Below the pieces are notes generated by a model. That model was not told where the DNA came from, ran no database searches, and worked only from the letters and a program-made list of their open reading frames with translations. The translations under genes were made by a program, and so were the position numbers. 64,000 nt of DNA, taken from contig RDOC01000002.1 of assembly GCA_011364985.1 (NCBI GenBank), positions 32,001 to 96,000 of the forward strand. The letters run 5' to 3'. Each line of letters starts with the position of its first letter. Within the stretch, counting starts at the first letter, position 1. Of the stretch, positions 1 through 64,000 are shown in pieces. The DNA comes from Candidatus Thorarchaeota archaeon. Lineage in GTDB: Archaea; Asgardarchaeota; Thorarchaeia; Thorarchaeales; Thorarchaeaceae.

Positions 1-545
1 TCGTTCATTGTAGCATCGTAGGATTTCTGGTCACCTCTCTTTCTGGATATGCTGGTACGTATGCGTGTGGCCTCTTTGATTCCAAAGTCTGCAACTAGAA
101 ACAGCTCAGCAGTTCCGTCCTCAATAGTGACAAGAAGACAGACCGGTCTCAATCCAGCTTTTTGTGCCTCTTCCAGCCTAGTAAGAAGATACTTCGGCCA
201 ATGCTCCTTAATTATGGTAAGTGTATTGCCTACTTCTACGTTGAAGGTATGATATGCCCCTATATTCACCAAGTCACTCGGTCCTTCCTTAATTATGCCT
301 TTGATTCGTACTCGGTTTGAAAAGGCATGAAATGATACATCGTCCACCTGAAGAATAAGTGTCATTGGTTTTCGAACGCTCTCTTGTTTGCGGCTATCCT
401 CATCACCCACTTTGACTCGCCGTGTTGTTCTGGATACTACAATATCACCAGGGCTGACAACGTTGTACAGGTGCCAAAGGTCATCTAATACTTCGATTTT
501 TAGTGATATTTTTCCCTCTTTTAGAACCCGTTTAAGTATCTTCAA
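1..545 (-). CDS. pelA: Pelota/Dom34 ribosome rescue factor (5' part; runs off the window start)
   Basis: Manual translation of the minus strand from TTG at 545 gives LKILKRVLKEGKISLKIEVLDDLWHLYNVVSPGDIVVSRTTRRVK...RVRIKGIIKEGP...GAYHTFNVE, with the pelota DDLWHLYN and G.YHT motifs. Not in the ORF track because it is truncated. Confidence 0.93.
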   Translation of the reverse strand, partial: MKILKRVLKEGKISLKIEVLDDLWHLYNVVSPGDIVVSRTTRRVKVGDEDSRKQESVRKPMTLILQVDDVSFHAFSNRVRIKGIIKEGPSDLVNIGAYHTFNVEVGNTLTIIKEHWPKYLLTRLEEAQKAGLRPVCLLVTIEDGTAELFLVADFGIKEATRIRTSISRKRGDQKSYDATMN

Positions 546-572
546 GATGACATCACACCAAGAAAGCTCTGC

Positions 573-2042
573 TTAGAAGAAATAGTCTTCGTACCTACTA
601 TGTTCTTTGTTCGGATTGGTATTTCTTGGATGTCGTGACTCCAACAAGGTTAGGCCTTGACTCAAAGCCTCGGCTTTCTTTACATGAGAGTTCTCAACAA
701 GATTGTGCCCATCTTGAACAGCCAGATCGCCCGAGATACGAATGATTCCACCTAGTTCTCGTAGTCTAAGTGTGAAAGCATTATGTTGGCCATCAATCCT
801 TCTCGCAATGTCTTTGGCAATCTCAAGCACGGAGAGAACAGCTTCAGAGCTAAGGTGGGGAATTCGTCTATCTTCTATTACTGTCTGTGCAATAAATCGA
901 ACAAGATTGTTCGCGTTTTGTGGCGTCTTTGGCATCCAGTGATTGAGCATTATCTCATACCCATAGCCGCGAATACGGGAGCGCAGAGGAGGCAAGATAA
1001 ACTTCAAGTCCTCCATGTTACAGGAAGCAAAGAGAAGAAAGTCACAAGGTACATCATCCACACGAATTGCTGCTCCAGAGCTTGTAGGGTTGTGCCCAGA
1101 TATCGGATACTTTCGCTCCTGCATCGCAGTGAGCAAGTACTTCTGAAGAATACCGAGTGCAGCAATCTCATCGACATAGAGTATTCCCTCATGTGCTTCA
1201 TGAATAGCACCTGGTATGACTCTCATGTGTGGTGCGATGCCAATGTCATCTGCCCCTCCATAGGGATCGTGACGCACATCGCCGAGAAGCTCTGTAGAAC
1301 TTGTTCCACTTACTCTAACAAATCTTGACGAATCATACGAAACGAGAACATTCATGGAGCTGTGTGAGTGTGTGAGTGCTTCAGCTTCGTTGTGGTCAAG
1401 AGGAGTTCGTAGAACCCGGATATTGTCAAGGCCCTCCCTGCGATAAGTGACTTTGAATGGATGGCCATCCAAATCTTCAATATACCAATCTTCTAGCAGG
1501 GCTGCCTCACTGGCAATATTGAACACACGAAGAAGACCAGAGTAAGATTTGTATTGCTGATAGCTTTCATAGCTTCTGTCACTTCGCTTAGGAGAGTCGC
1601 ATTCAATGCAAAGCTCTTGACTAGGTAGGGACAGACTATTACAGATTGGACACCGATATCCCATTCTTACTGCAATATCGAAGGGTAAGTCATCAGGCCG
1701 AACGTATTCATCAATGGTGTTCAAAGCATAGGGATTCGGGATGTCGTTCTTTTCTGTCCTTCGAACAAGTACCTTTGGTCGACTATCCTGTTCCAGATTA
1801 GGGAGAATGACAATTTCGGTTTCGGGTTCTGGCAGAAGAGAGAATGCAGCACTGGCAAGCATTGATTTCCCAATTCCAGGTTCTCCGCAGAGTAATACAT
1901 GTCTTCTCTGTGTGATAGCCGAACGAACTAGAGTAACCGCATGATCTTGACCGATTATCCTCTGAAACGGGTCATTGGTAGTGCATATTTCTGCCGTTGA
2001 TTCCCTACCTTCTAAAATCCAAGCAAGATCATCGAGTTTCAA
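573..2042 (-). CDS. LonB-type AAA+ ATPase with Zn-ribbon insert and no Lon protease domain
   Basis: IIGQDHAV, Walker A GEPGIGKS, LLGDVRHDPYGG, PGAIHEAHEGILYVDEI (Walker B), PLRSRIRGYGY and LRLRELGGIIR are archaeal Lon ATPase motifs. CPIC..CIEC insert. The ORF stops right after the helical subdomain. Confidence 0.85.
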   Translation of the reverse strand: MKLDDLAWILEGRESTAEICTTNDPFQRIIGQDHAVTLVRSAITQRRHVLLCGEPGIGKSMLASAAFSLLPEPETEIVILPNLEQDSRPKVLVRRTEKNDIPNPYALNTIDEYVRPDDLPFDIAVRMGYRCPICNSLSLPSQELCIECDSPKRSDRSYESYQQYKSYSGLLRVFNIASEAALLEDWYIEDLDGHPFKVTYRREGLDNIRVLRTPLDHNEAEALTHSHSSMNVLVSYDSSRFVRVSGTSSTELLGDVRHDPYGGADDIGIAPHMRVIPGAIHEAHEGILYVDEIAALGILQKYLLTAMQERKYPISGHNPTSSGAAIRVDDVPCDFLLFASCNMEDLKFILPPLRSRIRGYGYEIMLNHWMPKTPQNANNLVRFIAQTVIEDRRIPHLSSEAVLSVLEIAKDIARRIDGQHNAFTLRLRELGGIIRISGDLAVQDGHNLVENSHVKKAEALSQGLTLLESRHPRNTNPNKEHSRYEDYFF

Positions 2043-2173
2043 GTCTCACACGTCACTTGGAGATGGAAGTCTGGAGCAAAATCATAACTGTGAGTATTAC
2101 TCGACAAGATGGCGAATGAACTAAGGGATGAAATAATGGAAACCGGCCTATCTTTCATTAGAATTGGTCGGAA

Positions 2174-3445
2174 TTAGGCACCTATGTCATCGAAAGTGAC
2201 TATCTGAATACCTGTTACTCCCTTCTCAAGATCAGCTATTGCAGCGCCTATTAGTAGACTTGTCTTCTTTCGTTTCGCGATGTCTACAAGGCGTTGTGTG
2301 ATTACTCCATCAAATACCACAATATGCGGGTTTTCGAGGCCCTCAAGAACTCTTGCAAGGTCGGCAACACCACAATCTGCAATCACATTCTTCTCCTGAT
2401 CGAAGATCACGGCTTTGAAAGCTTCTTTAATCTCAATAGCCTTCTGTATGTAAACTTCATCTACTTCTATTGATTGTTTTCGCCGAGGTGCTCCTCTTCT
2501 TGAAACCTCTTCATCATCCTTCCGAGCCGGTACACGCCGGTCGGTTCTTCTTGAATGTGGCTCTCTCTTTGGTTTCGTTTCTTTTCTTCTTGACAGGGGT
2601 TGTTTATCACTCACCAGCGCCAGAGCTTGGTCTGCTGGGATTTGTGTTTGAAGAGCTTTGATTACTTCTCCCCGTGTTAGTTCTTCCACTTCTTTGCCTT
2701 CAGGAGCACGGGCGATGTAATCAACCCTAGCAACCTGCATCAATTCTCTGAGGATAAGGTCACCTCCCCTATCCCCATCAAGAAAAGCAATAATTTTCTT
2801 CTTGCTCTTCTTCGTCAGGTCAGCAATCGATTTCGATACGTGAGTGCCTTCTACAGCCACGGTATTCTCTATTCCGAACTTCATGAGATTGACAATATCA
2901 GCTCTTCCCTCAACAATGATTATCTCCTCAGCTCCTTCCATTCCAGGACCTGCTGGCAGGTTATCAGGACCGTACTTCGTGATTGTACCCTTTCGTCCTT
3001 TAGTGACTGCAGAAGTGATTTCTTCTGTCCCTGGTGCAATATCTTCTTCCCATCCTTTGAGAATACTGATAGCACGGCTAACAACCCTTCGCCTCTTCGC
3101 GCCCCTAATATCTTCAACCTTTTCCAATGTCACTTTGGCGGTACAAGGCCCCACCCTATCTACGGTTTCGAGAGAAGCGGCAAGTATTGCAGTCGCTGTC
3201 TTGTTGAGCGAAACAGGAATTACAATCTCTCCCTTGCTATTGCCCCCTGTGGAGCGTATTGCAATTTGAATTCGTCCGATTCTGCCGGTCCGTTGTAGTT
3301 CACGAAGATCTAATTCCTCGCCCAGAAGCCCCTCTGTCTGCCCAAATATGGCTCCAACAACGTCTGGTTTGTCTACTACTCCATCTATCTCAATCTTTGC
3401 TCTAATGACGTATTTTGCAGCACTTGAGTCAAAATCTGTACCCAA
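2174..3445 (-). CDS. dnaG: Archaeal DnaG-type primase / exosome-associated protein
   Basis: DVVGAIFGQTEGLLG, ELQRTGRIGRI, TOPRIM IIVEGRADI and FLDGDRGG. Confidence 0.95.
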   Translation of the reverse strand: MGTDFDSSAAKYVIRAKIEIDGVVDKPDVVGAIFGQTEGLLGEELDLRELQRTGRIGRIQIAIRSTGGNSKGEIVIPVSLNKTATAILAASLETVDRVGPCTAKVTLEKVEDIRGAKRRRVVSRAISILKGWEEDIAPGTEEITSAVTKGRKGTITKYGPDNLPAGPGMEGAEEIIIVEGRADIVNLMKFGIENTVAVEGTHVSKSIADLTKKSKKKIIAFLDGDRGGDLILRELMQVARVDYIARAPEGKEVEELTRGEVIKALQTQIPADQALALVSDKQPLSRRKETKPKREPHSRRTDRRVPARKDDEEVSRRGAPRRKQSIEVDEVYIQKAIEIKEAFKAVIFDQEKNVIADCGVADLARVLEGLENPHIVVFDGVITQRLVDIAKRKKTSLLIGAAIADLEKGVTGIQIVTFDDIGA

Positions 3446-4446
3446 CGATGAAATCTCCTATGAAATCCAGTGCCATAGACTCTCCCAAATCAAACTTAGG
3501 GCATTTTGCCCATTTCCTGTCTTTCTATTGACTCGGGAATACTTCTTCATACCCCCACCGGGAACTTGATTCGCTATGCGCCATTTCCCATTAAACATGC
3601 ATTGTGAGTATGTGATTTGATGAGTGATGAATGATAAGCGTCCTGTGCAATGGCTCAACAGTCCTCAGGAACCGGGATCAGTGTTTGTTCGAGGAATCTG
3701 TGGCACTTGTAATATGATGATTTGATAAGTTGTGGGTGTGACCAAATATTACTATATTTCAGAAACACCCTACATCTTAATCTGGGAGTACACGCTATTT
3801 GAAGCTGTCGTTAGAGTCATCATTAATATGCTCTTCATGGAGGATGGGCCAGATAATTGTGTGATACGCGCCAATTGATAAGGCTAATAACCACTGGGAG
3901 AGAATTAATTCATGTTCAGGAGAAATATCCCTCTTACGAGGGCGCGCTGAGGTTTGCACAATGAAGCGTTGCGCAAGAAGGGGGTAACAGTCTGAACAGA
4001 TGCCTGCCAAGGACCATTCGGACGAGCCATAACGGACTCGCGTGATGAGGATTTCTCCTTAGATGAGCCGCGGGTCACCCAGGCCTCGTACATTGGCAGG
4101 ACGGCCGATGTCATGAATGTCCAGCACGAGACAACTCAGCAGAGCCGGATGTATTTCTGATGCCATGATGCTGGGAGTTAGTGGTATGGAGTATAGATAT
4201 CGGCCACTTTCTAATTCTAGATAGCTATATTCTTAGTTTCTTCAATCTTCAGAATCTCCACTCGAGAGCCGGGAGCTTTTTCAGACACAAGCTCCACAGA
4301 CTTCTGAGTATCTGCTTTGATAACTGAACAAATCCAGCCATGGATATTCTCATATATCATTATTCGCTCGGAATAACTCTTCTTGGTTTTTCATATATGG
4401 AATATCTTAAGATGGAGAAAACATGCAGAATGAGAAGTGAATAGGT

Positions 4447-5352
4447 ATGGTTACCGCTCCTCATCCAGATTTTGTAGAAGCAGGTCGTATTGCGGCCAAA
4501 GTAATCGAGGAAGTAGCTAGAGAAGTTCGTCCGAGAGTCAAGGTTCTACGAATTTGTGCTCTTGCCGAAAGAAGGATACTGGAATATGTTGGGAAAAGAG
4601 GAGGAATTGCTTTTCCATGCAATGTTTCTATCAATGAAGAGGCCGCACATTATACAAGCCCTCGAGGAGATACGAAGATGTTTCCGGAACAGGGTCTTGT
4701 TAAAATCGATATTGGAGCACATGTAAATGGGCATATCTCTGATACAGCGGTGACAGTGGACCTTGATGGAACATTTGAAAAGTTCGTTGCCGCGGCCAAA
4801 TCATCTCTCGATGCAGCTATTGATGTTGTCCGTCCAGGAATACAGGTAGGTGAAGTGGGTGCAGAGATTGAGAAAACTATCAAGAGACACGGTCTCAAGC
4901 CAGTTCATCAGCTATCAGGACACCAGTTAAAACCATGGATATTGCATGCCGGAAAGAACGTTCCCAATGTGAGAATAAGGCGAAGTGCGGAAATGAAAGT
5001 CGGGGAAACTTACGCGATTGAACCTTTTGCGACCAATGGGAATGGTACGATAAGAAGTGGTGAGAATGCCTTCATATTTTCAAACAATATGTCAAACAAG
5101 AAGAAGCTTGATAGACTATCCGTTCAGATTCGAAATCAGACCAGACAACGGTTTGGCACATTGCCTTGGGCATCAAGATGGTTGAGAAGTCAGAAAGTTG
5201 ATACAAATACAATCATTGCGACCTTGGTTAAAGCTGGAGTAGTTAGGGAGTACCCAATTCTATACGAGGGCAGAAATGGCATGGTTTCGCAGTTTGAGCA
5301 TAGCATATTTGTTGGAGAAGATGGAGCCATTGTAACAACTCTTCGCAAGTAG
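4447..5352 (+). CDS. map: Type II methionine aminopeptidase (copy 1)
   Basis: AFPCNVSINEEAAHYT, KIDIGAHVNGHISDTA, LSGH..LHAG, YAIEPF, QFEHSI; all metal ligands present. Confidence 0.95.
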   Translation: MVTAPHPDFVEAGRIAAKVIEEVAREVRPRVKVLRICALAERRILEYVGKRGGIAFPCNVSINEEAAHYTSPRGDTKMFPEQGLVKIDIGAHVNGHISDTAVTVDLDGTFEKFVAAAKSSLDAAIDVVRPGIQVGEVGAEIEKTIKRHGLKPVHQLSGHQLKPWILHAGKNVPNVRIRRSAEMKVGETYAIEPFATNGNGTIRSGENAFIFSNNMSNKKKLDRLSVQIRNQTRQRFGTLPWASRWLRSQKVDTNTIIATLVKAGVVREYPILYEGRNGMVSQFEHSIFVGEDGAIVTTLRK

Positions 5353-5419
5353 TTTCGTCCAGCGTACATAAAACGGCTTAAGAATAGCAAGATGCATTTT
5401 GATGTAAGGGTGCATTCAA

Positions 5420-6316
5420 TTGCTCAAACCACATCCAGACGCCGTCAAGGCTGGAGAAATTGCAGCACGCGTTCTCAAAGAAACAAGAAAAATGGTCGAG
5501 CCTAATACAAAGATTATCCGGCTGTGTGTCCATGCTGAGAAGAGAATCGTTGAATACGGGGGAAAACCAGCATTCCCATTTAATGTATGTATCAACAATA
5601 TTGCCGCGCATCGAACATCGCCAAGAAATGATTCCGAAATCATACCTGAGTTTGGTCTTGTCAAGCTTGATGTTGGAGTACATGTGAATGGCTATATTGC
5701 TGATACTGGACTAACGGTTGATATTGATGGTTCACTAGAGGGGTTTCCGGCAGCAACTGATGACGCTCTTCAAGAAGCGTTTGCCCTGTTCAAGCCTGGT
5801 ATGAGCCTAAGCAAAGTTGGGAAGCAAATTGAGAGGACCATTGGGGCATACGGTCTTAGACCTGTGAAAGACCTCAGTGGACATAGTATTGCAAGATTCA
5901 AGCTGCATGCCGGCAAGAAAGTACCAAACATAGGAATGCGAAACCTTCCAACAATCGAAGCAGGAGAATACTATGCAATTGAGCCCTATGCAACCAGTGG
6001 TTCAGGTAGAGTAGTTGAAACAGATCACATCTTCATCTTCGCAAATAGGGGTAAAGCAGAACCCCTCGAAGGTACAACAGAAAAGCTACGATTATACCTT
6101 AGAGAGAAATATGGATCACTACCTTTTGCCATACGGTGGGTCAAGTCATCAAGTGCAAAAGTGAACTTGGTTGACGAGTTCAGAGAACTCTTGAAAAACA
6201 GAGCAATCAGGCCAATCCCTATGTTGGTGGAAAAGAGTACCAGGCCCGTGAGTATGTCGGAGCATACTATCTTTGTCTCTAAAGACGGGCCTGTGATCTT
6301 GACCAAGGTGAGCTAG
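5420..6316 (+). CDS. map: Type II methionine aminopeptidase (copy 2)
   Basis: AFPFNVCINNIAAH, KLDVGVHVNGYIADTG, LSGH..LHAG, YAIEPY, SEHTI. Confidence 0.93.
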   Translation: MLKPHPDAVKAGEIAARVLKETRKMVEPNTKIIRLCVHAEKRIVEYGGKPAFPFNVCINNIAAHRTSPRNDSEIIPEFGLVKLDVGVHVNGYIADTGLTVDIDGSLEGFPAATDDALQEAFALFKPGMSLSKVGKQIERTIGAYGLRPVKDLSGHSIARFKLHAGKKVPNIGMRNLPTIEAGEYYAIEPYATSGSGRVVETDHIFIFANRGKAEPLEGTTEKLRLYLREKYGSLPFAIRWVKSSSAKVNLVDEFRELLKNRAIRPIPMLVEKSTRPVSMSEHTIFVSKDGPVILTKVS

Positions 6317-6672
6317 ACTGTTGGAACGGGCTCTTCTTCTCGCACCATATAGACACCTTGAATTGTCATTGAACCTTGGCACTTCGGGCATTTGGTTTCG
6401 AGTGACTTTAGAATAAAGTCGCCCTTCTGAAAGTCTCTAATCTCCTTGAATGTGCACTCTGGGTTGTCACACGCAATCTCAGTGACAGTTGGGGGATTGG
6501 GTTTCTCCTCCTTCTTGCCACCGGCAGTGAGTAGTGAGAAGCCCATAGCCATAATTGTAAGGCCAAGGAAGTAGTAGATAATATTCATGTTCTGGTCTGA
6601 AGATCCTAAGAAGAACATGATGCCTCCTCCGACTACGAGCACAATTCCGAGTAGTTTTGAAATTACACCCAT
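6313..6672 (-). CDS. Small membrane protein with two TM helices and a C-terminal Zn-ribbon
   Basis: Two hydrophobic segments, then CDNPEC...CPKC; directly downstream of the DUF1512 gene. Confidence 0.7.
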   Translation of the reverse strand: MGVISKLLGIVLVVGGGIMFFLGSSDQNMNIIYYFLGLTIMAMGFSLLTAGGKKEEKPNPPTVTEIACDNPECTFKEIRDFQKGDFILKSLETKCPKCQGSMTIQGVYMVREEEPVPTV

Positions 6673-6683
6673 TTTTGGAACCT

Positions 6684-7805
6684 CTAAAGACCAATACCAA
6701 TCGTGTTCCCAATGCCTGCAAGGATTATTTTGTCACCAGGCTTGGTACGCTTCAGTATTGCTGTACGTATTCGCTCAATTACTTCAGGGACGGCATCTAA
6801 GATTTTTTTATCCATGACGCCAACTGCTGCAGCCTCATTTTCCTTGATGACAATAGCCTCGATGCCGATGTTATTCTCGGTTGCAGCCTGTTCCATTGCG
6901 TGCTTCTCTGGTCCAAGATCACCAATTGCTGCACCTGTTCCCTCAGATACCCTTCCGAGCTCTTCGCCCTCAAGTTTCAAGGCAGCATCGACGGTGATAA
7001 TTCGTGCAATTCTGCCTTTGTTTTGCTCTACAAGGGTCTTTACTGCAAGCCCAGGCTTACCAACAGTACCTCCAGGACCAGTTGCACGGAGAGCGTATAC
7101 TGTTCGCCCCTCTACTTCAACCGGATAATAGCCAACTTCGCGAGAGATTTCTGTAATATATGAGTCAGGAGTAGCTCCATACTCTCTTGCGAATCTTGTG
7201 ACCACAAGAGGGCCGATGCCATCACCTATCGGTTTTCCTTCGGAGAAGGCATCAAGCGAATCAAAGTAGGCTTTAGCAAGCAGTAGGATGTCCGGAAGCT
7301 GCATCTGCACTTGCATGATTATGAGTTGGCTGTTTGTCTTCTTGCCGAGAATATAGTAGTGACGCACAATTCGAAATACAAGACTAAGTACTTGGGTCAC
7401 TTCCAAAGTATTTTCCAAGGTCTGTAGCTCGGCTTGTGATGCCTCAGGAGCTAAGTCCGTTACAAACTCTTGAAAACGGTCTCTGCGCTCATCAAGAAGG
7501 TGGTCAAGTCGTTTTAGTATTCCCGCTGGGTCTAGGTCCACAGGCATGATAGTGAAATAGTCAAGCCAGCGGTCTAGCTCCTTGGCGACTTCTTCATCGC
7601 CCTTTCCATACCTCTTGAAGGTTTCAATGGCGGTTTCCCTAGATTCTAGTGCCATCTTCTTGAGCTCAATCAGTCCGGCTTCAATCTGCTTTAGCCATTG
7701 CCATATCTGAAACTTGGCACCATAAAGACTGAAAATGATGATGAATGCGAAGAAAGCCAGATTTATGATCCAGCTGAATTCGCTATCTGCTCCTATTCCC
7801 TGCAT
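6684..7805 (-). CDS. DUF1512 family protein
   Basis: N-terminal TM helix, PVDLDPAGI, PIGDGIGPLV, GPGGTVGKPG, IITVDAALKLEGE and C-terminal GIGNTIGIG. Confidence 0.85.
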   Translation of the reverse strand: MQGIGADSEFSWIINLAFFAFIIIFSLYGAKFQIWQWLKQIEAGLIELKKMALESRETAIETFKRYGKGDEEVAKELDRWLDYFTIMPVDLDPAGILKRLDHLLDERRDRFQEFVTDLAPEASQAELQTLENTLEVTQVLSLVFRIVRHYYILGKKTNSQLIIMQVQMQLPDILLLAKAYFDSLDAFSEGKPIGDGIGPLVVTRFAREYGATPDSYITEISREVGYYPVEVEGRTVYALRATGPGGTVGKPGLAVKTLVEQNKGRIARIITVDAALKLEGEELGRVSEGTGAAIGDLGPEKHAMEQAATENNIGIEAIVIKENEAAAVGVMDKKILDAVPEVIERIRTAILKRTKPGDKIILAGIGNTIGIGL

Positions 7806-7893
7806 CTGTATCAGCTCGACAAATTCCGGTTATGCTTTAACCCTTGTCATTTAGACATTCGGTTGTAGGTATATGAAGCTGATATGGAGAAGT

Positions 7894-8044
7894 AGTGGCA
7901 GCTTGCAGACCTGTCACGCGCTCGCGCAGCGAACATCTTCTGCAACGATCCTAGCATACGTCAGCCCGTGGAATGACTCCAGCAGCTTTTAACTTCCGAG
8001 TTCGGAATGGGATCGGGTGTGCCCTAGGACCTATGGCCGCCATC
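7894..8044 (-). rRNA. rrf: 5S rRNA (stand-alone) with a 33-nt internal insertion
   Basis: Minus strand reads GATGGCGGCCATAGGTCCTAGGGCACACCCGATCCCATTCCGAACTCGGAAGTTAA...CTAGGATC...GCTGCGCGAGCGCG...GCTGCCACT. Helix I TGGCGGC/GCTGCCA, conserved loop C CCATTCCGAAC, TTTAAAAA box about 25 nt upstream. Confidence 0.92.
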
Positions 8045-8227
8045 GAAGTAGGAGAGACGCCGTGAGTTTTTAAAGATTACCTTAGGTTCATGAATCTTCT
8101 TTCCACCAATGATGGGAAGTTATGCCTTGATGGGAAAAGACGTTTGCAACCCTTTCGATATCCTCGGATATACTATTCAGTCAAAGCTTTACACGCTTGC
8201 GCTTAACCAAATCATTAGGAGAAGCAA

Positions 8228-9054
8228 TTATACCCAGCTTAATTGCATTCTCTCCTGTGGCCGTCCATCTCCAAGAAACAGAAACTCTTCCATACTTTCC
8301 ATGGTAGTGGACAGAAACAGGTCTAGCCAAGACATGCACTCCAATTCTCTTGAGAATTCTAATTTCTCTTTGATGAGATTGATCGGATTGAAGTAAACTG
8401 CATCATAGAGTGTCTTAGCCATTGATGCATTGGGGTCGTCTGTATCTTTTAGACAAATCATCTCTCCAAAAGGTAACTTCCAGCTCCCATCTTCTGTTTT
8501 ACCCGTTTTAATGAAGACAACCTCTCTACTGCCTACACTAGGGGTTCATGGTCATAGGTGGAAGATTTATCACCTGCATGTAATGCCATAGAATGTCAGC
8601 AAGAAGAACGCCATGGTTTGAAATGGCCATCTTCTGGTATTGTATCCTCAATAAATGCACAAAGAGCGGTCCAAGAAAAGCCTTCAGCGAATTCTGTTCG
8701 AAGTTCTGGATTCTGAATTGTTTTATCATCTACTTCCAAACCAAGATACTGAACTATTATATTGAAGACATTCGACAAATAAGAGGAGTATAATCTCTGT
8801 TTCTCATTCCATATTGGATTCAGGGGAACATACCCAAACTCCTGCAAACCAAGCTCAATTTTGACTATTCTCTCGATATTTGACTCATAATAGTCAATTC
8901 CCTTCTTGTTTTCTTGGATGTTTCCATCACATAGAATTGTAACCACAAGACGTGCAAGCGCAATCTCGGAATCTACGCCTTCTAGAAATTTCGGATTTTC
9001 AATCCTCCCTGTACCTATGGAATTGCTTGCGACTGTGAACACACGACCTTCCAA
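8228..9054 (-). pseudogene. Fragmented LAGLIDADG-like endonuclease-domain gene
   Basis: ORF 8596-9054 has two LAGLIDADG-like helices (ARLVVTILCDG; CAFIEDTIPEDG). Coding signal continues in broken frames (8228-8461). Confidence 0.5.
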
Positions 9055-9598
9055 TTGCGCAAGTAAGAGTCCTGTGAGACTGAGAAGAAATCGAAGGTTC
9101 GTTTTATGAATACGGTAGAGTTGCCCTTTATCATTGATGGCATCTAACCGTTCAAGATCATGATGCCAGAATAATACTTGGCTGTGAGTCAGAATCTGGC
9201 TGTGAACCCAGACTGTGAAATCATGGAGAATTATGTGGGAACAATGACAAAGCCTTGGCAGCCTAGAAATGCGAGGAATGGAAAACAGGGAGTCCGACTC
9301 TTGCTTATATGTACCATAATTTCGCTTATTGGCAAATATTTACAAATTGGGATGCTGTGGGAACACACGGGTTTCTGCCTTGTTAGGATCCTAATTGCCC
9401 GACTCCACTAGATTCCTTGATATGACCCTGAGAACCACCGAGAAGATTCCTTGGCGATATATGGGAGCTAGTATTTCTATCAAGAAGCGTCATCGGAAGG
9501 GAGTGTCAACAGCAGGATTGATATACAAGTCATTTGATTTAAGACAGGGCTGTAAGACTGCTGTGATTTCACGGAAAGAACTGAAATGAGGAAGGAGT

Positions 9599-10195
9599 AT
9601 GAGATCGGAAATAGAGGAAACTGTCGAATGGGCACGAAACGAAGCTAGATTGAACATTGAGCGGATCTTCCAAGGAACCGAGCTCTTGGAACCAGTACAA
9701 TCGATGTTCGACCGGATCAGATGGGACATCATTGGCGAGAAAATCGAGAATATTTTTCCCGGGAACTTCCCGGGATCCATGGAGGATTGGCAGCTCTGGG
9801 TTGCGAATACAATGGCCGCGGCACTTCCGGAGACACAATCAACACCACAGAGAATTGACCCTGTACACACGAGTCAACTTGGCAAGGACTTTCAGAAGAT
9901 GCTGGAGAATCTGAGAAAGGCTCGAAAGGACTTTCTGTTGCAAGAACAGGGGCATATGCGTAAGGGGCAGACTGGAAGTATGGAGCAGCTCGTAAAGCCG
10001 CTCGTGAATAGCTTTCAGCAACAATCATCAGGAGAGAAGCTCACTGGCGTAGCAGCAATTGTTACAACCGTGGGAGCTATGATTGCCGTAGGCGCCGCTA
10101 CTACCACTGCAGGCACAATAGCAGCAGGTGTTCTTGCAGTAGGTGGAGGACTTGCGTTGGCAGGATGGGCCCAAAAGCTGTTGCCAAAGAAATGA
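9599..10195 (+). CDS. Hypothetical helical protein with a C-terminal Ala/Gly-rich hydrophobic hairpin
   Basis: 198-aa ORF with GGAG RBS just upstream; C-terminus GVAAIVTTVGAMIAVGAATTTAGTIAAGVLAVGGGLALAGW. Confidence 0.6.
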   Translation: MRSEIEETVEWARNEARLNIERIFQGTELLEPVQSMFDRIRWDIIGEKIENIFPGNFPGSMEDWQLWVANTMAAALPETQSTPQRIDPVHTSQLGKDFQKMLENLRKARKDFLLQEQGHMRKGQTGSMEQLVKPLVNSFQQQSSGEKLTGVAAIVTTVGAMIAVGAATTTAGTIAAGVLAVGGGLALAGWAQKLLPKK

Positions 10196-10886
10196 CCAGC
10201 CAATGTAATGTCACTTTTCGTCAGAAACGACCAATTTTGAGAGAAGGAGAAACTCTGAGTCCTCTTCTTTTTCTCTCCCCTTTTTGGGAGTACCATATTA
10301 GTGTGGAAACGGACTATCATACGGTAAAGGATCATGGCAACTCCGAAAAATTCAGAAACGGACTCCGTTACGAAACAGGCTTTCAGATACTTATCAGATC
10401 TGCTCCAAAGATTATGATGAATCCTTCGAGTATTCCAAGAATACGATCTCATCTAGGGGCGTATGAACAAGTATTTGGTTTTGACATTCCAAATCTTCAA
10501 GATGGATACTCCTTTTTCATCAATTCAGCAACCACTTACAAACTCGTCGCTTGCTGAACTAGAGATTCTGCATTATGAAGACAACGGAATGTGTTGGTTC
10601 GGACAATATGAGGAAGTCGGTTACATGAAATATGAAGAAATCAGCTTCTCCAAGGCTCAGGTCTGACTGGGATTTGGAGTGTCTGCGTCATTTATTCACT
10701 CATCTTCGAGTGTATGTTGGTAACACTGAAAGCGAGGGCCGTAAGCGATTTTGTGATGCTTTGAGCGTCTCATACCGCAAATAATCTGCAAGACGTAGGA
10801 ATGTTCACAGAAAACTCTGGGAGGCTTTATTTGGCAGTATCTGCAACTACCATAGAACGACTGTTCAAGTGATCGACTATGCGATC

Positions 10887-11747
10887 TTAGTTACTAGTCG
10901 AAGAGAATTTTGACCCCAAAAGATTGGATCGGACTCCGCCAATAGGAAGAGATACTTTGCCTTTTCTGTGGAGATATCCGAGAACAACCATAGTGGCAAG
11001 AAGACCTACAATAACGATCACCAGCATCGTATCAACAAGTTGGATGAGCGGTGCTGTTCCTTCACTTGTAACGGTGAGTACATCTGCGTCAGCAGTAAAT
11101 GTGACTGCTAAGGAGTAGTTGGATAACGTAGCCTGAGGAGCTAGCTCATTACTGTACTTCAGCAGCTCGATATCAACATCACCAACAATAATCTCAGTGC
11201 CATCATCCAATACAAAGCTCAATTCCCTAAAGACAAAAGTACCACCAAAATATGACATGTAACTTGAAACGGGATCTTCATCAATTCGCATTCCAGTAAA
11301 TACATGAGCCCCATCGGGAATGTAATCATTAATCATGAACATCGAGCTCGTATTGTATAAATCGTGAGCATAACCTGCGCTATCAGTCCACTTAGGATAA
11401 AAGGCCACATTATCTACTGCGATAAACTGCACAATGTTTCGACCAAGTGGAGTCTTCCCGTAGTAGAAACCAATATTGGCATACATTGTATGCCTTCGTC
11501 TTGGGACTTCGTTGATATCAGTGGGATAGCTATATTGAAGCCAATAAGATCCCCGGATGAAAAGGGCTTCAACTCCATCGGACAGTCTAAATGAGAAACG
11601 GTAGCCAAAATCATCGACCTTCTCTCTTGCATAAGAAGCGGCAAAACGGTTATTTTGCGGGTTGACTGCTTCAACATATGCAATGGGAAATACAGATACA
11701 AGGAGTGCAAGCAGAACGATTGTTGATTTGACTCTGACCGATTTCAT
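10887..11747 (-). CDS. Predicted surface protein (signal peptide plus C-terminal TM anchor)
   Basis: Basic then hydrophobic N-terminus ending VEA; beta-rich body; C-terminal MLVIVIVGLLATMVVLGYL followed by HRKGK. Confidence 0.75.
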   Translation of the reverse strand: MKSVRVKSTIVLLALLVSVFPIAYVEAVNPQNNRFAASYAREKVDDFGYRFSFRLSDGVEALFIRGSYWLQYSYPTDINEVPRRRHTMYANIGFYYGKTPLGRNIVQFIAVDNVAFYPKWTDSAGYAHDLYNTSSMFMINDYIPDGAHVFTGMRIDEDPVSSYMSYFGGTFVFRELSFVLDDGTEIIVGDVDIELLKYSNELAPQATLSNYSLAVTFTADADVLTVTSEGTAPLIQLVDTMLVIVIVGLLATMVVLGYLHRKGKVSLPIGGVRSNLLGSKFSSTSN

Positions 11748-11934
11748 TTCGACTTCATCTACTATATTGACTCATGTTTAGCCATTTTAGTAAAAGTGGT
11801 TGCTATAGAAGCAATTCCTTTCTTCAAGAATCTGTGTTCATTCTGATAGAAAAAAACCTTCTATCTCAGTACTAACTAGTAGACGAAAGCTTATTATCGG
11901 GACTTTGTGCACGCCCTCAAGCCTATTGCACAAC

Positions 11935-12070
11935 GGGGCGGTGGCCTAGTCCGGCATGGCGACGGGCTCCAGATCGGGGTTCACTTCGAACCTGAATTGT
12001 GGGGTCAGAACTGGCCGTCGTCGTAGAAGACACTCGTCGATCGTGGGTTCAAATCCCACTCGCCCCACCA
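11935..12070 (+). tRNA. tRNA-Trp(CCA) with a 59-nt intron at 37/38 (11973-12031)
   Basis: Acceptor GGGGCGG/TCGCCCC plus ACCA; anticodon stem ACGGG/CTCGT with CT-CCA-G; T arm GTGGG-TTCAAAT-CCCAC. Confidence 0.92.
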
Positions 12071-12115
12071 CCTCACTACTATATTGCTCAATATTACACG
12101 GATTGATGTTTTGCC

Positions 12116-12808
12116 ATGAATAATCGCCAGATGTCGCTTCAAGGAATTGCAGGAATCGATGAAGCTGGACGAGGACCAGTGGTGGGCCCAATGGTGATTT
12201 GTGGAGTTCTATTCATGCCCGATATTGTCCCCGAGCTCCGTGTTCTAGGTGTCAGAGATTCCAAGACCCTTACTCCACAGAGTCGTGAGAAGATGGTCAT
12301 TCCAATAAAGAAACTGGCAAAGAGATTTGCATTGAGGACAGTTGATGCCCTAGAGATTGACCAGCTTAGGGCTCGTGGAATTACTTTGAATGAGATAGAG
12401 CTGCAATCATTTGTTTCGATAGCGAAAGAATTACAGCCAGCTGAGCTTTATCTTGATGCAGCTGATGTAATAGCGGAACGCTTTGGCAACCAAATTGGTC
12501 AGAGAAGCTTCCTTTCAGAAAAGGGATGCAGAATAGTATCCGAGCACAAGGCTGATTCCAAGTATGAAGTTGTTGCGGCTGCATCAATAATCGCAAAAGT
12601 GCAGCGAGATACCCTAATCGCACAATTGCACAGTAAACATGGAGACTTCGGTTCTGGATATCCTAACGACCCAAGAACAGTGGACTTTATTCGAAAGATT
12701 GCGAAAAGCGGTAGTGAATTGCCAGATATCATTCGAAAATCATGGGAATCTGTCAGTCGTATTATGGAAGAGAACAACTCCATTCAAACGAATCTAGATA
12801 CTTCTTGA
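12116..12808 (+). CDS. rnhB: Ribonuclease HII
   Basis: GIDEAGRGPVVGPMV, DSKTL, HKADSKY..VAAASIIAKV.RD, GSGYPND. Confidence 0.96.
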   Translation: MNNRQMSLQGIAGIDEAGRGPVVGPMVICGVLFMPDIVPELRVLGVRDSKTLTPQSREKMVIPIKKLAKRFALRTVDALEIDQLRARGITLNEIELQSFVSIAKELQPAELYLDAADVIAERFGNQIGQRSFLSEKGCRIVSEHKADSKYEVVAAASIIAKVQRDTLIAQLHSKHGDFGSGYPNDPRTVDFIRKIAKSGSELPDIIRKSWESVSRIMEENNSIQTNLDTS

Positions 12809-12809
12809 G

Positions 12810-13802
12810 CTAGTGGTCCGAACGTTCCTCTATTATCTTTCTGAGTTCCTGTGGTTTTTCAATCTCGTCCAGCTCTAGCTGTCGTATAACAGGAAGAGCT
12901 GCAATACTCTCGTCAGCACTCCCTTCTTCAACGATGATTACTGCATCTGATTCTGTGACCTTTGAAACACTGCGTAGAATCTCAACGCGTTTTAGGGAAA
13001 GGAAACGAACAGGATCCTTTTCAGTTTGTGGACCACGCAAGGAACCTACAGTTGAAATTAGAGGTGGCCCCTCTTCCTTTGCAGCTACATGGAATGGTGC
13101 TCTATCAGTCCATATGATTTTCATGCCGAGCTTCTCGAAAAATTCATTGACACGCGTTTCTAGACTAGGCAGTTCTGTTGGCGTCTTCTGCTGGAATGAT
13201 TCTCTCTGTGAAAATGCTCCACCAAGTATGTCAACTGGAATGATTAGATCGGTTTCAAGAACTTGTTCAAGCTTTTCCGCAACATTCGAACTGATATCCA
13301 TCTCATTTCTTTCATATGCTAGTATCGCTCTCGCCGAAACGTGAATACAGCCTGCAAGTTCTTCCTTGCTCATCTCCCGAGATAGACGGATTTTCTTCAT
13401 TTTGGCACCATTAATAGAAACAAAGCGGCCGCCGCGTTGAACAAACTCATGTGGCATATTATTCTTTACGACCAGAGACTCAAAACTTGGAGCAGTGATT
13501 GTGGATACACCATGACGAGCATAGATGACACCTTGTTCCAGTTGTCCTCTTCTCGTCTTGGAGCCAATGATGAGTGGTACTGCATTGAAAAAGTGTGCCA
13601 CGAGTTGGAGGGCAAGCGCGTCTTCCTTCTGAAAACTGTCAACATTTGATAAAGCCTTGATGAGAACAAGCTGATCACCTTTCCTTGCAGCTATGTCAAA
13701 ACAGCTCGGTTTCACATCACAGGGCGAAGAAACATCGAACCCAGCTTCTTCTAGGTGAAATGTAACCTCATCGATTATCTGGGTTCGTCCCTTTGTCATC
13801 AT
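12810..13802 (-). CDS. Archaeal HTH (cro/C1-type) regulator with an N-terminal nuclease-like domain (COG1395-like)
   Basis: CFDIAARK..LIKALSNVD, RGGRFVSING, central HTH (SKEELAGCIHVSARAILAYE), RAPFHVAAK. Confidence 0.8.
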   Translation of the reverse strand: MMTKGRTQIIDEVTFHLEEAGFDVSSPCDVKPSCFDIAARKGDQLVLIKALSNVDSFQKEDALALQLVAHFFNAVPLIIGSKTRRGQLEQGVIYARHGVSTITAPSFESLVVKNNMPHEFVQRGGRFVSINGAKMKKIRLSREMSKEELAGCIHVSARAILAYERNEMDISSNVAEKLEQVLETDLIIPVDILGGAFSQRESFQQKTPTELPSLETRVNEFFEKLGMKIIWTDRAPFHVAAKEEGPPLISTVGSLRGPQTEKDPVRFLSLKRVEILRSVSKVTESDAVIIVEEGSADESIAALPVIRQLELDEIEKPQELRKIIEERSDH

Positions 13803-13890
13803 TCTGACCTTATGCTTGCCTTATTTCGTTGGTTTTTAGACATTGCTGAATGTAGATTTTTGATTCCAATGTATTCTTAGACTGATTTGT

Positions 13891-14334
13891 CTATTTCTCT
13901 GCAACCACCGTAACAAAGCCTATGCAAGTTGCTGACGGAAATCTCCGTCTTAATTCTTGGACCTGTGGTCGCATTATCTGTTCTATAGGTTTCCAAGAAC
14001 TCATTTCTTCCCATGGTAGGTCAATATATCCTAGGATATGATGAACGAGAAAGAGATCGAATCTTCCTCCTGAGATTGTATAGATGCCAGAGCCGTAATC
14101 CATTCGCCTCAGAATAAGTATTGGAAGCTTAATCTCTTCATGAAGATGTGATGGAACCTCTTTTGCCAGATTCTGTATCTCTTCCTTCTTGATAATCGAT
14201 TCTTGGCCAGTTCTAGTAAAGTATTTTGGCGATTCCAGTAGGAGAAGCGATTTCAGAGTGTGCCTGACTGCTGGCATATGGTCATTAATCGATTCAATTT
14301 CCCTTTCCAGCATTCGGTCTATGCCTGAGGTCAC
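13891..14334 (-). CDS. DUF61 family protein
   Basis: EIESINDHMP..R.TL..LL, IKLPILILRR; the GTG start overlaps the fibrillarin stop, a typical archaeal neighbourhood. Confidence 0.7.
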   Translation of the reverse strand: MTSGIDRMLEREIESINDHMPAVRHTLKSLLLLESPKYFTRTGQESIIKKEEIQNLAKEVPSHLHEEIKLPILILRRMDYGSGIYTISGGRFDLFLVHHILGYIDLPWEEMSSWKPIEQIMRPQVQELRRRFPSATCIGFVTVVAEK

Positions 14335-15029
14335 ATTATACCCTCCGTGACCCTGCAAAGCACAAGATGATGGTCCTTCTCAAGCGGTGCGAGATCGAGA
14401 TTTTCTATTATCTCTAGACCATAATCACTAAGTAAGGAGATTTCTTGACCTATGATATCATCCACACTCGATGTGGAATCAATACTTCTGGCCTTGATCG
14501 CAATCATTCCCCATGCTCCAAAAGATGTGAATTTCTTAATGTTCTCGAAAAAAATTCTTGCTTGGTCTGGTTGAGATAGGTCCTGATAGACAACATCCAT
14601 GGGACTTCCAACTAGTGCAGCATACCTTGCTGGGTATCTTGCATCATCCACAATTGGCACTATGTTTGTCCTGCTTTCAGCCAATTGAATAAGGTCTCTT
14701 GCAGTTCTTGCGGAGAACTCAACGGCATAGATTACCCCTTTAGGCCCAACGATATCAGAACAGTGGCTAACAGTAGTGCCTGAGGCTGCGCCCAGATACA
14801 GAACTCTTGAGCCTAGCTGGATTGGCATCTGAGTGATTCCCTTTTGGATGGCAGCGCCGAGCTTGGACCGTCTCGGAGCCCAAGGACGATAATCGCCATC
14901 ATCAGAATGAACTACTTTCTCACCGTACACGCTTTGGTTAGGAATAAGGCTACGTGTAGCAATCGATGTTCGTCCCTTCTCGGCTATTGTGAAAATGCCA
15001 GAGAATTTGTGATTTTCGATTCTTGGCAT
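14331..15029 (-). CDS. flpA: Fibrillarin (box C/D 2'-O-methyltransferase)
   Basis: VYGEK, RSKLGAAI, VLYLGAASGTTVSHCSDIVG, YAVEFS, IKARSIDS. Confidence 0.96.
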   Translation of the reverse strand: MPRIENHKFSGIFTIAEKGRTSIATRSLIPNQSVYGEKVVHSDDGDYRPWAPRRSKLGAAIQKGITQMPIQLGSRVLYLGAASGTTVSHCSDIVGPKGVIYAVEFSARTARDLIQLAESRTNIVPIVDDARYPARYAALVGSPMDVVYQDLSQPDQARIFFENIKKFTSFGAWGMIAIKARSIDSTSSVDDIIGQEISLLSDYGLEIIENLDLAPLEKDHHLVLCRVTEGIM

Positions 15030-16312
15030 TATTTTCTGCCTCCCTTCTTTCTCCCATGACTTCCTGACCGTTGTTTTGTTTGGTTTCGCTTGGGTCGTTT
15101 GAGCGGCTTCATGGGGGCTTTAGAAACCGGAGCCTCTGGATGTTGTCTTTTGATTTCTTCAACTCGCTCTAGGAATTTCTGGCGAAGAAAGTCTCCTATG
15201 TTCCTCTCTGAAAATGCATCAACACGAGCTGCAATTGAGATTCTCCCAGCCAGCGCCCTAGCAATCTTGCCACGGTGCCAATATGGAGCTGAGTGTATCT
15301 CCGGAACCTGATAGATTATGCCGTGTTTTGGAGGTGCAGCTCCTGTCTTAAGGCTCCTGAAAAGAGCCTTCTCTGCTCCAAGGATTTGCACAGTGCTCGA
15401 TGGTTTACGAGCAAGCTCTTCTAATGATCCGGCGAAACTTACGAGTCGTGCACCCACCAATGGACCGATGAGGGTGGTGATATTGGGTGCAACTTCATGC
15501 ATCATTTCCGAAATATACTCCTCAAGCTCCTTCCTCATTTGAAACAGGTCTTGCACATGTTCTGAAAGACTTCGGATGATCAAGAAGTCCTTTTCTTCTA
15601 ATGGTGCTCCAAGGTCTTTTCGAGAGGATTCCATGATGACTTGAAGTAGGTCGTAAGGAACTCCACCTAATTCAATGCACTCTTGAGTCAGGGATGTACT
15701 GCCACCGCAGTTCTTTACAATCCTAACATAGGTTTCATTATCTTCAACAAGCTGATCAAGGGACGGATGATGAAGAGAGTACCACTCCCGAAGTCGCATT
15801 GCTAGGACGTTGATTGACTTGTCAATCTCACCAATAGCATCGATTGCGTGTTTGATAAGAAGGTCCTTCTCCGCACTTGCCGAGGAGATTCTCTTTCGCG
15901 CAACTTCGATAGCAACAGACCGTCTAAAGGTGTAGACTTCTTGGAGGCTATCTAGCTTGCCAGTTTCCACCAAATAGGAGTCATGGTTGTCCCGAAACCA
16001 TTTTATGATGTCGGAGTCGGATTCCGTTGTGACCTGAATTTCTGTAAGCCTAGAGAGGGCCTTGTTTAGTGATGCATCCTCAACAACAACAATGTCAGGT
16101 TTGACAGACTCCAATTGACTGGCGACCTTCTGGAGCAATTCGGTCGATTCTCCCTCTGCAATAGCAACAGCTTCTCTGGCGGCCATCTCGATGCTTGGAT
16201 AGACTAGATGCTCTGCTATTACATTACTTTCTTTGTTCAAGAGTAGGAATCCGAAGCAAGTGAATAAGAGATGGACTGGCAAGTTTCTTTCCTCCAAAGG
16301 ACTGCATACCAA
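15029..16312 (-). CDS. nop5: Nop5 (Nop56/58) box C/D RNP protein
   Basis: RLREWYSLHHP, APNITTLIGPLVGARL, STVQILGAEKALF, PPKHGIIYQ, RGKIARALA; basic tail. Confidence 0.95.
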   Translation of the reverse strand: MVCSPLEERNLPVHLLFTCFGFLLLNKESNVIAEHLVYPSIEMAAREAVAIAEGESTELLQKVASQLESVKPDIVVVEDASLNKALSRLTEIQVTTESDSDIIKWFRDNHDSYLVETGKLDSLQEVYTFRRSVAIEVARKRISSASAEKDLLIKHAIDAIGEIDKSINVLAMRLREWYSLHHPSLDQLVEDNETYVRIVKNCGGSTSLTQECIELGGVPYDLLQVIMESSRKDLGAPLEEKDFLIIRSLSEHVQDLFQMRKELEEYISEMMHEVAPNITTLIGPLVGARLVSFAGSLEELARKPSSTVQILGAEKALFRSLKTGAAPPKHGIIYQVPEIHSAPYWHRGKIARALAGRISIAARVDAFSERNIGDFLRQKFLERVEEIKRQHPEAPVSKAPMKPLKRPKRNQTKQRSGSHGRKKGGRK

Positions 16313-16376
16313 ATCTGTTTGATTGTCGAATAAATCTGACTGTCGACCGTGATGTCAGTCGTACGGAAGAAGGCCG

Positions 16377-17297
16377 ATGCCATTGTGCTTATTACGGAAT
16401 AGCAAACTCACAGCCCAAGGTGTATCATTGAAAATAGAGGGATATTGGTTAGCATCGGGTATTTTAGGTGTGACAGCCTCGATTCTAAAGCGCATAGGAC
16501 ACGCTGGTGCCGACGCAGTGGTCACAAAGTCAATCGGGAAGGTTCCAAGAAAAGGACACCAAGGACCAGTGCTTACTACTTCGCATGGGGGATTACTCAA
16601 TGCCGTTGGTTTGACAAACCCTGGCATAGATGAATTTGCAGAAGAGATGAATTTGCTCACCTCCTCTGATGTGCCTGTAGTTTTGAGTATCTTTGGTTCG
16701 TCAATAGATGAAACAGTTGAAGTTGCATGCAAGGGGGCCAATTTGGGACCTGATGCAATAGAACTCAATCTATCATGTCCACATGCAGAAATCAGTCAGA
16801 TTTCTCATGACCCTTTACTTACTCATGACTACGTAGAGGCCGTAAAGAGCGTGGTCAATTGTCAGGTCTTTGCTAAGATCAGTCCAAATGTGTCAGATAT
16901 TGTCGCTATCGGCAAAGCAGCAGAAAAAGCTGGGGCAGATGCAGTTGTGGCGATCAATACATTGAAAGGAATGAAAATAGACATTCAGCAGAAACGGCCC
17001 GTTCTTGGGAATAAGATTGGAGGGCTCTCAGGCCCACCCATCTTCCCGATAGCAATTCGAGCCGTTTACGAACTGTACGAGTGTCTATCAATACCGATAA
17101 TTGGTGTTGGGGGAGTATCCTCTTGGGAGGATGCAGTAGAAATGCATCTTGCGGGAGCGAGTGCAATACAGATTGGCTCTGCCCTCCTTCAAGGAATGTC
17201 GGTCTTTAGGGAAATACGAGAAGGTGTTCAGCAGTACTTGAAGACTCAAGGATTCTCTCGTACTTCTGAGATAATTGGAATTGCAGGAGAAAAATGA
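16377..17297 (+). CDS. pyrD: Dihydroorotate dehydrogenase 1B, catalytic subunit
   Basis: LASG, VTKS, NAVGLTNPG, ELNLSCPH, AINT, GGLSG, IIGVGGV. Confidence 0.95.
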   Translation: MPLCLLRNSKLTAQGVSLKIEGYWLASGILGVTASILKRIGHAGADAVVTKSIGKVPRKGHQGPVLTTSHGGLLNAVGLTNPGIDEFAEEMNLLTSSDVPVVLSIFGSSIDETVEVACKGANLGPDAIELNLSCPHAEISQISHDPLLTHDYVEAVKSVVNCQVFAKISPNVSDIVAIGKAAEKAGADAVVAINTLKGMKIDIQQKRPVLGNKIGGLSGPPIFPIAIRAVYELYECLSIPIIGVGGVSSWEDAVEMHLAGASAIQIGSALLQGMSVFREIREGVQQYLKTQGFSRTSEIIGIAGEK

Positions 17298-18124
17298 CAG
17301 TGAATCTTGGTGACCTAGTGCAGCAAATTGGGTCTGTTGAAATCACAAGGGTAGTAGAAGAGAACTTGCTGGTTCGTACGCTCTATTTTGAACTGCAGAG
17401 CCCCGAGATTGATATTCGACCAGGCCAATTCCTTATGGTGTGGATACCAGGAGTAGACGAGATTCCAATGAGTGTGTCTTCTTGGAACAAACCTGAAGCC
17501 GGGATAACTGTTCTTCCAGTTGGGGAAGCAACGAAATCAATGACCAGATTGAAAAAGGGAGATTCTGTTGGAATTCGTGGGCCATTCGGAACTAGCTTCC
17601 AGCCATCATATAGAAAACAACTTGTTGTTGGAGGAGGCATAGGAATAGCACCTCTAAGGTTTCTAGTCAGAACGCTAGTTGGACGTAGCTCAGAAGTCAC
17701 ACTCATAGCTGCGGCTAGGTCTGCCAGTAATCTCATATTCTTAGATGAGTTGAAGGGTATATCCAACCAAAAATTCCAACTCATCATATCTACTGATGAC
17801 GGAACAGCTGGATTCAATGGATTGGCAACTGATGTAGCTAAGGAGCTGTTATCTGAGCAGCAGTTTGGTGGAATATGCACCTGTGGCCCAGAACCGATGA
17901 TGGCAAAACTGTTTGGGTTGGCACAATCAACAAAAATAGAGTTTCAAGCTTCCCTTGAGAGATTTATGAAGTGTGGTTGCGGTCTTTGTGGGACCTGCTC
18001 ATTGGACCCCAATGGTGATCTAGTCTGTATTGATGGTCCTGTCTTTACAGGAAACCAGCTTGCCAAAATAGATGAATTTGGACGGTATCAAAGAAATGCT
18101 ATGGGAATTAAAATGAAGTTTTGA
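17294..18124 (+). CDS. pyrK: Dihydroorotate dehydrogenase electron-transfer subunit
   Basis: PGQFLMVWIPG, RGPFG, GGGIGIAPL, CGPEPMM, ER.MKCGCGLCGTC...CIDGPVF (2Fe-2S). Confidence 0.94.
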   Translation: MTVNLGDLVQQIGSVEITRVVEENLLVRTLYFELQSPEIDIRPGQFLMVWIPGVDEIPMSVSSWNKPEAGITVLPVGEATKSMTRLKKGDSVGIRGPFGTSFQPSYRKQLVVGGGIGIAPLRFLVRTLVGRSSEVTLIAAARSASNLIFLDELKGISNQKFQLIISTDDGTAGFNGLATDVAKELLSEQQFGGICTCGPEPMMAKLFGLAQSTKIEFQASLERFMKCGCGLCGTCSLDPNGDLVCIDGPVFTGNQLAKIDEFGRYQRNAMGIKMKF

Positions 18125-18161
18125 ATCAGAGAAGAAATAGAAAACGGCCTGAATCTGGCAT

Positions 18162-18323
18162 TTATTTCATCTGACCGGTGACTCTTCCCTTTACCATCCT
18201 CTTGACAAAGTTTTTCTTGTTGCGCACTCTAGGAATGGGTGTGTGGCGTTCGCGTCCTTGAACTTTCGGTGTGGACTCTCGAACCTTTCCAGCCTTTGTA
18301 AGTGAGCCGTGTGAACCTGGCAT
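18162..18323 (-). CDS. rps30e: Ribosomal protein eS30 (53 aa; below the ORF-track cutoff)
   Basis: Manual translation [53 protein letters not shown]; HGSL.KAGKVR..TPK signature; GAGGT RBS upstream. Confidence 0.95.
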
Positions 18324-18456
18324 TCATGTCTACCTCTTTGAGTAGTTAGTTTTGCAAAGGTTGCTGTTTTAAGGCTTGTCGTGTGGAGAGCTTTACAGAA
18401 GTGTTGGTAACAGTTGGACCACATGGTTTAACCGGATAAAGACACTTGGCAACATT

Positions 18457-20055
18457 ATGACTGCATCTGGAAACTATGACCTTCACAGAGCAATAATTGA
18501 AGCCCTACTGAGGTCAGATAAGGCTCTCAACAGGCAGTCTATCAATCAAATCAAGAACAAGATATGTGCTGAGTTTGGAGTGTCGAGAGTTCCTTCCAAT
18601 GCGGATATACTTCAGACGACAATCCCCGAGGAACTTGAAATTCTGGCACCACTAATGCGCAAACGCCCTGTCCGTACTGCTTCTGGGGTGTCTGTTGTGG
18701 CAGTGATGACAGACCCACAGGCATGCCCTCATGGGAAGTGTGCCTATTGTCCTGGAGGACCTGACTTAGGTGTGCCACAGAGCTATACGGGACACGAGCC
18801 AGCCACAATGAGAGGAATTCAGTACAGGTTTGACCCGTATGAACAGGTAGAGGGGCGACTTGCTCAGCTAGCTGCCATTGGACACAATATCGACAAGACA
18901 GAACTGATTGTAATGGGTGGTGACTGGTGTTCAAAGGCCTTTGACTATCGTGAGAAGTTTGTCAAGGGATGTATCGATGCAATGAATGGAGAGGTCGGCA
19001 GGAGTCTTTCTGATGCTATACACCTCAATGAATACGCATCTGTACGGAATGTTGGCATGACGTTTGAAACAAGACCAGACTGGGTAACAGAACAAACCAT
19101 CAATGAGATGCTGGAGTTCGGTGCAACGAGAGTAGAGGTGGGAGTTCAAAGCCTCTCAAATGAAACCCTAAAGCGAGTTGAAAGGGGCCATGGTGTTGAA
19201 GAAACAATAGCGGCCACCAAGAAGCTAAGAGATAGTGGACTGAAGATATGTTATCATATGATGCCTGGACTGCCAGGAAATACTCCTGAAAGCGATATTG
19301 AAGAATTTGTCACTCTTTTCGCTGATCCTCAATTCAGACCCGACATGTTCAAGATTTATCCTACAATTGTGGTGAAGAATACCAAGCTCTACGAATGGTG
19401 GAGAAAGGGCAAGTACTCACCCTATACAAACAGCCAGATGATTGACCTTGTTGCAAAAGCAGTGAGTCTAATGCCAGAGTACGTCCGAATTCAGAGAATG
19501 CAGCGTGATATTCCACTCCATCAAATCGAGGCCGGTCTCAGCGTGGGAAACTTAAGAGAGCTAGTGCATGAAAAGATGAGAAAGGAAGGGCTTAGAAATC
19601 CAACCATTCGATACCGAGAGATTGGCCATTTCCAAATGAGGACCAAGGCTGAAATCAACTTGGAGAACATTCGGTCGGTCCGCCGTGACTACGATGCTGC
19701 AGGGGGTACAGAGATTTTTCTGTCGTACGAAGAATCAGACTTAGACATCATCTTTGGATTTCTTCGTTTGAGAATTCCTAGTGAAAAAACATTCAGACCA
19801 GAGATATCGCAAAGACCCTGTGCCATTATTCGAGAACTTCGTGTATATGGTCCAATGGTGGAAATTGGGCAAAGAAATCCGGAAGCATGGCAGCATTTAG
19901 GCCTTGGCGAGAAAATGATCGAGTTAGCAGAAATGATTGGTAGAGACGAATACGATTCGAAAAGAATCTTGGTGAACAGTGGAATTGGTGCAAAACCATA
20001 TTATCGCGCGTTGGGGTTTGATGATTTGGGTCCTTTCTTGTCGAAACCTGTCTAG
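18457..20055 (+). CDS. elp3: Elp3 radical SAM/KAT tRNA U34 carboxymethyltransferase
   Basis: RTASGVSVVAVM, CPHGKCAYCPGG, QSYTGHEP, ETRPD, RELRVYG, WQHLGLG. Start taken at ATG 18457. Confidence 0.95.
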   Translation: MTASGNYDLHRAIIEALLRSDKALNRQSINQIKNKICAEFGVSRVPSNADILQTTIPEELEILAPLMRKRPVRTASGVSVVAVMTDPQACPHGKCAYCPGGPDLGVPQSYTGHEPATMRGIQYRFDPYEQVEGRLAQLAAIGHNIDKTELIVMGGDWCSKAFDYREKFVKGCIDAMNGEVGRSLSDAIHLNEYASVRNVGMTFETRPDWVTEQTINEMLEFGATRVEVGVQSLSNETLKRVERGHGVEETIAATKKLRDSGLKICYHMMPGLPGNTPESDIEEFVTLFADPQFRPDMFKIYPTIVVKNTKLYEWWRKGKYSPYTNSQMIDLVAKAVSLMPEYVRIQRMQRDIPLHQIEAGLSVGNLRELVHEKMRKEGLRNPTIRYREIGHFQMRTKAEINLENIRSVRRDYDAAGGTEIFLSYEESDLDIIFGFLRLRIPSEKTFRPEISQRPCAIIRELRVYGPMVEIGQRNPEAWQHLGLGEKMIELAEMIGRDEYDSKRILVNSGIGAKPYYRALGFDDLGPFLSKPV

Positions 20056-20154
20056 ATCTAAAGCCCGTAGTCTAAGCCGTTGCAGAGCTTCAATCTTTTC
20101 CTGCCATTATAAAATTGGTATCAATACGCAGATTTTAGGAAAAAAAAGAAGAAA

Positions 20155-20272
20155 TGGCGCCGAGGATGAGATTCGAACTCATGCGTGACAAAGCACACTG
20201 GTTGGCTTGGTTTGTTTCCGGAGAAACTGATTTTCAAGACCAGCGCCGTAATCCGGGCTTGGCTACCTCGGC
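20155..20272 (-). tRNA. tRNA-Ser(TGA) with an approximately 29-nt intron at 37/38
   Basis: Minus strand GCCGAGGTAGCCAAGCCCGG...CTGGT-CT-TGA-A[intron]A-ACCAG, long variable arm, ATGAG-TTCGAAT-CTCAT, CCTCGGC-GCCA. Confidence 0.9.
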
Positions 20273-20360
20273 TCTTTCTTGCAGACCCTAGAGGACCAAC
20301 GGTTGCAAGCCGTTGGAAATGCCTTTTAAGCTTCGTGTAGTGGTTTCTGAAAGACAGAGG

Positions 20361-20798
20361 ATGACGCCTAGACAGGGTTTCGAGTTTCACGAGCACACCG
20401 CTGACATTACAATAGAATGTTGGGCATCGTCATTAAAGGAGGCTTTTGAACAAGCTGCATTGGCAACTTTTGAAGTAATATTGAACACAGATACTGTGAG
20501 GCCGATAGAATCTGTGAATGTTAGTGTACAGGGGATTGATATTCAGGAACTCCTTGTTGAGTGGATTGGACACTTGATTGCACTGATTGACATTAATACT
20601 CAGTTCTACTCAATGTTCGAGGTATTGGAGCTTGATGAGAAAGATGAAGGCTGTTCTCTCAAAGGAAGAGTTTGGGGGGAGGAGATTGACCTTGATAGAC
20701 ATGAAACACGAACTGAAGTCAAAGCAATGACTTATGCTGATATGAGAATTGATCAGCGGCCAGAGTCCACGACTCTCTGGTTCACCTTAGACCTCTAG
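20361..20798 (+). CDS. Archease
   Basis: FEFHEHTADI, EVKAMTY, C-terminal LDL. Confidence 0.93.
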   Translation: MTPRQGFEFHEHTADITIECWASSLKEAFEQAALATFEVILNTDTVRPIESVNVSVQGIDIQELLVEWIGHLIALIDINTQFYSMFEVLELDEKDEGCSLKGRVWGEEIDLDRHETRTEVKAMTYADMRIDQRPESTTLWFTLDL

Positions 20799-20809
20799 GA
20801 GGGAGCCTC

Positions 20810-21673
20810 TTGACGCTGGAAGTTGCTATCCCTGATACTGCCCTGATAGACTGCTCAGACCTTCGACAAAAGACCGTAAAGCTGGGGCTTCTTGGGCGAG
20901 CCTTTGCGGTGTTTAAGGTTGACAAAATTTGGTTGTATAAGACAGAGAAACTCTCCCAAAGACAGCTACGCGATGTGGAATTGATAATGGGCCTGTTGAG
21001 ATATATGGACACACCTCAGTATCTCCGAAAACGAATCTTTCCCAAGTCACCAATGCTGAAATATGCAGGCATTTTGCCACCTCTCAGAACACAGAGCCAC
21101 CCTCTGGGAGAGGCTTCGAAACCCATCACAGAGGAAGATATTCGGTGGGGAGTTCAGGTACGAGCAGGAAAAATAGACATCGGCCTAGACCAATTGGTTG
21201 ACTTTTCAGAGAGTGTTAGTGAGCGAGAACCGACACAATTTCGAATCGTTAAGACACAGCCTAGGATAAAACTAGAAATCATTGGACATACCGAGATTGG
21301 AAAATACTGGGGTTGGGAAATCAGAAAGACTCCCTCAATATCTGAAGAGCTCGAAAAGATGTCCCAAAAAACGCGAATTGCATTCTCACGAAATGGAGTG
21401 GATTATAATCGGATTGAATCCGAGATCAAATCTACGGTGTCTGGCACAAGAGCAGTAGTGGCCCTTTTTGGTGGTCCTAGGAGAGGGATTTCAAAGCTTG
21501 TTTCAAGGGAACTGTCATCACTGAAACAGCATGTTGATTTTTGGGTTAATACAATACCAGACCAAGGAACTGAAACTGTCAGACTTGAAGAGGCTCTGTT
21601 AATCAGTCTAGGTATATTGAATAACTCGGTTGGAGCTCTACTGTCAGAGCCCGGTTATTACGAAAGCATATAG
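20810..21673 (+). CDS. SPOUT-family RNA methyltransferase (DUF171)
   Basis: VAIPD, KTVKLGLLGRAFAVFKV, YMDTPQYLRK, GILPPLRT..H, NTIPDQGTETVRLEEA. Confidence 0.9.
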   Translation: MTLEVAIPDTALIDCSDLRQKTVKLGLLGRAFAVFKVDKIWLYKTEKLSQRQLRDVELIMGLLRYMDTPQYLRKRIFPKSPMLKYAGILPPLRTQSHPLGEASKPITEEDIRWGVQVRAGKIDIGLDQLVDFSESVSEREPTQFRIVKTQPRIKLEIIGHTEIGKYWGWEIRKTPSISEELEKMSQKTRIAFSRNGVDYNRIESEIKSTVSGTRAVVALFGGPRRGISKLVSRELSSLKQHVDFWVNTIPDQGTETVRLEEALLISLGILNNSVGALLSEPGYYESI

Positions 21674-21754
21674 TCAAACCTTGTATTCACCATGGGTTTT
21701 ATAGTGTAATAATAGCAAGCGAAATCGTAATGATGGACCTATGCCCAGTATTCG

Positions 21755-24133
21755 GTGAATCGTATTATGATGTCAAAGAGAGTGAAACACCTCAGAAGGG
21801 ATAGTATTGAAACTGTGCCCTATATTTCAACTGAGCGAGCAGAATTGCTTACCGACTTTTATAAGAGCGGAAAAGCAGATACACTCTCCACTCCTGTGGC
21901 TCGAGCCTCGGCTTTCCGTCATATTCTGCTCAATAAGGAAGTCTACATTGGTGACAATGAGCTCATTGTAGGAGAACGCGGGCCAAGTCCACGAGCTACT
22001 CCAACATATCCAGAATTGTGTTGCCACAGCATTGCCGATTTAGAAACTTGCCATAGTAGAGCACGATCAAGGTTCATTGTTAATGAAGATACAAAAGAAA
22101 CCTACCAGGATGAAATAATCCCATTTTGGCGCGGTAGGGCTATGCGCGAACAGGTCTTTGCTTCGGTGTCGGATGATTGGATGAGAGCATTTGAAACAGG
22201 TGTCTTTACAGAGTTTATGGAACAGCGAGCGCCAGGTCATGCCATTCTTGACGACAAGATATACCGGAGAGGGGTACGAGAGATTATACAAGACATTGAT
22301 GAACGTCTGTTGAAGATTGATTTTTACCGAGATCCTGATGCCTATACAAAGGATCAGAATCTGAGAGCAATGCGTATTGCAGCTGAAGCCATCATTGAAT
22401 TTGCACAAAGATATGCAGATAAGGCCATGGAAATGGCAGAAAAAGAACCGAACCCTGAGCGGGAAAAGGAACTGAAGAGAATTGCTGATGTTTGTAATCA
22501 TGTTCCTGCGAATGCTTCGCGCACCTTCTGGGAAGCCTTGCAGTCTTATTGGTTCATTCATCTTGGAGTCATTACGGAACTGAATGTGTGGGATAGTTTC
22601 AATCCTGGTAGACTTGATCAGCATCTATGTTCCTTCTATGAAAAAGAACTTCAGACTGGTGAATTGACACGTGATTTCGCAAAAGAGTTACTTGAATGCT
22701 TCTGGATAAAGGTACATAATCAACCTGCACCACCTAAAGTTGACATTACAGAAGAACAGAGCGGCACATATCAGGACTTCACTCTCATCAATACAGGAGG
22801 GCTGACAGTTGATGGAGAGAATGCTGTCAACGATGTGTCATATCTCCTGCTTGAAGTGTGCGAAGAGATGCAACTAATGATGCCTAGCCTGTGCGTGCAG
22901 GTCAGTGAACAGACTCCTGATGATTTTCTCTTGAGAACAACAGAAGTAGTTGCTACTGGGTTTGGGCAGCCCTCTATTTTCAATACGGATGTGATAATTG
23001 AAGAATTTCTTCGGATGGGTAAATCAATCGAAGATGCCCGTTGTGGAGGACCTAGCGGCTGTGTTACCATTGGAGCCTTCGGGAAGGAGAGCGTGATTCT
23101 TACTGGGTATATGAACTTGCCAAAGATACTCGAACTGACATTAAATAATGGTATTGACCCATTGACAAAGAAGCAAGTTGGAATAGAATCAGGCAATCCA
23201 TTAGACTTTGAATCGTTCGATGAGTTATTTGATGCTTTCAGTCAGCAATTGGAGCATTTTGTTAATCTAAAGATACAGGGTAACAACATCATTGAACGAC
23301 TCTATGCAATGTATATGCCTTCCCCATTCATGTCTATACTCATGGATGATTGTATTAAGAGAGCCAAGGATTATCATGACGGAGGATCCAGATATAATTC
23401 CACGTACATTCAAGGAGTGGGAATAGGTACGATAACCGATTGCCTCTCTGCAATCAAGCACCATGTCTTTGACAAGAAAAGCCTTTCAATAGCTGCTTTG
23501 CTAACTGCTTTGAAAGATGATTTTGAAGGACATGAAACGCTGCAGCAGATGCTGATGAATAGGACCCCAACTTATGGAAATGATGATGACTTTGCAGACA
23601 GTCTTGCTATGGCTGTATTTGATGACTACTTCAACAATCTAGATGGTCGACCAAACACAAAAGGTGGTGAATACCGTATGAATCTTCTCCCCACAACAGT
23701 TCACATTTACTTTGGGCAAGTCACAGGTGCAACACCAAATGGAAGAAGAGCAGGACAACCACTCTCAGACGGAATATCTCCGTCTCATGGTGTCGACATC
23801 AAGGGACCTACTGCAGTCATAAAATCAGCCTCCAAGATTGATCATAGACGTACTGGAGGCACATTATTGAACCAGAAACTGATGCCGGACCTCTTAGCAG
23901 ATAATGAAGGTCGAATGAATCTCGTCTATCTAATTAGAACATACTTCAAGCTTGGTGGTCATCATATTCAGTTCAATGTGGTTGACAGAGAAACTCTTTT
24001 GAATGCTCAGAATCATCCAGAATTATATGGCGACCTCATTGTTAGAGTGGCTGGGTATAGTGATTACTTCGTCAATCTTGGGAAGCCTCTTCAAGATGAG
24101 ATCATTGCTCGAACAGAGCAGAAGTTTCTCTGA
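21755..24133 (+). CDS. Glycyl radical enzyme, HypD (4-hydroxyproline dehydratase)-like, with atypical CVT motif
   Basis: C-terminal IVRVAGYS glycyl loop; FTEFMEQRAPGH, ELNVWD..PGRLDQHL, PAPPKV..S.TY.DF, SGCV, LPTT.HIYFG. Confidence 0.88.
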   Translation: MNRIMMSKRVKHLRRDSIETVPYISTERAELLTDFYKSGKADTLSTPVARASAFRHILLNKEVYIGDNELIVGERGPSPRATPTYPELCCHSIADLETCHSRARSRFIVNEDTKETYQDEIIPFWRGRAMREQVFASVSDDWMRAFETGVFTEFMEQRAPGHAILDDKIYRRGVREIIQDIDERLLKIDFYRDPDAYTKDQNLRAMRIAAEAIIEFAQRYADKAMEMAEKEPNPEREKELKRIADVCNHVPANASRTFWEALQSYWFIHLGVITELNVWDSFNPGRLDQHLCSFYEKELQTGELTRDFAKELLECFWIKVHNQPAPPKVDITEEQSGTYQDFTLINTGGLTVDGENAVNDVSYLLLEVCEEMQLMMPSLCVQVSEQTPDDFLLRTTEVVATGFGQPSIFNTDVIIEEFLRMGKSIEDARCGGPSGCVTIGAFGKESVILTGYMNLPKILELTLNNGIDPLTKKQVGIESGNPLDFESFDELFDAFSQQLEHFVNLKIQGNNIIERLYAMYMPSPFMSILMDDCIKRAKDYHDGGSRYNSTYIQGVGIGTITDCLSAIKHHVFDKKSLSIAALLTALKDDFEGHETLQQMLMNRTPTYGNDDDFADSLAMAVFDDYFNNLDGRPNTKGGEYRMNLLPTTVHIYFGQVTGATPNGRRAGQPLSDGISPSHGVDIKGPTAVIKSASKIDHRRTGGTLLNQKLMPDLLADNEGRMNLVYLIRTYFKLGGHHIQFNVVDRETLLNAQNHPELYGDLIVRVAGYSDYFVNLGKPLQDEIIARTEQKFL

Positions 24134-24373
24134 TTTGAAGCGAGGATCTGGCGTTGACTTAGTCAGGTCGATATGGCTTTCTCTCACAATATGTCTAATG
24201 ATTATCTTAAGATCGATGGACAAACAAACCATTTCAACTCAGAAATAGGATATAGATATTTGTCAAAAGCCTGAGAACAATGAGAATGACCGACACAGGC
24301 CTTCATAAATAGAGGGTCCATTCCACTAGTGATTCTAAGAAAGTTGGTCAGTGGGTAAGTTTTAAAAGATGAC

Positions 24374-24432
24374 TCCCGTTCGAGCCCTGCAGTAGTACGA
24401 ATAGCCCAGTCAGTAGGCCGTTCGGTACGGGA
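24374..24432 (+). promoter_or_regulatory. Long stem-loop upstream of rpl3 (possible r-protein leader)
   Basis: Nested pairings TCCCGT/ACGGGA, TCGAGC/GTTCGG and CCTGC/GTAGG, ending 18 nt before the rpl3 ATG. Confidence 0.4.
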
Positions 24433-24450
24433 AAGATGCGATGTGATTTA

Positions 24451-25458
24451 ATGGCACATAGAAAGAAGCATGCACCAAGACACGGTAGTCTAGCATATTT
24501 GCCGCATGGTCGGGCTTCGAAATTTTTACCCCGCATCAAGAACTGGCCTGAGTATGATGATTCGGCTGCAAAACTACTTGGTTTCGTTGGATACAAGGCT
24601 GGTATGACCCATGCTGTAGTAACCGTTGATAATCCCAATAGCCCATTCAAGGGTCAGGAGACTGTCATCCCTGTTACAGTGATAGACGTTCCACCAATAC
24701 GACCATTTTCAATAAGGGGATATAATGTAACAGTATATGGAAAACAACTTGTGACAGAAGTTTTGGCTGAGAACCTAACAGAAGACCTCCGTAGAGTATT
24801 TCCTATGCCAAAGAGCTATGACTTCGAAGCCAAGTTACAGGAGTTTGAGAACCAACTCGACTCGCTTGCCGAGATTCGGATGCTAATCCACACTCAGCCC
24901 AGACTTGCAGGGGTTCCTAAAAAGAAGCCTGATATTACTGAATACAAGATTGGCGCTCCTAGTGTCACTGATGCCTTTGAATATGCTAAGGAGATCCTTG
25001 GAGCTGATATTCGTGTTGCAGACATCTTGGAAGAAGGGATGCTTATCGACTCAATTGCTGTTACTAAAGGCCATGGCTTTCAAGGACCTGTACGTCGATG
25101 GGGCATACGGATTCTCCAGCATAAATCACGGAAGACCAAGCGAGGTGTGGGATGTATTGGCCCTTGGTCACCAACAAACATCAGGTATACAGTTCCGAGA
25201 CCTGGTCAGACAGGTTTTCATACACGTACCAGTTTCAATAATATCATCGTGAAGCTTGGAGAACGTGGTGAGGAGATTACTCCCTCCGGGGGCTTTGTCA
25301 ACTATGGAGTTATCCGTGGTGATTATGTAATGCTAAAAGGCTCAGTCCCAGGCTCAGTAAAGCGACCAGTCCGATTGCGATTTGCCGTACGTCCGAAAAG
25401 AAAACACGAGGTCAAGCCGATTCAGGTGAGCTATGTTAGTACCACCTCGAAGCAATGA
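24451..25458 (+). CDS. rpl3: 50S ribosomal protein uL3
   Basis: APRHGSLAYLP, GYKAGMTH, TKGHGFQGPVRRWG, GQTGFHTRT, KGSVPG. Confidence 0.97.
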   Translation: MAHRKKHAPRHGSLAYLPHGRASKFLPRIKNWPEYDDSAAKLLGFVGYKAGMTHAVVTVDNPNSPFKGQETVIPVTVIDVPPIRPFSIRGYNVTVYGKQLVTEVLAENLTEDLRRVFPMPKSYDFEAKLQEFENQLDSLAEIRMLIHTQPRLAGVPKKKPDITEYKIGAPSVTDAFEYAKEILGADIRVADILEEGMLIDSIAVTKGHGFQGPVRRWGIRILQHKSRKTKRGVGCIGPWSPTNIRYTVPRPGQTGFHTRTSFNNIIVKLGERGEEITPSGGFVNYGVIRGDYVMLKGSVPGSVKRPVRLRFAVRPKRKHEVKPIQVSYVSTTSKQ

Positions 25459-25475
25459 TAGGGAGATAAGAAATA

Positions 25476-26264
25476 ATGGCAAGTGTATCTACATATTCTC
25501 TAAAAGGAAAAGCTGGCTCAAAGGTCAAGCTTCCGCAGCAGTTCGAAACTCCTTATAGGCCAGATATTATCAAAAGAGCAGTCTTGTCGCTGCAGTCCAA
25601 GAAACGTCAGCCACACGGTGTTGATGAGCTGGCAGGAAAAAGAAATACTGCCCAGAGCTGGCAAACAGGCCATGGAAGGTCTAGAGTACCGCGTGTGAAA
25701 GGCAGTGGAACATTAGCTGCAAATAAGGCGGCTTTTGCTCCTGGTACAGTTGGTGGAAGAGTTGCTCATCCATCCGAAGCAAGAAAAGTGATTATTGAGA
25801 GAATCAATAAGAAGGAGAATCGTCTTGCTATCAGATCAGCCATAGCTGCAACAGCAGACCAAAGAATAATTGGTTACAGAGGCCATAAGGTAGGATCTGT
25901 ACCTGAGATTCCTCTCGTAGTCGACGACAAGATTGAAACTCTTCAGACCACGAAAGAGGTCAGAGATGTTGTGATGTCGCTAGGGTTGGAAGATGACCTC
26001 TTCAGAGCCATTCAAGGTCGTGGCATCAGAGCAGGAAAGGGCAAGATGCGCGGCCGGAGGAAGAAAACTCCAAAGTCATTCTTGATAGTTGTAGGAAAAG
26101 ACCAAGGGATAAGGAAGGCAGCCCGAAATCTGCCAGGTGTGGATGTTGCAGTGGTACACGGGCTTAATGCAGAATTACTTGCTCCTGGAACTCATGCCGG
26201 AAGACTTGTTGTCTGGTCAAAGTCGGCTATCGAGAAATTGGAGCAGGAAGCTCTCTTCATGTGA
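25476..26264 (+). CDS. rpl4: 50S ribosomal protein uL4
   Basis: RPDIIKRAV, SWQTGHGRSRVPRV, RAGKGKMRGRR, LAPGTHAGRL. Confidence 0.97.
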   Translation: MASVSTYSLKGKAGSKVKLPQQFETPYRPDIIKRAVLSLQSKKRQPHGVDELAGKRNTAQSWQTGHGRSRVPRVKGSGTLAANKAAFAPGTVGGRVAHPSEARKVIIERINKKENRLAIRSAIAATADQRIIGYRGHKVGSVPEIPLVVDDKIETLQTTKEVRDVVMSLGLEDDLFRAIQGRGIRAGKGKMRGRRKKTPKSFLIVVGKDQGIRKAARNLPGVDVAVVHGLNAELLAPGTHAGRLVVWSKSAIEKLEQEALFM

Positions 26265-26275
26265 GGTGAGAAGTC

Positions 26276-26536
26276 ATGGATCCAAATGAGATAATCATAA
26301 GACCTGTAATCACAGAAGCCAGCCTCGAATCCGTAGACAGTCACAATCGACTCACCTTCTATGTCAATCGGAGAGCTAACAAGAACACAATTCGGTGGGC
26401 TGTGGAAACCCTCTATGAAGTCGTTGTAGAGAAAGTAAACACGTTGATACTGCCTGATGGAAGAAAGAAGGCATTCGTGCGTCTGGCACCTGAGTATAGT
26501 GCTGCAGAGGTTGCAACCAACCTTGGGATATTCTAA
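26276..26536 (+). CDS. rpl23: 50S ribosomal protein uL23
   Basis: IIRPVITE, KVNTLI, KKAFVRL. Confidence 0.96.
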   Translation: MDPNEIIIRPVITEASLESVDSHNRLTFYVNRRANKNTIRWAVETLYEVVVEKVNTLILPDGRKKAFVRLAPEYSAAEVATNLGIF

Positions 26537-26548
26537 GGAGGCCTCAAA

Positions 26549-27268
26549 ATGGGTAGACGTATACTCGTTCAGCGCAAGGGAAGAGGAACAACTCAATGGA
26601 GAAGCCCCAGTCATAAGAAAATTGCTCCTGCCAGACATCCAAAATGGGCACCGGAGAAGACCTATACTGGAAAAGTGACGAATCTTCTCCATGAAGCTGG
26701 CAGAGGAGCTCCGCTAGCTGAAGTCAGATATGAAAATGAAGCAAGAATCCACTATATGATAGCCCCTGAAGGAATTATGATTGGTCAGGCAGTTGAATGC
26801 GGAGAAGATGCAACCCTTCAAAATGGGAACACTCTCATGCTTCAACATATTCCAGAGGGAACACCTGTCTACAATATTGAAGGAAGTCCCGGAGATGGGG
26901 GAAAGTATGTGAGAGCATCTGGTCTCACAGCCACAATAGTCTCCATAGACCCAACTAAGGCCATGGTCAGGCTTCCCAGCGGTCACCAAAAGTCGTTTAG
27001 CCCAAAATGCCGTGCCACGATTGGAATAGTTGCCGGTGGCGGAAGAACCGAAAAACCGTTCCTTAAAGCAGGTGCTGTTTGGCACCACACTCGTGGAAAG
27101 GCAAGGAAATGGCCTGTTGTCCGAGGAGCTGCAATGAATGCGTGCAGTCATCCTCATGGAGGAGGCTCACATCAGTCCCCCGGACGTCCTACAACTGTTA
27201 GTAGGAATGCGCCTCCAGGTAGAAAAGTTGGCAATATCGCCGCTAGACGAACTGGCAGAAAGAAGTAG
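26549..27268 (+). CDS. rpl2: 50S ribosomal protein uL2
   Basis: MGRRILVQRKGRG, GGGRTEKPFLKAG, WPVVRGAAMN..HPHGGG, PPGRKVG.IAARRTG. Confidence 0.97.
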   Translation: MGRRILVQRKGRGTTQWRSPSHKKIAPARHPKWAPEKTYTGKVTNLLHEAGRGAPLAEVRYENEARIHYMIAPEGIMIGQAVECGEDATLQNGNTLMLQHIPEGTPVYNIEGSPGDGGKYVRASGLTATIVSIDPTKAMVRLPSGHQKSFSPKCRATIGIVAGGGRTEKPFLKAGAVWHHTRGKARKWPVVRGAAMNACSHPHGGGSHQSPGRPTTVSRNAPPGRKVGNIAARRTGRKK

Positions 27269-27470
27269 ATTCGAAGAAAGGATTCCTCTCTTCACTCCTC
27301 TTCTTTGACCAGATATTGTTGGATCAAAAAGCAGTCATTATGAAAAAGTGAAAGATGATAGGCAGAGTGACCTTCCAATAGACCACTCTGTCACCGAAAG
27401 GTAGTTCTGTATTTGTCAGGGACACAGAACAAAAGCGACATTGATGACATCAATGGACCATTGAAGAAGA

Positions 27471-27560
27471 TTAATCTTCATCGTCCAAATCGTCATCTTC
27501 GTCCCAGTCGTCTTCGTCCCAGTCGTCGTCTTCATCCCAATCGTCTTCGTCGAAGCGCAT
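27471..27560 (-). CDS. Acidic Trp-repeat micro-protein (29 aa, MRFDEDDWDEDDDWDEDDWDEDDDLDDED)
   Basis: Open frame with GAGGTG RBS 9 nt before the ATG. Mixed synonymous codons (GAC/GAT) across the repeats suggest selection at protein level. Alternative in-frame start at 27593. Confidence 0.65.
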   Translation of the reverse strand: MRFDEDDWDEDDDWDEDDWDEDDDLDDED

Positions 27561-27851
27561 TGAGCAATACACCTCAAAATCCATATCTAACATGAATAGA
27601 GTAAAGTATACCCCAAAACCAATGAGAGAAAATAAACTCTCTTTTTTTCCAAAATACTGCTATGAGATGATATAGGGGAGCTGAAGGGGTTATCAACATT
27701 GTTTTATATTTCGGAAAGACTAAAGATGTTGATTGACAATTTTGGACACTTATTCCTATGTGAAGTTTCTGTCACCTTGGAAAGGTGTAAAAGCGATATT
27801 GTGAGTAATGAAATACACATGCTTTGATTCGTTTTTGAAGAGGACTAGTGA

Positions 27852-28670
27852 ATGGCCGAGTCGCAGGACATGACGATGCCTAAGGATGACCTCAGAATGA
27901 GAGGGCCATCCTTGTTGGTAGTATTCTATCGACCCAGAACTCCTACAAAACAGCTCATGAGTCTATCAGAGAGTCATAGTGTACACAGAGTAAGAAAAGG
28001 ACTCTTCTTGGTCTGCGGAAAGCCAAAGCAGGTAATAGAAGCCTTATCAAAAGTCCCTCATATAGCCCTTAGACGAACAAAGGAGATTCCTCGAAGAAAA
28101 TCGAGAAAGATGCGTACGGCACCACATCGCAGCTTTGCACTAGTTGCATATCGCACGAAGACCACCTCTCCACAGTTTAAGAAAGCCGTTCAGCGACTAG
28201 TAGCAAGAACACCTTCTATTCGACTACGACCAGGTGTATTTCTTTTTCCTCATATGAGGTCAAAGGATTTGAAGAAAGAAAGAGATGGAAAAGGTGCGCA
28301 ATCTCTACTCAATTCTATGCAGTTCTCACAGGCTCTCAAGGAGATGGGCGCCAAAGTATTTCGTTGGACACGTTTACAGGTAACAGAAGCGACTAATCCA
28401 GCTCCCATTCTAGACCTGATTCAAGAACGAATTGACTTTGAGATTGAAGCAGTTTCATCAAGGATCAGGCAATTGCGGAATCAGGCAAAAGATGCGCTTT
28501 CTGATAGTGCAAGATTGAAGAAGAGATACGTTGAGTATTCGAAGCAATTCACTCAACTAAAATTGAAAACCGAAGCCATTGAAACAATCTGGCATCTTGA
28601 CCTCGGTCCAAGAATGAAACAACTGTATAATCAGTTTCTTAGTGCCCGACGCATAATACGCGAGCTCTAG
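27852..28670 (+). CDS. Basic hypothetical protein (ChrB-N/PaaX-like repeat plus C-terminal coiled coil)
   Basis: Two similar segments (LLVVFYRP...RVRKGLFLV; ALVAYRTK...IRLRPGVFLFP) followed by a helical coiled coil; Arg/Lys rich. Confidence 0.6.
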   Translation: MAESQDMTMPKDDLRMRGPSLLVVFYRPRTPTKQLMSLSESHSVHRVRKGLFLVCGKPKQVIEALSKVPHIALRRTKEIPRRKSRKMRTAPHRSFALVAYRTKTTSPQFKKAVQRLVARTPSIRLRPGVFLFPHMRSKDLKKERDGKGAQSLLNSMQFSQALKEMGAKVFRWTRLQVTEATNPAPILDLIQERIDFEIEAVSSRIRQLRNQAKDALSDSARLKKRYVEYSKQFTQLKLKTEAIETIWHLDLGPRMKQLYNQFLSARRIIREL

Positions 28671-28709
28671 AGATGTGATGAGTCTTAAGACAAGGATGAC
28701 TAACAGTTA

Positions 28710-28933
28710 CCTTAGACCTAGAAAATCCTAGACACTGAGTAGGCTGTTCTTTGAAGAATCGTCATGTTCTCTCCATAATGGAAGGAGAAAGCGGGGGGTA
28801 CTTCTACTACGGGAAGTGTGAAGAGCACTTTCATGCTGATGTGAATACAGCACGAAACGTCATTCATGTTCATGAAGAACCCAGTACCGTTACTAGGCGG
28901 ACTGCCTAGACTAGCTGTCTAGGTCTGTCTAGA
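28710..28933 (+). mobile_element. Miniature IS607/IS200-IS605-derived element with a TnpB C-terminal remnant
   Basis: 28778-28909 encodes ..YFYYGKCEEHFHADVNTARNVI.., a decayed TnpB Zn-finger/RuvC-III HAD.NAA.NI motif. Both ends carry CTAGAC repeats, and there is a CCTAGAC/GTCTAGG hairpin at the right end. Confidence 0.6.
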
Positions 28934-28998
28934 TTACAATTAATGGTAATATCCACATTCATATCTCACAAATAGGTGGTCTATCATGAGGTCTAGAT

Positions 28999-29181
28999 AT
29001 GCGACTCATTGCTGTACATCTGCCTGAGAAGATAATTGATGACATTCAGCGTCTTGTAGACCGAGGGCTTTATCCGAATCGATCGGAAACTATCCGGATT
29101 GCGATTCGAGACCTATTGAAGCGGGAACTTTGGGAGCACAGTGTGCATCGAGAAAAGGCAAGTGAGGTAGCTCAACAATGA
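28999..29181 (+). CDS. cdrS: Ribbon-helix-helix regulator (CdrS-like)
   Basis: MRLIAVHLP...LVDRGLYPNRSETIRIAIRDLL; ATGA overlap with ftsZ. Confidence 0.8.
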   Translation: MRLIAVHLPEKIIDDIQRLVDRGLYPNRSETIRIAIRDLLKRELWEHSVHREKASEVAQQ

Positions 29182-30440
29182 AGACATTAATCGATTCAGC
29201 AAGAGAGCATATCAGAGCTGAAAGAAACACCCTCGGAACTCGTGACATGGGTCAAGCACGCATAGTCGTTGTTGGATGTGGTGGTGCTGGGAATAACACA
29301 GTGAAACGACTAATGACCATTGGTGTCCAAGGTGCTGAGTGTATAGCTATAAATACAGACCGTCAGCATTTGGCTGTTACTACCGCCCATAGGAAGCTGT
29401 TGATTGGGGAGAAGATAACTCGAGGGCTGGGCGCAGGAGGATACCCACCCGTTGGACAAGCTGCAGCAGAGGAATCAGCAGACCAGCTTGCCGAACTGCT
29501 TCGAGATGCGGATCTGGTATTTATCGCAGCGGGCTTGGGAGGCGGTACGGGTACTGGTAGTGCTCCGATTGTTGCTGAAATCGCCAAACGAAACAATGCC
29601 ATTGTTGTCGGAGTTGTGACCATGCCCTTTGATTTGGAGCGAACTCGACTCGATAAGGCGAAGGCCGGACTTGCGAAACTCCAAGAAAATGTAGATACTG
29701 CTGTTGTTATTGATAATCAAAAGCTCATGGAGCTTGTTCCCGATCTCCCGCTGGAGGAAGCCTTTGGTGTGGCTGATGAGGTTCTTGCGAACATGGTAAA
29801 AGGCATTACTGAAACAATAACTATGCCCAGTTTGATCAACCTAGATTATGCAGATGTCCGGTCCATTATCTGTAATGGTGGTGTTGCATTGGTTGGGCTT
29901 GGAGAAGCGTCAGGAAGCAATCGGGCAAACGAAGCTATTAAGAACGCCTTGAATAGTCCGCTTCTGGAAGTTGAGTGGAATGGAGCGACCGGTGCACTCA
30001 TTCATATCACTGGAGGATCAGATATGTCGCTTGCTGAAGCAAATGAAGTTGGGGAGCTTGTTTCTCAAAAGATGAGTTCAGATGCCAATGTGATATGGGG
30101 TGCACGTGTGGACCCAAGATTAAGTAGCATTCTACGTGTCATGCTAATCCTTACAGGAGTCAAGAGCCCACAGCTTCTACCGTGTTCCAGAGAAGAAGAA
30201 AAACCTAGGAAAGGGATAAGCAGACTCTCGGAACTGGGGATTCTTGCGGCTCATGTCAGTACTACCGCATCTAGATCGGTTTCTGCCAAAGCGCGCAGTT
30301 TTGGAAAGATACCTCCATTTTCATCAAGTGGGAGTTGGGAAGACCGCCTCAAACCCTTGGAGAAGAAACTGCTAGAGAGAACACCTAAATCTGTTGAAGA
30401 AACGGATTTGAGAGAACTTGGTCTTCGAAGATTACTTTGA
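29178..30440 (+). CDS. ftsZ: Cell division protein FtsZ (FtsZ2-type context)
   Basis: [23 protein letters not shown]7 loop INLDYADV. Confidence 0.96.
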
Positions 30441-30525
30441 TTTAATCTGTTGCAGCAGTTAACCTAACGTTGTCTAAGGTGACCGATTCAGTCATTGAAG
30501 CATGTGTTGTTTCATATTTTGGAGT

Positions 30526-30960
30526 CTAGTCGAGACCGTGATCCTTGAACCATTCGTCAGCAATAGCCTTGACCCTTTCGTATAAAGGACCGCTGCCATC
30601 TACTCCATCTTCTGCGGTTATTCTAACTTTATTCATCACGATTACGATTCCAGTATCGGGAAAGTACTGAACACCACCAGGAGGAAATGCCTTTTCAAGT
30701 TCCTTGACCAGTCCTTCTAGGGTGACTTCTTTCTCGGCAACAGAGAAGGAAATGATACCAGTTCCATAGATGAATATCCTCGGAATATTGGTTCCATCTG
30801 CGTCTAGTACATCTGAAAGAACTATACTCAGAGTGTTTTGATCAATTCCCTTCAGAGTGCCCGTGTATTTCTCACCAGTCTGTGTCACGACCTCAACAGT
30901 CGCTCCAATAACGGAGCCAAGTTCACGGTTGAAGGCTCTCATTGCTGCAACATCTGACAT
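30526..30960 (-). CDS. Sm-like archaeal protein with C-terminal extension (SmAP3-like)
   Basis: Sm1 (G..YTGTLKGID...IVLSD) and Sm2 (IFIYG..I) motifs plus an approximately 65-aa C-terminal domain (GVDGSGPLYERVK). Confidence 0.8.
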   Translation of the reverse strand: MSDVAAMRAFNRELGSVIGATVEVVTQTGEKYTGTLKGIDQNTLSIVLSDVLDADGTNIPRIFIYGTGIISFSVAEKEVTLEGLVKELEKAFPPGGVQYFPDTGIVIVMNKVRITAEDGVDGSGPLYERVKAIADEWFKDHGLD

Positions 30961-31052
30961 TCCTAATCACCATATACTTGGGAAAATCAAATGCTGGCTT
31001 CAATGATGTTGTTTTAAAAGTGATGCTCTCGCAATGTTATTAGCTAAGAAGC

Positions 31053-31943
31053 TTGCCGCCTGAGAATCACATATTAGTCTCATGGAGCCACAAGCACTTA
31101 CTCAAGGTGGTTTTCAAGCTGACAGCGTCCACAGTTCATTTCGCAAGGCAATACTTACGGGAAGTGAATAGCTTATTTTGCCCAGGATGCGGTAACGGAA
31201 TTATCGCAAATTCATTCATGAAAGCAGTAAAGGACCTTGGACATGAAGATCTAAGTAGCTTTGCCTTTGTATCAGGAATTGGATGCGGGGCTTGGATTGT
31301 GTCTCCACATTTTAGAGCTGACACACTCCATACTACACATGGAAGAGCGATTGCATTTGCATCTGGTCTGAAGCTAGCTAGACCTGAGCTGAAGGTTGTT
31401 GTGATAAGCGGAGACGGAGATCTTGTAGCAATCGGTGGAAATCACCTGATCCATGCTGCAAGACGCAACATAGACATGACGGTCATATGTTCCAATAACT
31501 ACATTTATGGAATGACCGGTGGACAGGTAGGACCTACAACCTTCACAGGTGATAGAACTACAACAACGCCTTATGGGAATCCGGAACGGCCCTTTGATGT
31601 TGCTAGATTGGTAGCTGCAGCAGGGGCGAATTATGTAGCAAGATGGACAACAGGACACCCGTTGCAGGCTGCCCGTTCGATTAAGACAGCCTTGCAGAAA
31701 AGAGGTTTTACTTTCGTGGAGATGCTGAGCCAATGTCCGACTGCCTATGGACGAAGAACTAAGGCTGGAGATGCAGTCGATATGTTGGCATGGTTCAAGA
31801 AATTGCCTGTTAGAAAGAAAGATGACCCTATGGACTATAAGACACCCACACATGACGGTATCGATTTGGGCGTGTTTGTAGATAGGGATGAAGCTTCATT
31901 TCTAGATTCCTTAGCCAGCACTTACTCGCATTTGGGAGCGTAA
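31053..31943 (+). CDS. korB: 2-oxoacid:ferredoxin oxidoreductase beta subunit
   Basis: FCPGCG, SGIGC, HTTHGRA, TPP motif GDGD...N, YGMTGGQ. True start probably about 20 codons downstream. Confidence 0.92.
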   Translation: MPPENHILVSWSHKHLLKVVFKLTASTVHFARQYLREVNSLFCPGCGNGIIANSFMKAVKDLGHEDLSSFAFVSGIGCGAWIVSPHFRADTLHTTHGRAIAFASGLKLARPELKVVVISGDGDLVAIGGNHLIHAARRNIDMTVICSNNYIYGMTGGQVGPTTFTGDRTTTTPYGNPERPFDVARLVAAAGANYVARWTTGHPLQAARSIKTALQKRGFTFVEMLSQCPTAYGRRTKAGDAVDMLAWFKKLPVRKKDDPMDYKTPTHDGIDLGVFVDRDEASFLDSLASTYSHLGA

Positions 31944-31949
31944 ATAGCT

Positions 31950-32474
31950 TTGAGAATAGAGGTACGGATAGCTGGAACGGGTGGTATGGGCGTCGTTCTA
32001 GCAGGAGTCATTCTTGGTCATACTGCAGTTATTCATGCTGGATTGAATGCCGTACAGACGCAGAGTTATGGTTCAGAAGCAAGAGGAACTGCAGCAAAGA
32101 GCGAGATTATTCTGAGTAACAGCCCTATAAGATATCCAAAAGTACGTGAGGCAGATTATAGCATTCTTATGTCACAGAAAGCATTTGATATGTATCTTGA
32201 TGGGGCCAAGAAAGAAAGTGTCTTGATTGTAGATCCAGACCTTGTAGATAGTCAAGGCATTATAGATTATGAAATCGTAGAGATTCCAGCAATGAGAGTA
32301 GCTGATGAGATGGGGTTGAGAGTGATATCAAATATGGTAATGATAGGGGCCTTTGTAAAGAAATCAGGTGTATTCGGAGTAGATGCATTAGAATTATCGC
32401 TCAAGGATTTTGTAAGCTCAAATGCATTAGAAAAGGACATTGAAGCTGTTAGAGCTGGAGCAAATCTTGTTTAA
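31950..32474 (+). CDS. korC: 2-oxoacid:ferredoxin oxidoreductase gamma subunit
   Basis: RIAGTGGMGV, QSYGSEARG, NMVMIGA. Confidence 0.9.
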   Translation: MRIEVRIAGTGGMGVVLAGVILGHTAVIHAGLNAVQTQSYGSEARGTAAKSEIILSNSPIRYPKVREADYSILMSQKAFDMYLDGAKKESVLIVDPDLVDSQGIIDYEIVEIPAMRVADEMGLRVISNMVMIGAFVKKSGVFGVDALELSLKDFVSSNALEKDIEAVRAGANLV

Positions 32475-32749
32475 CCGCCATGTACCAAAGGTAAAATGAT
32501 GATTATGTCTCCTTGACTCACTTTTGAATCGAGACCGCCAGTTAAGCCAATGTCTGTTTCATTGAGAAGAACTAATGTATCGCGATCAATTAAATCAGGA
32601 GTGCTCCAGAAATGCTGGATTTCTGTGAATTTTCCAACAAGCGTTTGCAGTACTTCACGTAGAATTGTGTCGTCACCGATTTCGACATCATACCGAGATA
32701 ATTTGACATGGACTGCAATTGAGCCGCGAAGTATTATTGTGACGCTCAT
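32471..32749 (-). CDS. Ubiquitin-like sulfur carrier/modifier (Urm1/SAMP/MoaD family)
   Basis: Beta-grasp pattern; LVLLNETDI..GLD..V..GD.I.ILP..HGG C-terminus. Confidence 0.85.
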   Translation of the reverse strand: MSVTIILRGSIAVHVKLSRYDVEIGDDTILREVLQTLVGKFTEIQHFWSTPDLIDRDTLVLLNETDIGLTGGLDSKVSQGDIIIILPLVHGG

Positions 32750-32876
32750 GGGTATCAGACTCTTGAATGGAAAGAGATTTTGATAAAGGAACCGGCATGG
32801 ACATACCTCCTGACTTGTTTAGCTAAATAACTCGTTTGTACCGAGGGATTTTCTTATCTTAGACTTCTGTACTGAT

Positions 32877-34376
32877 ATGGCCATGGACTGTGAAGATATC
32901 CCACCGAATAATGAAGCAATGAGTCATGCGGCTCGCTTGTTTGGTCTGAAAGAGACCAACAATGACTCCGTACGTCTAGTGAAAATTCTTGCAGTCCTGT
33001 TTCCATCTTTTGCAATTTCGTTTCAGATTAGTACAACTTTTTATATGATATTTATTGCAGAAACGTTGGGAGGAGGAGATTACGTTGCAGGTCTGACTCT
33101 GGTTGGCGTGCTTGTGATCATCAGTCTCGGTGCACAGACCATATTTGATTATCCCACTGGAGCAGTTGGAGACTGGATAGGTCAACGGTATATCATTGCC
33201 TCGGCACTTTTATGCTATTCAATTGCCTTTGGAATCACTTCAACCGTTGACAGTACAACACCATTTCCGGTCTTTGTTGCAATATATGCTCTAATGGGAA
33301 TTGGATCTGCTCAAGAAAGTGGTGCCTTTCAGGCATGGTTCGATTCGAATTGGAGAATTGCTATGCCCTATGATGAAGATCGCAAAATCTATGGTGTGTT
33401 TTGGGGACGCATAGGTATGGTTTGGCAGGTTTCATCGACTCTTGTACTGATCCCAGGGTCTTGGCTAGCATTGGTCCTTAACCGGCAGTGGGTGTTTCAG
33501 CTGCAGGCGATACTGTCTGCTGTCTTGGCTATGACTGTTCTCCGCCTTGTGAAGGACCTTCCTGGGGTAAGAAACGAAACAGATGACCGGCCTTCCTTGG
33601 AAGAGTATGGTCATCTGCTTAAGGACGGTGTAAGATTCTTAGGTTCTAGTAAATTCGTGACATTCATCATCCTTGGAGAGGTGTTGATTTGGAGCACTGA
33701 TCTGGTATGGTGGAATCTGCTCCTTTTCCCATTCTATTTCATCTACTTGTTTAGTGATGTAGCTGTGTCCTCCTATAGAACTCTTGTCTTCATTCCCGAA
33801 GCATTCATGCAAGAGAGAAGTGGTATTTGGTCCCGCAGATTTGACCCGAAAATTTGGATACCCCGTTTTAGGCTGTTGCAGTTTGGAGGAGTTTTCTTCT
33901 ATATTCTACTTGCATTGATAGTGGTTGTCTTTCCTCCTCCATCATTGAATTCAATATCCCTTGTAAGTATCAAAATCCCATTTACCGAACTCTCGGTTAT
34001 TGAAATGCCAATACAGTCAGTAATACCGGTCACACTCGTCTTCTTAGTATTTGTTCTTACAAGTGCATTTGGTGGTTTTGCGCAGATTTTGACACAACGC
34101 ATTATGATCGATATTATTCCTAATCGAATAAGAAATAGTATGTATTCCTTACAGCCAACTCTAATCATGTTAACTTCAATGCCACTCATCGCATTTTTCG
34201 GATGGATTATTCCCGAAACTGGTTTTCCACCGGTTTTCATTTTGTGTGCTCTTATTACATTTGCCGGAGCTATGCTAATCAGGATTGCATTTTCTCATCC
34301 AATACCAAAAGCTGAAGCAATAGTCCAAGCGACAAAAGAAGAAAAAAGAGAGATAGATGAAATGGATGTGGTGTAG
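32877..34376 (+). CDS. MFS transporter
   Basis: About 12 TM segments; motif A-like DYPTGAVGDWIGQR. Confidence 0.85.
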   Translation: MAMDCEDIPPNNEAMSHAARLFGLKETNNDSVRLVKILAVLFPSFAISFQISTTFYMIFIAETLGGGDYVAGLTLVGVLVIISLGAQTIFDYPTGAVGDWIGQRYIIASALLCYSIAFGITSTVDSTTPFPVFVAIYALMGIGSAQESGAFQAWFDSNWRIAMPYDEDRKIYGVFWGRIGMVWQVSSTLVLIPGSWLALVLNRQWVFQLQAILSAVLAMTVLRLVKDLPGVRNETDDRPSLEEYGHLLKDGVRFLGSSKFVTFIILGEVLIWSTDLVWWNLLLFPFYFIYLFSDVAVSSYRTLVFIPEAFMQERSGIWSRRFDPKIWIPRFRLLQFGGVFFYILLALIVVVFPPPSLNSISLVSIKIPFTELSVIEMPIQSVIPVTLVFLVFVLTSAFGGFAQILTQRIMIDIIPNRIRNSMYSLQPTLIMLTSMPLIAFFGWIIPETGFPPVFILCALITFAGAMLIRIAFSHPIPKAEAIVQATKEEKREIDEMDVV

Positions 34377-34502
34377 ACTTGGTTAATTAGTATATTTACT
34401 GGTCCGTGATTATGCTAGAATCCAATTTCTCTTTTTTGGGTCTTTAAATCGGGAAACCCTGACTGATTTTTGATTCATACTACTTGCAAAGGATGATTTC
34501 TT

Positions 34503-35441
34503 ATGACCGTCGTTGGAATATCTCAGCAACCAGAAGCTGAAGAACAGCAGCATCTCCTCTCAAGAATTGGTCTCTTGCCATTGGCAGGACTTCTCTTCGC
34601 GGTGGCCGTCGTTTGGCGGTTTGTAGATGTAGTTGTCTTGCATTTGGGGGACTCATGGCTAAACATTATGCCGTCCAAGCTCTTTCCGCTATTAATCATT
34701 GTAGGAGCCTTCTGGAAGTATAGAAGAACGGAAGTAGTGTCTGTTCTTGGTCTTTCCAAAGGCAAATTCTTCAAGACACAAATGATATTGGGAGTTGTCC
34801 TATCTGGTACATGGTATCTACTACTTGATGTAATTCCTCAAGTTGTCTATGCCACCTTCTTTGACTCAGCATATCAATTAGGCTTCCAAATAGCAGATGC
34901 TGATTTACTATTCTATTCCTTGATCTTCTTTATCACTAACGGCTTCCTTGAAGAAATCCTCTTTAGAGGCGTCCTTCAAAATAGCTTTAGGATGAAAATA
35001 GGTGTGGTTGGCGGGATTGTATTATCTGGAGTTCTCTTTGGAGTCTGGCATGCCATCTGGCCGATAATCAATGGAATTGACAGTCTATTCTCTGTGGGAC
35101 AAGCAGTATCTATGGTTGTCTTTTCTGCAGTCTTTGGGACTTTGTACGGTGTCTATTACGAGAAGTTCTCAAGTGGACGTACATTGGTTGCCCTCATAGT
35201 CTCTCATACTTTCATGGACTTCGTCAATGAGCATCTGAAGTTTGGACCAGAGCTACTTGTGCCTGGTCCGGATTACGTCTATACAAATCCATCAATTTTG
35301 GGTATCACTATCTTGTTTTTTCTGATAGGGTATTTTGCGATGATTCTATTCTTTTGGAAGTTCAAGGTAGAAGATGTCAACGAAAAATGGAGCGGTTTTG
35401 TGAGTCATCTAAAGATGAGATTTGGAGGAGATAGCATATAA
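34503..35441 (+). CDS. CPBP (Abi/CAAX type II) intramembrane metalloprotease
   Basis: EEILFRG, FGVWH and H...D motifs; multi-TM. Confidence 0.85.
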   Translation: MTVVGISQQPEAEEQQHLLSRIGLLPLAGLLFAVAVVWRFVDVVVLHLGDSWLNIMPSKLFPLLIIVGAFWKYRRTEVVSVLGLSKGKFFKTQMILGVVLSGTWYLLLDVIPQVVYATFFDSAYQLGFQIADADLLFYSLIFFITNGFLEEILFRGVLQNSFRMKIGVVGGIVLSGVLFGVWHAIWPIINGIDSLFSVGQAVSMVVFSAVFGTLYGVYYEKFSSGRTLVALIVSHTFMDFVNEHLKFGPELLVPGPDYVYTNPSILGITILFFLIGYFAMILFFWKFKVEDVNEKWSGFVSHLKMRFGGDSI

Positions 35442-36115
35442 TGCAAACCGAAATAGCCTTCATTTCATCGGGGCTTTCAACGATTGTGTCTACAATTCTG
35501 GCCACATATTTAATACAGAAGTGGTATCATCAGAAAGCACGTCTGCCCTTTGATCTTCCATTAATGTTTGGTGTAGTATTTGTCGCAAGTGCACTAAGCC
35601 AATTCTTCAAGTCGGCCACATTGATTGGGTTCGTTCCTGATACTCTTGAAATGTTTAGACTTAGGACGTTTATCATTGCTTGGGTGTATATACCTTGGTC
35701 ACTGGTATTGATGAGACTTCTGTGGCCAAGCGGCAAGAGATGGCATCTTAGACTCTGGGGGGTACTAACTGCCGTTTCTGTAGGGGTGTCATTGTTTGCT
35801 CCAACCCAAGCAATAATGCAGACTTACCACACAATATGGATTTTGATAATCATTATTGGTGTGATAGTCACATTTTCGGTCACTTGGAAGACAGGTCGTC
35901 TAAAGGAAGTGAGAAGTGAGCTTGTAGTCCTTGCCTCTATTTTGGCTGTTATTAGTCAAGTTGGTCAGATTGTATGGGCTGCTGCAGGGTTGACATGGAT
36001 TGGAGATATGTTTACCGTATTCAGTGTAACGCTTTATACGATTGCACTAATCAATCCTTGGCACAAGAAAGAGATCGCTTCGTCTAGTCCCGAACCAGTG
36101 CATGTAACGGGATGA
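35441..36115 (+). CDS. Stand-alone 7-TM membrane protein
   Basis: Seven hydrophobic segments; start overlaps the CPBP stop. Confidence 0.65.
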   Translation: MQTEIAFISSGLSTIVSTILATYLIQKWYHQKARLPFDLPLMFGVVFVASALSQFFKSATLIGFVPDTLEMFRLRTFIIAWVYIPWSLVLMRLLWPSGKRWHLRLWGVLTAVSVGVSLFAPTQAIMQTYHTIWILIIIIGVIVTFSVTWKTGRLKEVRSELVVLASILAVISQVGQIVWAAAGLTWIGDMFTVFSVTLYTIALINPWHKKEIASSSPEPVHVTG

Positions 36116-36173
36116 AGGACAAGACTGGCGTTTCATCGAGTTCAGGGAAGGTCAGATTCTTCTTTTCTCAAGT

Positions 36174-37148
36174 CTAAGATTCTAGCGATTCTAATGATTT
36201 TCTCAACACTTCTGGGTTAATTGCGCCAGCCTTGTGAACCTTACCTGTTTCAGTATCATTGAGTGTCAATTCAGCTGGACTGAAAAGCAATGGGTCAACT
36301 TTGTAGAAGTCAAAATCAAAACTCTTGAACAGATCATAGAAAGGGACTCCATATTGGGAAGAGGCTGAGGCAGGGGCTTTTTTAATTAAAGAGGAAATAT
36401 CATCAGTAGCATCACCATGTACGTAGAGAAATACTCTACCACCGTAAAGGATGCAGTCATTGCACATCCCCATGGCTCTAGCATCGTTCTTGGCAGCAGG
36501 AGCCACCGGAGCAACTCCATATCCTTTTCTTATCTTCTGAGTCCTAAAGCCAAGTGTATGTAGTTTGTGCAATCCCACTTCTAGGACTCTGGCAGAGATC
36601 TGTACAGATCCTGCTTTGCTTGCCGTTGGCGCAACTACACAATGAAGATTCGAAGGAACTATTCCGCATTTCTCGGCAATGAAATCAGTTACTTTCGTAG
36701 ACGGCAATACATTGGATTCGAGTACTATTACAGCTTCATTAAAATCATCTTGATATTCTAACTCATCAAATAGCTCTTTCTCTACACAAGCAAGTGCCCT
36801 TGCAGGACCGGACGCCATCGCAACGAAATCATCAACCTTGATTCTCCATCCTGCGAGTTGAGAACCTAAGGTGGCAATCGAAGGCTTATCCGTGCCCACA
36901 ATAACAGCAGGCAATGTTATATTGTCGATGTGAGTATGTGCAAAACGAACTGCACCCAATCCTCCCATGGATATTTCGCCAATCAGACGCCCAGCCTCTT
37001 CACTTCCACTGACCTCGATTCCTGCATCGACTATTGTTGTTCCATTAGGTTGTTCGATAACAGAACAACTAAGGTTATCCTCTAATTTTAGCATCTCTTT
37101 GAAGATGATTAGAGCATTCTGGTTGACACTGGTCTCCATGTTTTCCAT
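36174..37148 (-). CDS. mch: Methenyl-H4MPT cyclohydrolase
   Basis: LGSQLAGW, SGPARALA, APTASKAGSVQISAR..E.GLHKL, NDCILYGG, DFYKVDPLLFSPA. Confidence 0.95.
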   Translation of the reverse strand: MENMETSVNQNALIIFKEMLKLEDNLSCSVIEQPNGTTIVDAGIEVSGSEEAGRLIGEISMGGLGAVRFAHTHIDNITLPAVIVGTDKPSIATLGSQLAGWRIKVDDFVAMASGPARALACVEKELFDELEYQDDFNEAVIVLESNVLPSTKVTDFIAEKCGIVPSNLHCVVAPTASKAGSVQISARVLEVGLHKLHTLGFRTQKIRKGYGVAPVAPAAKNDARAMGMCNDCILYGGRVFLYVHGDATDDISSLIKKAPASASSQYGVPFYDLFKSFDFDFYKVDPLLFSPAELTLNDTETGKVHKAGAINPEVLRKSLESLES

Positions 37149-37151
37149 CCT

Positions 37152-38006
37152 CTATGACATGTGTTTGTTGGTCTTTGTTTGTAGGAAAATCTCTAGACGT
37201 GGATTATCTTCTGAAAAATCTCCAATGAACTTAGTCCATTGCTCCTTTGTGCTGATATTATCATCTAGGAAGTCTGGTCGTTTCGATTTGAGATAGCGCA
37301 GATAGTAGCCAATGAATTCATTGTTGGCAGTATCATTCAACCTGTATGTTGGGAGTATAGACTTGACTGTACCAATGCAAATGATTAGTCCTCTGGTTGC
37401 TTCTACACCAATTCTCTCATCTACATTTCCACACAGGATTATTGTACCACCCATCATTCGAGCAGCAGCTAGAGGCCCTATGTCTCCCCCTATGACAATG
37501 AAACCCCGACACATATGGGACGCCAGTTCGGAAGCTACGTTTCCCTTTACGTAGACCCGTCCACCTGTCATGCCGGTCTTGCTGCCCCGATATGCAGAAC
37601 ACAGGTTATGATCTGCGTCACCTTCGATTTGTATGTTTCCTCCAGCCATCTCGGCAGCAGTCCACGAACCTACAGAACCAATTACATGAATTCTGCCCGA
37701 TTTCATATTAGCGCCAAGGTGCATTCCTGCATTGCCCTCGATCTTGATTCGTCCTCCATCCATCCCTTTACCAATCATCTTTACCTGATTCAAGTTGCCG
37801 CTAAGGAGAATCTCGGTTTCCTTGGCAGTCGGTCCTGCAGTTCCATCTATGTCAAAGAATTCGGATAGGTGATGAATACTGTTTCCTTGAATGACCGGCA
37901 TATCTCGAATCTCGTGTAGACTCCTTCTTGCAAAACTGCTTGGCGTTATGGACTCTGCCTCGATAGGCAAATCCAATGTTGCTCTTAGTTTCATATGCAC
38001 AGTCAT
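37152..38006 (-). CDS. fwdC: Formylmethanofuran dehydrogenase subunit C
   Basis: PIEAESITP, repeated G..M.GG.I.I.G beta-helix units, AYRGS..GMTGG. Confidence 0.9.
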   Translation of the reverse strand: MTVHMKLRATLDLPIEAESITPSSFARRSLHEIRDMPVIQGNSIHHLSEFFDIDGTAGPTAKETEILLSGNLNQVKMIGKGMDGGRIKIEGNAGMHLGANMKSGRIHVIGSVGSWTAAEMAGGNIQIEGDADHNLCSAYRGSKTGMTGGRVYVKGNVASELASHMCRGFIVIGGDIGPLAAARMMGGTIILCGNVDERIGVEATRGLIICIGTVKSILPTYRLNDTANNEFIGYYLRYLKSKRPDFLDDNISTKEQWTKFIGDFSEDNPRLEIFLQTKTNKHMS

Positions 38007-38121
38007 ATAATGCCCCTTCGAACTTGGACTTTCTCAACTTTCTAATAAAAACTGTGAACAGCATTCTGGTTGAAGATACAGAAAAAAGGAGCGATATATA
38101 TTTTCAAGCCTAGCTAGGGTT

Positions 38122-39027
38122 GTGAAGAGATTGAAAATCAATGGCGTAGAGATTGAGGATACTTACGCAGAAGCGTTTAGTATGCATATGAATCGAACGC
38201 TGATTACGGCCTACGATTCAGAGTGGGCCCGCATCACCGCACTGGAAGCTACTGGATTTGGAACTTCGATCATCATGTCGCCGGCAGAGGCTGGGATAGA
38301 GTATGTTTTGAATGATGAGGCAACTCCGGATGGTCGACCAGGAGTCAGGGTCATTTTTGCTACAGCAAGGAAAGAGGACCTTCAACAGCAGCTTCTGGCA
38401 CGTTTAGGACAGTGTGTTCTTAGTAGTCCTACAGCTTCTGCCTTTGATGCAACACCTGATCCAAGAGATTCGTATGAGATTGGCAAGAAACTAGCAATGT
38501 TTGGAGACGGCTATGAGATTAAGAAAGGACCTATTGATGGCCGTGTGCTTTGGCTAATTCCTCGTATGAGTGGAACTTGCGTCATTCAGAATACCTTCAA
38601 TAGCGTCCGTGGAGTGGCAGGTGGAAACATCATTTACTTCTGTGAGAATCTTAGTAGTGCAATGGGAAGCGGAAAAGCTGCAGTAAGGGCTATTGAACAG
38701 GTTGAAGGAGTGTACACTCCATTTCCCGGAGGGTTGGTTGGGGCAGGATCGAAGCCATCATCCAAATATAAAGGATTGAAAGCTTCAACAAATGAAGCAT
38801 TTTGCCCGAGTATTAGGGCGATAGTACCGAACACACAAGTTCCCAAGAAATGCGAGTTTGTGATGGAGATAGTAATCAACGGTCTCACCGAGAGTATGGT
38901 AGCAGAAGCAATGAGAACAGCAATTGAAGTGGTATGTCGATATACTGGAATCATCAAGATAACTGCAGGCAACTATGGAGGAAGGATTGGAAAATATCAG
39001 ATAGAGTTGCATGATCTGTTATCGTAG
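38122..39027 (+). CDS. ftr: Formylmethanofuran:H4MPT formyltransferase
   Basis: INGVEIEDTYAEAF, TGFGTSII.SPAEAGIE, TPDGRPG, GQCVL, ITAGNYGG. Confidence 0.95.
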   Translation: MKRLKINGVEIEDTYAEAFSMHMNRTLITAYDSEWARITALEATGFGTSIIMSPAEAGIEYVLNDEATPDGRPGVRVIFATARKEDLQQQLLARLGQCVLSSPTASAFDATPDPRDSYEIGKKLAMFGDGYEIKKGPIDGRVLWLIPRMSGTCVIQNTFNSVRGVAGGNIIYFCENLSSAMGSGKAAVRAIEQVEGVYTPFPGGLVGAGSKPSSKYKGLKASTNEAFCPSIRAIVPNTQVPKKCEFVMEIVINGLTESMVAEAMRTAIEVVCRYTGIIKITAGNYGGRIGKYQIELHDLLS

Positions 39028-39161
39028 ATCATCTCTGATTCTGAAAAGCCTTGGAGGTTTTCCGATGACCATCATTAAGTCAAGTCTTGCAACAAGAAGC
39101 AGATGTTTTCATCAAAGGCTTTATAATGTTCAAGATTGGGATTTCACTTGAGGATGCAGCC

Positions 39162-39389
39162 ATGTCGCAAAATATGCCAATCAAGGCTCTAGAGGCGGTT
39201 TTGAATGATGTGATTTCTATAAAGCTGAAGGATCAGAGAATTTTTCGAGGACGCTTAACAAGATGCGATATGTACATGAACCTCACATTGAGTGATGCAG
39301 AAGAGTTAGAAAACAACGAGATTAGGGCAAAATATGGTGAACTCCTTCTCAGGGGTAACAACATACTGTGGATTCAGATACCTGAATAA
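39162..39389 (+). CDS. Sm-like archaeal protein (SmAP1/2)
   Basis: IKLKD.RIFRGRL...DMYMNLTLSDAEE; LLRGNNI. Confidence 0.9.
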   Translation: MSQNMPIKALEAVLNDVISIKLKDQRIFRGRLTRCDMYMNLTLSDAEELENNEIRAKYGELLLRGNNILWIQIPE

Positions 39390-39397
39390 GAACTGCC

Positions 39398-41461
39398 TTA
39401 TCTTTCAATCTCTCGACGATATCGTTCGACAAGTTCGATTAGTTCTTCTTCGCCTTTTTGCCGTGCCTGTTCTTTTACTTTCAGTATGAAACGATGAAAC
39501 TGCTGTTCAAACTTCTTTTTACTTATGAAAGCGAACTCATCAATTCTTTGTAATTCCACCTTGTCAGCAGATATCACTGGAACTGCAGCCTTTACCAATG
39601 CATCCTCGGAAAGATGTGACAAAGGAGAGTCGGTTATTACGGCACGAACTCCCTGTTCGATTAGTAATCCTGCCGTTTGAGAACCTCCTCCGCTTGCATC
39701 CTCAAACAAAACGATATCTCCGAATCTTATGCCAACTTTCTTATTGTATTCTTGAATGCTTTCTTTTGTGAAGTGCGGAATCAGTTTGATAGCAAGCATA
39801 TCACCACGCATTTCCAAGTGCTTCACTCCTTTTATGAGCTTCAATCTATCTTCCAGCATCTTGATGCGTTTGTGCAGTCCGTCAGTTTCTCTTCGCATCT
39901 GTTTAAGTTCGGATTCTTTCTTTGCCAGCTCTCTGTCGCGTTTGATTCTCCAATAATTCTTTTTATTGATGATTTCGAGGCTATGAGCAAGCTCACTCTC
40001 TCTGAACTTCAGATATTCCACAACTCGGAGATGATCTTCAAGTTTCTCGTGGAGAATCTCGTTCTCGGATTCAACTTCCTCATATTTCGATTTTAGTAGA
40101 TCATATTTTTCCTGAGTGAGGGGTTCTTCAACTTGAGGAGGTTCAGGTTCTACTTCCACCTCTTCGGATTCTTTATGGAGAAGGATGGAGATTGCCTCAG
40201 CCATTGGCATTCCCTTGATAACAAGAGCTTTGAGCTGATTCCTGTCTATCACCAGCTGCTTGTCTCTGACTTTGCGATCGATTTGTTCCAGTTTTGGAAG
40301 AAGACTGCGGTATGCGTAGACTGCAGCAGTAAGCGCGTCCCGTTCGTGAGCGTTTCTGATACGCCCTGAATCCGAAAACTCCCTCGCGATTTCCTGTTTG
40401 TCAGCTACTGAGATTTCCTTTTTGGGGACAAACAACTCAGTATTTAGTATGCTTGCGATTTTCTTTACAAAATTAGGGACAGTATTGACATCGGTTGCAA
40501 CCATAACAGGAATTCCGCGCTCGTAGACTTCTCTTATGATGTCCGCTCTAGTAAGTGATTTTGCACTGAGAAGAAATGGATTATGTCCGGAAAGAGGAAG
40601 CAAGCATATCGCTGCTGTTGATCCGGGGTCGATTCCCAAGATGAAGTATTTCGGACGAATTTGAGCTGCGGTAGGTTTGGGCTCCAGAGGCAGAAACTCA
40701 GCTCTTTTTCGTACAGGTGAGATAAGAACCTTAAAATCTCCTCCGCGTTTGGATTCAATTAGGTCGCGAATGACAGGAAGTGGTGCAAATGCTATGATAC
40801 ATGCACTTGAATATCCAAAATCGGATTCTCTGATATCAATGTCATAATCAATTCCTGCCTCCTTTACTTGGGACTCAATGAAACGAGTCATCTGCTGTAT
40901 TACCGAGTGCACCTTTCGCCGAAAACGGTTTGCGCTTTGGCCTCCTCGGCCTGGTTTTCTTCCTCTTGTAATCTTTATCTCAGTCTGTTCCCCAAAACAT
41001 TCGAGTCTATGACCCACACCTAGAAAAGTCAATTGAGCTACAATACGTGCAGCATCAAGAGGCGCAATCTTTCCACGCGCACTCAAACCGTGACATTTGG
41101 CAAGCCGTTTTAGAGACATCTGATGCGGAGGAACGCCTGTCACTTGAACCATCTGTGTTTCTGGTGGAATGCGATTTACGAAGCGGAATAATGACTTGCT
41201 ATCTGAAACAACTTCAAAGATATTATCAGTGCTTATCCATTTTGGACGAATTTCACGAATTATCCTCAAGAGATTACTTCGTGATATCTCAGGATATTCA
41301 TTGAGAATAGTGCCTCCTTTCATTATAACACAGGCAAACTTTGGACTTGTCTTTGATTTGGGGCTATGAGATGGAAGTGTATCGAAACCGATGATGAATT
41401 CGTTTTCATCGCCCATGGTCTCAGCACTCACTAAAGATTCCGTCGGATTGGCTATAAGCAT
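39398..41461 (-). CDS. DUF460 domain protein (RNase H-like domains plus long coiled coil)
   Basis: IIGFD, TDNIFE, GRGGQSANRFRR, ILGIDPGST, GIPVMVATDV, HERDALTAA, coiled coil. Confidence 0.85.
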   Translation of the reverse strand: MLIANPTESLVSAETMGDENEFIIGFDTLPSHSPKSKTSPKFACVIMKGGTILNEYPEISRSNLLRIIREIRPKWISTDNIFEVVSDSKSLFRFVNRIPPETQMVQVTGVPPHQMSLKRLAKCHGLSARGKIAPLDAARIVAQLTFLGVGHRLECFGEQTEIKITRGRKPGRGGQSANRFRRKVHSVIQQMTRFIESQVKEAGIDYDIDIRESDFGYSSACIIAFAPLPVIRDLIESKRGGDFKVLISPVRKRAEFLPLEPKPTAAQIRPKYFILGIDPGSTAAICLLPLSGHNPFLLSAKSLTRADIIREVYERGIPVMVATDVNTVPNFVKKIASILNTELFVPKKEISVADKQEIAREFSDSGRIRNAHERDALTAAVYAYRSLLPKLEQIDRKVRDKQLVIDRNQLKALVIKGMPMAEAISILLHKESEEVEVEPEPPQVEEPLTQEKYDLLKSKYEEVESENEILHEKLEDHLRVVEYLKFRESELAHSLEIINKKNYWRIKRDRELAKKESELKQMRRETDGLHKRIKMLEDRLKLIKGVKHLEMRGDMLAIKLIPHFTKESIQEYNKKVGIRFGDIVLFEDASGGGSQTAGLLIEQGVRAVITDSPLSHLSEDALVKAAVPVISADKVELQRIDEFAFISKKKFEQQFHRFILKVKEQARQKGEEELIELVERYRREIER

Positions 41462-41532
41462 TCAGATAGAATCAGGAATGTATCAGGAGAGTAAACCAGT
41501 ATATCCAAACAATAACTATAATAAAGGATACT

Positions 41533-41856
41533 TTGAGCAACGTGCCAGACTCCTGCGAGGTGTTACAACTGTCAGAATCACTATTGGTTAGCGACGAGGA
41601 TGCAATCTTACGTATTGGGCGCGCGTTGTCATCCAAGACACGACTGAAAATACTGAAACTTTTGCTTGAGAAAGACAAGGACGCAAATGTGACAGAAGTT
41701 GCAAGGCATCTTGGTGGTACTGAAGCAAATGCTAGTGCACAAATCAAGATCCTGTATGATGCAGGACTTTTGGAGTGCCGTTATGAACCTGGACAACACG
41801 GGTTAAAGAAAATATCAAAGACGAAGATCAAAAAGATTACGATCGACTTGGACTAA
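41533..41856 (+). CDS. ArsR-family HTH regulator
   Basis: RALSSKTRLKILKLL...VTEVARHLG.TEANAS.QIKIL.DAGLL. Confidence 0.8.
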   Translation: MSNVPDSCEVLQLSESLLVSDEDAILRIGRALSSKTRLKILKLLLEKDKDANVTEVARHLGGTEANASAQIKILYDAGLLECRYEPGQHGLKKISKTKIKKITIDLD

Positions 41857-41867
41857 TCATAATATGA

Positions 41868-41938
41868 ATCCCCTTTGGAGTATTCCAATTAGGAAGTCCT
41901 GAAGCTGGAAGATAGCATTTCTTTGTTCCAAAGGGGAT
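41868..41938. repeat. Perfect 12-bp inverted repeat enclosing a nested hairpin, between convergent genes
   Basis: ATCCCCTTTGGA (41868-41879) / TCCAAAGGGGAT (41927-41938); inner TTCCA/TGGAA and AGGA/TCCT. Confidence 0.7.
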
Positions 41939-41957
41939 ACTTATTCTTTGGGTTTTG

Positions 41958-42548
41958 TTAACTATCTTCTTTTATGAGATGAGCTTTCCATTGGCCGATT
42001 CGTTTTAGGATATTGTCACGTTCGTCGTTACGGATAAGTCTTTTACCTCGAGCACGAAGAAACTTCAATACAACATCCATATCATGAGCAACTCTTTCGT
42101 TTACCAAAGGATTTGGCAGGAGGTAATCCTTTGCTGCTTGGACATACTCAGCAAGCACCTCTGCAGGAGATTCTCCTGTTTGTAGTTCTTGCTGGATTGG
42201 GTCCAGCACCCTAGCAATTCTTGTTTCGGGAGTTGATGATGATTCAGCTTCGAGAAGAGGTGTTTCCTGTGTGTCTACCTTTTCTGGATGCGCAACTGAA
42301 ATAGCACTCGCCGTTTCTGATTCTGGGTACTCCTTGTACGCATCTGAAAGTATGTCATCTTGTGTAGTATCTACTTTGGAAACCTTTGCAAAAATAGGTA
42401 ACACGGATTGTTCTGATTCTTCGTCAGCGTTTCTTTCTGCAATATTCAAACGACGTTTCAATTCATGAAGTTGATTGAAAAGCTCTACAAGTCCTGCTTG
42501 CATATTGTCTATCAGTTCTCGAAGGTCTTCAAGACTTTCATTTGGCAT
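41958..42548 (-). CDS. Hypothetical protein (N-terminal coiled coil, acidic linker, helical C-domain)
   Basis: 196-aa ORF, same strand and downstream of herA. Confidence 0.6.
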   Translation of the reverse strand: MPNESLEDLRELIDNMQAGLVELFNQLHELKRRLNIAERNADEESEQSVLPIFAKVSKVDTTQDDILSDAYKEYPESETASAISVAHPEKVDTQETPLLEAESSSTPETRIARVLDPIQQELQTGESPAEVLAEYVQAAKDYLLPNPLVNERVAHDMDVVLKFLRARGKRLIRNDERDNILKRIGQWKAHLIKEDS

Positions 42549-42634
42549 AATATTACCCCCTGCAGGAATCAGAAGTACTGTTCAGGCCGTTCAGTATTAC
42601 TATGTTTTTGACTCTTGTGGCATGGTATCGTCTT

Positions 42635-44152
42635 TCATGCTTTCTTGTCTGCCTTCCTTAGAGCATCTAACAAGCTCTGTACGGTGTCTTTTGGTTCATA
42701 TTTTCTCTTCCGTATTTTGACAAAAGCAGGAACAGAAACGACTTCACCCACAAACAATGCTTCGCCAACTTCGAGTGTTGTTATCGCATCTAATGCGGCC
42801 TTGTCTATTCCTTCGCTGCTTCTTCCGATATGGTCAAGGTCATAGGGATTAGTCGTCCGTAGAATAGCTTGATTGCTACATTGACTCAATACGGTGGTTG
42901 AGAGTTTTACAGGTCTTTGAGAGATGAGGCATAATAACGCGTGGAATTTTCTTCCTTCTCTGGCCATAGTTTCTATGCGTGTTTTTGGAAGAGCCAGCTC
43001 ATGCCTGCTTTCAGGGCAGAATTGATGTGCCTCTTCTAGAATCAACAGGAATGGAGGAATTTCGCCTCGTCGCCTTAGAAATAGGAGTTCATTTACAAGA
43101 TGTGAAACTACAATCTGTTTCTTCCTGAGACTGATGAAATCGCTCAAATCGATAAGCGTTAGTTTACCTGGTTGTATTGTTTTGCTGATATCAGGTATCG
43201 ATTCTTTCCCAAAGAGACCTGTTTCTTCAAGGTTGATTAGCCATCCTACAAGTGCCTCGCGGGTGTTTTTACTGATTGTTTCGTCCATTCGAACGTAATC
43301 AATAATATCGTTCAATGTGAACCCGTGCTTCATTTGAGCACTCATCTTAGAAATGATGCGTTTTAGGTCCCGGACTTGAATTGAACTCATATCAGCGACC
43401 AAGGAACCAATTGCTTCAGCAGATAATGAACGAACGGCAACTTGAAAATGCGATCCTCGTATATACTCGATTTCAAACGTATCTGAATCCACACCTAAAT
43501 CCATCGGAGCAATATCCTTCAAGTATGAATATTCTCCATGTACATCTACAACAACAACGGCCATTCTCCCGTTCTCTTTCGTGCGTGCTAGCAACTCTTC
43601 TAGTAAGACGGAAACAAAATATGACTTGCCGGCCCCGCTCATTGCAAGGATAGCTAGGTGTTTTGACAACAGGCGGTCAATTGATGGTGTGAATTCTAGC
43701 TCATGATGTGCCAATATACCAAGTTTCGGTCCTTGATTATCAAGATGCAAGAAAGCAGAGAGGATGTCATCATCAACTCGATGCACTGAAGCACCAGGAG
43801 AAACGGCAAAATATGGACGAAGGGCCTTATCATCTACCCAAAAACCTAGAACTTGCGCATGAGCAATCGTATATTGCCATCTATCTGTTGGAAAAATAGA
43901 GCGAAGAGGTTCTCCTCTGGACTGATACTCCCTTACTGCTTCTGCGTGTTGATAATATCGATTTGTCCGAATAAGATCACTGATTCTGGCGATTACTACT
44001 CCTTCTTCTGCAGCAACTGACACGAATTCTCCTCTTCGAGCAGAGATAAGAGATTCCTCGGTTTCCACAACAAATGAGAAGAGCATTACACTTGGTGTGT
44101 CTTGCTCGCAGATTACGGTGCCAATTCTGGAATAAGACATCTCTTTAGTCAT
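42635..44152 (-). CDS. herA: HerA helicase
   Basis: N-terminal HAS-barrel-like region, HLAILAMSGAGKS, VDVHGEY, ILEEAHQFCP, REGRKF, ISQRP. Confidence 0.9.
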   Translation of the reverse strand: MTKEMSYSRIGTVICEQDTPSVMLFSFVVETEESLISARRGEFVSVAAEEGVVIARISDLIRTNRYYQHAEAVREYQSRGEPLRSIFPTDRWQYTIAHAQVLGFWVDDKALRPYFAVSPGASVHRVDDDILSAFLHLDNQGPKLGILAHHELEFTPSIDRLLSKHLAILAMSGAGKSYFVSVLLEELLARTKENGRMAVVVVDVHGEYSYLKDIAPMDLGVDSDTFEIEYIRGSHFQVAVRSLSAEAIGSLVADMSSIQVRDLKRIISKMSAQMKHGFTLNDIIDYVRMDETISKNTREALVGWLINLEETGLFGKESIPDISKTIQPGKLTLIDLSDFISLRKKQIVVSHLVNELLFLRRRGEIPPFLLILEEAHQFCPESRHELALPKTRIETMAREGRKFHALLCLISQRPVKLSTTVLSQCSNQAILRTTNPYDLDHIGRSSEGIDKAALDAITTLEVGEALFVGEVVSVPAFVKIRKRKYEPKDTVQSLLDALRKADKKA

Positions 44153-44153
44153 A

Positions 44154-45320
44154 TCAGGCTCCTCCGAAGGGATTTCGTGACCGTCTTTTCTCCAAGGTTG
44201 TGTATGTTAATCCAGAAAGTGCCATTAGCCTATCAATAATGAGTTGTGCTTCATTCATCGATATCTTTGCTCTGGCATCAGCCTCCAGTATTGGAGTTGG
44301 AATACCATATTCTAGATGTTGCCAAGAGAGTGGAAAAATAGCTGATAGGGCTTTGTCAATACGTCCTATAGGGTCGTTACTTCCAGCAAGGACTTCGATT
44401 CTCAGTGGAAGGTCATCAGCGGCTGTTCTCAAGTATGTAATCCAGATTGAAGAGGCCCATTCGGATAGGTCATTTGAGAGTGTTTTTGAGTTTTGGTCCA
44501 ATTCCGTTGAGTATTTGAAGGCAAAGGTTCGCTCCCCAGTGTCTAGGAATGCATCTAGTAGGTCACAATCTCTTGAGATTCGCAAAAGCCATCTATAATC
44601 AACACCTTGCATCTTCTCAAAGGTAGTAGGGTTGCGTAGGAGATGCGGCAGCAGGTCTCCGAGTAGACTTACAATGCGCGTCGAACGACTATCTTTAATA
44701 ATGCCGACCAGAATAGTATTCTTCTTCATAGCTTTAGAATAGAGCTGCTTGTAAAGAGCTGCGACTTCTTGGAACTTTGCATACACAATGGACCCAGTTT
44801 GAGGGCGGTCTCGTGGATGATAAAAGAGAGATCCATCGACGAGAATCAAATCAGTCTCGAATTTATCAAGAACTGCAATTGTAATTCTCAATTCGGCAGC
44901 CATACGTTCCAATGATGCTAGCTGATCAAGTTCCGGACCAGGCAGTGTCAGCATGACTGGGGTTATGTTTGGCTCTGGAAATGCCTTTGGAAAGAAATCG
45001 ACATGAAGACCTTCTTTCGGACCAAAATGAAATATGACAGCTATACCACGTGTTAGTACTAGATCCATAGATCTGAATCTCTTCCTGACAAGACCGCCAT
45101 CTATTCCGGCAATACGCAATCCTGATAGATCTACAGGCGCGATAGTTTTTGAGAACTCGGGTTCTGCAATACTTGCGGTAATAGCTGGAAACTTGCTCAA
45201 ATCAATTGATTGTTTGAGTTCTCGTAAAACAGAGCCAAAGCGGTTCCGTGTGGATTCGATTCTTTCGATCTCCTCGACTAATTTAGCAAGCATTGTGTCG
45301 AGGCTTTTGTCCACTGTCAA
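44154..45320 (-). CDS. nurA: NurA nuclease
   Basis: IAGIDGG, ILVDGSL, VGIIKDS, YGIP..I.EAD.RAKI. Confidence 0.88.
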   Translation of the reverse strand: MTVDKSLDTMLAKLVEEIERIESTRNRFGSVLRELKQSIDLSKFPAITASIAEPEFSKTIAPVDLSGLRIAGIDGGLVRKRFRSMDLVLTRGIAVIFHFGPKEGLHVDFFPKAFPEPNITPVMLTLPGPELDQLASLERMAAELRITIAVLDKFETDLILVDGSLFYHPRDRPQTGSIVYAKFQEVAALYKQLYSKAMKKNTILVGIIKDSRSTRIVSLLGDLLPHLLRNPTTFEKMQGVDYRWLLRISRDCDLLDAFLDTGERTFAFKYSTELDQNSKTLSNDLSEWASSIWITYLRTAADDLPLRIEVLAGSNDPIGRIDKALSAIFPLSWQHLEYGIPTPILEADARAKISMNEAQLIIDRLMALSGLTYTTLEKRRSRNPFGGA

Positions 45321-47092
45321 TTCCCTCTCTGTCTTTTGTATTCCAGAGCAGCCCTAATAAGACCCAAGTAGATTGGATGTGGAGCATCTGGTCGGGATCT
45401 AAACTCTGGATGAAACTGTACACCAATCCAATAGGGATGTTTTGTATACTCGATCGCATTGATTATTCGTCTTTCAGAATCATAAGCAGAGACTATCAAA
45501 CCTTCGTTCTTCATCTTACTGATATATCGGTCAATAAGATGGTAGCGATGTCTAAATCGCTCGCGGGTTTGCACACTACCATAGAGAGAATACAACTTTG
45601 TGTTCTCGACAATTTCCACCTGATGACCACCCAGACGCATTGTCCCGCCCTTATCCGACTTTATCTTCTGCTCATCCATTAAATCAACAACGGGATACAG
45701 GCTATCGGGTTCTACCTCGGTAGTATGAGCTCCTTTCCACTTCATCACGTTTCTAGCAAAGGCAACCGTCCCAAGTTGAGCTCCGAAACAGATGCCAAGA
45801 AATGGCAAGTCAGTTTCTAGGGTGATAGCCGCAGCACAAATCATTCCTTCAGCTCCACGAGAACCAAATCCCGGAGTAAGAAGAACGCCATCTACATGCT
45901 GAAGCTCCTTTCTTAGGTCATTCTCTTCACAATGCTCTTGTGTTTCGATCCATTTGATGTTCAGATTTACACTGTTAGAAATTGCCGCGTGCATCAGAGC
46001 CTCGCTAATGCTTTTGTAGGAATCACTGAGAAGAGTGTATTTTCCAGGCATGGCAATGGCAACTGTTTCGTATGCTGCATCAAAAGGTTCAAGCATCTTT
46101 TCCCAAGGGGCAATATCTGGATTTCGTGATTGCATATCCAGATGCTTAGTAAGTGTGGTACCAAGACCTTGCTCTTCAAAGGCGAGCGGTAATCTGTAAA
46201 TAATCTGGATATCTGGATTTGACACTACCCTGTCCTCTGGAACATTGCAGAACAATGCTATCTTTTCAACTGCAGATTCTGGTAATGGTCTTTCAGCCCT
46301 ACAAATAATGAAATCAGGTTGAAGGCCTAAGCCCTGAAGAGTATGGACACTGTGCTGCGTCGGTTTTGTCTTGAACTCTCCGACTGATGCAATATATGGA
46401 ACAAGGGTAACGTGTACAAACGCACTCCGTTGCCGGCCAACTTCTCGAACAAGTTGGCGAACTGCCTCTAGGAAAGGCATTGCCTCGATATCACCCACTG
46501 TTCCACCAATTTCCACCAAGAGAATATCAGGTTCTTGTTCATCTACTACCTGCCAAATTCGTTCCTTTATTCTATCAATTATATGGGGTATTATCTGAAC
46601 AGTTCGGCCAAGATAGGTACCTTTTCGTTCTTCGAGAATAACAGAGATGTAGATCTGGCCCGATGTTATGTTTTGAGATGGATGAACATTCATACCTGTA
46701 AAACGCTCATAGGTGCCAAAATCCAGGTCTATTTCACATATTGGAAATCTGAACCCCTCTACTGGTTCGAAGATCCAAGTTTTGTCAGTTACAAAGACTT
46801 CTCCATGTTCAATAGGATTTAGGGTACCAGGATCTACATTCAGATAGGGATCTATTTTCATGATTCTAATGTTGTAGCCTCTGAACTGAAACAATTTCGC
46901 AATAGAAGCAGTTGTGACGCCCTTACCGATTCCTGAGAGTACTCCACCTGTTACAAAAACGAACCGTGTATTGCTTTTCTTTCGATTCAAGTGAGAGGTC
47001 CCTTCTGCAGATGCTGCTAAGTCTTCAAGACTGCTGACGTCCTTGATAAATCTCGTATAAATGGTTCGTTGAAGCAGCCAATTTGGAGCCAA
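45317..47092 (-). CDS. pyrG: CTP synthase
   Basis: FVTGGVLSGIGKG, KIDPYLNVDPGT, EIGGTVGDIE, KTKPTQ, GICFG, RFRHRY, QFHPEF. True start probably about 34 codons downstream. Confidence 0.96.
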   Translation of the reverse strand: MAPNWLLQRTIYTRFIKDVSSLEDLAASAEGTSHLNRKKSNTRFVFVTGGVLSGIGKGVTTASIAKLFQFRGYNIRIMKIDPYLNVDPGTLNPIEHGEVFVTDKTWIFEPVEGFRFPICEIDLDFGTYERFTGMNVHPSQNITSGQIYISVILEERKGTYLGRTVQIIPHIIDRIKERIWQVVDEQEPDILLVEIGGTVGDIEAMPFLEAVRQLVREVGRQRSAFVHVTLVPYIASVGEFKTKPTQHSVHTLQGLGLQPDFIICRAERPLPESAVEKIALFCNVPEDRVVSNPDIQIIYRLPLAFEEQGLGTTLTKHLDMQSRNPDIAPWEKMLEPFDAAYETVAIAMPGKYTLLSDSYKSISEALMHAAISNSVNLNIKWIETQEHCEENDLRKELQHVDGVLLTPGFGSRGAEGMICAAAITLETDLPFLGICFGAQLGTVAFARNVMKWKGAHTTEVEPDSLYPVVDLMDEQKIKSDKGGTMRLGGHQVEIVENTKLYSLYGSVQTRERFRHRYHLIDRYISKMKNEGLIVSAYDSERRIINAIEYTKHPYWIGVQFHPEFRSRPDAPHPIYLGLIRAALEYKRQRGN

Positions 47093-47152
47093 ATGTATAC
47101 GAGAACAAGAGTCTTATCAGTCAGCGATTAGACTAGGAATTGTGCCAATGCT

Positions 47153-47710
47153 ATGTCCGACTTGACTGATACAAAGGAAATAATAGAACGCTTTGAAATG
47201 TGCTTCTTGAATGAATCAAGGGGCTGTGAGTTTAGAGCTGATGTCCCTCAGTTTGTTGTAGCTGGCCAGAATTATGGACCCTTCAAAGCTGGAGACAGAA
47301 GTACGTTACCAAATTGGGTTATCGAGAAGCTTGCCTTAAACGGAATTGCAGATGTCCTCCCAAATGAAGCATATGAGTCACTGAGAAGATTGCAGAATCT
47401 TCGTTATGCTGAAGACAAACAGCCACATAAATTGCAGCCATTTCCTCCCTACCTCTATTCTGCACTAAAGAGGAAATTGGTCAGACTTCAGAGTGATAAA
47501 ACCTCGCTGGATCCGCAACGGTATGAAGAAATCGGGATAGCACAGAGTAATATGGAAGTATTAATGGAAACACGGCTATCAAAGATAATGCGTGTAGCAA
47601 AATCAGGAGCACAGCAAGACAAGCGAAAGCATATGGCTTATGAAGAAAGATGGTTAGCAGACAAGCTAAACGATCTACTCTCTGCTTGGCGCGAATTGCT
47701 GACAAAATAG
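47153..47710 (+). CDS. GINS subunit (Gins23-type)
   Basis: N-terminal B domain (GPFKAG...LPNW...L), C-terminal helical domain (RLSKIMRVA...EER); directly upstream of mcm. Confidence 0.75.
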   Translation: MSDLTDTKEIIERFEMCFLNESRGCEFRADVPQFVVAGQNYGPFKAGDRSTLPNWVIEKLALNGIADVLPNEAYESLRRLQNLRYAEDKQPHKLQPFPPYLYSALKRKLVRLQSDKTSLDPQRYEEIGIAQSNMEVLMETRLSKIMRVAKSGAQQDKRKHMAYEERWLADKLNDLLSAWRELLTK

Positions 47711-47852
47711 TAGTCTGGCCTAAAAGTCATGAGAAGAATCTGTTATCTGTGTCTAAACACCTTATCCGATGTCACTCACTTTTTAAATAGGACAGGCAGA
47801 CTCTAAGTTATCCACTCTGATTTAACGAGAGCGGTATTAATATCTCGACCTA

Positions 47853-49994
47853 ATGAATATAGAATTGAAGGTCGTATGTTTGGACCGCGAGGTCAAGAAG
47901 CTTTGGGATGCCTTGGAAAACATGACAGTAGAAATGGACTCCTTGCAGGAGAGATTTGAGGAATTCCTACGCACCTATAAGGACAATCAAGGAAGCACCG
48001 TATATTGGTCGCGAGTTCAGCAGTTGTCAATAGAAGGTGAAACATCATTAGTGGTAGATTTTGAGGATCTATCAAGCTTTGATTTAGTATTTCTTGATAG
48101 TGCATCTGAAGATCCGCAATCATTTCTAGAAACTGCGAACAATGCTCTCGTATCCATACTAAGAATAGAAGATCCCGATTACGTCAAGCGTATAGGAGAA
48201 GATACAATACAGGTTCGAATCGTAAATTATAGCGAAAATGTACCATTGAGGTACATACGGTCGAAACACATTGGTCGTTTAATTCGTATTTCTGGTATTA
48301 TGATGCGTGCAAGTGAGGTGAAACCGCTTCTAATCAGTGCAAGGTTCCTGTGCAGAGTTTGTATGACAGAAATTCCTCAGGAGCAAGAAGAAGGAAGATA
48401 TACTGAACCACCTCTTTGTCCTACTTGTGGAAAGAGAACTCCAATGAGACTATTACTGGAAAAATCACGATTTATCGATTGGCAGAAGGTTCGAATTCAA
48501 GAATCGCCTGATGAATTACCCCCAGGTCAAATGCCACGTTCGGTTGATGTTGTGCTTAAAGGGGATATAGTTGATGTATCCAGACCAGGGGATTTAGTAA
48601 AAATAACTGGTTTACTTCAGACAACTCCTGATTTTAGCAGAAGAGGTGGAAGACTTGCAACATTCAATGTATTCATCGAAGCAAATGGTGTCGAGATTAC
48701 TGAAAAGGAGTACGAACAAATTGAGATTTCTGAAGAGGACATGAAACGAATCGAAAATCTAGCTGAGGATCCCTATGTTCACCAACGTATCATCAACTCA
48801 ATTGCACCTTCAATCCAAGGCCATCTTCGAATCAAGGAATCGATTGCTCTGTTGCTATTTGGAGGCGTGGATAAGGCATTTGATGATGGTACGAAACTTA
48901 GGGGAAAATCGAATATTTTGATGATAGGCGATCCGGGAACAGGGAAAAGCCAGATTCTAAAGTTTGTGGCAGGACTTGCAACAAGAGGACTCTATACATC
49001 AGGGAAAGGAACAACAGCTGCTGGTCTCACCGCTGCTGTAGTTCATGACAGTGAAACAGGAGCAATGACCCTTGAAGCTGGAGCTCTTGTTTTGGCTGAT
49101 CAAGGAATTGCATGCATTGATGAGTTTGACAAAATGGACCCTAATGACCGAACAGCAATACATGAGGCAATGGAGCAACATACAGTAAGCATTGCCAAAG
49201 CAGGAATTGTTGCAACATTGAATGCTAGAACCTCGATACTTGCAGCAGCAAATCCTACTCTAGGCAGATACGAACCGTCGCTTTCTGTTCAGGATAACAT
49301 AAAGCTGCCTTTTACTATTCTCTCCCGTTTTGATTTGATTTGGATCATGGTTGACACTGTCGAAGCAACAAGGGATCGAAAATTGGCTAGCTTCATCCTA
49401 GGTATGCATCAGGGGAAACCACCCTATGAAAAGGATGAAGACCCACCTTTGCATCCAGATTTTCTTAAGAAGTATATAGGCCACGCTAATAACCATGTGA
49501 AACCTGTCTTGAGTCAAGAAGCTGCGAAGGTGATTGAGGACTTCTATGTGGAATTGCGCAGAGAAGCAGAAGGAGGGGCAGCACCAGTTCCAATCACGGC
49601 GCGACAACTGGAGTCTCTCGTTAGATTAGCTGAGGCAAGAGCTAAGATGGCCCTTCGATCAAAGGTCACAAAAGAAGATGCTGAAGCATCACTCAATCTA
49701 ATGGAAGAATCGCTGAAGATGGTCGCTATTGATCCAATTACAGGAAAGAGAGACATCGATCGAATCGTTTCAAAGATGAGTGCGGCCCAGAGAAGTATTT
49801 CTGATGTCATTATCAAGACAATGAGAGATCTAGAGTCGGAAGGTATGTCTAGAGTTGATAAGGAGGCCGTGGTACAAAGGGCTATTGCAATAGGACACTC
49901 ACGTGAGAGAGCAGAGGAGATAATCGAAAGACTCCTAGCTGATGGAACTCTTTTCAGTCCACGTGAAGGAAAGATTAGTCTCTCCCAGAAGTAG
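47853..49994 (+). CDS. mcm: MCM replicative helicase
   Basis: CRVC..CPTC Zn finger, GDPGTGKSQ, LEAGALVLAD, IDEFDKM, SRFD, ITARQLE; no intein seen. Confidence 0.97.
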   Translation: MNIELKVVCLDREVKKLWDALENMTVEMDSLQERFEEFLRTYKDNQGSTVYWSRVQQLSIEGETSLVVDFEDLSSFDLVFLDSASEDPQSFLETANNALVSILRIEDPDYVKRIGEDTIQVRIVNYSENVPLRYIRSKHIGRLIRISGIMMRASEVKPLLISARFLCRVCMTEIPQEQEEGRYTEPPLCPTCGKRTPMRLLLEKSRFIDWQKVRIQESPDELPPGQMPRSVDVVLKGDIVDVSRPGDLVKITGLLQTTPDFSRRGGRLATFNVFIEANGVEITEKEYEQIEISEEDMKRIENLAEDPYVHQRIINSIAPSIQGHLRIKESIALLLFGGVDKAFDDGTKLRGKSNILMIGDPGTGKSQILKFVAGLATRGLYTSGKGTTAAGLTAAVVHDSETGAMTLEAGALVLADQGIACIDEFDKMDPNDRTAIHEAMEQHTVSIAKAGIVATLNARTSILAAANPTLGRYEPSLSVQDNIKLPFTILSRFDLIWIMVDTVEATRDRKLASFILGMHQGKPPYEKDEDPPLHPDFLKKYIGHANNHVKPVLSQEAAKVIEDFYVELRREAEGGAAPVPITARQLESLVRLAEARAKMALRSKVTKEDAEASLNLMEESLKMVAIDPITGKRDIDRIVSKMSAAQRSISDVIIKTMRDLESEGMSRVDKEAVVQRAIAIGHSRERAEEIIERLLADGTLFSPREGKISLSQK

Positions 49995-50023
49995 GTAATT
50001 GACAATATCAGGGGACGAGAATC

Positions 50024-52264
50024 ATGCAAATCAAGGAACTTGCCATTAATCACAGGATTACAAGTCTACTTGAGAACAATGGCATTTCTGAGCTTTTTCC
50101 CCCTCAGATAATGGCCTTTGAAACAGGCGTATTGAACGGGAAGAATTTGGTATTGGCAGTACCGACCAGTGCTGGAAAGACCCTTGTTGCTGAGATTTGC
50201 ATGATGAAAGCTATTCTAGAAGGACGTGGAAAAGCGCTCTATCTTGTCCCACTTAGGTCTCTAGCCCGTGAGAAGTATGCTGATTTCAGGAAGTATGATT
50301 CACTTGGCATCCGGACTGCGATGTCAGTAGGGGATTACGACTCGCCGGGTGTAAGAATACGCGAAGCAGATATTATCGTACTGACAACTGAGCGAGCCGA
50401 TTCGCTTGTTCGGCACAAAGTAGAATGGCTTAATGAAACTGGAGTGATTGTTGTTGATGAGATTCATCTTGTTAATGACCCAAAACGAGGACCCACTTTA
50501 GAAATGGTTCTTGCCAAGTTGCTGAAAGCAATTCCAAATGTGCAGATTGTTGCATTGAGTGCAACAATTTCTAATGCTGAAGACATTGCTGGGTGGCTTG
50601 CTGCTGAGTTAGTAATAAGCGATTGGCGTCCCATACCACTTGCAGAAGGAGTATTTCTAGATGACCAAATTTCATTCAGCAGTGGGAAGAGAAAAATAAT
50701 TCAAAGAAAAAGGAAAGAAGACTCAGCAGATATTGTTTGTGACATACTTGATGAAGGAGGACAGGCACTTGTCTTTGTTTCAAATCGTAAGTCCACTGTG
50801 GCCGTGGCCAGAAGACTTGCGCCTTCAGTCAAGCCCTATCTGAAACAGGATACTCAAGAAAGATTGGCAGCAATAGCAAAAAGAATCGCCAGAAAGCCTT
50901 CAGCACCTGAGGCTTCCAAGAATCTAGGCAGATTAATGATGTCAGGGGTGGCTTTTCATCATGCTGGTCTTGACAATACGGAAAGAGCGTTTGTAGAAGA
51001 CTCATTCAAACAGAACCTTCTGAAAGTTGTTGTAGCAACTCCTACTTTGGCTGCTGGAATAAATCTCCCTGCAAGAAGAGTATTGATTCGGGACTATAGA
51101 CGTTTTGAACAGGGTCGTGGTAGCCTTCCAATTCCGATACTTGAGTACAAACAGATGGCAGGCCGTGCAGGAAGACCAAAGTATGACCAATACGGTGAGG
51201 CAATTCTTATTGCTCGGTCTGAACAGGAACAGAACTTTCTGACTGAAAGGTATTTGCTTTCTGATCCTGAGATGATCACATCGAAACTGGCCTCCCCCGA
51301 AGCTGTTCGATTCCATGTATTATCGTCTATAGCGACAGAGATGACTCAGACACGTTCTGAAATAGATGACTTGGTTGGAAAGACTTTCTTCTCCTATCAA
51401 TTTGAACGAGAAGAAATAGACTTCCATATATCATCAGCCCTTTCCTACTTGGAAGAAGGAGAGCTAATTCAGACTGACAATGACAAGTCATACAAAGCTA
51501 CACTTCTAGGAAAAAGAACATCTAGGCTCTACATAGATCCTTCAACAACCATTCTTTTCAGGGATGCACTAACTGGAACCAAATCGATTTCTCAGCTGGG
51601 AATGTTACACTTGATTTGCCATAGTATCGACCAGCCTACAACTTACGTATCAAGAGCAGAAATCGAGGATTACGAGTTTTTTGTTGATGACCATATTTCA
51701 GACTTTCTGGTGGACTTTCCGGATAGTTGGGAATTATCTGAGAATTATGCGGAGTTCCTATCCGAAGTGAAGACAGCTCGGCTTCTGATATACTGGATTT
51801 CGGAAAAATCTGAAATAGATATGACAGAAGACTTTGGTGTCGGAATGGGTGATATTCATCGGTACGTGCAGAGTGCTGAGTGGCTTACCTATGCTGCATC
51901 TGAGATTGCGAAAACGATGAATGTGAAACATCATTTAGCTGATTTACACACCCTTTATTTACAGATGAAGTATGGAGTAAAGGAAGACATACTTGATCTT
52001 GTTGGACTAAGAGGCATTGGTCGTGTCAGAGGACGAATGTTGAGCAGTCATGGATTGAAGACAGTTGCGGATTTGTATCATGTTGCAGTTGAAGAACTTG
52101 CACGCATTCCAACAATTGGCACTTCGGTAGCCGAATCTGTTAAGCGTCAATTGGGCATTGAAATCAAGTTACAGGACCAAGAGACAGAGGACAATGAATA
52201 TGTAGATGACTCTCTTGACTCCATACAGACACTACTTGAGGACTTCGAACCAAAGGATTTCTAA
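50024..52264 (+). CDS. hel308: Hel308 Ski2-like helicase
   Basis: PTSAGKT, DEIH, LSAT, FHHAGL, TPTLAAGINLPA, QMAGRAGR, C-terminal HhH GIGRVR. Confidence 0.95.
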   Translation: MQIKELAINHRITSLLENNGISELFPPQIMAFETGVLNGKNLVLAVPTSAGKTLVAEICMMKAILEGRGKALYLVPLRSLAREKYADFRKYDSLGIRTAMSVGDYDSPGVRIREADIIVLTTERADSLVRHKVEWLNETGVIVVDEIHLVNDPKRGPTLEMVLAKLLKAIPNVQIVALSATISNAEDIAGWLAAELVISDWRPIPLAEGVFLDDQISFSSGKRKIIQRKRKEDSADIVCDILDEGGQALVFVSNRKSTVAVARRLAPSVKPYLKQDTQERLAAIAKRIARKPSAPEASKNLGRLMMSGVAFHHAGLDNTERAFVEDSFKQNLLKVVVATPTLAAGINLPARRVLIRDYRRFEQGRGSLPIPILEYKQMAGRAGRPKYDQYGEAILIARSEQEQNFLTERYLLSDPEMITSKLASPEAVRFHVLSSIATEMTQTRSEIDDLVGKTFFSYQFEREEIDFHISSALSYLEEGELIQTDNDKSYKATLLGKRTSRLYIDPSTTILFRDALTGTKSISQLGMLHLICHSIDQPTTYVSRAEIEDYEFFVDDHISDFLVDFPDSWELSENYAEFLSEVKTARLLIYWISEKSEIDMTEDFGVGMGDIHRYVQSAEWLTYAASEIAKTMNVKHHLADLHTLYLQMKYGVKEDILDLVGLRGIGRVRGRMLSSHGLKTVADLYHVAVEELARIPTIGTSVAESVKRQLGIEIKLQDQETEDNEYVDDSLDSIQTLLEDFEPKDF

Positions 52265-53316
52265 AAGTGAACCCCCTTAAGATTAGCCTTGAGCTGGTCA
52301 AATAGTGCTTTGTTGTTTTCAGTGCAAGTTTCGCTTTCAGTATGAGTGTCTTTGAACCTAGTAATAGGTGAACCGGAGAGCTCTTCAAGGAGATTTCTCG
52401 TTCCTTTTGCTACTGTGTCTAGATTATATCCTCCTTCAAGAAAAACTGCAATCCTTCCATCACAGTGTTCTTCCGCAAGAGAATGAAGAAAGGAGTTCAT
52501 CATTGCATAGCCAGAGGTTGTCAAGCCTAATGAGGTAAGTGGATCATCGAAATGGCCATCGTATCCGGCAGAAACCAGTATGAATTCAGGTTTATATGAA
52601 ATACAGAGAGGAATAATGACTTCTTGAAATGCGAGTCTATATGACTTGTCACCTGCCCCAGGGTACATCGAAATATTCACATTGTATCCCTTTCCCTTTC
52701 CAGTGCCAATCTCATTGGGAAACCCAGTTCCTGGAAAAAGTGTACGTCCATCTTGATGCATTCCAACATAGAGTACATGATTAGTGGAGTAGAAAGCATT
52801 CTGAGTCCCATTCCCATGATGTGCATCGTAGTCAAGGATGAGAACTCGTTGCAATTCGTGTTTATCATGGAGATGATGAGCAGCCACTGCAATACTGTTG
52901 ATAAAACAGAAGCCAAGGGCTCTGTTAAATTCCGCATGATGCCCTGGCGGTCGGCAAAGTAAATAGGCATTCTCGGTCTTCTTTTCGATTATCCTATCGA
53001 CAGCTAGAATACCTCCTCCTGCAGCCATAATTGCCGCATCATAGGTGTATTTGTTGACTGCTGTGTCAAGCGTGAAAAATCCGCCTCCAGCAGCGGATTT
53101 TGATTTTATGAGATTGAGATAATTCTCATCGTGAAGCGGGGTGATTTCTTCAATTATTGCAGGTTTAGGTTCAATCAAATGTATCTTTGATCCGCTTAAG
53201 AGACCGCTCTTAGTAACGTAATCCAGCGATGCTGTGAGGCGTTCTGGTCGCTCTGGGTGTCCTTTGCTCATTATATGTTTCGTGAATATGTCGTGGAAGA
53301 CTAAGTCAGTACCCAT
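52261..53316 (-). CDS. Histone deacetylase-family (class II-like) amidohydrolase
   Basis: HPERPERL, RPPGHHA, GFC, DYDAHHGNGTQ, SAGYD...DPL, LEGGY. Confidence 0.93.
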   Translation of the reverse strand: MGTDLVFHDIFTKHIMSKGHPERPERLTASLDYVTKSGLLSGSKIHLIEPKPAIIEEITPLHDENYLNLIKSKSAAGGGFFTLDTAVNKYTYDAAIMAAGGGILAVDRIIEKKTENAYLLCRPPGHHAEFNRALGFCFINSIAVAAHHLHDKHELQRVLILDYDAHHGNGTQNAFYSTNHVLYVGMHQDGRTLFPGTGFPNEIGTGKGKGYNVNISMYPGAGDKSYRLAFQEVIIPLCISYKPEFILVSAGYDGHFDDPLTSLGLTTSGYAMMNSFLHSLAEEHCDGRIAVFLEGGYNLDTVAKGTRNLLEELSGSPITRFKDTHTESETCTENNKALFDQLKANLKGVHF

Positions 53317-53486
53317 TTTCGATGCACCAGGTGAAAATTTGTTTCTTGCAATAAGACGGGAAATTATATCTGATAAGTGTGTTATTCTATTTGGAACACG
53401 TGTACCAACTATCTAGTATTAATGGGCAAATAATAGCAAATGTAATAACGTTTATTTTGGGTACAGGAATCACTCAGCTGGTATAT

Positions 53487-53624
53487 GGGTCGGTAGTCTA
53501 GCTTGGTATGATTCTTGCTTGGGGCGGCTCTTGGCCTCAAGCCTCAAGCCACAATATGCAAGAGATCGGGTGTTCAAATGTATTCGGGAACTCCTGAATA
53601 CTGAAAATCGCCCCCGGCCCACCA
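53487..53624 (+). tRNA. tRNA-Pro(GGG) with two introns (37/38: 53525-53556; 59/60: 53579-53607)
   Basis: Acceptor GGGTCGG/CCGGCCC plus ACCA; anticodon stem CTTGC/GCAAG with TT-GGG-G; T stem GGGTG/CGCCC interrupted by a perfect BHB intron. Confidence 0.9.
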
Positions 53625-53654
53625 TATTTCTTTCACCGATTTGGCAATTCTTAA

Positions 53655-54206
53655 TCAGTTCAACGGTACTTCCCATACTGTTTCATAGATTGGACCAGAT
53701 GGCATAAGCGTGCTTTTAGTCATTCTGAAAGATGAAACTAGCATGTCTCCTATTTGTTCCATGGCAAGTGCCTCAAGATTGTTAAGTATCGAATCTCGGT
53801 TCTTAATCCTATGAACACGTGCAATTGTGGCATGGGCGTGAAAGCGTTTATCCCGCCCGTAACCAATCTCTTCCAGTTTTGTCTCGACTGCTAACTTGAG
53901 CTGATTGATTTTCTTTTCACCTTGTGTGACCCCAATCCAAATTACTCGCGGGTTTCTTTTGGTTGGGAAAGCGCCAACCCCCTCTATCCGTATCTTGAAC
54001 TTGCTGAGTTCAATGCTGGATAGGGCGCCACGAATCTGTTGAATTCTTGAGATTTGTGTATCGCCAAAGAAACGAAGCGTGAAATGAATGTTCTCTCTCT
54101 CTACAATCTTGACTTTCATTGCATCTGTATCAAGTTTTCCCTGTATTCGAACTATATTTGAGAGAAGAGAAGAATCTTCTATATCCAAGCTTAGGAAGGC
54201 TCTCAT
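53655..54206 (-). CDS. thpR: RNA 2',3'-cyclic phosphodiesterase (2H family)
   Basis: MRAFLSLD, two HxT motifs (HFTL, HATIAR), GAFP...PRVIWIG, STL.PSGPIY. Confidence 0.92.
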   Translation of the reverse strand: MRAFLSLDIEDSSLLSNIVRIQGKLDTDAMKVKIVERENIHFTLRFFGDTQISRIQQIRGALSSIELSKFKIRIEGVGAFPTKRNPRVIWIGVTQGEKKINQLKLAVETKLEEIGYGRDKRFHAHATIARVHRIKNRDSILNNLEALAMEQIGDMLVSSFRMTKSTLMPSGPIYETVWEVPLN

Positions 54207-54384
54207 TGTATTGGACAAATTGTCACCTCGATTGATGTATGGAGTAGTAATCTCCATCTATTAATAATAGCCTCTAGGATTCTAAGCAACTCTTAAAGGA
54301 GATTTCAGCCTGCAAGGAGAATGGAAGCTGCAGAAGAAATCGAGTATATCACCCTTTCAACTAGTTATATCTGGTGAAATAGAA

Positions 54385-54924
54385 ATGAAACTTGTAATAA
54401 TGACTGGAATGCCAGGGGCTGGCAAGAGTGAGGTAGCAGATGCATTCAGAAGAGCGGGATTTCCAGTGATTGTGATGGGAGATGTAATCCGAAAGGAGGT
54501 TATGAAACGGGGTTTGACACAGACTCCTGAAAACAACAGGAAGATAATGCTTGATCTTAGAGAGAAGGAGGGGTTCGGAGCCGTAGCCAAGTATTGCTTG
54601 GAGGAACTTAGAAGTATCGATTCGTCGATCATCGTTATAGAAGGATGTAGAAGTCTCGCCGAAGTAGATGTGTTCGACAGTTGTGCCGACAGTGTACTAA
54701 TAGTATGTGTCCATTCATCTCCTAAGATAAGATATCAACGACTCTGTCAGCGTGGTCGTGATGATGACCCGCAGGATTGGGGCACTTTCAGAGAACGTGA
54801 CATCAGAGAGATTTCTGTTGGACTAGGTGGAGTGATTGCTTTGAGTGATATTATGATAGTAAACGATGGCAGTATTGGTGAACTTCGTAAAGAGTCGGAT
54901 GCCATTGTAAAGAGCTTGGTATAA
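54385..54924 (+). CDS. P-loop nucleotide kinase (archaeal dephospho-CoA kinase-like, UPF0200)
   Basis: TGMPGAGKS, MGDVIR, EGCRS..E, RGRDDD, RDIRE..GL. Confidence 0.85.
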   Translation: MKLVIMTGMPGAGKSEVADAFRRAGFPVIVMGDVIRKEVMKRGLTQTPENNRKIMLDLREKEGFGAVAKYCLEELRSIDSSIIVIEGCRSLAEVDVFDSCADSVLIVCVHSSPKIRYQRLCQRGRDDDPQDWGTFRERDIREISVGLGGVIALSDIMIVNDGSIGELRKESDAIVKSLV

Positions 54925-55350
54925 ATGATTATCAAAATCTCCTCTCCAGTTTTCCCAACGGAAGATGAAACAAAGGTTATCTCTGCAGCAATTAGTTTCT
55001 TTGAAACGGCAGAAGCAGTTTATCATCAGGATATACAGGAAGTTTCTGTAACGGCTACAGAAAGAAAGGCTTTGGAAGTAATAAGAAGTATTGTTCATTC
55101 TATGCGAGTTATAGACGCTGTAAGAGCAACAATTCTACGAAATCGGATAGGTCTGGAAACACGATTTATTATTGACAAACAAGCAGCATATCATGGGAAG
55201 TTCAAATTAATCGATGATAGAGAAGAAGAACCCTCCCTTGGGGCTGTCGAGATAAGAATTCGCTTTGAACATGAGAAAGAATTTGAAGATTTCATGAAAT
55301 GGTTTGTTCCCCCTACAAAAGATGGAAAGATTGTTCAATCTAAACTCTAA
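54925..55350 (+). CDS. DUF54/UPF0201 RNA-binding protein
   Basis: V.PTEDETKV..A, IDAVR, DKQAAY.G. Confidence 0.85.
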   Translation: MIIKISSPVFPTEDETKVISAAISFFETAEAVYHQDIQEVSVTATERKALEVIRSIVHSMRVIDAVRATILRNRIGLETRFIIDKQAAYHGKFKLIDDREEEPSLGAVEIRIRFEHEKEFEDFMKWFVPPTKDGKIVQSKL

Positions 55351-56389
55351 TGGTTACGATATCTCTAATGAGACCGCTGTGCACTCGGATTGGTATGTGA
55401 TAGGCGCATTTGAATCCAAGATCATTAGCAATCTCAGGTATTCTCATTTTGTTACTTCCAGCTATGCATAGCATTCCATTTGGCTTCAATATTTTGGGGA
55501 TTGCTGCAAGAAATTCGGTAACCAGATTAGTGGCCTCGCTACCCCTTGTTGAACTTGCTCTTCCGTAAGGGGGGTCAGTGACAATGCTATCGCAGAAATG
55601 TTGTGCGATAGGAGGAACTCGTGCATCTCCTTGTATCAGTGAGAAAAGGGTATGTTTCTGGTGAATGAGATTTAACTTGGAACCCATTAGTTGGCGCCAA
55701 TTCAAATCCATACCTATGGTTTTCGCACCCAAAGCTGCAAGTTCTAACAGAATTCCGCCACTCCCCGAGAAAGGATCATAGGCAATCTTTCCAGACATGA
55801 CGCCGGCGAGATTGCACATGACTCTCGCAAGTTGTGCGTTCATCATTGACGGATGAAAGAATGGTTTCTTGGCTGAGTTCTTGTTCATGAGTTTCTTTCT
55901 GCTATCAGACTTGTAGCTGCGACACACCTTGACACCATTTGAAGTCAATAGAACGAGAATCTTGGCATTTGGTCGTTTTGCATCAATCTTTGCCTTGGTA
56001 AGGTGTTTGATTTTGGTTCCAAGAAGATTAGTTATCTGTTGTCTATATTCATTCATACCTTTGGATACTAGGGATTGTGTACGAACACAGAATGTTTCGG
56101 TTGGCTGAATGCTGGATGCTAATTTCTTCTCTGGAATCCATTCTATATCTTCATTAAGAGCAGAAGATTCCGCGATTATGTATCCAGCTTCCTTAATCAT
56201 TGCTGCTCTGAAAAGAAGAAAAGCAAGATTATGTTTGCCTGTATTGAAGACAACTAGATTCTGATTCCAAGTTAATTCAGCTTCGAAATTCGCTAAATGT
56301 AGAATTGATTCGAATTCTGCCCGTGCAAGTGCTGGTTCTTCTCCAGACAAAATGGCAAAGCATTTGGTCACTAGCAAATCACTGCTCAC
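55340..56389 (-). CDS. THUMP-domain tRNA m2G10 methyltransferase (Trm11/Trm-G10)
   Basis: LSGE.P.LARAE, KPFFHPSMM, DPFSGSGGIL, TDPPYGR. Confidence 0.88.
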   Translation of the reverse strand: MSSDLLVTKCFAILSGEEPALARAEFESILHLANFEAELTWNQNLVVFNTGKHNLAFLLFRAAMIKEAGYIIAESSALNEDIEWIPEKKLASSIQPTETFCVRTQSLVSKGMNEYRQQITNLLGTKIKHLTKAKIDAKRPNAKILVLLTSNGVKVCRSYKSDSRKKLMNKNSAKKPFFHPSMMNAQLARVMCNLAGVMSGKIAYDPFSGSGGILLELAALGAKTIGMDLNWRQLMGSKLNLIHQKHTLFSLIQGDARVPPIAQHFCDSIVTDPPYGRASSTRGSEATNLVTEFLAAIPKILKPNGMLCIAGSNKMRIPEIANDLGFKCAYHIPIRVHSGLIRDIVTIRV

Positions 56390-57150
56390 ACAATTAAGTT
56401 ATCTCCTCCAAGAAATATTCTTTGCATTTCTCCATATAGAGACTCCATTCCTGACATTGATCTTGCTGATACGGGAATAACGTGACTCTCGTTTCCAATA
56501 TCATTTAGCATTTGGAGAATTGCGGTGGAGTATTCACGGACAAGGCCATCTGAGAATTCCTCAAGGACACCTTCAAGGAGGTAGGAATCATCTGACCAGC
56601 TTACAATCTCTTCGATCTGCTCTTCAATAAGAATGTCAGGTTTGCTAAGTATGTTGAGTTGGGGTAATACAAAACGTATGTGAATTGAAAGACCTAGAAG
56701 CATTGACGAAAGGTATCCAGCTGGAGTTCTGGCAATATTCGAATCAAGTAGATAGAGTGAAAGCGCTGGGTCTGCATCTCTGATACTTGAAACCATAAGT
56801 GGACCAGAATTTCGATAGGCAAAAAGCTCCATTTGTCCAGGGCAATCAACAATAACGTAGTCTCGACCCATTTCGATAATCTCTTCTCTGAGTTCTCCTA
56901 TTTGTCCCACAGCCATATCCAACGAAGCAACCAGTGCTCCATTTGGACCTAGATTGAAGCTATTCATGACTTCCCCATAATCAACATATTCCCTGATATC
57001 AATATCACTTGTATACGGAGGATTTTCAATTCCTGGATCCAGATTGACCACGGTCACGCTCATATCAGCTGTGACTAACCACTTCTCCAAAGAGGCAGTC
57101 ATCATGGACTTTCCGCTCCCAGCAGTACCAACTATGAAAGTGAAGAGCAT
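56386..57150 (-). CDS. GPN-loop GTPase
   Basis: GTAGSGKS, NLDPG, LGPNGAL, DCPGQMELF, LSKPD. Confidence 0.93.
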   Translation of the reverse strand: MLFTFIVGTAGSGKSMMTASLEKWLVTADMSVTVVNLDPGIENPPYTSDIDIREYVDYGEVMNSFNLGPNGALVASLDMAVGQIGELREEIIEMGRDYVIVDCPGQMELFAYRNSGPLMVSSIRDADPALSLYLLDSNIARTPAGYLSSMLLGLSIHIRFVLPQLNILSKPDILIEEQIEEIVSWSDDSYLLEGVLEEFSDGLVREYSTAILQMLNDIGNESHVIPVSARSMSGMESLYGEMQRIFLGGDNLIV

Positions 57151-57263
57151 CGATTTAACCGATTGAAAGGCAAGCTTCGTTTCTCTTTGAGTGCTTCGGT
57201 ATCGCCCAATACCAAATCAGCTACTGCACAAGTCTTATCTGAGATGAAACATCGGTTTCTAGT

Positions 57264-58004
57264 ATGGATGATAGTGAGGCTACCCAGAAGCTTGCAGAAG
57301 CCATAGCTGGAGAAATCTGCCTTGCTGAGAATGACCCTGGTGCGGTCATGAAACGATGGCGGGAACGATTCCAAGTATCTCAAAAACAATTGGCAAAACA
57401 TCTCGAAGTATCACCCTCTGTGATAAGTGACTATGAAAGCGGAAGAAGGAAATCGCCCAGAGTTGAAACAATTAAGAAATTCATTGAGGGCCTACTTGAA
57501 CTTGATGCTGCAAGTGGAGGCCGTGTAGTCATGGCACTTGAGAAACTTGTCGCACCAGAAATTGCATCGGAGGCGATTCTAGATAGCCGGGAATTTGGAC
57601 TTCCGGTTCCAGCACGTTTGTTAGTAGAGTATCTTGATTGTAAGGTATTAACGCATATTAATTTGCTAAATCGTGATATATATGGCTATACTGCCTTGGA
57701 TAGCGTAAAGGCAATCGTTAGTATGACCCCCCAACAACTCTTACGTCTATATGGAGGAACAACTCAACGGGCTGCCATACTTTCGAATGTTTCAACTGGT
57801 AGGTCTCCAATGGTAGCAATAAAAGCAAGTCAGATTGGAACATCATCTGCAGTCAAACCGGCTGTTGTAATCCTTCAGGGAGTGAACGATTTGGATCCTT
57901 TGGCTGTGAAAATCGCTGATAGTATACACCTGCCTCTCTGCCTATCGGATATGGAATCTGATGAGTTGATACATCAGATTCGAACCTTCAATCCTCAGAT
58001 ATAA
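57264..58004 (+). CDS. Archaeal XRE-type HTH regulator (COG1709-like)
   Basis: IAGEI...PG..MKRWRE.F.VSQ..LA..L.VSPSVISDYESGRRKSP; V.TGRSPMVAIK. Confidence 0.88.
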   Translation: MDDSEATQKLAEAIAGEICLAENDPGAVMKRWRERFQVSQKQLAKHLEVSPSVISDYESGRRKSPRVETIKKFIEGLLELDAASGGRVVMALEKLVAPEIASEAILDSREFGLPVPARLLVEYLDCKVLTHINLLNRDIYGYTALDSVKAIVSMTPQQLLRLYGGTTQRAAILSNVSTGRSPMVAIKASQIGTSSAVKPAVVILQGVNDLDPLAVKIADSIHLPLCLSDMESDELIHQIRTFNPQI

Positions 58005-58027
58005 TTCGGAGAAGGAGAACGAAGTAC

Positions 58028-59323
58028 GTGAACTTCGAAACAGAAATAAATGACCCGATTCATGGGTTCATTGGACTTACTGATATTGAAGCTAGAATAA
58101 TCAATTCCGAAACTTATCAAAGACTCAGACGGATAAAACAGCTATCAGGTGGTCACTTTGTCTATCCAACTGCTGAACATACAAGATTCGGGCATTGCAT
58201 TGGTGCAATGTATTTGGCCGGTATGATGGGCAGACGCCTTCTTGCTCCACTAGGGCTTGGAAATGACGCACTTCAAGAAGTTAGAATTGCTGGACTACTT
58301 CACGACATCGGGCATGGGCCCTTTAGTCACGTTTTTGAGGAAGTCCTTGTTGAACGTAGAGGATGGAATCATGAAGACGTAACTGAATGGATAATACGAA
58401 AAAGCGAGCTTGGTGAGTTGCTCGAATACGGTGGGATTTCGCGTAACCGAATTGCAGATCTTGTTCGTGGAAAACGAAAAAGAAAAAACGATTCGGTCGT
58501 TAGTTCAATAGTAGCAGGACAAGTTGATGCTGATAAGATGGACTATCTCATCCGAGACTCGTTTTACTGTGGAGTAAATTATGGCCTTGTTGACATCCAT
58601 CGCCTAATTAATAGTCTTGAGGCGTCTGATGACTTGATTCTTCAATTTGATTTGGCGGCACGTGGAGCTCTTGAATCATTTCTTGTGGCGCGCTATGAAA
58701 TGTTTCTCAACGTCTATTATCATAAAACCGTGCGAAGTGTTGAGATTATGCTTGTAAAAATGATGCATGCAGCAGATAGCGTTCTGAATTTGACAGGGTT
58801 TTCAACACCAGAGGAGTTTCTCTTGCTTGATGATATGTCGTTAATATCTCAAATCAGAAGAATAGACCCATCCGAATCGGAGAATGCAAAAGAGGCTGTG
58901 AAAATGGTGAGCATGTTGGATACAAGGACTCTTTACAAATCTGCATTTGAGAAAGTACTTCATACCGATGATCAATTCATTTCAAAGCTCCTTACAAAGC
59001 GAAAGGTACGTGAGAGTATTGAGGAAGAAATCGCAGAGGCAGCAGGAGTTCCATCTGAGAAGGTTATAGTAGATGTACCAACGCTTCCATCAGTGCCATA
59101 TGATCCTCATCAGCTCAATCCTATGGAGATTAAGATCTTTGAAATCGTTGATGGAAAAAAGATACCACATAATTTCTCGGAATATTCAAATATCGCAGAT
59201 ATGATGAAAGTATATCTTGATGTGATTAGAGTCTATACCTACGACGAACATCGAAAAGAGGTGGGACAAGCGGCGAGAGAAATATTCCAAGAAGTACCAG
59301 AAGCTGCTTTGATTCATATGTAG
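58028..59323 (+). CDS. HD-domain phosphohydrolase (SAMHD1-like dNTPase family)
   Basis: DPIHG, QRLRRIKQL, HTRFGH, LLHDIGHGPFSH, DADKMDYL.RD, VYYHKT. Confidence 0.92.
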   Translation: MNFETEINDPIHGFIGLTDIEARIINSETYQRLRRIKQLSGGHFVYPTAEHTRFGHCIGAMYLAGMMGRRLLAPLGLGNDALQEVRIAGLLHDIGHGPFSHVFEEVLVERRGWNHEDVTEWIIRKSELGELLEYGGISRNRIADLVRGKRKRKNDSVVSSIVAGQVDADKMDYLIRDSFYCGVNYGLVDIHRLINSLEASDDLILQFDLAARGALESFLVARYEMFLNVYYHKTVRSVEIMLVKMMHAADSVLNLTGFSTPEEFLLLDDMSLISQIRRIDPSESENAKEAVKMVSMLDTRTLYKSAFEKVLHTDDQFISKLLTKRKVRESIEEEIAEAAGVPSEKVIVDVPTLPSVPYDPHQLNPMEIKIFEIVDGKKIPHNFSEYSNIADMMKVYLDVIRVYTYDEHRKEVGQAAREIFQEVPEAALIHM

Positions 59324-59433
59324 TATTAAATCCAGAACAGCTGAAATCAACAGCAGAAAAAGGCTGTGTGGTGGTTATATAGTAAGCTCCTAGATTCTAC
59401 TTTGGACCAGCTAATAGGTCTGGAGCTGAATCA

Positions 59434-60381
59434 TTGACTAACGAACTGACTGAAACACTTCAGAACATTAAGATGATTACTGGCGTAGAAAATGTGGTCC
59501 TTATCCAAAAGGATGGTTTACCTGTGGCCAGTGCAGGAGTTTGGTTCAGCAAGGAGGAAGTCTTTGCCGTTGCATCTTCTACTTGTGCGATTTATGGGGT
59601 TGCGCGGTTAGTTCATGGCGATTTTGAGTATTTATTGATGGAATCAGAAACTTCCAAGGTGTTTCTTGCGTCATTACCCAATGATACTGATTACTTCCTC
59701 ACTGTTACTACAGCGCCGAGAGTAAATCTGGCTGCACTATTCATCGAAATGAAAGATAGTCTCTTCCGTGTTTCCTTCCTTTTACGACAACACATAGATG
59801 ACAGACTTCCTCCTCTACGTTCGTATAGCAATCATGAAACACAAAGAATATTGAAAGGCTTTTCAGTTGCTGAGGGACAAGATACTAAGTATAGCACCTC
59901 TAGATCAATAATCTCTTTTGATCGGTCTCAGGCCTTGGCACTTCGTGCGCTTTTGAAACAGGTACATGATAGCATTCCAAACACTGATTCTGTGTTTCTT
60001 TCACTTAATGGAGGGGTACGTTTGTCCTTGGAGGGATTTACAAATGATAGACTAGCAGCCATGTCCTTCGCTTTGCATGATGCATCTGAACGCGTTGTAA
60101 GAACATTGAGAAACGGCTCACTGCAGACCGTTCTTTGTGAAACCGAAAGCATACGGCATTTCATATATGCTGTGCCCAATGGTGTATTCAGTCTATGGGT
60201 TGATCGAAGTAGTCAGAAGCTTGGACTGATGCGTTTGTTACTCAAACACTACATTGAGGAGATTAGAAGAGTTTTACAGGCTTGTCATGAAATGAAATCT
60301 GCTGTACCAGACGACTTGAAGGAGCTGCTTCTCGGAGAGATAGGAAACGGCAGCATGATGCTTGCGAGGAGAGAACCATGA
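59434..60381 (+). CDS. Tandem Roadblock/LC7 (MglB/LAMTOR-like) domain protein
   Basis: Domain 1: GVENVVLIQKDGLPVAS...LTVTT.PRVNLAAL. Domain 2: SVFLSLNGGVRL...DRLAAMS.AL..ASER...KLGLMRL. Confidence 0.85.
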   Translation: MTNELTETLQNIKMITGVENVVLIQKDGLPVASAGVWFSKEEVFAVASSTCAIYGVARLVHGDFEYLLMESETSKVFLASLPNDTDYFLTVTTAPRVNLAALFIEMKDSLFRVSFLLRQHIDDRLPPLRSYSNHETQRILKGFSVAEGQDTKYSTSRSIISFDRSQALALRALLKQVHDSIPNTDSVFLSLNGGVRLSLEGFTNDRLAAMSFALHDASERVVRTLRNGSLQTVLCETESIRHFIYAVPNGVFSLWVDRSSQKLGLMRLLLKHYIEEIRRVLQACHEMKSAVPDDLKELLLGEIGNGSMMLARREP

Positions 60382-61298
60382 CATATTCTATAATGCGTTT
60401 GATTGAGTTGGTTGAAAATGATTTTCCTCTTTTGCTTAATGCAGTAATGAGCAGGCTGCCAATACTTGTTGCGGGGAATGATGTTGAGCTGGTTGATGAT
60501 GTGACGGAGAGTTTGAGCATGCTGGCCCCCCATCGTCATAAACTAGTGTTCTGGCGTGACTTCACGTCTGAGAATGAGATTTTGTCCGTGTGGGAAGAGG
60601 AAAAACATGATTATGAGGTGAGCAGAACAATTGTATGTGGTTTGTCCTCAAACCTCAGACTGGCCTTGGATAGAATCACTCGATTTGCGGGATGGATTTT
60701 GGGTATTCCACTTGGAAACACTGTTCTAGGTGTAGATGTGGACGATGGTTTGCTTCAAACAGTGATAAACAGAATTCTGCAAACATCTCAGAATTGCGGC
60801 ATCTTGCGTATTGATACTCCATCATCGATGAATTTCTCTTTGATAGAAACTCATCATAGCAGTCTTGACATTGAAAAGAGAATTGTAACTAAGATACTGA
60901 CTAGAAAGAAACAATCGCTTGAGAGAATAAGACGACTTCTAATGAAATCACTCAGAGGACTTGAAGTTTCCAATCATGTTGTTAATGCCATACTGAAATT
61001 GGATAATGAATCGGAGAAGCTTACACAGGATGTTTTTGATGAGGAGATAAGTAACTACGTTCACGCTGCACGAAGAGCTGTTACTCTTCTCTCAAGAATA
61101 AGGCTTGCACGGGAGTTGGGTGCATCGACATTTCTTACTGAAAGGAATTTGTTTGAGGCAATAGGTTGGGACAGTGGAGAACTCTCTGATTTGATTCAGC
61201 TCATTCACGCAGAATGGCATGAAGATTTCTCCGACTGTGTCAAGGCTGGTGCGCTTTCTGGACTAGGTGCATGGGTGGATAGTATGTGGGGAACATAA
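60378..61298 (+). CDS. DENN-like domain protein (putative GTPase regulator)
   Basis: LLLNAVMSRLPILVAGNDVELVDDVTESLSMLAP matches the helix-strand-helix start of cDENN cores; helical C-terminal half; ATGA overlap with the Roadblock gene. Confidence 0.55.
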   Translation: MTYSIMRLIELVENDFPLLLNAVMSRLPILVAGNDVELVDDVTESLSMLAPHRHKLVFWRDFTSENEILSVWEEEKHDYEVSRTIVCGLSSNLRLALDRITRFAGWILGIPLGNTVLGVDVDDGLLQTVINRILQTSQNCGILRIDTPSSMNFSLIETHHSSLDIEKRIVTKILTRKKQSLERIRRLLMKSLRGLEVSNHVVNAILKLDNESEKLTQDVFDEEISNYVHAARRAVTLLSRIRLARELGASTFLTERNLFEAIGWDSGELSDLIQLIHAEWHEDFSDCVKAGALSGLGAWVDSMWGT

Positions 61299-61315
61299 TG
61301 GAGGATGAGAATTAA

Positions 61316-61894
61316 GTGATTATTGATTATGGAAACAGAACGATTGGCCTGAAAATAGTCTTCTTTGGGCCTGCTATGAGTGGAAAGACGACAGCAATCA
61401 GATGGCTTTTCTCAAGTCTGGACTATGCAGAGAACTTGACCTCAATAGAGAATACTGTTGGTCGTACGATGTTCTGTGATTTTGGAACTATTCCATTCTC
61501 TCTTGGGGATAGTTGGACGATTAATTCACATATATGGTCTGCAACAGGACAAGATTTTTATCGCTCCACAAGAGAAGTTGTTCTTGTGGGAGCCGATGGT
61601 GTTGTGTTTATGGTCGATTCTCAAGAACACCTACTCGAAGAGAATCTTGCCAGCTGGAATGAGCTTATGACAATGGTTGCAGAGGAGGAACGTCCATTGC
61701 CAATAGTGGTATGTCTCAACAAGCAAGATCTGCCTAGAGCAATCAAAGAGGAAGAAATTCGGGCTCACCTTAGGCTTCCATCTTCGATTCCAGTATTTAG
61801 AAGTATAGCAAGTGAAGGGCAGAATATTCTTGAGGCCTTTCAGGTTCTATTTCAGAATGCAATGCGTGCCAATGTACTTGCCCAACCCTTGTGA
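61316..61894 (+). CDS. MglA-type small GTPase
   Basis: LKIVFFGPAMSGKTT, G2 RTMFCDF with intrinsic Arg, G3 SATGQ.FY, GADGVVFMVDSQ, G4 NKQD. Confidence 0.88.
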   Translation: MIIDYGNRTIGLKIVFFGPAMSGKTTAIRWLFSSLDYAENLTSIENTVGRTMFCDFGTIPFSLGDSWTINSHIWSATGQDFYRSTREVVLVGADGVVFMVDSQEHLLEENLASWNELMTMVAEEERPLPIVVCLNKQDLPRAIKEEEIRAHLRLPSSIPVFRSIASEGQNILEAFQVLFQNAMRANVLAQPL

Positions 61895-62032
61895 CAGGCC
61901 TGCTTTCTTTTGACGAAGAGATTCATAGGGAATATTATGCTTTCATCCTCAGGAAGACTTTAAGGGTATTACAAATGAAATGAGGCTCAGCACTGCTAAT
62001 TGTGCCGTGACTCTTGCTGGATAGGACTCTCA

Positions 62033-62980
62033 ATGGATTTTGATCTTTGGACAGAGAAATATAGACCGCCCACCTTGAAAGAGATTGTCGGGCAAGAACA
62101 TGTGATTGAAAGTCTAATGAGGTTTGTACATAGTCAAAACGTGCCTCATTGCCTTTTTGCAGGACCACCAGGTACGAGTAAAACAACAGCAGCTATAGCA
62201 ATGGCAAGAGATTTGTTTGGTAACACGTTTGATAGGAACTTTATGGAGTTAAATGCAAGTGATGAACGAGGTATTGATGTTGTAAGAAATCAAATCAAAA
62301 ACTTCGCTCGTACGATGCCGGCTGGTGACCTTCCGTTCAAGATACTTGTCCTCGATGAGGCAGACCATCTAACAACTGACGCACAGCATGCTCTACGAAG
62401 AACCATGGAATCATACTCGGTTTCATGTCGAATGATTCTGATATGCAACTACTCTAGTAGAATTATACCACCGATTCAGTCACGATGCGCCATCTTCAGA
62501 TTTGCGCGCTTAGAAGATAATGCGATAACTGAAAGGTTAGACCATATTGCAAAACAGGAGAAAGTAACTCTCTTGAAATCAGGTAGAGATGCAATCTTGT
62601 ATTTGTCAGAAGGCGATATGAGAGCGGCAATCAATCTACTTCAGGCTGCATCCTCGACAGGAGAGAAGATAAGCAATAGAATTGTTTTTTCGATTTCTGG
62701 ACATGCAGACCCTTCTACAGTAAGAAAAGTGCTTGACAAGGTGACATCAGGCAATTTCGATGATGCCTTGGAATTGCTGAAGTCATTGCTATATGAACAA
62801 GGAATTTCTCCTTTGGATTTGATAAGACAGATACATAGAGAGATCCTGCGGCTTGAAATCTCGCAGGAAAGGAGAATGACTCTTCTAGAGAAATCGGCTG
62901 AAACCGAGTTCAGAATAGCTGAAGGAGCCAGTGGAGAGGTGCAGCTTGCTGCTCTATTGGCGTATGTGGGGTTGGAGTAA
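62033..62980 (+). CDS. rfcS: Replication factor C small subunit
   Basis: WTEKYRP, GPPGTSKTT, ELNASDERGIDVVR, LDEAD, ALRRTME, IQSRC, GDMR. Confidence 0.96.
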   Translation: MDFDLWTEKYRPPTLKEIVGQEHVIESLMRFVHSQNVPHCLFAGPPGTSKTTAAIAMARDLFGNTFDRNFMELNASDERGIDVVRNQIKNFARTMPAGDLPFKILVLDEADHLTTDAQHALRRTMESYSVSCRMILICNYSSRIIPPIQSRCAIFRFARLEDNAITERLDHIAKQEKVTLLKSGRDAILYLSEGDMRAAINLLQAASSTGEKISNRIVFSISGHADPSTVRKVLDKVTSGNFDDALELLKSLLYEQGISPLDLIRQIHREILRLEISQERRMTLLEKSAETEFRIAEGASGEVQLAALLAYVGLE

Positions 62981-62987
62981 GAATCAA

Positions 62988-64000
62988 ATGAAGAATAAAG
63001 GGCTTCCTTGGAATGAGCAACACCGGCCAACTAGCTTGGATAGTCTTGTAGGAAATACTGCAACTATTAACGAGATTCGAAATTGGATCAGCTCATGGAT
63101 AGGCGGACAGCCTGTGAGAAATGCTGCATTACTAGTAGGACCACCAGGTAGTGGCAAGACAGCAACAGTGGGTGCACTATCTCATGACTATGACTTGGAA
63201 CTTGTGGAGTTCAACTCAAGTGACAAGCGAAATAAAAATACCATAGAAACGTTCGTTTGGAGAGCTGCTACGCAGCAGACTTTAGATGGACGACTACGAT
63301 TGATATTGCTTGATGAAGTGGATGGTCTCTCTGGTACAAGTGATAGAGGCGGTGTAGGTGCAATCTCGAAAGTAATCGAGCAAACCGTTCATCCAATAAT
63401 AATGACTGCGAATGATCGGGAAAGCCCTCGATTGAAGGATTTATTGAAGAAATGTCAGATTTTTGTTTTCAATCCAATTGATTCTGTTGATATGTTCGAC
63501 CTGCTTGAGAGAATAGCAAAGTATCATAATGCTGATTTATCTAGAGAAACGATTGAAGAACTTGCAGAGCAAGCAGATGGAGATCTTCGAGCAGCAATAT
63601 CAGATTTGGAAACACTAGTGGAAGGGAAGAAAACCAGAGAAGTCGATGTGCTACCAGTAAGAGACGTACGAAGAGGAATCGAAGGGGTATTTCGTAGACT
63701 CTTTATGACAACTGATGCCTCTGCCGCTAAGAGAGTAATATCTGAGCTGGATGTGGATTACAATCAGTTGCTTCTTTGGGTGGAAGAGAATATGCACTTG
63801 CATTTAACTACACCGTTAGAACTAGACGATGGTTTTGAAGCCCTTTCATTGGCAGATCTCTCAGTAGGAAGGATAATGAAAGAGCAAAACTGGAGGCTTC
63901 TTGCGTACGTATACGATTTTCTTTCAGGAGGAGTTGCAGGAAGTAGAAAGACGAGTCCCTATAGGCGTCTTGATTATACAGAACCCACATGGCCATGGTT
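62988..64000 (+). CDS. rfcL: Replication factor C large subunit (runs off the window end)
   Basis: Manual translation MKNKGLPWNEQHRP...LLVGPPGSGKT...EFNSSDKR...LLDEVDGL...DRGG...GDLRAAI. Confidence 0.93.
   Translation, partial: MKNKGLPWNEQHRPTSLDSLVGNTATINEIRNWISSWIGGQPVRNAALLVGPPGSGKTATVGALSHDYDLELVEFNSSDKRNKNTIETFVWRAATQQTLDGRLRLILLDEVDGLSGTSDRGGVGAISKVIEQTVHPIIMTANDRESPRLKDLLKKCQIFVFNPIDSVDMFDLLERIAKYHNADLSRETIEELAEQADGDLRAAISDLETLVEGKKTREVDVLPVRDVRRGIEGVFRRLFMTTDASAAKRVISELDVDYNQLLLWVEENMHLHLTTPLELDDGFEALSLADLSVGRIMKEQNWRLLAYVYDFLSGGVAGSRKTSPYRRLDYTEPTWPW

Follow-up and report, generated by a model that had tools for sequence, protein, structure and literature searches.

The 32-nt insert in the 5S rRNA gene of the Thorarchaeota genome under study (G000; 1.7 Mb, 74% complete) is, judged from its sequence and that of its relatives, very likely a BHB micro-intron that is spliced from the 5S RNA. 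A broader account of its place in the family has about an even chance of being correct: 5S rRNA would be a spliced RNA in some Thorarchaeia, carrying an EndA/RtcB micro-intron at one site in loop B in at least three genera, and the intron would spread with no homing endonuclease to carry it; at least once, an entire 5S gene would have been replaced laterally, at a locus doubling as an integration site.

The gene occupies positions 7893-8044 on the minus strand of the window, which is the whole 64,000-nt stretch of DNA that was analysed, and it is recognised by Rfam RF00001 with 39.7 bits against a cut-off of 38. The sequence-only reading from which this work started had the gene right and put its span at about 151 nt; the Rfam match gives 152 nt. 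As that reading had also described, an extra hairpin sits between the GAAGUUAA motif and the helix II 3' strand, and the proposed alignment to RF00001 does match a 5S gene with an insert after model position 56, a site that we take to lie near position 58/59 of Escherichia coli 5S rRNA. The parts of the gene and of the predicted junction, with positions in the window, are listed below in the direction of transcription.

8066..8075, minus strand: TATA-like box, some 25 nt ahead of the 5S gene and present at the corresponding place in front of the intronless 5S genes of relatives
7989..8044, minus strand: 5S exon 1, 56 nt, running from the 5' strand of helix I as far as the conserved GUUAA (helix III/loop B), placed by the Rfam alignment and intronless relatives
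7991..7994, minus strand: AGUU, exon side of the central BHB helix, placed by the Rfam alignment and register scoring
7988..7990, minus strand: 5' bulge AAA, predicted to be cleaved 3' of its second A (7989/7988)
7957..7988, minus strand: insert, predicted BHB micro-intron, 32 nt, after Rfam model position 56
7984..7987, minus strand: 5' strand of intron helix h' (AGCU), from folding, pair probability 0.75-0.90
7969..7981, minus strand: inner hairpin of the insert (UGGA/UCCA), from the minimum-energy fold
7963..7966, minus strand: 3' strand of intron helix h' (GGCU), from folding, pair probability 0.75-0.90
7959..7962, minus strand: intron strand of the central helix (GACG), giving three pairs and an outer A-G mismatch where G011 and G045 have A-U
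7956..7958, minus strand: 3' bulge UAU, predicted to be cleaved 3' of its second base (7957/7956)
7893..7956, minus strand: 5S exon 2, 64 nt, from the helix II 3' strand to the helix I 3' strand, first base U

The size of the insert follows from comparison with intronless relatives. In the alignment, GUUAA is separated from the helix II strand by 34 bases in G000 and by exactly two in the intronless genes, so the insert is 32 nt long and its removal leaves 120 nt, the family norm; this 120-nt product aligns to the intronless relatives without extra gaps. An insert had thus been seen correctly beforehand, whereas its earlier size and position (33 nt at 7955-7987, leaving 118 nt) give way to 32 nt at 7957-7988 with the relatives' spacing, and the 33-nt/118-nt excision was rejected for its wrong length. 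The AGCU/GGCU and UGGA/UCCA stems of the hairpin, together with the GUU/GAC helix and its AAA bulge, are all present in the minimum-energy fold, in agreement with the structure first drawn. Folding also leaves helices I, II, IV and V intact and fully paired. The gene lies directly upstream of a DUF1512 gene, as it does in most relatives, and this DUF1512 gene is itself adjoined by two tandem M24 metallopeptidase genes (window positions 4447-5352 and 5420-6316, plus strand).

One line of evidence for splicing is the anatomy of the junction. Archaeal splicing endonucleases cut a BHB after the second base of each of its 3-nt bulges. When 13 registers were scored in each of the four insert-bearing genes that were found (G000 and its relatives G011, G023 and G045) by a joint central-plus-intron-helix score, the register that restores a canonical gene had the best score in all four. 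The same geometry is shared by the four genes, in which exon AGUU pairs with intron GACN and is followed by an AAA bulge, the intron helix and a second 3-nt bulge whose last base is the first of exon 2. Both junctions of every one of these genes thus have a 3-nt bulge, the two lying on opposite strands and each 3' of the central helix. Excision after the second base of each bulge restores an uninterrupted 5S in all four genomes (119 nt in G045). The second bulge (UAU, 7956-7958) had gone unnoticed in the sequence-only reading, which described a relaxed BHB-like junction whose exact site was ambiguous by a few nucleotides; the relaxed junction is upheld, and the ambiguity is removed by this bulge, which fixes the site. 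Assigning the third A to the exon was rejected, since that register has only two of the four central pairs and no intron helix.

According to the motif definitions for archaeal splicing endonucleases (bioRxiv 10.64898/2026.10.13.758758; PMC5829648), G011 and G045 possess a canonical BHB, in which all four central pairs and the two outer helices are present. In G000 and G023 the three inner central pairs form next to an outer mismatch, and the intron helices have four and nine pairs respectively. More specifically, G000 forms three of the four pairs of the strict 4-bp central helix (the outer position is A-G), which places it in the relaxed class, a class that is very permissive on its own (bioRxiv 10.64898/2026.10.13.758758). 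It also lacks the exon outer helix. Dinucleotide shuffles reached the pattern at the fixed site in 0.6% of cases for G000 and in 0.16%, <0.005% and 0.19% for the other three genes; when a 3-nt shift was allowed, shuffles of the G000 insert reached it in 2% of cases. Among random genomic 32-mers the pattern arises in 0.1%. Across the four inserts 29 of 32 pair cells are formed (90.6%) versus 9-53% with slid partners. These genomes do not count as four independent samples, since one allele is shared by G000 and G011. The single two-sided change (C-G to U-A) is not above a within-column shuffle control (57/500). Folding gives the central helix a probability of 0.47 in G000, 0.27 in G011 and 0.08 in both G023 and G045, modest values which mean that thermodynamics alone is not decisive.

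The middles of the inserts vary between genera, and the GAC that pairs with exon bases is invariant and faces the core GUU in each of the four genomes. Immediately past the predicted junction, 37 of 39 genes have a G; the two with a U are G000 and G016, its sister without an intron, and this shared U at the start of exon 2 provides independent support for the boundary. A covariance model built from 26 intronless genes recognised all four long genes and in glocal-free mode placed the gap in loop C; the boundaries given here were not taken from that model.

The distribution of the insert was examined in an order-level sample of 87 genomes, 81 of which gave a 5S match. Among the 79 full-length 5S genes of the family, 75 are 118-122 nt long and four are long (one further gene ends at a contig edge), so that the comparison of relatives suggested by the sequence-only reading yields 4 of 79 genes with an insert at the same site. 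G000 and G011 belong to the same genus and have inserts of 32 nt each, identical at 25 of 32 bases, and G023 and G045 represent two other genera with 30 nt each; across these three genera the inserts occupy one identical site, after Rfam model position 56. The long genes score 32-40 bits relative to the Rfam cut-off of 38, the insert being what brings such genes to or below it. No further clear long 5S emerged from a phylum-wide Rfam search, which misses most Lokiarchaeia-like 5S genes. A gapped pattern run against all genomes gave no same-site insert outside Thorarchaeia among the matches listed, which were ordinary Bathyarchaeia 5S genes, and a metagenome scan returned unrelated matches only. 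Another Asgard family is of separate interest, because its 5S match consists of two adjacent weak partial matches (G037 C1:227807-228034 and G026 C1:337637-337831; loci L026, L027 and L029), with similar pairs in G105, G115, G153 and G165; these are possibly split, permuted or interrupted 5S genes.

The splicing machinery that such an intron would need is encoded in G000. Its EndA catalytic subunit has a crenarchaeal-type loop with the loop lysine and Tyr/His/Lys, with an Aeropyrum-type enzyme as best match (3p1z_B, E 1.6e-46), and the genome also encodes a second EndA subunit and an intact, full-length RtcB. The genes of the two EndA subunits are located on C11 (near 364.4-365.0 kb) and on C15 (near 155.9-156.5 kb); Sulfolobus acidocaldarius has an EndA of this type as well. 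The crenarchaeal-type loop confers cleavage of relaxed motifs (PMC5829648), and the host EndA is predicted from its sequence to be able to cut them, with RtcB available for ligation. Other RNA genes of the same genome contain comparable inserts: a 30-nt insert lies in a universal 16S motif near position 908 (C4:18949-18978, L238), and tRNA-Asp(GUC) and tRNA-Leu(CAG) have 30-nt inserts, cases from a tRNA intron census that is noisy for multi-intron genes and from which only those agreed by both methods were used. These 16S, tRNA-Asp and tRNA-Leu inserts exhibit the same relaxed junction as the 5S insert, with three inner central pairs and an outer mismatch, and the RNAs that hold them can hardly work unspliced. 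Elsewhere in the window, two tRNA genes with long insertions (11935-12067, plus strand, 133 nt by Rfam; 20158-20272, minus strand, 115 nt) are probably intron-bearing as well.

The course of events would then be as follows. The stand-alone 5S gene would be transcribed from its own TATA promoter, which is present in the sequence. In this precursor RNA the insert would pair through its 3' end with exon bases just upstream of the first junction and so form the central helix, the two 3-nt bulges and the intron helix, a pairing that folding shows to be possible and that is conserved in four genomes. By analogy with established archaeal splicing and from the enzymes encoded, a two-subunit EndA would cut after the second base of each bulge and RtcB would join the exons into a normal 120-nt 5S. 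At 32 nt the insert leaves no room for a LAGLIDADG endonuclease ORF and is not a homing-endonuclease intron; it has instead the features of the small hairpin rRNA introns, being shorter than 50 nt, without an ORF, and folded as a hairpin that keeps the BHB. It carries no mobility gene and may be a near-neutral passenger that has been repeatedly gained or lost at one splice-competent site; on the evidence of the trees, it seems to have moved at least once with a whole 5S allele.

The main alternative is that the hairpin remains in the mature RNA as an expansion segment, an arm projecting sideways from loop B, so that the 5S of the ribosome would be 152 nt long. The sequence-only reading named an expansion segment first and left the choice between it and a micro-intron open; the comparative evidence clearly favours the intron, and retention is unlikely. 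It is compatible with the self-contained folding of the insert and with a BHB that in G000 is of the relaxed class only. However, the published expansion segments are said to show no noticeable complementarity to the 5S core, and uL5 is reported to block position 57-58 (PMC7812874). The Thorarchaeia insert departs from the first of these properties, its GAC being complementary to the core GUU in four genomes. Moreover, the best-conserved segment of the insert is paired with core bases on which the mature fold depends (the G and U of AGUU at 7991..7994 are native helix III pairing bases of the mature RNA), as would fit a structure found only in a precursor. Retention also gives no reason for two exact 3-nt bulges, nor for a length of 30-32 nt that matches the tRNA and 16S inserts of the genome, and the distribution is patchy and not clade-wide. 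If the hairpin were nevertheless retained, archaeal 5S would gain a new expansion site, at a position believed to be blocked, and this too would be notable.

Alternatively EndA may cut out the insert without rejoining the ends, leaving a two-piece 5S held together by helices I and II in the manner of bacterial intervening sequences. Fragmented rRNAs do exist, and the junction would be an EndA-type substrate in either case. This possibility is nonetheless very improbable given that RtcB is encoded intact and that the cut sites restore the gene to the exact base, which suggests selection on a ligated product; archaeal BHB rRNA introns are, furthermore, ligated (PMC4496867). A still more remote explanation is that the locus is a pseudogene or an assembly artefact and that the working 5S is missing from the assembly. 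G000 is indeed incomplete, and broken 5S fragments do occur in relatives. Yet the gene is in its native position upstream of DUF1512, its TATA-like box is intact and its helices are fully paired. The sequence-only reading had named both an artefact and an expressed canonical copy elsewhere as outcomes that would overturn it, and the evidence speaks against both: the homologous insert at the same site in G011, an independent assembly, makes an artefact very unlikely, and no second 5S was found in the 74% complete G000 assembly by Rfam, a family-specific model or blastn. Against a missing copy, the three near-complete genomes with the insert (G011, G023 and G045, 92-95% complete) have no second full-length 5S either.

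On a quick RpoB tree, in which row G060 is partly out of frame, the four insert genomes do not group together, the nearest relative of each is intronless, and the starred branches force four changes. A sister relationship of G000 and G011 is rejected on a DNA tree (AU p = 3.7e-9), whereas their 5S exons group together with 91% identity and support of 96/98. The 5S promoter of G011 is likewise of the G000/G016 type, in contrast to its DUF1512 protein, which is 94-95% identical to those of its true relatives G006 and G009 and 75% identical to that of G000. At the native position G011 has only a 3' remnant of a G009-type 5S, beside an IS110-like transposase, and its intron-bearing 5S is inverted and lies about 2 kb away (L031:3134-5410). 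The simplest reading of these sequences is that the whole 5S allele of G011 was acquired by lateral replacement. The inserts of G023 and G045 may have been gained separately or may be what is left of an ancient intron after many losses, and the trees do not tell these apart.

Partial 5S copies also occur in this group. G014 contains eight copies of the 3' half only (L109-L116), five of them on one contig (for example C20:3068-3135, 7908-8003, 9961-10036 and 13400-13520), and G011 has 3'-half copies at C2:32384-32460 (L118) and C2:27134-27287 (L119). These repeats, found in same-genus relatives, start some 5-15 nt downstream from where the intron lies and resemble stacked scars of integration events that target the 5S gene. 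A search for a donor of the insert in the 87 genomes, using a 23-nt pattern with up to three mismatches, found none: exact matches were confined to G000 and G011, and the 11 other matches compare with 10 control matches. In G000 itself a 16-nt exact match to the middle of the insert (C6:5317-5332) lies about 420 nt from a tRNA gene and in no identified RNA gene; 3% of random 32-mers have such a match, and it is probably due to chance.

Among the closest known systems are the short (<50 nt) hairpin BHB introns in 16S genes of Thermoproteales and Desulfurococcales (Jay and Inskeep 2015, PMC4496867). The 5S insert resembles these in being ORF-less and shorter than 50 nt, in folding as a hairpin with a BHB core within a conserved rRNA motif, in its patchy distribution and in the availability of EndA and RtcB. 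It differs in its host (5S in place of 16S/23S) and lineage (Thorarchaeia), and in that the 5S gene has no homing-endonuclease intron for co-conversion, the whole allele seeming to move. Non-canonical BHB introns are known from Asgard and crenarchaeal tRNA genes (PMC11291895; bioRxiv 10.64898/2026.10.13.758758, with the Marck and Grosjean classes as coded there). The 5S insert shares with these a length of about 30 nt, the junction geometry and repeated gains or losses on terminal branches, and with the tRNA-Asp insert of G000 the same relaxed junction, but it lies in an rRNA; the term 5S rRNA does not occur in either of these two reports. The expansion segments described in 5S rRNAs range from 13 to 109 nt, with 104.1-105 in Halobacteriales as the only archaeal site and the uL5 block at 57-58 reported for bacteria (Stepanov and Fox 2021, PMC7812874, which makes no mention of Thorarchaeota), and that of Halococcus has been seen by cryo-EM (PMC7530397). 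Like these, the Thorarchaeia insert is a structured insertion into the 5S core; its length is within 13-109 nt, and it adjoins the bacterial 57-58 site. Unlike them, it is complementary to the core and has BHB boundaries. 5S has further been described as the archaeal rRNA left out of the excision and circularisation route (PMC12918454). BHB splicing itself is well known; a literature search in which subscription papers were thinly covered found no description of an intron in any 5S rRNA.

The 152-nt transcript would be an easy substrate for a first direct test of an Asgard EndA on a non-tRNA. If it is spliced, some oversized 5S genes would be introns and not expansion segments, a warning for the annotation of such genes, and the substrate range of EndA would come to include the one remaining rRNA, in archaea related to the ancestor of eukaryotes. 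5S would then join the RNA classes that have introns, and its history in Thorarchaeia would offer a traceable route by which ORF-less archaeal introns may pass between lineages.

Follow-up and report, generated by a model that had tools for sequence, protein, structure and literature searches.

MglA and MglB of Myxococcus xanthus and Thermus thermophilus form a small GTPase switch. In MglA, Arg53 and Gln82 are intrinsic catalytic residues, and MglB acts on it as a dimer in a 2:1 complex, positioning these residues and supplying none (PMC3199381). The intrinsic Arg defines Group 1 MglA (PMC4316618). In eukaryotes, the longin-DENN complexes Folliculin-FNIP and C9orf72-SMCR8 are linked with Roadblock proteins and a small GTPase, and the GAP arginine finger of FLCN and SMCR8 is located in the longin domain. 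[quoted passage not shown] In the available text of this preprint, the operon is described as 'conserved in most Asgard archaea' with a GTPase distinct from Rag, and it is compared to folliculin/Ragulator, with a folliculin-like exchange-factor role proposed.

In this study, we analyzed a Thorarchaeota operon that encodes a tandem Roadblock protein, a DENN-like protein, and a small GTPase. The locus had been put forward as a candidate for an undescribed system, a claim overtaken by the earlier prediction of Liu et al. As far as the available text of the preprint goes, both descriptions share the same three components in one putative operon, a non-Rag GTPase, a wide Asgard distribution, and the folliculin/Ragulator analogy. 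They differ in that the GTPase here is assigned by sequence to Group-1 MglA rather than labeled 'Rab-like', the Roadblock protein is a fused tandem, and the DENN protein is without a longin domain. It is highly probable that the Thorarchaeota triad is the operon of Liu et al. This identity is not proven, because of the 'Rab-like' label, which we read as a loose one, and because a second operon type exists. The operon is thus very probably a further copy of one already predicted in print in 2020. No experimental study of it was found in a literature search that covered few subscription papers. MglA/MglB has a polarity or motility role, and longin-DENN complexes form a DENN heterodimer. The Asgard operon encodes a single DENN protein.

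Organization of the operon

The window is the whole stretch of DNA that was analyzed, 64,000 nucleotides in length. Within it, the triad consists of three + strand ORFs in the order tandem Roadblock, DENN-like, and GTPase. Features are listed in window coordinates.

59375..59381, + strand: TATA-box-like TTATATA, probable operon promoter from sequence and conservation; a conserved G/T-rich motif precedes it
59434..60381, + strand: ORF1, tandem Roadblock/LC7 protein; TTG start, 315 aa
60378..61298, + strand: ORF2, stand-alone protein with a modeled DENN fold; ATG start, 306 aa
61300..61304, + strand: GGAGG, ribosome-binding-site-like as judged from sequence, 11 nt before the GTPase start
61316..61894, + strand: ORF3, small GTPase, Group-1 MglA-type by sequence; GTG start, 192 aa

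The coupled same-strand arrangement described in the original prediction was present in the sequence. ORF1 and ORF2 were joined by an ATGA overlap (60378-60381), ORF2 and ORF3 were separated by 17 nt (61299-61315) containing the GGAGG, and TTATATA was located upstream. The three protein assignments, Roadblock twice, DENN-like, and MglA, were borne out by Pfam, fold searches, and phmmer. The TATA element was found at a near-constant distance to the start codon in 27/27 aligned Thorarchaeota loci, and T21, T22, A23, A25, T26, and A27 of the upstream alignment were invariant in these loci. Since this spacing is nearly constant, the operon probably has its own promoter, and TTATATA, judged from archaeal promoter architecture, probably works as such. 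A sigma-70 promoter scan gave only a shuffle-level signal, and the sigma-70 model is not relevant to archaea. A candidate 5' hairpin near 59404-59421 was dropped because it was kept in only part of the family.

The host genome is 1.7 Mb and 74% complete, and the named close homologs of the operon proteins are for the most part from Thorarchaeota. Upstream of the operon, an HD-domain protein with weak dGTPase similarity is encoded at 58028-59323. Its gene adjoins the operon in most Thorarchaeota loci and does not in most other families. A candidate GPN-loop GTPase gene, recognized by motif, is located on the minus strand at 56386-57150.

The GTPase and the tandem Roadblock protein

When ORF3 was searched against the PDB with phmmer, MglA was matched with an E-value of 2.6e-30 and the best Rab, Rab7, with 4.3e-10. 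The E-value for MglA was thus lower than that for the best Rab by 20 orders of magnitude. The match to Gtr1_RagA reached only E 8.6e-5, and ORF3 is a single 192-aa domain distinct from Rag. The GTPase motifs were G1 GPAMSGKT, G2 GRT with the intrinsic Arg50, G3 SATGQ without Asp, and G4 NKxD. R50, T51, Q79, N135, K136, and D138 were invariant in 37 GTPase orthologs, with R50, T51, and Q79 aligning to R53, T54, and Q82 of MglA. The MglB-binding beta-2 stretch of MglA (Leu55, Phe56, Phe57, and Phe59) was kept as [LM]-F-[FC]-D-[FY]. The GTPase thus shares with MglA the intrinsic Arg beside the G2 Thr, the catalytic Gln, a G3 without Asp, the hydrophobic beta-2 stretch, and a Roadblock partner encoded upstream (PMC3199381, PMC4316618). 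G3 was SATGQ or TATGQ in 80/80 GTPase-anchored loci, and SATGQ differs at three positions from the TVPGQ consensus of bacterial MglA. Judged by these sequence features, the operon GTPase is a Group-1 MglA-type protein, neither Rab nor Rag.

A tree of 36 Asgard GTPases, with no bacterial rows and a midpoint root, placed the operon GTPases and three close paralogs on one branch (97/95) and the genome's own Rab-like GTPases apart from them (100/99). This genome also has a conventional MglA gene elsewhere, close to three genes for single-domain Roadblock proteins (G000 contig C16:141595-145214, L086). In three Thorarchaeota genomes, a close paralog of the operon GTPase has neither partner adjoining (L171, L172, and L179; 2501-3064). 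At these loci, the paralog gene follows a 640-aa ORF and precedes a 240-aa ORF, which we take, by eye, to resemble GTP cyclohydrolase II. Family f9 has a further MglA-like GTPase gene, which is convergent and located just downstream of the operon (L050-L053, L056-L059, L067:808-1494, and L068:684-1436).

ORF1 contained two stretches matching Pfam PF03259 (Robl_LC7; E 3e-10), with Roadblock domains at about residues 1-121 and 164-282. Its AF2 model (pLDDT 77.9, pTM 0.73) had two linker-joined Roadblock folds in one chain, whereas MglB is a homodimer. In an MglB-type dimer, the sheet runs on continuously and two helices form the face that binds the GTPase. Fold searches matched prokaryotic Roadblocks (Thor-RB), MglB, and LAMTOR2/3 about equally (Z 11.1-9.5), and there is therefore nothing specifically Ragulator-like in ORF1. 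It resembles Ragulator (LAMTOR1-5) in its paired Roadblock domains and its fold matches to LAMTOR2/3. It differs in that bacterial MglB and other prokaryotic Roadblocks match it equally well or better, and the Asgard operon has no Rag GTPase. By analogy with MglB, ORF1 is most likely a single-chain MglB-type GAP. In family f12 (G035, G059, G075, G081, G092, and others), a second tandem-Roadblock paralog was observed (E about 1e-85).

Fold of the middle protein

Sequence searches of Pfam, NCBIfam, and the PDB gave no DENN assignment for the middle protein, and its ferritin matches in the PDB sequence search were rejected as helical-composition noise. An AF2 model was built from a 55-sequence alignment and reached a pLDDT of 89.8. 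When the model was compared with 48,161 solved chains by VIA-align, the best six matches were all DENN proteins. These were DENND10 (Z 13.4, rmsd 4.0, 186 aligned), folliculin (Z 13.2 and 13.1), SMCR8 (Z 11.2), C9orf72 (Z 11.0), and DENND1A (Z 10.0). The match at Z 13.2, to the folliculin C-terminal domain, covered 187/199 residues, and the first non-DENN match was at Z 9.5. The best Foldseek match was FLCN, with a probability of 0.97 and a weak E-value of 5.7e-3. The fold matches to DENN proteins share only 10-13% identity. Atlas shape and feature searches returned SMCR8, C9orf72, and folliculin, and language-model features pointed to the C9orf72-like, SPA, Folliculin_C, and SMCR8_C clusters. 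A search of the own genome with Pfam Folliculin_C gave no match, but the controls were equally silent, which makes this search uninformative.

The model comprises an alpha/beta core at about residues 1-157, long helices at 164-246, and a helical C-terminal part, so that a core DENN alpha/beta domain followed by a helical d-DENN is present. It begins at the DENN core, and the longin (uDENN) domain is absent. Residues 1-282 align to folliculin 345-558 and therefore comprise the core and helical DENN parts with no longin. About 95 model residues are without a counterpart in the folliculin domain, and we infer that these are mostly the long helices 164-246. A search for longer fused homologs of the DENN-like protein found none, which is weak evidence. 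Among 58 homologs, R26, P28, F62, E75, R233, E279, and W304 were invariant. The C-terminal tail (window 61281-61295) was poorly predicted and contains an invariant Trp and a near-invariant Gly; from this sequence pattern, it is a candidate binding motif. A proposed amphipathic C-terminal helix was rejected as unsupported, with a mean hydrophobic moment of 0.29.

The fold searches also returned secretion ATPases and clamp loaders, with P-loop ATPases at Z 9.5 and below, as would suit a degenerate P-loop/AAA+-like protein that is no DENN homolog. We consider this highly improbable. The ATPase matches mostly cover residues 1-160, whereas the DENN matches span 1-285 and rank higher. No Walker A motif was found in the 58 homologs, and Pfam Folliculin_C was weakly matched by three family members (best E 4.8e-4). 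ATPase matches of this kind are expected, since the known topology of the DENN core resembles a P-loop fold but lacks the residues that bind nucleotides (PMC3521125). On the evidence of the model, the middle protein has a DENN fold without longin, in agreement with the original prediction of a DENN-like protein. It shares the core and helical DENN fold with Folliculin-FNIP, C9orf72-SMCR8, DENND1, and DENND10 (Z 10-13.4). The likeness to Ragulator and FLCN/SMCR8 drawn in that prediction is loose, as the GTPase is MglA-type rather than Rag and there is no longin.

Other DENN-like proteins were observed outside this family. In the ESM Atlas, two clusters resemble the model, one archaeal (282 aa, TM 0.51) and one bacterial and mostly of Chloroflexota (289 aa, TM 0.49). 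Both are possible further prokaryotic DENN-fold families. Stand-alone proteins of 294-397 aa were weakly DENN-like (L072:2165-3097, L073:2347-3228, L075:2040-3017, L079:2066-3037, and L074:2873-4063). Their similarity to the DENN-like family starts further into the protein, and two of them had weak Folliculin_C or DENN Pfam matches. By sequence, they are probably of the longin+DENN kind that Liu et al. report, as far as it is described in the available preprint text.

Conservation and proposed mechanism

The conservation of the triad in related genomes was examined in two surveys. The DENN-anchored survey contained 73 locus rows, 67 of them distinct. Roadblock, DENN, and GTPase genes stood in this order in 65/67 distinct loci, one of the others being cut by a contig end and one split. 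The triad was also found in 76/80 GTPase-anchored loci, where one was cut and three were paralogs. A strong DENN-like match was obtained in 82/151 phylum genomes and a tandem Roadblock gene in 86/151. Both genes occurred in the same nine of 25 Asgard families, and the other families that were searched among the 151 genomes gave no match to either. Compared with the 'most Asgard' in the available text of Liu et al., this spread of 82/151 genomes and 9/25 families may or may not qualify, as 'most' depends on sampling. The genes flanking the triad vary between families, and the triad itself is kept at 25-45% identity between them, although kin loci are not independent. Gene order kept in distant families with different flanks indicates that the adjacency is not due to chance, and retention at this level of identity argues for a functional unit.

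A second operon type was found in family f19 (L092-L097) and in one genus of f12 (L098-L100 and L102). It encodes, in this order, a single Roadblock protein (177-194 aa), an MglA-type GTPase, and a shorter DENN-like protein (237-296 aa), which matched the ORF2 family at a profile probability of 91%. In some GTPases of this type, the intrinsic Arg is replaced by His.

The DENN-fold gene between the Roadblock and GTPase genes distinguishes the operon from MglA/MglB. An ordinary mglB-mglA pair could be co-transcribed with a DENN-fold gene whose product works elsewhere, for instance with a different one of the many small GTPases in the cell, or as a downstream MglA-GTP effector. In G140, the Roadblock and GTPase genes adjoin (L081:474-2091) and the DENN-like gene is alone on another contig (L054:1504-2397). 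The own genome contains at least five Rab-like and other MglA GTPases, and variable third genes are common in MglA systems (PMC4316618). We nevertheless regard this arrangement as improbable. The DENN gene lies between the pair in nearly all loci of nine families, the families that have it are those with the tandem Roadblock gene, and the divergent second operon type again unites Roadblock, MglA, and DENN-like genes in another order. On sequence and conservation, we consider it fairly probable that the triad is an MglA/MglB-type GTPase switch inherited together in Asgard archaea, with a DENN-fold protein as its third subunit.

In the proposed switch, GTP hydrolysis would very likely rely on Arg50 and Gln79 of the GTPase itself, as in MglA. 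The double-Roadblock chain would replace the MglB dimer and, as is likely by analogy, act as a GAP that binds the GTP-loaded GTPase and brings Arg50 and Gln79 into position. For the DENN protein, we lean towards a non-catalytic accessory subunit, which may be a scaffold, co-regulator, or localization factor. As part of this leaning, the Roadblock partner would offer the GTPase a binding platform, the part played by longin in eukaryotic DENN modules. By default, the output may be presumed to be spatial or membrane-associated control, as in other MglA switches. Without longin, ORF2 also lacks the arginine finger and the GP motif of that domain, and its client is MglA-type, whereas longin-DENN complexes serve Rag, Arf, or Rab. 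Since the arginine finger sits in the longin domain, which is absent here, and the GTPase has its own, a folliculin-type catalytic role for the DENN protein is unlikely.

The self-contained GAP/GEF/GTPase switch of the original prediction fared differently in its two parts. The GAP role of the Roadblock protein is well supported by homology, and the GEF role of the DENN protein is an inference only. As a true exchange factor, the DENN protein would act on the GTPase possibly with the Roadblock protein as a longin in trans. DENN modules are Rab GEFs, and Roadblock domains are related to longin domains and resemble them in how they bind GTPases (PMC3521125). DENND1A and DENND10 were among the best fold matches, and the genes are tightly coupled. 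In the DENND1B-Rab complex, however, the GTPase is contacted by all three domains including longin (PMC3521125), which ORF2 does not have. Not every one of the closest folds (folliculin, SMCR8, C9orf72, and DENND10) is a GEF, as folliculin and SMCR8 work in GAP complexes. The GTPase here is also of the MglA type, whose switch mechanism differs (PMC3199381). We therefore think an exchange factor doubtful. A complex prediction of Roadblock, GTPase, and DENN with DENN as partner gave a score of 0.01 (mark 0.32), which is evidence neither way.

In a bolder form, to which we give a low probability, the DENN protein without longin and the double-Roadblock chain would make up a split two-chain DENN module. 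For an MglA GTPase, this module would be a GAP platform and an exchange factor at once. If this is true, the split module would be a living pre-fusion state of eukaryotic longin-DENN regulators. It would also show that DENN first evolved on MglA/MglB, being seen in two operon types whose genes are ordered differently.

The operon itself is no discovery. What is added here is modeled structural support for a longin-less DENN fold, a sequence-based Group-1 MglA assignment with predicted catalytic residues intact, and the matched distribution of the partners together with a second operon type. As the GTPase is assigned to Group-1 MglA rather than 'Rab-like', the prediction changes: catalysis would be intrinsic and the Roadblock protein likely the GAP. 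GTPases and their regulators are hard to pair in Asgard genomes (PMC10933270), and the operon offers a matched GTPase and regulators. Its value is that of a compact test system of three small soluble proteins. It has been proposed that eukaryotic longin-DENN regulators arose from the MglB-MglA interaction (PMC3521125). Possibly the DENN core worked at first in an MglA/MglB switch, which would bear on this proposal, and the operon thus bears on the origin of eukaryotic GTPase regulators.
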